From Candidatus Asgardarchaeum abyssi (GTDB lineage Archaea > Asgardarchaeota > Asgardarchaeia > Asgardarchaeales > Asgardarchaeaceae), in contig JBECUL010000022.1 in the NCBI GenBank assembly GCA_040225955.1, positions 1-33,727 of the forward strand: a stretch of 33,727 bases of DNA, written 5' to 3'. The translations under genes were made by a program, and so were the position numbers. Shown piece by piece: positions 1 through 33,727 of the stretch; the stretch's first letter is position 1; each line of letters opens with the position of its first letter. The notes under the pieces were generated by a model. That model ran no database searches and had not been told where the DNA came from. It worked only from the letters and a program-made list of their open reading frames with translations.

Positions 1-201
1 ATCGGCGGTGAAGAGGATGTTTGGTGAGACGGTGCGGGCACACAAGTGGGACCAGATGGTCAAGGAGGTGATATTCCGTTTCATATTTTATAACGTTGTT
101 ATATCGATATGAAAAGTTGTTGATGTGAGGCTCGTGGGAACCTGAGTTGAGTTCAAGTGTGAAGTCATCTCAGACTCAAACTTTATTTGTTCAACAAAGC
201 A
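1..201 (+). mobile_element. IS5-family insertion sequence, right-hand end (truncated by window edge)
   Basis: Frame starting at nt 2 reads SAVKRMFGETVRAHKWDQMVKEVIFRFIFYNVVISI* (stop 110-112), typical of archaeal IS5-type transposase C-termini. It is followed by a terminal repeat TTGTTCAACAAAGCA ending at 201, also found at 17424-17438. GC is higher than in the flanks. Confidence 0.85.
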
Positions 202-464
202 GTTTCTATGGTAACATTCGAAAATGGGTGATTTATAAGTGATTTACCATGAGCCTTCAACTCCTAAGTGCTAAAACGGTGTTATACCACCTATTCTCAG
301 ATGTTACCCTATTAATAAATTAATAAAGCACTTAATGCTTTTTGTACGTAGAAAACTCTATGCTCCGAAAAAAGAAAAAAATATATATTGCTCAGACAAA
401 TTCGAGATAGCATTCACTTAGAAAATCATAGTGACTTGTTTAAAGACAATAATTGGTGATTTAA

Positions 465-920
465 ATGCCAACAGTCTATGATGTTCCAGCAAGTAAACTG
501 ATAGAGCGCGTAGCTAAGGAACTTAAGAAAATGCCAGAAATAAAGCCCCCTGAATGGGCAAAATTTGTTAAAACAGGAATTCATAAGGAGCGTGCTCCTG
601 AACAACCGGACTGGTGGTATATTAGATGCGCGTCTATTCTTAGAAAAATATACATTCATGGTCCAGTAGGTATAAGTAGACTTAGGGTTGCATATGGAGG
701 GCGACAAAAACGTGGATTTGCGCCGGAGCATTTTAGGAGGGGGAGCGGTTCGATTATTCGTAAAGCTCTTCAGCAACTAGAAAAAGCAGGACTTATTGAA
801 AAAACTAATCGAGAGGGGCGTATTATTTCACGTAAAGGTCGTAGTTTCTTAGATCGTATAGCCTATGATATATTTAAGGGGATGGCTAAAGAGAGATCAG
901 AACTTCAAAAATATCTCTAA
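465..920 (+). CDS. rps19e: 30S ribosomal protein S19e
   Basis: [50 protein letters not shown] motifs; SD-like GGTGA upstream. Confidence 0.98.
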
Positions 921-1014
921 TCTGTATCTTGTAAATTTATGATATTATATAGTAACTTAATATAAGAAATAAGATATATGGATAGTTTATGAATAGATTA
1001 TTGAGTGACCAAAA

Positions 1015-1356
1015 ATGAGTGACAAGGAATTAGCAGAGTTAAGAAAAAGAAAAATGATGGAACTTCAGAGGCAGTTAATAGAGTCGCAGATTAGAGCTCA
1101 GCAAGAAGAACAAGCTAGACTAGAATTTGAACGACAAAAAGAAGCAATATTGCGCAGAATTCTTACATCCGAAGCTAGGAGTAGGCTTGCTAATTTGAAA
1201 ATAGTTAAACCAGAACTTGTAGAGCAAGTAGAATTACAATTGATACAATTAGCTCAAGCTGGTAGGTTACCAACTCCAATAACAGATGATCAGTTAAAGG
1301 CTATTTTAAAAAGGATAGCTTCCTCTAAGAGAGAGCCAAGAATTATTTTTAAGTAG
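1015..1356 (+). CDS. PDCD5/TFAR19-family DNA-binding protein
   Basis: DxELxELRKRKMxELQ, ILTSEARSRLANLKIVKPE, QLIQLAQAGR..ITDDQLK motifs; conserved position after rps19e. Confidence 0.95.
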   Translation: MSDKELAELRKRKMMELQRQLIESQIRAQQEEQARLEFERQKEAILRRILTSEARSRLANLKIVKPELVEQVELQLIQLAQAGRLPTPITDDQLKAILKRIASSKREPRIIFK

Positions 1357-1367
1357 AGGTGTTTAAA

Positions 1368-1523
1368 ATGGCACGAAACAAACCATTAGGTAAAAAATTA
1401 AGGCTTGCTAGAGCAGGACGTTTAGCAAGAGCGGTTCCAACATGGATTATTGCAAAAACTAGAGGAAGAGTTAGAACAAGTAATAAAAGAAGGCGATGGC
1501 GCCAACAAAGAATCAAACCGTGA
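1368..1523 (+). CDS. rpl39e: 50S ribosomal protein L39e (missing from ORF track)
   Basis: Manual translation MARNKPLGKKLRLARAGRLARAVPTWIIAKTRGRVRTSNKRRRWRQQRIKP* (51 aa); SD GAGGTG upstream; canonical position before rpl31e. Confidence 0.97.
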   Translation: MARNKPLGKKLRLARAGRLARAVPTWIIAKTRGRVRTSNKRRRWRQQRIKP

Positions 1524-1533
1524 GGTGAATTAA

Positions 1534-1845
1534 ATGTCAAAAGAGGATAAATCTAAACCAGCTGCCGAAATGATTGGCGAGGAAGAAGAAGCTCAAATTG
1601 TAGAGGAGCGGATATATACCGTTCCCCTTCAAGATGTAATATATAAACCAAAATACATGCGGGCTGAAAAGGCTATACGAATTCTCCGAAAATTTGTAAC
1701 TAGACATATGAAACCAGAAGTTCTCATAATAGATCCTAAAGTTAATGAAGCCATATGGGCGAGAGGCATAAAAAATCCCCCTAGGAGAATAAAAATCCGT
1801 GCAACCAAAGACTCAGAGGGCGTGGTCAAGGTTTACTTAGCATAA
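1534..1845 (+). CDS. rpl31e: 50S ribosomal protein L31e
   Basis: ERIYTVPL, RAEKAIRILRKFVTRHMK, VNEAIWARGIKNPPRRIKIR motifs. Confidence 0.97.
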   Translation: MSKEDKSKPAAEMIGEEEEAQIVEERIYTVPLQDVIYKPKYMRAEKAIRILRKFVTRHMKPEVLIIDPKVNEAIWARGIKNPPRRIKIRATKDSEGVVKVYLA

Positions 1846-1903
1846 CTATTCATGACTTTTATCATTATTTTTATCAATAACACTACAATGGAGATGATAC
1901 ACT

Positions 1904-2587
1904 TTGTCAATTACAAAACTAAGCTTTGGAACCAATCCATACATAGGTGCTTATCTTAGGGCTACTGACAAATACGTGTTAGCTCCTCCTGAAATAAAAC
2001 CTAGTGCTATAGAGTTAATTGCAAAAACTCTAAAAGTGCCTGTTATAAAAGTGCACATTGGTAATTCATCATTATTAGGGGTATTCACAGCAGCCAATTC
2101 TAATGGTCTAATATTGCCCGATTTCGCCACTGATGACGATATAAAAATGTTGAAAAGAGAACTACCTGACGACATAAACATTATTCAATTGCCAACCAAA
2201 TATAACGCAATAGGTAATCTTATTATCACTAATGATCATGGTGCTATTTGTAGTCCAGTTTTTGATGATTCAATTTTAAAATTAATAGAAGACGCTCTTA
2301 ATGTCGAGATAATTCGTAAGAGAATAGTCTCTTCCGATATTGTAGGAACAATTGGTGTTGCGACAAATAAAGGAGCCCTTTTTCACCCTCTAACTACAGA
2401 TGATGAGTTAGAGTTAATAAGTAATGTTTTGCATGTTCCCGTAGATATAGGAACCGTGAATTTAGGTTCTCCTTATATCGCAATAGGTCTCGTTGCAAAT
2501 TCAAATGGGGCTCTTGTTGGATCGGAAACTACAGGTCCTGAAATTGTAAAAATATCGCATGCACTTAATATTGTTGAAACTGAATAA
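1904..2587 (+). CDS. eif6: translation initiation factor 6 (aIF6)
   Basis: Five-fold repeat with NSNG/NDHG/NKG, AIGNLI, GTVNLGSPYI, GSETTGPE; TTG start. Confidence 0.96.
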   Translation: MSITKLSFGTNPYIGAYLRATDKYVLAPPEIKPSAIELIAKTLKVPVIKVHIGNSSLLGVFTAANSNGLILPDFATDDDIKMLKRELPDDINIIQLPTKYNAIGNLIITNDHGAICSPVFDDSILKLIEDALNVEIIRKRIVSSDIVGTIGVATNKGALFHPLTTDDELELISNVLHVPVDIGTVNLGSPYIAIGLVANSNGALVGSETTGPEIVKISHALNIVETE

Positions 2588-2836
2588 ATGGTGGTCGTTA
2601 TGGGTGAGGTAAAAAATTATCGAATTTCTGGAAAATTCAAGAAAGGGAAAATTGTATATAAGTTTACAAAGTATGTCAGGGCTCTTAAAGAGGAGCAAGC
2701 CGTTGAGTTAGTTTACTCTATTATTGGAGGTAATCATAAAGTAAATCGTAGATTAATAAAGATTGAAAAAATCGAGGAAATACCACCCGACGAAATTAAA
2801 GATCCAGTAATCGCTTTTATTGCGGGGGTTGAATGA
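2588..2836 (+). CDS. rpl18a: 50S ribosomal protein L18a/LX (eL20); start may be ATG 2600
   Basis: YRISG..F.K.VRA..E.QA.E.VYS.IGGNHKVNRR.IKIE.IEEI pattern; conserved position between eif6 and pfdA. Confidence 0.93.
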   Translation: MVVVMGEVKNYRISGKFKKGKIVYKFTKYVRALKEEQAVELVYSIIGGNHKVNRRLIKIEKIEEIPPDEIKDPVIAFIAGVE

Positions 2837-2837
2837 C

Positions 2838-3287
2838 TTGAGCAAGCAACCACAATCAAGATCGGTACGAGCTAAGATAGGTGAAATATTATATCTAATG
2901 CAAATATATGAGGCTCAAGCTAGGTCATTAAATGAGCAGCTAAATTTAATAAATCTAAAGCTTGAAGAGCTAAAGTCAGCTAAAGCATTTCTTGATTCAT
3001 TAAAGACTATTGATGTTAATACCGAGCTTCTTTTCCCGATAGGCGGTGGTGTTTTCGTAAAAGGCAGAATCTCTAACAAAGAATACGTTTTAATGGACAT
3101 AGGAGCTAATGTTATTGTGAAAAGAGCAGTTTCAGAATCGACAGATGCTGTTAATAATAATATTATAAATTTAGAAGATGCGAAAACTAAGATAGAAGGG
3201 CAATTAGCTCAGGTAATTCAAAAATATAATGAACTACAAAAGCTTCTCGAAAGATATAGTGAATCGATGGAGGAGGCTCGCAAATAA
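2838..3287 (+). CDS. pfdA: prefoldin subunit alpha (TTG 2838 preferred over 2820)
   Basis: Coiled coils flanking ELLFPIGGGVFVKG and VLMDIGANV hairpins; synteny. Confidence 0.93.
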   Translation: MSKQPQSRSVRAKIGEILYLMQIYEAQARSLNEQLNLINLKLEELKSAKAFLDSLKTIDVNTELLFPIGGGVFVKGRISNKEYVLMDIGANVIVKRAVSESTDAVNNNIINLEDAKTKIEGQLAQVIQKYNELQKLLERYSESMEEARK

Positions 3288-4196
3288 TTGTTTGAGAAAT
3301 TAAAATCTGCAATTGCTCAATCGTTAGAGAAATTATCAAAAAAGGTAATTTCTGAAAAGGATTTAGAAGATATTCTATGGGAACTACAATTAATGTTAGT
3401 TCAAAATGATGTTGCTTACGATGCTGCTGAAAAAATAATTAGCGATGTCAAAGATAGATTAATAGGTATAAAAGTAAGTAGATTCGGTAATGTTAAAGAG
3501 CTTGCAATGGAAGCACTTCGAGATGCCATTAGTTCTATAATAACGATACCCGATATGAATATAGACGTTATTAATTTAATCGAAGAGAAAAGAAAAAAAG
3601 GTGAGCCAGCAGTACTGCTTTTTGTTGGAATAAATGGTACTGGAAAAACAACCACAATCGCGAAATTGGCTTATTATCTTAGGAAGAAAGGTTATCGTGT
3701 AGTACTGGCAGCAGCCGATACATTTCGTGCGGGGAGTATTGAACAACTAAAAATTCATGCTGATAAGCTAAACCTAAGAGTTATAAGCCATAAATATGGT
3801 TCAGATGCTGCTGCCGTAGCATACGATGCAATAGAGCATGCTAAAGCAAGAAATATCGATGTGGTCTTGATAGATACCGCTGGTAGGATGCAAACCGATA
3901 GAAATCTGATGGACGAAGTCAGCAAAATTAAGCGCATAGCAAATCCTGACTTAACAATACTTATCGTTGACTCACTAACAGGAAATGATGCGGTTCAGCA
4001 AGCCATAACTTTTAATAATTACATAGGTGTTGATGCTATAATATTAACTAAGACTGATGCCGATGAAAAAGGTGGAACCGCTATTAGCGTAGTATATTCA
4101 ATTAAAAAACCAATAATATTTATCGGTACAGGTCAGAAATATGAGGATCTAGCAGAGTTTAATCCAAAATTTTATTTAGAAAGGATTCTTCCTTGA
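3288..4196 (+). CDS. ftsY: signal recognition particle receptor FtsY
   Basis: GINGTGKTTTIAKLA, DTFRAG, DTAGR, TKTDAD.KGG, GTGQ.Y.DL SRP-GTPase motifs; no long acidic N-domain. Confidence 0.97.
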   Translation: MFEKLKSAIAQSLEKLSKKVISEKDLEDILWELQLMLVQNDVAYDAAEKIISDVKDRLIGIKVSRFGNVKELAMEALRDAISSIITIPDMNIDVINLIEEKRKKGEPAVLLFVGINGTGKTTTIAKLAYYLRKKGYRVVLAAADTFRAGSIEQLKIHADKLNLRVISHKYGSDAAAVAYDAIEHAKARNIDVVLIDTAGRMQTDRNLMDEVSKIKRIANPDLTILIVDSLTGNDAVQQAITFNNYIGVDAIILTKTDADEKGGTAISVVYSIKKPIIFIGTGQKYEDLAEFNPKFYLERILP

Positions 4197-4232
4197 TGGA
4201 GAAAAAGCAATCAAAATTAAGCGGGTGGTTTT

Positions 4233-5105
4233 TTGATTGCAGTTATTTTCTCAGAAAAGGATATTGCTAGTTTAAATATTAAAGAAAGACTGCGTGAATT
4301 AGGATATCTTAAAGATGCAATCGGTAAATTAGATAATAATCTCGCCTATAGATTTAAGGATATTCTTTTTGTAACAATAAAGAAGGATTTAATTTATGCA
4401 GATTATTTAGACGCATTACTAAAGGATTATCAAATAAGTTTATACATATTTGCTAGTAGACATAAATCAGAATCAGAAATACCTGCATTATTAACGCATA
4501 CTACTGGAAATTGGACCGATAAAGCCCTTTTCGGAGGCTCACCCAACTCTCTTGCTATTGCTCCAGCTATAGCGTTAAAATATGCATATCAAAGATTAAA
4601 TTATTATGTGGATGAATACAAGCTTAGAGACAAGTTTATGGTGTCGTATGAAGTATCTCATCATGGGCCTACAAACCTTTCAATACCCTTAATTTTCATT
4701 GAGTTGGGTAGTAGCCCTGAAAATTGGAGAGATGAAAAAGGTGCTACTGTTTTAGCTAATACAATAATAGATTTAGCAGAAAATTATAACACCTTACTAA
4801 ATTCTGATTTTGAAATTGCAATAGGGTTTGGTGGTTCTCATTACTGCCCATCTTTTAGTAACTTGATTTTAAATAGCCCATACGCTTTTGGGCATATAGC
4901 ACCAAAATATGCTTTTGATGCTGGCATGAAACCTGAGATGATAATACAGGCTTACCATCGAACATATCCAAAACCAAAATATGCAATACTAGACTGGAAG
5001 GGTCTAAAGAAAGAATATAGAGACATTGTCATTTCAAAAGCGGAAGAATTAGGATTAACAGTTAAAAAAACAAAAGAAATAGAAAAAGATAGATCATGTC
5101 AATGA
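4233..5105 (+). CDS. dtdA: D-aminoacyl-tRNA deacylase (DTD2/GEK1 type)
   Basis: FASRHKS, LLTHTTGN, EVSHHGP, FIELGS, GFGGSHY, HIAPKY, DWKG motifs. Confidence 0.93.
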   Translation: MIAVIFSEKDIASLNIKERLRELGYLKDAIGKLDNNLAYRFKDILFVTIKKDLIYADYLDALLKDYQISLYIFASRHKSESEIPALLTHTTGNWTDKALFGGSPNSLAIAPAIALKYAYQRLNYYVDEYKLRDKFMVSYEVSHHGPTNLSIPLIFIELGSSPENWRDEKGATVLANTIIDLAENYNTLLNSDFEIAIGFGGSHYCPSFSNLILNSPYAFGHIAPKYAFDAGMKPEMIIQAYHRTYPKPKYAILDWKGLKKEYRDIVISKAEELGLTVKKTKEIEKDRSCQ

Positions 5106-6038
5106 TATTTTAAGCCTTTTTACCAATTCCTTATATCGGTTTCTTACAGTTACTTCTGTTACGTGAGCCACTTCAGCAATCTCTCTCTGAGTTCTTTTCT
5201 CTCCAGTTAATAAACCAGCAATATAAATAGCTGCTGCTGCTAATCCAGTAGGATCCTTGCCTGCAGTAATTCTTGCTTTTTTTGCTTCCTGTAATATTTC
5301 GATTGCTTTTTCTAATGTTTTCCCACTTAATTTTAGCTCTTGCCCAAATTTAGGAATAAAATCTATTGGATTTGCAATAGGTATCTTCAAACTAAGCTTA
5401 CGTAATATCAGCCTATAACAGCGACCCAATTCCTTTCTATTTACTCTAGATTGAGATGCTATTTCAATTAATGTTCTTGGCACCTTTCTTAATCTACATG
5501 CTGCATAAACAGCTGCAGCAATCATGGCCTCGATGGAACGTCCCCTAATTAATCTTTGTTCTATTGTTTTCCTATAAATCATCGCAGCGTCTTCTTGGAC
5601 ATTTTTTGGGACTCCAAGCTGACTAGCAAGTCTATCTAATTCAGCCATAGCAACAGCTAAATTTCTTTCTATTGAGCTATATACTCTACTTCTAGTTTGC
5701 CATTTCCTAAGCCTATAGATCTGAGCCCTTTTAGAGGGCGTTAGTTTTTTCCCATAAGCATCTTTATCTCGCCAATCAATAATGGTTGATAATCCTTTAT
5801 CATGAACAGTAAGCGTAATAGGTGATCCTACTCTACTTCTAGCTTCCTTCTCATCTGGAGTAAAAGCTCTCCACTCAGGACCTTGATCAATTAAATGTTC
5901 ACTAATAACAAGTCCACAATCAGCACAAACAAGCTCTCCATGCTTGGGATCTCTAATAATATTTGTACTGCCACACTCAGGGCATCTTAAAACATCTCTT
6001 TTCTCAAATTTGTTCTCATTCATATAATCTTCCTCCAT
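5094..6038 (-). CDS. tfb: transcription initiation factor IIB (TFB)
   Basis: Zn ribbon CPECG..CADCG, B-reader GPEWRAF, two cyclin repeats (RGRSIE, GKDPTGLAAAAIY, TEVTVRNRYKEL). Confidence 0.98.
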   Translation of the reverse strand: MEEDYMNENKFEKRDVLRCPECGSTNIIRDPKHGELVCADCGLVISEHLIDQGPEWRAFTPDEKEARSRVGSPITLTVHDKGLSTIIDWRDKDAYGKKLTPSKRAQIYRLRKWQTRSRVYSSIERNLAVAMAELDRLASQLGVPKNVQEDAAMIYRKTIEQRLIRGRSIEAMIAAAVYAACRLRKVPRTLIEIASQSRVNRKELGRCYRLILRKLSLKIPIANPIDFIPKFGQELKLSGKTLEKAIEILQEAKKARITAGKDPTGLAAAAIYIAGLLTGEKRTQREIAEVAHVTEVTVRNRYKELVKRLKISLT

Positions 6039-6097
6039 AATAATATACGCAACCCTAATAACTTATTATATTACGAAAAAGCCGCCTTTCTTATTGC

Positions 6098-6138
6098 CTT
6101 TTAAATTTTTCGGAGATAATAATACTTAAATATTTCGG
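6098..6138 (-). promoter_or_regulatory. two tandem BRE-TATA elements upstream of tfb
   Basis: Minus strand CCGAAATATTTAAGTA (6138-6123) and CCGAAAAATTTAAAAG (6113-6098), both fitting the archaeal BRE+TATA consensus, 25 bp apart. Confidence 0.55.
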
Positions 6139-6201
6139 AAATTTTATAAAATCCTTGTCCTTTTTTTTATTTAAATACTATAAAAAACTATAATAGTATG
6201 G

Positions 6202-6606
6202 CTAAGATAAAATATGAGCTATTTTCTTAGTGGCGCGTTTCATTGTCAGAAATAATAATCCTAAGTTTGTGGTTTCCTTTGTGAGTACTGCTAAAATTGC
6301 TCTCTCTCCAGCGCTCATAAGAACAAGAGCGCCATTTTTTCCATCAACTAGAATTTTATCTATTTCTCCCTTTTTAAACTCATTCATTGCACGTTTACTC
6401 ACACTTAGAATAGTTGCTGTCATAGCTGCTAGTTCTGTCTCTTTTTCTTCTTTCTTGTCTTCAGGTATTATCTTAATAGGGAGTAAGGCGCTTATTGGTA
6501 ATCCGTCTTCAGTCACTATAACACTCGCTTCTATCCTGTCTCCCAATGCTTTATTGATCTCTTGAAGAATATCAAGTAGCAACTGACTTTTACCTTTTGT
6601 AGCCAT
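6202..6606 (-). CDS. Roadblock/LC7 (MglB-like) domain protein
   Basis: IEASVIVTEDGLPISA, LAAMTATILS, ILVDGKNG.LVL, NLGLLFL.MKR Roadblock pattern. Confidence 0.92.
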   Translation of the reverse strand: MATKGKSQLLLDILQEINKALGDRIEASVIVTEDGLPISALLPIKIIPEDKKEEKETELAAMTATILSVSKRAMNEFKKGEIDKILVDGKNGALVLMSAGERAILAVLTKETTNLGLLFLTMKRATKKIAHILS

Positions 6607-6791
6607 TTAACTCACATCCAGCATAGTATCATAGTTTCTAATATTCTGAGTAAGAATATTAATATAATTTTTTATTCAGTAAAGTAAATTAAATAATGAA
6701 TTAATATTAACCTTACAAATCGTTTTTTACAGTTGCTTATTAATAAAGATTTATTTCACAGTAAAATCAATAATAAGTGAGGAGTAGGAAT

Positions 6792-7157
6792 ATGTACTTT
6801 AGTGCGGGGGATAGTAAAGAAAATAACCCGTTGGATCCAAAGCGATTAGCGGATTTAAAATTTTACTTAGAGATAACGCCTATTCATCTCAAAATATTTG
6901 AGGCACTTCTAGATTGCGATTGGCACGAAGTTGAGGACATATTTAGGGTTGTCAGTGAAAATAGTTTAACGGTCACTAGAACAATGATCGGTATCATTTT
7001 GGGAGAGCTTCAGAATATCCTAACCTCTGATCTCCTAGAAAGTAAATTTGGATCGGAAACCTATTCTTGGCGTCTTAATCCAACGTTTAAAGATTTTTTT
7101 CAGAAAATAGCTAAAGAAGTTTCTAATAATATTGTGACTACTAAACGAAAATTCTAA
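6792..7157 (+). CDS. hypothetical protein, possible winged-helix domain
   Basis: ATG 6792 after GAGGAG; helix-helix-helix plus terminal hairpin pattern (KIFEALL..WHEVEDI..TRTMIG..L..L...LLES....YSWRLNP) resembles a wHTH by eye. Confidence 0.6.
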   Translation: MYFSAGDSKENNPLDPKRLADLKFYLEITPIHLKIFEALLDCDWHEVEDIFRVVSENSLTVTRTMIGIILGELQNILTSDLLESKFGSETYSWRLNPTFKDFFQKIAKEVSNNIVTTKRKF

Positions 7158-7272
7158 CATAAACATCATAAATCATAAAAGTGATAGCTGTATTCTCTTA
7201 TCGGTATACTAGCTGTTTTTTAGTTTTGCAGCACTATATGGTTATTATTTTGACAAAAAAAGGTGATTACCT

Positions 7273-8045
7273 ATGATTGAGATACATTCATGAGACATGT
7301 CCTACGAGCTTAAAACTTCTAATAAAACTTCAAAATCGGGGATTATTAGATGACGTAAAAATCATTAGCGTCTCCTAACATTCATTTTTGGCAATTGATA
7401 AAGGGGTCTTATCAGTTCCAGCCATATTTGTTAATGGAATAATGACAGCCTCCGGTATTATCGATTTTGATAGTTTAAATGATCTTCTAAAGTATCCACC
7501 TGAAGTTCAACGTAGCGTTTCATTTAATCTCAATGAGCTTACAGTTAAGTTATTAAGAGGCATTCTGGATAATTTAGTAACCACAATATGGTTTTATTTT
7601 AGTGAGGACATCGCAGTATTTCTTGAGTATTTTAAATTTATAAACGCTTTTCTCCAACTTTATGACCTTAGTGATAATGAGAGATGAATCATATTTAATA
7701 ATATTAAGAACCGTTTTTTCAGAAAATAGAAGCACATATTTTGAAAAATATATTCCTAAAGCTGTCATGCCAATTTCAAAACAATTTCTAAGAGAGATTT
7801 ATTGGCTTCACGAAAACCCAGTTTCTAAAGATTTCATCAAAAAGAACTATTTTCTTAATACATTTATTCACTGGGTTGTGAGTAGAGGTAGCTTTGGTAG
7901 GGTAGGATTAACCTCAACTTATCTAAAAGATAAGGTTAAATTTGAGAAAGCAAGGGTTGTATATGATTATATGTTAACTAATGTTGCTTTTGTAAAAGAT
8001 TTACAAAAGCAATTAAGAAAAAGTACTGGTGATACAGATGGATGA
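7273..8045 (+). pseudogene. thioredoxin/glutaredoxin-fold protein pseudogene (CxxS)
   Basis: ATG 7273 after GGTGA; frameshift near 7285, then HETCPTSLKLL..LLDDVKII, in-frame TAA 7376-7378, then GVLSVPAIFVNG (cis-Pro motif); second frameshift near 7680 joins the 7662-8045 ORF. Confidence 0.75.
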
Positions 8046-8640
8046 TGATATAAAAGAACTTGCAAAAATAGTTAAAAACATCCTTAGTAAGAGTGAAAAA
8101 CAGTCGGTTTCACATAGATGGGGGCATGTCAAGAGGGTCTATCACAATTGTTTAAAAATTGCAAAGTATTATTCAAATGTTAATTACCGGATTTTGGAGG
8201 CTGCTGCGCTCTTGCATGATATATATCAGCCATATAATGAAAAGAAAAATCATGCAGTTCTAAGTGCTCAAAAAGCCAGAGAAATATTACAATCCCTGAA
8301 TTTCAATGATGATGAAATAGATAAGATAACTCAAATAATTAAAGAGCATTCCTCAGAAAACCCTGATATAAAGCCATCCAGTATTGAAGCAAAAATACTT
8401 TTTGATGCTGATAAAATTGACGGGGTTGGTGCTGTAGGAATAGCTCGTGTTTTTGCATTTATGGGTCAGAATGGCTTTACACCTGAACAAGCAATAAGTT
8501 GGTATAAATACAAGATTGACTTAGCTCTTCCACAATTACAAACAGAGATAGGATATAAGATTGCTAAGAAAAAACTTAGTTATGTTATCAATTTTATAAA
8601 AAAATTTGAGAAAGAAAATTCTGTTAGCGATATAGTATAA
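8038..8640 (+). CDS. HD-domain phosphohydrolase (YedJ-like)
   Basis: H..HVKRV, AALLHDI, HAVLSA, IKEH, DADKIDGVGAVGIAR motifs. Confidence 0.9.
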   Translation: MDDDIKELAKIVKNILSKSEKQSVSHRWGHVKRVYHNCLKIAKYYSNVNYRILEAAALLHDIYQPYNEKKNHAVLSAQKAREILQSLNFNDDEIDKITQIIKEHSSENPDIKPSSIEAKILFDADKIDGVGAVGIARVFAFMGQNGFTPEQAISWYKYKIDLALPQLQTEIGYKIAKKKLSYVINFIKKFEKENSVSDIV

Positions 8641-8845
8641 TACCTTAAAGAATGATGAAAACAAATAGCAATTAAAGACAATGATAGATTAAGTACCTTA
8701 ATTCTTTAATAGATTATTTTATTATATCCCGTGAGATACTTTTTGTTTTTCTAATAAAATTAAAAAACGGAAAATAATCTTTTCTAATGAGAATTATAGA
8801 TATATTCTTAATAGAGATTAAAGATATTATAAGGTTGCATATAAA

Positions 8846-9979
8846 ATGATGTCCTCAAGGAGAAATTCAAAAATTATCTTTGCGGCTGGTTTTGTTCTAG
8901 GTCTATTATTAGGTATCGCTATAGGTAATATTCTTAGTTTTGCGCCCCCCTCTGAGAAAGTTATCGAATTGACAATGATTTATAGTAGCGAAAAACAAGG
9001 ATGGATAGAAGAAATAGCACCTAAGTTTTTAAAATGGTGGGAAGAAAATATTCACGAATATGATATCAAAATTATTTTTAAACCTCTTGGCTCAAAAGAG
9101 TCCCTTATAGATATCATAACTGGTTCTATTCAACCAGTCATCTGGAGTCCTGCCTCCAACATATGGATTCCAATAGCCAATTATCTATGGCAGAAGGAGT
9201 ATCCAACAAGTGAACCCTTAATAAAAGATGGTGATTGGAACTCTAGTGTTTATACGCCCATTGTAATTGCTACATGGGAGAACTTTGCTAAAGAATATAA
9301 TATTACTGGTTTTCGAAGTCTTTATAAATTAGCACTTGAAAATCCGTCAGTATTAAAGTATGCCCACACAGATCCTAATCTTTCTAACTCTGGTTTTATG
9401 GCTATTCTATTACAGCTAGTGGCAGCTACTGGTAAACCCATGAAAAATATAACATTGGCGATGTTAAAAAATGAATCAGTTAAAGAATGGTTCAGAACCT
9501 TGGAATCTACAGCTGTTTATTATGGCTCTAGTACTGGTTTTCTAGTTCGTCACACTGTCGAGATGGGTCCTGATTCCTTAAATGTAATGGTCGTATATGA
9601 AAATCTTGTTATAGAACAAAATCTGGCTGGGGAGCCTCTTGCAAGATGGGGGCAGAAACTTATTGCTATATATCCTGAGGAGGGAACAATATTAAATGAC
9701 CACCCTTTCGTAATATTAAATGCTCCTTGGGTTTCTGAGCTGCAAAGATGGGCTGCTCGAAAGTTTATTGAATATGTATTAACTGAGGATATTCAGAGAT
9801 TGGCGATGAAGCACGGTTTTAGACCTATAAATCTTAATGTATCCCTTGATTTTAAATATTTTAATGAAACATTAGGTGTGTCAATAAATATAACTGTTCC
9901 ATTTCATGAGGCACCTACTGATGTTGAGGTTTTAATACGTGCTCCTGATTTATGGACTGTTACAAAGGCTCAGGGTTAG
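8846..9979 (+). CDS. membrane-anchored extracellular solute-binding protein (SBP_bac_11-like)
   Basis: N-terminal TM anchor; YSSEK, PVIWSPAS, TPIVIA, HTDPNLSNSG, GSSTG, YEN.VI, IYP.EGT..DHP motifs. Confidence 0.85.
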   Translation: MMSSRRNSKIIFAAGFVLGLLLGIAIGNILSFAPPSEKVIELTMIYSSEKQGWIEEIAPKFLKWWEENIHEYDIKIIFKPLGSKESLIDIITGSIQPVIWSPASNIWIPIANYLWQKEYPTSEPLIKDGDWNSSVYTPIVIATWENFAKEYNITGFRSLYKLALENPSVLKYAHTDPNLSNSGFMAILLQLVAATGKPMKNITLAMLKNESVKEWFRTLESTAVYYGSSTGFLVRHTVEMGPDSLNVMVVYENLVIEQNLAGEPLARWGQKLIAIYPEEGTILNDHPFVILNAPWVSELQRWAARKFIEYVLTEDIQRLAMKHGFRPINLNVSLDFKYFNETLGVSINITVPFHEAPTDVEVLIRAPDLWTVTKAQG

Positions 9980-9987
9980 GTGTCACT

Positions 9988-11664
9988 ATGAATATGCGAA
10001 ACATAGAAAAACTGCTCTCTTCAAATATATTTTTAATATTCTCACGATATGTTATTCTCGGCTTTCTCTTTGTAACAGTTTTGATACCCGCTATATATGT
10101 TTTCTCAGCCGTTATTTTAGAGTGGCCAACTGTATGGGAATGGGTATTTGCCGATCCGATAGCCGGTGATATTCGTTGGGAATTCATAAAAATTACGTTG
10201 ATAAGATCCTTTGAAATAGCATTTATTGTTACAATTATTGATATAATCATTGGACTTCCTATGGGTTTGATTCTTGCTAGATATAATTTTCGTGGGAAAT
10301 CATTTGTTGATACACTAATAGATCTGCCGATGGCTGTTCCAACCAGTGCCTTGGGGTTCAGCATATTCTTGTTTTGGGGGTCATCTGGTGGAATTGCTTT
10401 TATTTTGGGATTGGAGAAAGGGCTATTTTCTCTAGGCCCTATACTTGTTATGTTAGCGCATATAGCATTTACATACCCGTTTATAGTGCGTTCTATAAAA
10501 GCTATAATAGAGTCCGTAGATCTCCAATATGAATATGCCGCAAGAACATTAGGTGCACCTACATTCACTGTGTTTAGAACAATAACTCTTCCATTAATCT
10601 TGGAAGGACTTATTGCTGGTAGCATCCTAGCATTCACCAGATCTTTGGGAGAAACCGGTGCTACATTAATTGTTTCAGGGATATTTGAGACAGCACCTGT
10701 TCTTGTTGTTAAATGGCGACGTCTTTTACAAATACCAGCAGCTGCATTTTTAAGTATGCTTTTAGTTGTAATATCGATTGTGTTGCTAACTCTTGCCAAA
10801 GTTATAACACGCCAGTTTGGAGTACCCTTGAAAAAAATTTGGCTGGGTCCTGAAAAATTTCTAAGTAAAAAGCATGCTCGCCTCTCTAGAGATCTTTTCG
10901 CATTCGGTGTTTTCTTACTTATTATACTAATACCCTCACTTTATACATTTTCATATACAGCAATGTGGTGGAATGGTAGCCCCTACACAGGTCGTGTTGA
11001 ATCAGGTGTTTATTATCAAGTTTTCTTATCTCCTGATAATAAATGGGAAAAATTATGGAATGCATTAATAACTTCTGTTTTGGTAGCATCGATAGTTACT
11101 GTTGTTAACTTAGCATTCGGTTTACCAATGGCTTTTCTCTTAGTAAGAGGTAGATTAGGTAAAATTAAGAATTTACTAGATAGCTTAATAGATATTCCAC
11201 TTGCAATTCCAACAAGTGCCCTTGGATTTAGTGTCTTTCTATTTTGGAATAGAGCTCTTCATATATTTAATACTGGTTTCTGGCTAATTGTGATGGTTCA
11301 TATAGTTTTTACATACCCGTACATGGTCCGTCCACTAATTGCTGTTGTTGAAAGCATTGACATTGAATTGGAAGAAGCTGCTAGAACATTGGGAGCTCCA
11401 CCACTTACTGTTTTTAGAACAGTAACTTTACCTATTATAAGAAAAGGTATTCTCGCAGCGGTTATTATGACATTCACCAGATCTCTCTCAGAAACTGGTG
11501 CTACCATAATTGTGATGGGCATCGAAAGAACAGTTCCAGTATTAATCGTTGACTGGGTTGAAGCTCAAGCGATTCAAGCCGCTAGCTTTGCAAGTGTGTT
11601 ATTAATCCTGATATCTTACATATCTCTATTGCTTGTCCGTTATATCACAAGGGAGCGTGGGTAA
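9988..11664 (+). CDS. ABC transporter permease, two fused ModB/CysT-like domains
   Basis: Two repeats each with DLPMAVPTSALG/DIPLAIPTSALG, EAA loop AARTLGAP..VFRT.TLP and FTRSL.ETGAT. Confidence 0.92.
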   Translation: MNMRNIEKLLSSNIFLIFSRYVILGFLFVTVLIPAIYVFSAVILEWPTVWEWVFADPIAGDIRWEFIKITLIRSFEIAFIVTIIDIIIGLPMGLILARYNFRGKSFVDTLIDLPMAVPTSALGFSIFLFWGSSGGIAFILGLEKGLFSLGPILVMLAHIAFTYPFIVRSIKAIIESVDLQYEYAARTLGAPTFTVFRTITLPLILEGLIAGSILAFTRSLGETGATLIVSGIFETAPVLVVKWRRLLQIPAAAFLSMLLVVISIVLLTLAKVITRQFGVPLKKIWLGPEKFLSKKHARLSRDLFAFGVFLLIILIPSLYTFSYTAMWWNGSPYTGRVESGVYYQVFLSPDNKWEKLWNALITSVLVASIVTVVNLAFGLPMAFLLVRGRLGKIKNLLDSLIDIPLAIPTSALGFSVFLFWNRALHIFNTGFWLIVMVHIVFTYPYMVRPLIAVVESIDIELEEAARTLGAPPLTVFRTVTLPIIRKGILAAVIMTFTRSLSETGATIIVMGIERTVPVLIVDWVEAQAIQAASFASVLLILISYISLLLVRYITRERG

Positions 11665-11666
11665 AT

Positions 11667-12779
11667 ATGCCTAAAATAGTTTTCAAAAATGTAACTAAGC
11701 GATACAGAAATGTTGTTGCGGTTAACAAAATTAGTTTTGAAATTGAGGATGGGGAGTATGTTACTCTACTAGGTCCATCAGGATGCGGAAAAACAACAAC
11801 TCTTAAACTATTAGCAGGTTTAAGAGTACCTGATGAGGGTGAAATATGGATAGATAATCGTATTGTTAATAACGTCCCTCCAGAGGATAGAGACATAGGG
11901 TTTGTCTTCCAACACTTTGCGATTTTTCCCCATATGACAGTATGGGAGAACGTTACTTACAGCCTTAGATTGAAAGGATGGAGCGATGTGAAAATTCAAA
12001 AAGTTGCTTGGGACACTCTAGAAATGGTAAAACTAGCAGATAAAATAGATTTGTATCCTTCTCAATTGAGTGCCCCAGAATTACAAAGAGTTGGTCTAGC
12101 GAGGGCCATTGCCAAAGGTTCTAAAATTCTTTTACTTGATGAACCTCTTTCAATGTTAGACCTGAAGGTTAGGCAAGTCTTTAGACATGAAATACGAAAG
12201 CTTGTAAAGAAGTTAGGATTAACAGCAATTCATGTCACTCATGATCAAGAAGAAGCTATGGCTATAAGTGATAAGATTATTGTTATGAGACGAGGAAAGA
12301 TAGTTCAAATAGGATCACCTCGTGAATTGTACAGAAAACCAAAAACTCTATTTGTAGCTAATTTTATTGGCGAATCTAACTTTTTTGTAGGATATGTTGA
12401 ATCTGTATCAAAGGACTTCTCTACAATAAGAATAAGAGGGGATTATATTTTGAAATCCAGCAGAACAGAATTCTCAAAGGGTGATATGGTAGTTGCTGCT
12501 GTAAGGAAGGAAAAGTTTCACATACTTAGTCATAGCAATCAGTTTTCTTACAGAGAAAACGTCATTACGGGTGAATTAATTTTAAAGAGATCAGTTGGAT
12601 TTTACTCTCGATTGCGCATACGTTTAAGATCTGGTGATATTATTGAAATAAAGGTAAGCACACTTGATGCGCTTAGACTGTCACAAAATAGTAATATAGC
12701 TTTTACGGTAAATCCCGAAGACGTTCTAGTATATCCATACCCAAAGGAGGGGCTAGAGAAGGCCCTTTCGGTTGTTTAG
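11667..12779 (+). CDS. ABC transporter ATP-binding protein (PotA/CysA-like, C-terminal TOBE), degenerate signature
   Basis: Walker A GPSGCGKT, Walker B LLLDEP, H-loop VTHDQEEA; signature reads LSAPE rather than LSGGQ. Confidence 0.93.
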   Translation: MPKIVFKNVTKRYRNVVAVNKISFEIEDGEYVTLLGPSGCGKTTTLKLLAGLRVPDEGEIWIDNRIVNNVPPEDRDIGFVFQHFAIFPHMTVWENVTYSLRLKGWSDVKIQKVAWDTLEMVKLADKIDLYPSQLSAPELQRVGLARAIAKGSKILLLDEPLSMLDLKVRQVFRHEIRKLVKKLGLTAIHVTHDQEEAMAISDKIIVMRRGKIVQIGSPRELYRKPKTLFVANFIGESNFFVGYVESVSKDFSTIRIRGDYILKSSRTEFSKGDMVVAAVRKEKFHILSHSNQFSYRENVITGELILKRSVGFYSRLRIRLRSGDIIEIKVSTLDALRLSQNSNIAFTVNPEDVLVYPYPKEGLEKALSVV

Positions 12780-12790
12780 GTGGTGATATT

Positions 12791-13921
12791 ATGCCAACTA
12801 TTGAGTTTGTTAATGTAACTAAACGGTTCTTAAAAGACAAACTTATCAAAAATCTTAATTTGGTTATTGAAGATGGTAGCTATACGGTGTTATGCGGACC
12901 TACAGGGTCTGGTAAAACAACAATTCTACTCATGATTGCTGGTATTATTAAACCAGATAAAGGAGAAATTTATATAGATGGTGTATTGGTGAATGACATA
13001 CCTCCAGAAGATAGAAATGTAGGAATAGTTTTTGAGACATATGCCCTGTTTCCTCATATGAATGTTATCCGAAATGTTACTTATGGTCCATGGGTAAGAG
13101 GTTATGATTTAGATCTAGCTATTAAAAATGGACGTGAAATTCTTGACATGTTATATCTTTCTGGCTGGGAGAATGCATATCCTCACGAACTAAGTGGTGG
13201 TATGAAACAGAGAGTGGCTTTAGCAAGAGCTATAGCGTCGAATTCTAAGATTCTTTTGCTTGATGAACCTTTGGGTGCTCTCGATGCTAAAATACGTGCT
13301 GAATTGCGTTATGAACTTAGAGAACTTGTTAAAAGCTTAAATCTAACAGCGGTTCATGCAACTCATGATATAGAAGAGGCTATGCTAATTGCGGATAAAA
13401 TAGTTGTTTTGAATAATGGAATTGTAGAACAAGTTGGGACTCCTGAAGAAATATATGGGAATCCAAAATCGATTTTTGTGGCAAATTATGTCACTGAGGG
13501 CAATTTTCTAGAAGGTATAATTAAGTCTGTCGAGAACACGCACTACATCATTGAATTAAGCAATGGAGATATACTGAGAGCAAACAAAAATGGTCAAATG
13601 AGATACAGTATAAATGGTCACGTTGTATGTTTTATTAGATCGGAGGACATTTCTATCAAAAAAATGCTGAAAAATAAGAATATGCAACTAAAATCAAATA
13701 CCTTTGAGGGAAAAATTATTGATATTTCATTTTCTGGCTCGTTTACTCGAATAGAAGTAGCTATAGAAGATTGGGAAAGACCAATTGTTGTCCGTGAATT
13801 GGGAGATGTGATGGATCAATACAATGAGAAGGAAAAAGTTATAATTTGTTTTCCTGATAATAGGATTCAATTATATAAATATCCTTCTGGTAAAAGATTT
13901 GCTGATATCTTTTTAATTTAG
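12791..13921 (+). CDS. ABC transporter ATP-binding protein (PotA/CysA-like)
   Basis: GPTGSGKT, LSGGMKQR, LLLDEP, ATHD motifs. Confidence 0.93.
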   Translation: MPTIEFVNVTKRFLKDKLIKNLNLVIEDGSYTVLCGPTGSGKTTILLMIAGIIKPDKGEIYIDGVLVNDIPPEDRNVGIVFETYALFPHMNVIRNVTYGPWVRGYDLDLAIKNGREILDMLYLSGWENAYPHELSGGMKQRVALARAIASNSKILLLDEPLGALDAKIRAELRYELRELVKSLNLTAVHATHDIEEAMLIADKIVVLNNGIVEQVGTPEEIYGNPKSIFVANYVTEGNFLEGIIKSVENTHYIIELSNGDILRANKNGQMRYSINGHVVCFIRSEDISIKKMLKNKNMQLKSNTFEGKIIDISFSGSFTRIEVAIEDWERPIVVRELGDVMDQYNEKEKVIICFPDNRIQLYKYPSGKRFADIFLI

Positions 13922-13997
13922 ATTTGTAGTTAAGATTTATGCTACCTAATATTTTTAAAAGGAAATCTCTCTTTACATATATGTAGGAGGAAATCAG

Positions 13998-14666
13998 ATG
14001 CCTTCTGAGCTTAAAGGTTGGTTAACTAAGAGAAGAGAGACTAAAGTGATACATCTGCTCGGGAAGCATACAAGTTTTGTCATAGACACTACTAATGAGC
14101 TATTCAATGCTCTAAAAAATCTCAAAGAGAATAAGGTGGGTGCGGCAATTGAATCCATTGAGCGCGTAATTCATTATGAAAAAGAAGCTGACAATTTGGA
14201 TAGACAAATTTCTGCAGAGCTGGCTAAAGGGGAACTTCCTCCAAAGGATCGTGAAGACTTATTTGCGTTAGTTAGACGTGTCGACTTTGTAGCAGATTGG
14301 GCAAAAGATGCAGCAATAAACCTGAAAATCTTGTTGGAGAGAAACTTTAATATTGAGGAGGATGTCTTAAAGTTAGCTCTAAAAATGGCAGATTTGAATA
14401 AAAAATGCGCATTAACTTTAAGAAAGGCCATTGACTACTTATTATCGGATATTGAGAAATCTTTAGAACTAGTTGCAGAGGTGGAAAGGATGGAGCATGA
14501 AATAGATCTTATATACTATGATGCAAAATCACTACTTATCGATCATCCAGGGAATCTTGGTGCAATAATAATTTTGAGAGATATGCTAAATGACATAGAG
14601 AGGTCATCTGATTTAGCAGAAGATGCTAGTGATATGATTAAAGTCATAGCTATTCGTTTTAAGTAA
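13998..14666 (+). CDS. DUF47 / PhoU-like phosphate transport regulator
   Basis: Two helical repeats with EKEAD and EHEID, P.DREDL..L....D..AD motif. Confidence 0.9.
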   Translation: MPSELKGWLTKRRETKVIHLLGKHTSFVIDTTNELFNALKNLKENKVGAAIESIERVIHYEKEADNLDRQISAELAKGELPPKDREDLFALVRRVDFVADWAKDAAINLKILLERNFNIEEDVLKLALKMADLNKKCALTLRKAIDYLLSDIEKSLELVAEVERMEHEIDLIYYDAKSLLIDHPGNLGAIIILRDMLNDIERSSDLAEDASDMIKVIAIRFK

Positions 14667-14807
14667 AATAATAAAAAAGCATAATGTATCTCAATTATGC
14701 TTAAAGATTTTCATATATGTTTACGTTATATTTATTAATAGTAACTTCAACTATAAGAACAACTCTCGTTAAGTAGTTCTAAACTCTCTATGATACATTA
14801 AGGTTAG

Positions 14808-16832
14808 GTGTCTGGCATGCTGATTCCTGTGAAAAAATTGACTATTATTACCTTAACCGATTTTGAAGAAGAACTTCTATGGAACTTAGGTAAGCTTGGA
14901 GCTATTCAACTTAAGAAACCGAATGAAGAGGAGCTCCTTGGCTTCGAGAGCACTTCAAGTGAGGAATCGCGAAGATACGAAGAGCTCCTAGATAGGTTTA
15001 ATAATTTATGTAAGTCACTATGTCCCGATGACTATGAGATTTCCAGGAAAGAATCTGTGTTTCAAGAAAAGGAAAGCTTGATTGATATAGAAAAAGTAAT
15101 ATCAGAGTATGAGAATAAGTTAGCCTACATCACAGCAGAATTAAGTAGAAATGAAGAGAGAATTAAGTCATTAAAATTCATGAAAGAAAAACTTAAATTC
15201 CTAAGAAAATATGATGTGGAATCACAAGAAATAAGTTCACTCACTCATCCATTCTCTACAATGGGTACAATGAATAAAAAACATGCAGAAGAGCTAAAAG
15301 AAAAATTTGCCAGGTACTCTCAAATAATTTTCGTTAGAACCTTTGAGTATGACGAGAGCGAGGCATTCGTTTTTATTACATCCCTTGCCGAGTTAAAATC
15401 ACAAATACAAAAAATTTTAACAAGCTACGGCTTTAAAGAGCTAAAAATACCGCCTGAGATCCCACCAAAAGTAGATGAAGCCTTAAAATGGATAGATGAC
15501 GAAATCAAAAAGTCTGAAATAGAAATTAATAAGTTAAGCAAGCAAAAAGAGCTTTTACGTAACGAGTTTATGAAAAATGCATACACTATAAAAAGCAAAC
15601 TCGTGGCATCTTATAGATTGAGTATGGCACAGGAGCAACTCTTAAGGAGCAAATTTATGATAGCTCTTCAAGGTTGGTTGCCAGAAAATAAGGTAAATAA
15701 AGTCTTGAAATTTTTGGAGGATATGAAAGAACACACCGGTGGAAAAATCCTCTATTCTATTGATGAGCCATCCCATGATGAAAAAGTTCCTACCGTTCAA
15801 AAGAATCCAAAAATGTTTAAGGCTCATGAATCATTAATTAGACAATATGGCTCTCCTGGTCCGCATGAAACAGATCCGACGATAATTGGCGGCATTTTGT
15901 GGACTATAATGTTTGGTTTGATGTTTCCTGACTATGGCGAAGGATTTATAATACTTCTACTAGGTATTATCTTTTCTCATGTTTTGAAAGGAAAGACTGT
16001 AATGGGAGTTCCTGCAAAAAAGCTGGGTAACTTAATGATTGGAATGGGCATCTCTGCAATGTTCTTTGGACTTCTGATAGGTGAGTTTTTCCTTATTGAG
16101 GTGGAGCCTTTATGGCCAGGTCTACCACACGGATGGCTTGAAAATCCTTATTATATCCTCTGGCTAATAAAAATAGCTATTTTCTTCGGGATAGCAGAGA
16201 TAACAATAGGCATGTTGATTAATATTCAACGGAATTTGAAACATGGTCATAAAATAGAAGCTATTCTTGGAGAACATGGTTTAGCCGGTTTGATAGGGTT
16301 CTTTGGCATTGTTATATTAGCATTTTCGTTCATAGGTATTCGCATATTACCTCCATTAACTTTACCTACCCCTATCCTTGGGATTTCTAGGCTACCAGCC
16401 ATTGATTTTCCTGAAGCCGATTTAAATAATCTCTTCAATTTGCAAAGAAATTGGAGTATATTCCTTTCGTTAATATTAATAGCCATTGCAGCGGGGGCCC
16501 TATTATATAAATCTATCATTGAAAAAGAAGGAATAATACTAGGTTTTAGTGTAATCTACGAAACAATACTTTCCTTCATAACAAACATGCTATCGTTTGT
16601 GAGAATAGCGGGGTTTGCTATAGCTCATGCAGCTCTTGCAATGGTGGTCATGAAATTATTAGAATATGACTTAATACTGGGTGTAGGTATGGGCCTTATA
16701 TTTCTTAATGCTTTTGCTTTAGCACTTGAACTAATGGTAGTTATTATTCAAGCAACACGTTTGCTTTTCTACGAGTTTCTAACGAAGTTCTATGAAGGAT
16801 CAGGAGAAATGTTTAAACCGTTCAAGCTTTAA
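14808..16832 (+). CDS. atpI: A/V-type ATPase subunit I (a)
   Basis: Soluble N-half, LQGWLP, YGSP...ETDPT, FGLMFPD.GEG, LSFVRIAG with essential Arg, RLLFYEFLTKFYEG.G..F.PF. Confidence 0.95.
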   Translation: MSGMLIPVKKLTIITLTDFEEELLWNLGKLGAIQLKKPNEEELLGFESTSSEESRRYEELLDRFNNLCKSLCPDDYEISRKESVFQEKESLIDIEKVISEYENKLAYITAELSRNEERIKSLKFMKEKLKFLRKYDVESQEISSLTHPFSTMGTMNKKHAEELKEKFARYSQIIFVRTFEYDESEAFVFITSLAELKSQIQKILTSYGFKELKIPPEIPPKVDEALKWIDDEIKKSEIEINKLSKQKELLRNEFMKNAYTIKSKLVASYRLSMAQEQLLRSKFMIALQGWLPENKVNKVLKFLEDMKEHTGGKILYSIDEPSHDEKVPTVQKNPKMFKAHESLIRQYGSPGPHETDPTIIGGILWTIMFGLMFPDYGEGFIILLLGIIFSHVLKGKTVMGVPAKKLGNLMIGMGISAMFFGLLIGEFFLIEVEPLWPGLPHGWLENPYYILWLIKIAIFFGIAEITIGMLINIQRNLKHGHKIEAILGEHGLAGLIGFFGIVILAFSFIGIRILPPLTLPTPILGISRLPAIDFPEADLNNLFNLQRNWSIFLSLILIAIAAGALLYKSIIEKEGIILGFSVIYETILSFITNMLSFVRIAGFAIAHAALAMVVMKLLEYDLILGVGMGLIFLNAFALALELMVVIIQATRLLFYEFLTKFYEGSGEMFKPFKL

Positions 16833-16979
16833 CTTTCTATTTATTTTAAGTGTTTGTAATAAATTATTTCAGTGCTTCCACACTTATTATCCGTAATGAT
16901 TTAGAAAAATAATGTCCATGGGTGAGATTTGTCTTCTTTTAATTCTTAGTGAGACGAAACTTTGTCATGTATGATTATT

Positions 16980-17288
16980 CAAGCTTCTGAGAATTCCTTC
17001 TAGTGCGCGATATGGCACTCTCATCACGTAGTAGATGATTGCGAGGAAGCGAATTAATGAGTCTGGGTATTTAAATGGGTGCCGCGTTTGTAGCAATTCA
17101 TCTTGTTCAATTCGTCGTTCCAGCTGCTGACGAAATCTAGTTCCAAATAGAGCTCTCCACGCCTGACGAGAAGCTCATTATATTCGCTCCAATCTCTTTC
17201 TTTGGACATTGTGGATCGATAAAGAATACGTATGATGGAAAAAATTTTGTCGGCCGATTCATATAACATTGTTTTAATCAACAAAGCA
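16980..17288 (-). mobile_element. truncated IS5-family element (left end plus frameshifted transposase N-terminus)
   Basis: Left end TGCTTTGTTGA at 17288; ATG 17209 MSKERDWSEYNELLVRRGEL..., frameshift near 17080 into PFKYPDSLIRFLAIIYYVMRVPYRALEGILRSL; no DDE domain or right end. Confidence 0.85.
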
Positions 17289-17296
17289 ACTTTATC

Positions 17297-17438
17297 TGCT
17301 TTGTTGACCAAAACATTGTTATATTGAAGTTATGAAATCGGAATTTAGAGCAAGTTATTATGATATCGCATATAACACATTTATCAGCGATACTATTATA
17401 ACATTACGCAACCATTCATTGAATTGTTCAACAAAGCA
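17297..17438. mobile_element. 142-bp MITE related to the IS5-family element
   Basis: Terminal inverted repeats TGCTTTGTTGA / TCAACAAAGCA; flanking direct repeat ACTTTATC at 17289-17296 and 17439-17446; too short to encode a transposase. Confidence 0.88.
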
Positions 17439-17574
17439 ACTTTATCGCAAAATTTTTAACATAACGATGTAATGTCATCAACACGCGCTTTCGTGAAGCC
17501 CTCATATTTTTCCATAAAATTTAATAGAAAGTATCTGTGTAATTATTTTGTCTCCTTAATAAAACTCGAGGTGT

Positions 17575-17904
17575 GTGAAAATGAACACGAGAACATGTAT
17601 GATGATTAGTTTTTTCTTGGCATATGTATCCCTAGTTTTATCATCCTGTCGGGTATTTGCTTATCAGATGACTGCTGAGGAGGCTACGTTTTATGGTTAT
17701 AAATTCATGACGATGGCCATTGCTGTGGCACTGCCAGCTCTTGCTGCGGCTTTTGCTGTAACTAGAACAGGTACCTCTGCTATTGCAAGTATTACAGAAA
17801 AACCAGAACTTTTTGGTAAAACAGTAATTTTCGTAGGTCTTGCTGAAGGTATTGCTATATATGGTCTACTGGTTGCGTTCTTAATTTGGATTACAGGTGC
17901 TTAA
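17575..17904 (+). CDS. atpK: A/V-type ATPase subunit K (c, proteolipid) with N-terminal signal-like helix
   Basis: Single hairpin with EKPELFGK loop and ion-binding Glu in GLAEGIAIYGL. Confidence 0.93.
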   Translation: MKMNTRTCMMISFFLAYVSLVLSSCRVFAYQMTAEEATFYGYKFMTMAIAVALPALAAAFAVTRTGTSAIASITEKPELFGKTVIFVGLAEGIAIYGLLVAFLIWITGA

Positions 17905-18136
17905 CTGGAGCGGTAAGCCCTTGAGTATGGACTATCGAAAAATAAACAAACAGCTTATGAAAATCTACTTTTTTCTTCTTGTTTTGATACAGTTTATTGG
18001 AATATATATTTTCATTTTTTATGTTGAAAAAAATATTCTAACGGTAATATTTTTTGGTCTTCTTCTTGGAGTTTTATGGCCTGTACTATTAGGCTTAGCT
18101 TTAATAAAATATTTCTCGAAAAAAGTAAGAGGGTAA
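17897..18136 (+). CDS. small two-TM membrane protein directly downstream of atpK (alternative start ATG 17927)
   Basis: Two hydrophobic segments bracketed by basic residues; overlaps or abuts the atpK stop and fills the gap to atpC. Confidence 0.6.
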   Translation: MLNWSGKPLSMDYRKINKQLMKIYFFLLVLIQFIGIYIFIFYVEKNILTVIFFGLLLGVLWPVLLGLALIKYFSKKVRG

Positions 18137-18163
18137 TCATAGCAACCCATAAAGAACATAGTC

Positions 18164-19186
18164 TCATTGGATTATAGCATATATTAAATGTGCAATTTTT
18201 TCTTTAGGAGGCACATTAAATTGAGTTGCAATTGTAACAAAGTGCAAATCCCTCATTTCGATCTCTGCTAGAACTACGAAGTAATAAATAAAGGCGATAT
18301 CTATAAATCCCTCTATAATCCCTCTTCTTATATGGCTCCTAATTATTCTATATCCTTCTACCTTGGCTAAGCCATCCTTCCCATCAAGGATTAAACTAAC
18401 AACTTTTTCGTATGGGGCTAAGAGCTCTATGACTTCTTTATTCGATCTAGCAGATATTACGTGTCTTAAAGAGTGTATATTTACTTTGCACGGATATGGT
18501 ATAAATGCGATTTTTATAACCTCTTCAGAATACCTATGTAAGTAACTAGTAGTCGCGTTAAAGACATTTTCTATGTCAACTTCTACACGAACTACGTTCT
18601 CTATGCGTCTTCTACTATTCCTTGGTAGCCTCATCAGCTCTAAGAAAACGTCATCGAAATATTTTTTCTTTAGATAAAACTCCAGTGGGAGAATACTGTC
18701 ATACTTTCTATAAAGTTCTATTACATGCTCTGGTATTTTATAGCCTGTATATTTCATAATTTTAAGTAGTAGTTCCTCAATATTCTTTGCTTCCAGTAAC
18801 TCCTCTATATTGATTCGTAGAAAATAAAATCTAGATATTTTTTCTAAGATTTCGTGAATAGGCGTTTCTGCTTTCTTAAATTTTAGAATATTTATGATAT
18901 TTTCAATATCGAATTTACTAAGGTATGTAGCAATAAAATCTTGAACTCTTTTGGGTGCATCTTTCAAAACTGTTGTTATTCTATCTTCAAAAACCCTATC
19001 GACTATTTTCTTCACGCTAGAAATTGATGGGACTTTTTCTCTTCTAATATACTTTCCATATTCAGTTGGGAAAAGTAGAGTAAGTAAATCTTCAAGATTT
19101 CCAGCAACAGCTAATCCTTTAAGTATGTCTGGTGGAAGAAATTTTGTAATCATGGCGTGCGCTCTTACAATAGGATATTCAGACAT
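18164..19186 (-). CDS. atpC: A/V-type ATPase subunit C (d-like)
   Basis: Y..VRAHAM..K.L, L..T.Y, DIENI..IL, VD..N, E.E.RDL..V pattern; 340 aa; operon context. Confidence 0.88.
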   Translation of the reverse strand: MSEYPIVRAHAMITKFLPPDILKGLAVAGNLEDLLTLLFPTEYGKYIRREKVPSISSVKKIVDRVFEDRITTVLKDAPKRVQDFIATYLSKFDIENIINILKFKKAETPIHEILEKISRFYFLRINIEELLEAKNIEELLLKIMKYTGYKIPEHVIELYRKYDSILPLEFYLKKKYFDDVFLELMRLPRNSRRRIENVVRVEVDIENVFNATTSYLHRYSEEVIKIAFIPYPCKVNIHSLRHVISARSNKEVIELLAPYEKVVSLILDGKDGLAKVEGYRIIRSHIRRGIIEGFIDIAFIYYFVVLAEIEMRDLHFVTIATQFNVPPKEKIAHLIYAIIQ

Positions 19187-19190
19187 AATG

Positions 19191-19823
19191 TTACCTCCTT
19201 CTTTCTAATATTATATCTCTCACAAGTTTTATTCTAGTAAATTCTTCAAGCATATCTTCATCTAATAAATCCTCTATATACTTTAAAGTTTGTTTCATCT
19301 CTGGTATAACTATTTTTTCAAGTGCATTTACCATCCTGTTTGTTCTTTCTAAGTCGTCGGAGACAATCTCTATTTTCATTTCCAACTCACTTAACTTAAT
19401 AATCGTTCTTAGTAGTTCTTTATACTTCTTTGCAATGCCTATAAGGGCTGGTGATATTTTATTTTCTATATTCGGTTCGCTTCTTAGCTTAAGAAATGGT
19501 ACATGTACGCCCATAATACTTTTTGGCAAAATGTAAATATCAACATCTTTTGGAATAGTTGCAGCTTGTGCACTAATAGTACTCTCTCCAAGCAGCGCAT
19601 AAAGTTTTCTAAATTCTTTTAGTACTTCTTTTATCTTTCTCTCATATTCCCGTCTAACTATTTTAAGTTGATCCAAGTCCTCTCTAAGTTTTCTTGTTAA
19701 TTCATCACGTTTCATTTCTAACAACTTATATCCATCTTCGATGTATTTCACTTTCTTTTTAAATTCTAAGTAGAATCCCCTAGTCGGCATTATACGCATT
19801 CCGCGAACAGCCACTTTCTTCAC
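19191..19823 (-). CDS. atpD: A/V-type ATPase subunit D
   Basis: PTR, GYKLLEMKRDEL, IMGVHVP, TNRMVNALEKIVIP, EEFTRIK motifs. Confidence 0.95.
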   Translation of the reverse strand: MKKVAVRGMRIMPTRGFYLEFKKKVKYIEDGYKLLEMKRDELTRKLREDLDQLKIVRREYERKIKEVLKEFRKLYALLGESTISAQAATIPKDVDIYILPKSIMGVHVPFLKLRSEPNIENKISPALIGIAKKYKELLRTIIKLSELEMKIEIVSDDLERTNRMVNALEKIVIPEMKQTLKYIEDLLDEDMLEEFTRIKLVRDIILERRR

Positions 19824-21230
19824 CTAGCTCTCATTTGATATAACCTTTTGTTTATAACGTGGATGATATTTCTTAATGTACTCCTCCTTTATTCGTATTA
19901 AATCATCTTCTGGTAGCATTGCAAGTAAGTCCCATGCGATTTCTAATGTTTTTTCAATTGGTCTATTCTCATACAATCCTTGATTAACAAATCTCTTTTC
20001 AAATGCTTCTGCGAACCTAAGATATTTTATCTCTCTCTCACTTAACCCTACTTCTCCAACTATCCTTACGAGCCCTCTTGCCTTCACACCTTCTGCGTAA
20101 GAGACATATAGCTGGTCAGAAACATTAGGATGATCTTCCCTAGTTCTACCCTTTCCAATACCGTCTTTCATCAGTCTTGATAGAGATGGCAATACGTTTA
20201 TTGGCGGATAGATACCCTTAGCATAAAGTTCTCTATCTAATATCAATTGTCCCTCGGTAATGTATCCACTTAAGTCTGGTATAGGATGCGTTATATCTCC
20301 GCCAGGCATCGTTAAAATAGGCATCAGTGTAACTGAACCTTTTTTACCCTTTATTTTTCCTGCTCTTTCATAAATTGTTGCTAAGTCAGAGTATAAATAT
20401 CCTGGATATCCTTTTCTAGCTGGGACCTCCTCTCGAGCTACTGATATCGATCTGAGCGCTTCCGCATAATTTGTCATATCTGTAATGATTGTCAGAATGT
20501 GCATATCTAATTCAAAAGCTAAATATTCTGCAATAGTAAGTGCAACCCTCGGTGCAACTATACGTTCAATAACAGGGTCATCAGCTAGGTTCAATATCAT
20601 AACAGATCGGTTCAGTGCTCCTGTTTTTTCAAATTCGGATTTGAAATACTCAAATTCTTCATGTTTAATTCCGAGCGCTGCGAAAACTATAGCAAAATCT
20701 TCTTCTTTGCCTGGAATTGTTGCTTGCCTAGCAACCTGCGCTGCTATTTGATTATGTGGTAATCCTGCTTCTGAGAAGATTGGTAGCTTCTGCCCTCTAA
20801 TTAGAGAGTTCATACCATCTATTGCAGAAATTCCTGTTTGAATAAATTCACTAGGAGGTTCCCTTGCTGCAGGGTTTATTACTGATCCGAAAACTTCTCT
20901 TTCCTCTTCTCCTATAGGCTCTGGCAACCTATCCAGCGGCTTAAAGTCACCACTAAAAATTCTGCCTATAACATCCTCAGATAATGGTATCTTCATAACT
21001 TCTCCAGTAAATCTAATACCGACATCAAGATTAAGCCCCTCAGTCTCTCCAAAAACCTGAACTATGGCTCTATCCTTCGACACATCAAGAACACTACCTA
21101 TGATTTCTGTACCGCCGCTGAGCTTTATTTCTACAACTTCGTTGTATCCAACGCCATGAACTCCTGTAACTACTAATAAAGGTCCTTTAATTTCTTTAAC
21201 TGTCCTATAAATTAATCCTGATTTCTCCAT
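19824..21230 (-). CDS. atpB: A/V-type ATPase subunit B
   Basis: [68 protein letters not shown]. Confidence 0.98.
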
Positions 21231-21242
21231 TATGCCCCCTCC

Positions 21243-24200
21243 TTAAATAGTAACCGTAATTTCATATTCTCTTGCCAAAGATAGGATCTCGTTACGTCCC
21301 TCACTTATTATTTTATCAATCCAATCAATCTCTGGATGTTCTCGCATACGCTTCAGATTCACTATTGTTCTCAGCTCTCTGATTTTCTCTATTGGCACGC
21401 CCTTATCAACTAATGGCTTCACCATCTCATAAAATTCAATAATTGCTTTTAACATAGTTACTTGTTTCTTAGGGTCACAGTACGTGTCTACTTCGTGGAA
21501 TGCATTTTGAAATAGAAATCCTTCTCTTAGAATCTCTGAAATTAAGAGGATTAATCTCTGATCATCAGGAAGTGCTTTTTCGCCTATGACTCTTGCAGTC
21601 TCTTCTATCTTAGAAGCCTCCTCTAATATTCCCATGGCTCTTTTTCTTAAGTCTATCCACGTTGGCTCGTGTTGTTTCCAGAATACGCTTAGAATATCAA
21701 TATATTTGCTAAAACTCAAAAGCCAGTTAATTGCTGGGAAATGTCTTCTAAAAGCAAGTTCCTTGTCTAAAGCCCATAATGTACCAACAAATCTTATAGT
21801 TATTGAGGTTACAGGTTCACTAAAATCAGCACCTGGAGGTGACACAGCACCCATTATTGTTAACGATCCCTTTCTAGGTTTACTTCCTAATGTTAGTACT
21901 AATCCAGCTCTCTCATAAAACTCAGCAATTCTCTCTGCAAGATAAGCGGGGTATCCCCTCTCGACCGGAATTTCTTCTAAACGTCCAGAAATATCTCGTA
22001 ATGCCTCAGCCCATCTTGAAGTGGAATCAGCCATAAGAGCTACATGGTATCCCTGATCCCTATAATATTCTGCAATTGTCACACCCATGTAAATACTCGC
22101 TTCTCTAGCAAAGACTGGCAAATTGCTAACATTTGCTATAAAAATAGATCTTTCGTCAAGTCTCTTCCCAGTACGAGGGTCTTTCAGTGATGGGAAGTGT
22201 GTAATAACATCTGCCATCTCGTTTCCTCTTTCTCCACATCCAATATATACAATTATATCAGCATCTGACCATTTCGCCAACTGGTGTAATGTAACCGTAT
22301 TATGTAAAATTATCGGAATTTCACCGCCTACAAAGTTATGAGTATCCTCTACAGTTATGTCGTAGACTTCATATTCTTTTTCAATTATTTTTATTTCTTT
22401 TATTGGATCTAAATATATCCACTCAAAGGCTTGTACAAGGTTTAGTAGGTGCTCATCCTTAGTAGTTTCAGCTAATTTTAATAGAGACGTGGAGGTTAAC
22501 TTTTCATTCCTTTTTATGTAATTCTGTATCCATATCTCGTGATTTTCAAGATATCTCCTAGAGAATCCTTTAACTATCTCCTTAAGGGCGTCAGAACTTA
22601 TTGGAACAATGTCTCTAGTTATTCGACCACCCGCTTTTGATTCAAGATATTCATAGACAGTTAAAACCTTATCTAAATTAGGTGAATTTTGCAGTACAAT
22701 CCTCGCAAACTTTGAAATCTCTTTTTTCCCGCTAATTATTATTCTATACTGATAGTCGTCGTTTTGTGATTTTCTCCTCGATACCGTATATAATATGCCC
22801 AATATAGATAGAAGGTAAGATAGTCCCTCTACTAATTTGCGAGATGCTGACGAAATCTCTATAGCACTTTTGTCAAAAGTCCCATCGCCTAGATAATATC
22901 CTCTTATAAATGCAGCAATAACGTTCTTAGGAGATCTTAATACGATTTTCGGAACTATAACATTTCTAGATTTTCTTTTCGATGGAATATCTAACTTCTG
23001 AAGAAGCTTAACGAGAATTGTGGATCTTATAGTAAGCCCTCTAACTGTTTTAAAGATCATGGCTTTTGGTTTAATATCAAATAGTTGTTCGCTTAGCTCA
23101 ATAAATCTATCTAATAGTAAATTATTGTTGTTGAAGAATCTTAACTCCTTCTTTGTTATCATTCCATCAGATAAAAGTAGACCTAGGAACTCTGCAAAAT
23201 CTTCATTAAATGTTTCAGGAACTCTGATCTCTTTTTTGCTTCTGGTAATAGAAATTCTTGAGATTGGCGGTTTTGGTTGATTTGCTAAGTTATATAACCG
23301 TTCGATGAATCTAACAGTTGGATAGTTTTTTCCAGTATAATAACTTATAAGTTGATCATAAGACACATCCAAAAGTTTTGCTATTTTCTTCTTTCCGTGA
23401 TATTTCTTAGCTAGCACATCAATTAACTCAATGACATCTTTTAATAATTCTTTATCTCTTACCCTTGCCTCTGGTAAAAGATCATATACATTTATTTCTA
23501 AATATGTTCCCTCATTTATTATTGGTATACACCTAGGAACTGCTATATAATCACCTTCTTTTAGGTAAATAGCGGGCTTTTCCTCAAAGTATCCTTCTGG
23601 GTTAAACACAATCAATTTATGCGCTGGGGTAACTTTTATATCTCTTCCACCTCTTGTTCTAATTGCAACAATTTTATCCGTTTTGCCCTTGTATATGTGA
23701 GTAGCTCTCTTAAATACCATCTTAGTTCCATCAAATGAGATCACACGTATATTTTCTAACTCGCCTATCTCTTCTTCCCCATCTTTAATTATATTTTTAG
23801 CCATCCTATAGAAGTGTTCTATCGGCACTAATTCACCACTATCTAGCAAAACTGGCGTTCCAGGCAGTACACATTTACCTGTTCCAAATCCTCCAGGAAT
23901 TGCACCAGTTCCGCCTTTTGCAATTGGGAAGAATGTATCTATTACTCTTTGACCAGTAATTAAAGGTTCAACTAATGGAAGTCTTGCTTTAACAGGTCTT
24001 GGTCTTCTTACAGGCCAAGTCTGCATCATTGTTAGCTCCTTCTTCTCACCAGAAGGTGTCCTTAAAATGGCTACTGGCTCTGTAATTGTAAACTTTCCTT
24101 CGTATATCTCCTCAATTGTCCCTTCCAAGTCGAGTGGTACCATTATTCTGTGTGTTATAGCAGATGTTTCTGGTACTGTCCCTATAATGTCACCACCAAC

Positions 24201-24587
24201 TACTTTATCGCCTTTTTTAACAGTTGGTGTAAACTCCCATTTTTTATCTCTATCCAGCGGTGTTATCTTTACACCCTTTTTGATAAATGGTCCTGTTAAT
24301 TCCCATAACTTTAATTCTGAAATCTCTAGTCCATCAAAAATTCCACCCAAAAGTCCAGGACCAAGTTCAGCAACTAATGGTTTTTCGGTGTTTATGACAA
24401 CATCTCCTGGACGAAGACCACTAGTATCCTCATAACATTGTATTGCAACCTTGTTACCAAAAATCCTTACAATTTCTCCTATAAGCTTCATCTCACCTAA
24501 ATGTGTAATGTCTCCGATTTTTGCATTTGGAACATTTTCGGCTATTACTAATGAGCCGTTAATCCTAACAATATTACCTTCTGCCAT
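21243..24587 (-). CDS. atpA: A/V-type ATPase subunit A, intein-containing (589 aa after splicing)
   Basis: [16 protein letters not shown]|[37 protein letters not shown] motifs. Confidence 0.98.
22299..23873 (-). mobile_element. intein (525 aa) with LAGLIDADG homing endonuclease in the AtpA P-loop
   Basis: Begins CVLPGT after GTGK; block B VTPAHK; LAGLIDADG-like FLGLLLSDG and [10 protein letters not shown]; block F VYDITV..HNF; ends ILHN before T(+1). Confidence 0.96.
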
Positions 24588-24594
24588 AACCTCA

Positions 24595-25227
24595 TCACAA
24601 CTCCTGTGATAATAATACTTTTCCTATAAGCAGTCTTAACTTTCTTTTCATCTTAAAAACTCTATCCTCTAAAGTGTTATAATACGTCTTAAGGCCATCT
24701 TCGCTTTCAGCTACAACGCCACCTATGGCCCTTGGTAAAATCCTTCCAATTTTTAAGTTGATCTTTCTTCCAACATCTCTTGACAATTTTTCCTCCAGCA
24801 CCCTCAGATTTCTCTTTATATATTCTAAATCTTTCTGATTTGCGTGAATTACTACTGTATCCTCCCTTATATTGCTGACTGCCTCTTTGAGAAGAGAATA
24901 GAATATTTTCTCGTAGTTGTAATCTCCTCTTTCTCCACTAGCTACCTTTTTAATCTCATTTAAGACCCCATCAAGGACCTTTTCTACGATTTCCTCCTTT
25001 GCTTTTAATAATTCTGTTCTACCTTCAACCTCGGCTCTTCCAATAATTCGTCTTCTAATTAATGCAACCTCGGCTCGAGCTCGATCCATAAATAGTTTAT
25101 CAACCTTACGTTTTGCCTCCTCGATTATGTTTTTTGCCCTTTCTTCTGCAGATTTAATAGTCTCTTGTATCTCTTTCTCTGCTCTTTTTCTAATCTCAGA
25201 GATCAATACTTCTACGGCCTCACTCAA
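24595..25227 (-). CDS. atpE: A/V-type ATPase subunit E
   Basis: N-terminal coiled coil, IGGVVAES.DG..YYNTLE.R C-terminal motif. Confidence 0.92.
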   Translation of the reverse strand: MSEAVEVLISEIRKRAEKEIQETIKSAEERAKNIIEEAKRKVDKLFMDRARAEVALIRRRIIGRAEVEGRTELLKAKEEIVEKVLDGVLNEIKKVASGERGDYNYEKIFYSLLKEAVSNIREDTVVIHANQKDLEYIKRNLRVLEEKLSRDVGRKINLKIGRILPRAIGGVVAESEDGLKTYYNTLEDRVFKMKRKLRLLIGKVLLSQEL

Positions 25228-25525
25228 CTTTTAAAACCTCCTTTAGAGCAACCTCTACTGCCTCTCTTATTTTATCATCTGGAATGGACCTAATTTTGGA
25301 AGCTCTTTCTAAATATCTCTCTTTTACTTTTTTTGCCTCCATTTTGATAATTTCCTCTTGTTCCTCAAGGTATTTCCTCAGTCCCTCTTCAATGTTTTTT
25401 TCATTGAGAATTCTTTTTTCCTCCTCATGAGCCTTTGCAAGTATCTCATCAGCCTTCTTTTTTGCTTCTTCTATCCTTTTTGTTGCTTCTATTTCCTCCA
25501 AAATCAATTTTTCGAGATCACTCAT
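25220..25525 (-). CDS. atpH: A/V-type ATPase subunit H/G (peripheral stalk)
   Basis: 101-aa E/K/A-rich coiled coil overlapping the atpE start. Confidence 0.8.
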   Translation of the reverse strand: MSDLEKLILEEIEATKRIEEAKKKADEILAKAHEEEKRILNEKNIEEGLRKYLEEQEEIIKMEAKKVKERYLERASKIRSIPDDKIREAVEVALKEVLKVE

Positions 25526-25537
25526 CCTAAAACCCCT

Positions 25538-25855
25538 TTATAGTTTTAATTTAATACCAACAGCTAGTGAAATTCTTTTCTTTAACTCCTCTAAACGCTT
25601 TCCAGAAATTCCAGTATAGTCTGGAAGAAAAGCAAAAAGAGGGCTTACTTGTCCACTCTTTATTACTTTATCTCTAATGTCCCGTGTATCGTCAACAAAT
25701 CTCTCGGGAAGAATGATCACCGCATAATCCCTACTTTCAATTAACCTATTAAGAATTTTTCTAATCTCACGGATGTCCTCAGTTACAAAACCTTCGCAGC
25801 CTATGAGTTCAAATCCTCTGACAAATGTTGGGTCTCCAATAACCGCTACTTTCAT
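25538..25855 (-). CDS. atpF: A/V-type ATPase subunit F
   Basis: MKVAVIGD..FVRGF.LIG, YAVII, C-terminal AVGIKL. Confidence 0.93.
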   Translation of the reverse strand: MKVAVIGDPTFVRGFELIGCEGFVTEDIREIRKILNRLIESRDYAVIILPERFVDDTRDIRDKVIKSGQVSPLFAFLPDYTGISGKRLEELKKRISLAVGIKLKL

Positions 25856-26130
25856 TTCATGACCCGCCGATTAATTTCCAAGTGCCTACAATTAGCTACT
25901 TATATTTAACTTAAATATATTTTCTATCCGAATTTTAGAAATCTTCAGTTAATGCTTTTTGATTTTACACGCTATCATTTTAAAAACTTTCTAAAATAAA
26001 TTTCAGCATTTCCCGAGAAAATTACAATTTTTTAGAAAACAATGCTCTTTTCATAAACACTCTACAATAATGTAAATGTAACTTAATTTTACCATAGTAT
26101 ATAAAAAGCGCTATCATGTATCCTCTTCGT

Positions 26131-26810
26131 CTAAAAATTTTTAATATTTTCAAGAGATAGCAAAATGTGCTGCTTACCATTATTCTTAATAACTCTTCCA
26201 TGACCAGGAATTAATATCTTAACATCAAGAGAAGACAGCTTCTCGATTGACAATTTAAGCATTTTAATATTTCCTGTATGTAAATCAGCTCTTCCAAAAC
26301 CACCATATGGAAAAACTGTATCACCAGAGATTAAGATCTTATGAGGCTTATTATAAAAGCAAATGCTGCCAGCAGTGTGCCCAGGAGTCTCAATAACTGT
26401 AAACTCTCCAATTACCGAATCGATATAATCTCCCTCCTTGATTACTTTCTGTGCTTGTATACTTTCCAGCTTTGCATTAAAGAGATAAGCAACAGAAATT
26501 AATCATCACCGGCCTTCAAAACATCCGCAGTACTCTTAGATACATAAATTTCACAACGCACTTTCCTGCAAAGCTTGGCAAAACCACCTATGTGATCATA
26601 GTGCTCATGCGTTGCTGATAGTATAACTCTTCTTAAACCGTCTTTAATAATTCGTTTAATGGCTTGAACAACTCGAGAAATATTATCAGGCATGCCTGGA
26701 TCAACTACAATTACCTCGTCATCATTTTTCTTTATGATAACAGTATTAGAGCTATAGCCTTTCCCGTAAATTACTAATAGCCCTGAAGTTATAACCTCCA
26801 CAACATCCAC
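26131..26810 (-). pseudogene. MBL-fold metallohydrolase with one frameshift near 26500
   Basis: 5' part has THEHYDHIGG; shifted frame continues ISVAYLFNA...TPGHTAGS...SGDTVF...GRAD...PGHG to TAG at 26131-26133. Confidence 0.88.
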
Positions 26811-27370
26811 AGATGAAACCTCCTAGAAGAACATCCCTATCCACATTACATCTCTCACCAGCATTATATGTTGTTCGCAATAGATTTTCTGTTCTTAAAG
26901 TTTGTGAGTTATGTGAAATATTAGCTGGCGGCAGAACAATAGAAAATAAGAGAGCTAGATGATCTGCCTATGACCTCAGTCTCACTCAAATATTTCCGAA
27001 AAATATGAACAAAATAGAGTCCTACCTCTATATTAAAAAATTTATATGGAGGTAAAGTAATTCCCCATCCTACCTATGTAGGTAGTTTAACATCCACAAT
27101 GAACGATTGATATTATTTTTTCAATATGGTGTTAGTTGCGCATAGTCGTTTATGCACCTAATCAAAGGTTATATTGATTTTTCACTGCAAACTAAAGATA
27201 GTTAGGTGCTGTTATTCTTGACAGCTACTAATCAAGGCTTCAACACAGCAGGTAACTGGTCCCAAAACAGAGTTAGACTTGTTATTCAACAAAAATAGAA
27301 TAGTTTATAAACAAAAATGATTATAAAAATAATAATTAAAAAAATAATCATTAATAATGAAGTGATTAAC

Positions 27371-28774
27371 ATGAAATTCTATGACCGAGAATCTGAGCTA
27401 AATGTACTAGAAACTCTAAACAAAAGAAGGCCATCGTTTATAGTTATAACGGGGAGACGTAGGGTCGGTAAAACAGAATTGATAAAGCAGTTTATAAAAG
27501 GAAAGAATGCTCTATACTTTTTTGTCGATGCTTACAAAAGTTTATCTGAATTGATTGATGAGTATGCCGAATACATTGTAAGAGAGTTAAGTTTGCCGAG
27601 TTACATTAAAATATCAAAAGCGGAAGAATTTCTGGAATTTATATTCACTAATGAGATCGTTAAAAATCGACAGCTGATTATAGTTTTTGATGAATTTCAA
27701 AGATTCCTCAAGATAAATCCATCTTTCATCATGCTACTTCAAAAGTTTTGGGACTTGTACAAAAATGATACAAACATATATCTTATTATCTCGGGGTCCA
27801 GTATTGGGATGATTCGAAGAATATTCTTAGAGGAGAAAGCTCCTCTTTTCAAACGAGCTGATAATATAATCACCCTCCGTGATTTTAGTTTTTGGGAAAT
27901 ATGTAGGATTCTCGATGATCTAGAGATAGTGGATCCTATCGAGAAACTGAAGATTTTTGGGTTATTCGGTGGCACAATTTTCTACTATACACTTCTAGAA
28001 AAATATAATGTTAAGTCTTTCGAAGATGCTCTCAATATTCTTATTCTAAATGATTACGCCCCATTACGAAATGAAGTAAAAGATATTTTCATTGAGGAAT
28101 TTGGTAAAGTCTATCGCACCTACTTTGAAATAATATCTGCTATTGCTAGAGGCAGGGTATCTCGAAAAGAGATAGCTGATATTGTAAAAATAAAAGAAAG
28201 CTCTCTCTCACCATATTTATACGACCTATCCGAAATACTTAATCTGGTCGAGTACCGGGTCCCAATAACTGATGATATCGGGAAAAGTAAACGAGGACGC
28301 TACTTCTTGACAAACAATTTTATAAAGTTCTGGTTCAAATTCATATATCCTAACAGGAGCCTCTATGAGATTGGCCGTTATGAACAAATAAAAAGAAAAA
28401 TACTAAGCGAATGGAATAGCTTCATCGGCTTCGTCTTTGAGGAAATAGCTCGTGATTTCATAAAGCGAAAATACGGATCATCATTCGAGAAAATAGGAGC
28501 TTGGTGGGATCGAAAAGGCAACGAAATTGATATCGTATGTATAAATCAAAGAACATCAAAAATTTGCTTTATAGAAGTTAAATGGAGCTCGCTTACTTAC
28601 AGTGCCGCAATCCACGTAATAAATAGGTTGAGAGAGAAATCTAAATATCTATCTATAGGATTCAAAGATGTTTGTTTTGGAATAATCGCTAAATCAATCA
28701 GTGAGAAAGATAAACTAAAGGAGCAAGGTTATCTGGTATTCGATTTCGAGGATATTTATAACCTCGCTCAGTAG
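27371..28774 (+). CDS. archaeal ATPase (ATPase_2) with wHTH and DUF234 PD-(D/E)XK-like C-terminus
   Basis: FYDRESEL, Walker A GRRRVGKT, Walker B FDEFQ, SGSS, F.KFWF.FIYP, WW...EIDI...EVKW; ATG 27371 preferred. Confidence 0.9.
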   Translation: MKFYDRESELNVLETLNKRRPSFIVITGRRRVGKTELIKQFIKGKNALYFFVDAYKSLSELIDEYAEYIVRELSLPSYIKISKAEEFLEFIFTNEIVKNRQLIIVFDEFQRFLKINPSFIMLLQKFWDLYKNDTNIYLIISGSSIGMIRRIFLEEKAPLFKRADNIITLRDFSFWEICRILDDLEIVDPIEKLKIFGLFGGTIFYYTLLEKYNVKSFEDALNILILNDYAPLRNEVKDIFIEEFGKVYRTYFEIISAIARGRVSRKEIADIVKIKESSLSPYLYDLSEILNLVEYRVPITDDIGKSKRGRYFLTNNFIKFWFKFIYPNRSLYEIGRYEQIKRKILSEWNSFIGFVFEEIARDFIKRKYGSSFEKIGAWWDRKGNEIDIVCINQRTSKICFIEVKWSSLTYSAAIHVINRLREKSKYLSIGFKDVCFGIIAKSISEKDKLKEQGYLVFDFEDIYNLAQ

Positions 28775-28929
28775 AACATTTATGCAATTTCCCAATTTCA
28801 ACTACTTAATGATTATTATAGCTTGATGATCAAATTAAGAACATCGAGGCTTTTAACAATTTTGTTATATCTCATTTTTTCATATAAAAATAAACCCCTA
28901 TGTACCATAACGATTAAACAATTAACAAT

Positions 28930-29454
28930 CTATTGCGAACAACATATAATGCTGGTGAAAGCTAAGGCTAAGGCTCTTATAGGTATAGGATTCTGCGGCG
29001 CACTTAAGGATAATATTCAAATAGGCGATGTCATACTGCCTACGGCTTCAGCAAGAGATGAAGATACAACAGACCACTATGCCTCTAAAAAAATGCCTGC
29101 CACGCCAGACTTCCACATAATCTTAATAATGGCTAAACACGCCATGAACAAAAACCTAAAAGTCCACATTGGGCCTATAGTAACAACCTCAGCATCCCTC
29201 AAAGAGGACAGCAAGTTCATAATTAAATGGAGCAAATATAAAACCCTAGGGGTCGACTGCGAAACATCCGTACTCTACTTAATATCCTATCTGTACAACA
29301 TAAAAGCTGGTGTAATACTCACAGTAAGCGATAACCTATTAACCAAATATCCTACACTGCTAGCAAAGAATATGAAGAAAAAGTACAAAAAACATTCAAC
29401 AACACAATAATAACGGCTCTAGATACCATCACAGAAATCCATAATCAACAGTGA
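28930..29454 (+). pseudogene. purine/uridine nucleoside phosphorylase (PNP_UDP_1) remnant
   Basis: IGIGFCGAL, IGDVILP..A.RDE.T..HY, GVDCE, LTVSD motifs; N-terminal part absent; frameshift near 29340 with the helical tail continuing to TGA 29452-29454. Confidence 0.8.
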
Positions 29455-29753
29455 TCATGCGATAATCTTACTAAATACATTGACAAGTATCTTTATCAAT
29501 TTTATATTTAAAAAGTCCTTACATAAGTCATTTTAAAGAAGTAAAACTATATATATCGTGACTTTAAATAAATTAAAGCAACATTATTTTTATTATTAAT
29601 ATCTTTCTCTTTGCAATTTATTTAACTGCTTTACTATTTGTATACCTTTAAACTCAAAATAAGAATCCAATCTTTTACCTAATGCTTTCAGTTCTTTAAA
29701 AGTAGATTTTAAATGTTTTTAAATTTAAAACTGCTACATAGGGAGGTTTTAAA

Positions 29754-31100
29754 ATGAATATAAGTAGCGGACTGGCTATTGCTTCACTAGGAGTTATCGC
29801 TCTTTTGTTCTCACTATTGAGATACTTAACGGAACTTGGTTTTTTACTTTTGTTCATTCATATTATCATCCTTTTACTATCGGCGTATCTCTCTTACATG
29901 GAGCAGTCAAAAGTATTAACACCAAAACTAGCAATTCTTATTGGATTCGCAATTGGTATAATATATCTAACACCGTTTTTCTTTCTATTTTTCTTCCCAG
30001 GCTTACCATATCTAATTTATGCAATTTTTGCAAGTATCGCCTACAAAGCGAGAATATCAAGAATGCAGTCAATAGTGAGAACTGAAATTAATTCGCTAGA
30101 GGATAATGAAACCCTTAACCTAGAGAAATTAATAAATTTAACAAACACTCCACTAAAAGAAATTAAGGATTTCATCGCAAGAGAAATTTCTGTAGGCAGG
30201 ATAACTGGAAAACTTGATTATGAGAAAAACATCTTTATAAAGAAAACCCCTAAGAAACCAGTCGCTCTTGAACCTGTGCCTACAGAAACTCAAAAAATGG
30301 CTCAGCCCAGCGCACCCCAGTATCAAACAGCACTAATACCAAACTATAAAATCGAAGGAATAATTGGTAGCGGCGGCTTTGCTACAGTCTTCAGAGCTTT
30401 AGACCCTAATGGAAGAGCTGTTGCACTAAAAGTTTTGACATCTAGTGACCCCACGATCAAAAAGAATTTTGCCAGAGAAGTCTCTCTATGGAAAATTCTA
30501 GATCATCCGAACATTGTTAAGTTAATAGATTTCGGTGTCGAACCAGTTCCATATATGGCTATGGAGCTAATGGAAGGTAATCTGAGAGAATTAATGCAAA
30601 ATAGAAAAATAACAATCAACAACGCATTAGATATAATCCTCCAAATCGCTCTGGCACTGAACTACGCTCACAAAGACTTCAACATCGTGCATAGAGATAT
30701 AAAACCAGAAAACATCCTCTATAAAGAAGAAGTCTTTAAACTAAGCGATTGGGGACTAGCAGGAATCCAAATACTTCTAAGCCACACATCTGGCTACAAG
30801 GGAACACTCGCCTATTCAGCTCCAGAACAACTTGATGCCACAAAAGGACGAATTGGACCTTGGACCGATGTATGGCAACTAGGAGTTGTATTGTATGAGC
30901 TAATTACTGGTGAGCTTCCCTTTGGAGATAACATAGGCGAAATCGTGAACAATATACTTCATGAACCTCCTAAAAAGATAGAAAATATCGATGAAAGAAT
31001 ATGGCAACTAATAGAAAAAATGCTCCAAAAGAACCCAGAAGACCGCCCAACAATCATAGACATAATAAAAACTATCAGAAAAATCAAAGAAAATCAGTAA
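29754..31100 (+). CDS. membrane-anchored Hanks-type Ser/Thr protein kinase with PCI-like winged-helix segment
   Basis: 3-4 N-terminal TM helices; GSGGFATV, VALK, HRDIKPEN, DWG, GTLAYSAPEQ, DVWQLG; SD GGGAGG. Confidence 0.92.
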   Translation: MNISSGLAIASLGVIALLFSLLRYLTELGFLLLFIHIIILLLSAYLSYMEQSKVLTPKLAILIGFAIGIIYLTPFFFLFFFPGLPYLIYAIFASIAYKARISRMQSIVRTEINSLEDNETLNLEKLINLTNTPLKEIKDFIAREISVGRITGKLDYEKNIFIKKTPKKPVALEPVPTETQKMAQPSAPQYQTALIPNYKIEGIIGSGGFATVFRALDPNGRAVALKVLTSSDPTIKKNFAREVSLWKILDHPNIVKLIDFGVEPVPYMAMELMEGNLRELMQNRKITINNALDIILQIALALNYAHKDFNIVHRDIKPENILYKEEVFKLSDWGLAGIQILLSHTSGYKGTLAYSAPEQLDATKGRIGPWTDVWQLGVVLYELITGELPFGDNIGEIVNNILHEPPKKIENIDERIWQLIEKMLQKNPEDRPTIIDIIKTIRKIKENQ

Positions 31101-31220
31101 TGCATAAAATGTATAACGTGCATATGCTCACCTCTTTTAATCTTTTGCTCCTAATGTTAAACCTCGATGTATGACAAAAACTCAAATAATAGTAATACGA
31201 TATCAAATTAAGGTGATTAC

Positions 31221-31451
31221 ATGAGCAGCATCATTAGCATCCGTGTCCCCCCAGACTTGAAACGTAAAATGGACAAATTGAAAAAGAAAATCAACTGGAG
31301 CAAAGAAATACGTGAATTCATAAAAGCGAAAATTAAACAATATGAAAAGGAAAAAGCAATATCCGAATTAATTGAGCTAATCAAGTCGCTCCCAACCGCA
31401 CCTAAAGGAACCGCACAAAAATTGCTGAGGGAAGACCGTGATAGTCATTGA
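31221..31451 (+). CDS. vapB: VapB-type ribbon-helix-helix antitoxin
   Basis: ISIRVP..LK..M......NWS.EIR.FI and C-terminal LREDRD; overlaps the PIN gene. Confidence 0.88.
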   Translation: MSSIISIRVPPDLKRKMDKLKKKINWSKEIREFIKAKIKQYEKEKAISELIELIKSLPTAPKGTAQKLLREDRDSH

Positions 31452-31854
31452 CTCATCCGCATTTTCAAAACTCTTGATCAAAGAAGAAAACTGGGAAAAT
31501 GTGGCAAGATATCTCAAACCTGGCCAGACAATATGTGCAGTTGACATCCTCATCATAGAGACCGCTAACGTTATATGGAAATATCTAACATTGCATCGAA
31601 AAATCACAGAAGACCAAGCACTTGAATTATACGGAAAAATGATCGAGCTCACTAACAAAGAGGTTATAATTACTGAAAAGGGTGAAAAATTTCTAAGAAG
31701 AGCACTAGAAACCAGCATCCAGTACAAGATTCCAGTACATGATAGCCCATTCTTGGCATTCTCTGAGTCCTTAAGTGCAACACTAATCACTAGCGACCAA
31801 AAGCAAAATACAGCAGCTCGAAATATGGGCTTGGTATCCATATACATCGAGTAG
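31438..31854 (+). CDS. vapC: VapC PIN-domain toxin
   Basis: VIDSS, ETANVIWK, HDS, LITSD acidic residues of the PIN active site. Confidence 0.9.
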   Translation: MIVIDSSAFSKLLIKEENWENVARYLKPGQTICAVDILIIETANVIWKYLTLHRKITEDQALELYGKMIELTNKEVIITEKGEKFLRRALETSIQYKIPVHDSPFLAFSESLSATLITSDQKQNTAARNMGLVSIYIE

Positions 31855-32008
31855 CTATATATCCGATAACATCCAACCGAATAACTAAAAAAAGAATGAC
31901 CTTACTACTATAACACCATCAAGAGGTGCTATCAAAAACCCTAAATCTTTTATGAACCATATCTTTAAATTAGAAATTGCAATAAGTTACAATTAAAGGT
32001 GATACATA

Positions 32009-32419
32009 TTGAACGACTACAAGACGCGAATTACTCAAATCAAGAATCTCCTAAGTACACAAGACTATGTACTACTTGCATATCTCTATGGCTCTATTGC
32101 CAGAGGAGAAACTCATAAATTTAGCGATATTGATATTGCAGTATTCTTAAAAGAGCCTGTCATGGCTAATTACAAGAGATTACTGGCAAAGGTAGCTCCC
32201 TTTGATACAAGGGAAACCATTATTGATATACGATTGCTTAATAATGCTCCTCCTCTTTTTCGTTATAATGTAATTAAAGATGGAATTCTGTTAATCAATA
32301 GAGATGAAAAACTCAGAGAAGCCTTTGTATACAAAACACTGATTGAAGCACTTGACATTAAAGAAAGTATCGAACGATATCAAAAAGAACGTTTGGAGGC
32401 ATTTTTAAATGCTATATGA
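32009..32419 (+). CDS. mntA: minimal nucleotidyltransferase (MntA-type antitoxin)
   Basis: LYGSIARG.....SDIDIAV (GSx10DxD), LNNAPP.FRY.VI..G. Confidence 0.9.
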   Translation: MNDYKTRITQIKNLLSTQDYVLLAYLYGSIARGETHKFSDIDIAVFLKEPVMANYKRLLAKVAPFDTRETIIDIRLLNNAPPLFRYNVIKDGILLINRDEKLREAFVYKTLIEALDIKESIERYQKERLEAFLNAI

Positions 32420-32819
32420 TAAAATTTTAGATTCGCTAGCTATCCTTGAGGAGATAAGCAATCATAAAACAGAAGAAGTTATAGATAACCGCTTTATGCT
32501 TGATAGTATGCTATGGAATCTATATGTTGTCATCCAAGGTTGTATTGATTTAGGTTTAAAAGTTGCTGCAAAACTTAACTTACCAACCCCTGAAACGTAT
32601 TCCGATCTTTTTAATATTCTAGCCAGATTTAAAATAATACCAGCTGAGCTAAAAGATAATCTTATCTCGATGGCAAAATTTCGTAATGTTTTAGCTCATG
32701 CTTATGCAACGTTAGACGTGGTACGTATTCACAAAAATCTGAAAACAGACCTCATGGACATTAAAAAATACTTAAAAATAATCTCTCAGAAACTAAAAGA
32801 ACTAGACAAGAATATCTAG
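32409..32819 (+). CDS. hepT: HEPN/DUF86 toxin (HepT-type)
   Basis: Q.CID, P..Y.D.F, RNVLAHAY (Rx4HxY); overlaps the MNT gene. Confidence 0.9.
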   Translation: MLYDKILDSLAILEEISNHKTEEVIDNRFMLDSMLWNLYVVIQGCIDLGLKVAAKLNLPTPETYSDLFNILARFKIIPAELKDNLISMAKFRNVLAHAYATLDVVRIHKNLKTDLMDIKKYLKIISQKLKELDKNI

Positions 32820-33099
32820 TGACTAGTTTTGCTGATTTGCAGTCCCAAATAGAATCTGAACTAAATTTTCTAACGATAAAGAGATTTATGATGCCTCTCA
32901 GGAAATTGAGCTGGAAGCACTGAGTGCTCTGAAGACGCAGATGAACTATTTTGAGACAATACCCTCCACCTAAGAAATTGAATACCGCAATTTCATTAAT
33001 ACATCTTAATGGAACACTAGGTTTATACGTTTCGCATCCTATTAAAGATAAATATGTCACTGAAGTAACTTCTATTGCATCAATGATAAAATATGGGTC

Positions 33100-33414
33100 A
33101 ATTGGTCTTTCTAATCTCTCTTTTTTTCACAAGTTCGTTTATTGCTTTTTTAGTCAAGTCATGTGGATACTTGGTCTCGAGCCTATAGCGTATCTCTCTA
33201 TCATAGGCCACTTTCAAATCTTTTATCAAATCTAAAACATCTTTCATGGCTGATTGAAGTTTTAGATCTTTTTCAAAGGTTTTACCAACCTCTAATTCCT
33301 TATTTTTCTGGAAAACGCATTCTTATCCGAGTCCATCTAGAACTTTAACCATCTACCTGCTTTTTTAACATATTCTCGTTTCTCACCAGTTTTACTTTTT
33401 GTAAGCTATACCAT
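33100..33414 (-). pseudogene. degraded ORF fragments, possibly helix-turn-helix
   Basis: Protein-like stretch KELEVGKTFEKDLKLQSAMKDVLDLIKDLKVAYDREIRYRLETKYPHDLTK, shifting into AINELVKKREIRKTN; several stops upstream. Confidence 0.3.
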
Positions 33415-33703
33415 ATTTATAAAATACTTATTTCTAAGCGAAATCTTCAGAGATTATCTTATACCTGCCATGATACTGTTTTTGCTGACCCTAAAATTTA
33501 GTTAGCATATAAACCCTTATAGTAGTTGAGCTTTATGAATGCTTTCTCCTGAACACGTTTCTTCGTTCTCTCCTTGTAAAAAATGTGGAAAGAATAACAG
33601 AAATTATTAGAGAAAAAAGCAAGGCATATCTTGCCTTTATTGAATGTAAAATAGTCTGATATGAAAAACTTATAACTTCGTCGCTCGTTTTCTAATATTT
33701 AAA

Positions 33704-33727
33704 GAGGGTGCGTGTGGCCGCCGGCTT
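33704..33727 (+). ncRNA. possible 5' end of a stable structured RNA (truncated)
   Basis: Abrupt GC-rich GAGGGTGCGTGTGGCCGCCGGCTT about 28 nt after BRE/TATA-like GAAAAACTTATAAC (33663-33676); too short to identify. Confidence 0.25.

Follow-up and report, generated by a model that had tools for sequence, protein, structure and literature searches.

In Candidatus Asgardarchaeum abyssi, a gene for a 79-residue protein lies directly after the proteolipid gene atpK. It most probably (at roughly 0.9, by our estimate) encodes a dedicated small accessory of the Ao membrane sector in a single clade of Asgard A/V-type ATP synthases. The gene, here called gene X, was found in a stretch of 33,727 nucleotides (the window). 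A part in c-ring assembly or stabilisation, the favoured role, has about an even chance of being right. The original prediction had described a small ATPase-coupled helper akin to Vma21, subunit e or UncI. The extra two-helix gene and its tie to the membrane sector (20 of 20 loci) were recovered, but the kinship was not. The usual description of archaeal A-type ATPases gives them nine subunits and no dedicated assembly helper. Small accessory genes in rotary-ATPase operons are an already known kind; what is new here is an unnamed hairpin family that keeps strictly to the membrane-sector genes in a single clade of Asgard ATPases.

Gene X and the surrounding ATPase locus

The ATPase set of the window was complete, with all nine standard subunits encoded (I, K, C, D, B, A, E, G/H and F, with A identified from its translation). 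Gene X is therefore extra, in agreement with the original prediction. The genes form two converging blocks, with I, K and X on the forward strand and the remaining subunits on the reverse strand (Table 1), and atpC converges on gene X.

Table 1. Features of the ATPase locus in the window and of loci in other Asgard genomes. Positions without a prefix are those of the window.
Feature	Position	Strand	Basis or remark
atpI, subunit a	14808-16832	+	PF01496, 9e-25
atpI-atpK gap, ~740 bp	16833-17574		mobile-element remnants
ORF in the gap	17054-17311	-	
20-bp hairpin in the gap	17270-17315		
145-bp repeat in the gap	17296-17440		MITE-like
atpK, c subunit, one hairpin (E91) behind a signal-peptide-like N-terminal helix	17575-17904	+	PF00137, 1e-15
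Gene X, two-helix membrane hairpin protein, 79 aa	17897-18136	+	ORF, homologues, dN/dS, AlphaFold2
Other subunits, read F, G/H, E, A (with intein), B, D, C	18164-25855	-	convergent block; same layout, Pfam-labelled, in L001
atpA, 1114 aa	21243-24587	-	intein with LAGLIDADG endonuclease; also in L001
f8 two-helix and Zn-ribbon gene, right after atpI	L085:18856-19299; L182-L211		
f13 two-helix ORF next to atpK	L089:9525-9818	-	
f4 two-helix ORF with Zn ribbon	L080:9079-9405	+	
f11 giant c subunits	L087:7875-11318 (G010); G059:C17, G021:C7, G051:C92, G042:C21		

The gene X ORF opens with a GTG inside atpK, so that the two genes share 8 nt; an alternative internal ATG at 17927 would give a product of 69 aa. 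Both the GTG and the overlap were kept in two relatives (L002 and L004), and the internal ATG was gone from L002, which favours the GTG start. The dN/dS of gene X was 0.26 against L002 (a relative 71% identical), with 0.25 for the mature part of atpK, and 0.07 in a second pair. With these values, and with homologues down to 23% identity, gene X was judged to be more than a chance ORF. It is a real gene under purifying selection, and the predicted ORF of 69-79 aa directly after the proteolipid gene was thereby borne out. In the one RNA run found (X1) the reads reached neither atpK nor gene X, and the run is uninformative on expression. A scan for bacterial promoters, the wrong type for an archaeal host, was at chance level.

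The gap between atpI and atpK, ~740 bp here and ~110 bp in L002, is swollen by mobile-element remnants. It holds a 20-bp hairpin and a 145-bp repeat with 16 matches of at least 120 bp in the genome. A short ORF in the gap contains the stretch 'WSEYNELLVRRGEL', which by eye resembles the start of an IS5/IS903 transposase; Pfam gave no confirmation. Most Njordarchaeia carry I-K-X-D-C, the commonest order among the X loci, on a single strand, and the split converging layout is thus lineage-specific. The tail-to-tail arrangement of I-K-X and the other subunits (14808-25855) was also seen in close relatives of this genome and in L035; in G058 it is C that converges on X. The extra signal-peptide-like N-terminal helix of AtpK is common to most of the Asgard K proteins aligned. 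E91 of AtpK is followed by Gly and not by Ser or Thr, which, by the known Na+ motif, we take to suggest proton coupling.

Linkage to the membrane sector and the proposed role

Homologues of protein X were collected by sequence searches blind to gene context, and not by position. The 24 aligned sequences were between 23% and 70% identical to protein X, which founds an unnamed family. Counted within 400 Asgardarchaeota genomes, X was present as one copy per genome in this genome (G000), in six of seven f19 genomes (labelled Njordarchaeales), in all five of f16 and in the one of f32. The sole f19 genome without X is 66% complete and had no atpK match either. The labels carried by f16 genomes (Crenarchaeota, Thermoproteota or Nitrososphaerota) would fit Panguiarchaeum, which is now classed in Njordarchaeia (10.1101/2025.02.13.637844). 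Among these genomes the family thus occurs in the lineage of G000 and in Njordarchaeia; members outside Asgard archaea may exist, since 1.8 billion proteins were searched with the single protein X. Weak matches in Loki and other genomes were dismissed, since they were long transporters or stop-containing frames and none lay near atp genes.

Flanking DNA was available for 20 distinct members, and every one of them lay directly downstream of atpK (15 members) or atpI (five members) on the same strand, an association of gene neighbourhood and not a mechanism. This upholds the expected presence of homologues beside atpK in relatives. The K-X junction was overlapping or abutting in several members. 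X remained with atpK in two loci where genes had been inserted between atpI and atpK (L035 and L076) and in two where atpI was elsewhere (L036 and L050). In four f16 genomes and in P0007, atpK was relocated and X lay behind atpI. Gene X could instead be a passenger without an ATPase role, as operons can carry passengers, or could supply ions such as Mg2+ to the ATPase, for which AtpZ of Bacillus, tied to Mg2+ uptake, is a precedent (PMC4453477). A passenger would not be expected to keep its place beside atpK or atpI despite inversions and insertions, as gene X does in 20 of 20 cases. Ion supply is at odds with the family alignment, in which no conserved acidic residue was seen in the loop or the helices. 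We consider either of these two readings improbable.

All X-bearing ATPases formed a single long-stemmed clade in quick trees of subunit I and of subunit C (SH-aLRT 99 in both), and X is therefore a marker of one ATPase clade. In a tree of four ribosomal proteins, f19, f16 and f32 grouped at 100/100 and G000 stood alone, outside Njordarchaeia; its close relatives bear the NCBI label 'Odinarchaeota archaeon'. In the subunit I and C trees, by contrast, G000 fell inside the X clade, together with Njordarchaeia. This discordance suggests a possible horizontal transfer of the ATPase operon between Njordarchaeia and the lineage of G000. An AU test on subunit C did not reject monophyly of the Njordarchaeia (p 0.27), and the direction and nesting of such a transfer were not established.

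The AlphaFold2 model of protein X (mean pLDDT 82) consisted of helices 11-42 and 47-78 joined by a 4-residue loop, as expected from the two transmembrane helices and short loop originally described. Across the family, the mean number of K and R residues was 4.2 in the N-terminal flank, 1.0 in the loop and 3.3 in the C-terminal flank. Since basic residues flank both helices, both ends are predicted by the positive-inside rule to be cytoplasmic (N-in/C-in). Four residues were invariant in the 24 sequences, namely Y24, L28 and Q32 in helix 1 and P62 in helix 2, giving the signature Y-x3-L-x3-Q...P. N17 (83%), F25 (92%) and G35 (79%) were also conserved, and residue 58 was small in all members. 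The conserved helix 1 residues Y13, N17, Y24, L28, Q32 and G35 share one helical face. By an argument from register, and not from coordinates, Q32, the small residue 58 and P62 are probably opposed across the hairpin and lock it together. The invariant residues may serve packing of the hairpin alone and not a partner surface.

The favoured role is that of a c-ring assembly or stabilisation helper, since the tie to atpK outlasts more rearrangements than that to atpI, and since operon-encoded UncI and the hairpin protein Vma21p act on c-rings. The overlap with atpK would couple translation, so that X would be made as c subunits are made, though probably in lower amount because of its GTG start. 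The protein would insert with both ends in the cytoplasm, its hairpin probably locked by the three residues named above. It would then pack against c subunits and help the ring to form, or to hold until subunit a joins. In this respect X would work like UncI, the AtpQ/AtpZ-slot proteins or Vma21, without demonstrable membership in any of these families. The function of the AtpQ/AtpZ-slot proteins is itself unsettled, which limits the analogy.

As the main alternative, X could be a small and permanent component of the stator, packed on the membrane domain of subunit a in the manner of eukaryotic subunits e and f; this seems possible but doubtful. The five members with X behind atpI fit a partner of subunit a equally well, and the strict association of X with a single ATPase clade would suit it too. 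A parallel is offered by subunit f, which has two helices, binds subunit a and can be dispensed with in yeast (PMC7414150). The single conserved face of helix 1 would also suit such a partner, although packing within the hairpin can explain it. Two points speak against a stator subunit: the link of X to atpK has persisted through a larger number of independent rearrangements than its link to atpI, and X matched neither PF05493 nor the Vo chains of the PDB. Prediction of a complex of subunit a (residues 334-674), three K and X gave a score of 0.00, which is evidence neither way.

Relationship to Vma21, subunit e and UncI

None of the 24 family members matched PF09446 (VMA21), PF05493 (ATP_synt_H), PF03899 (ATP-synt_I) or PF09527 (ATPase_gene1) at E<=10, in searches where most weak hits are removed by the filters of HMMER. 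Genome-wide searches with the same four models did not match gene X, and the VMA21 model produced only off-frame noise away from it. A search of the X profile against all PDB chains found no Vo subunit and no Vma21, and an NCBIfam search with the family returned nothing specific. The proposed kinship with Vma21, subunit e or UncI was therefore not supported. Matches to Pfam Vma12 (E 0.07-0.3, two to three members) were rejected because they sat among many unrelated membrane families. Fold searches with the hairpin (Foldseek against the PDB, an Atlas shape search and two further searches) recovered generic hairpins only, with a best Z of 8.1 among 9369 chains at Z of at least 2. No V-ATPase chain was listed, but a plain hairpin matches thousands equally, so nothing is excluded by this result. 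ESM Atlas feature searches reached at best 0.80-0.82, which is the noise level.

Like X, Vma21p is a helical hairpin (the VMA21 family has ~77-80 aa), but a hairpin of ~77 aa is a generic feature. Vma21p is associated with the c-ring, wedged between c subunits, and in yeast it ends in the dilysine ER-retrieval motif KKED (PMC9963935). Vma21 is further characterised by transient binding at the outside of the c-ring and by being required for assembly of Vo. Protein X differs in being prokaryotic and operon-encoded and in lacking a match by HMM or PDB sequence. Its tail had been described as not canonically dilysine, and this was confirmed across the family, where KKxx ended two of the 24 members and KxKxx none; such a tail is not expected in a prokaryote, which makes its absence a weak test. 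The resemblance to Vma21 seen by eye in the pattern INKQLM...NIL...G did not hold up either, as N17 was conserved (83%) whereas K18, Q19, L20, M21 and the N-I-L residues varied freely.

UncI proteins have about 100-130 aa and some four helices, and their Pfam model has 99 positions. X differs from them in having 79 aa and two helices and in its lack of a match. The likeness lies in an operon-encoded membrane accessory beside the c-subunit gene, which for UncI is described as assisting c-ring assembly (Suzuki 2007, as cited in PMC2881411 and PMC4453477). A c-ring assembly helper, as originally claimed, is still the single most likely function of X, though membership in the Vma21 or UncI families is not supported. 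X may work like either of them while failing the sequence tests of membership.

Subunits e (PF05493) and f (RNASEK / YPR170W-B) are two-helix membrane-sector proteins of 70-90 aa bound to subunit a; X resembles them in size and helix number but has no sequence match, and it is a candidate partner of subunit a. Plant subunit e is reported to have a cytosolic tail (PMC9280200), and X is predicted to be N-in/C-in. Solved structures of subunit e have luminal ends.

The strongest form of the original prediction made X an archaeal precursor of the eukaryotic Vo assembly machinery, that is, a true homologue of Vma21 or subunit e. Its size, its two helices, its tie to the proteolipid gene and its Asgard host are as such a homologue would have them, and the V-ATPase of eukaryotes has an affinity to Asgard archaea (10.1101/2023.04.11.536006). 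Divergence can also carry short hydrophobic proteins beyond detection, which tempers the absence of a match. Against this, none of the 24 members was reported against VMA21 or ATP_synt_H, the VMA21 matches in the genome were noise elsewhere, and neither the motif seen by eye nor a dilysine tail is a conserved feature of the family. The precursor claim is unsupported: the distribution of the family is narrow, and an AtpZ-like gene takes its place in other lineages, the Heimdallarchaeota-labelled f23 among them. We therefore regard such ancestry as very unlikely, and the same low standing applies to X as a homologue of Vma21, subunit e or subunit f that has diverged beyond detection. If true, it would place a Vo-type assembly factor or a tenth subunit in Asgard archaea before eukaryotes. 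In the literature searched, no paper paired 'Asgard' with 'Vma21', and V-ATPase parts go unmentioned in PMC12962969.

The same operon slot in other Asgard lineages

A small gene for a two-helix protein also adjoins I, K or C in other Asgard lineages. In most of them the slot of X is filled by a glycine-rich AtpZ/AtpQ-like family, found in 137 of 400 genomes and related to ATPase_gene1 (PF09527; matched by six of 14 members, best E 5e-8). In the 400-genome search this family was not found in G000, f19 or f32, and the lone match in f16 was weak and lay inside a 414-aa frame. A third slot family, an unnamed hairpin with a Zn ribbon, occurred in the Lokiarchaeota-labelled f8 (93 of 103 genomes) and adjoined atpI in all 30 cases examined. 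X was essentially never found together with the AtpZ-like or the Loki hairpin gene, a mutual exclusion that amounts to about three clades and not to hundreds of independent genomes.

X might be a strongly diverged orthologue of the Asgard AtpZ/AtpQ-like slot gene. Both are small two-helix products within a rotary-ATPase operon (AtpQ/AtpZ being known as 'gene 1'), with the same size, predicted topology and neighbourhood and a mutually exclusive distribution. However, the hhalign probability between X and the Asgard AtpZ-like set was 17.6%, covering helix 2 only, which is no better than the 18.9% of an unrelated two-helix control, whereas distant true AtpZ-like members were still recognised at 63-93%. 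Cross-HMM scores were below 10 bits in both directions. X lacks the glycine-rich helices, with 0-4 Gly over both helices as against 6-14 per Asgard AtpZ-like protein and the near-invariant G36, G54 and G58 of that set, and it has its own signature. Such an origin is thus unlikely, though less so than common ancestry with Vma21 or subunit e; otherwise X would have arisen independently. Homology of X and the Loki hairpin family was rejected, because their hhalign probability of 40.7% was equalled by 16 of 60 local column shuffles. From these comparisons the slot pattern appears to be one of non-orthologous replacement or of divergence beyond detection.

The presence of at least three unrelated-looking hairpin families in one slot across Asgard archaea suggests that Ao generally needs a small hairpin partner, a requirement that has been overlooked. 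The slot families are concrete candidates for the origin of the small eukaryotic Vo proteins (Vma21, e and f). X, with the function that we infer for it, is not the best placed among them, since it is narrowly distributed and the Heimdallarchaeota-labelled f23 has K followed by an AtpZ-like gene.

More distinct two-helix ORFs were seen beside atpK in f13 and f4, and that of f4 converges on K. Some Asgard genomes had two atpI and/or several atpK genes, at L144 (G002), L090 (G028) and L091/L092 (G040). In genomes with multiple atpK, each K often had its own AtpZ-like gene. Giant concatemeric c subunits were found in f11. The largest, at 1149 aa, has ~14 hairpin matches within a single frame, possibly a whole c-ring in one polypeptide.
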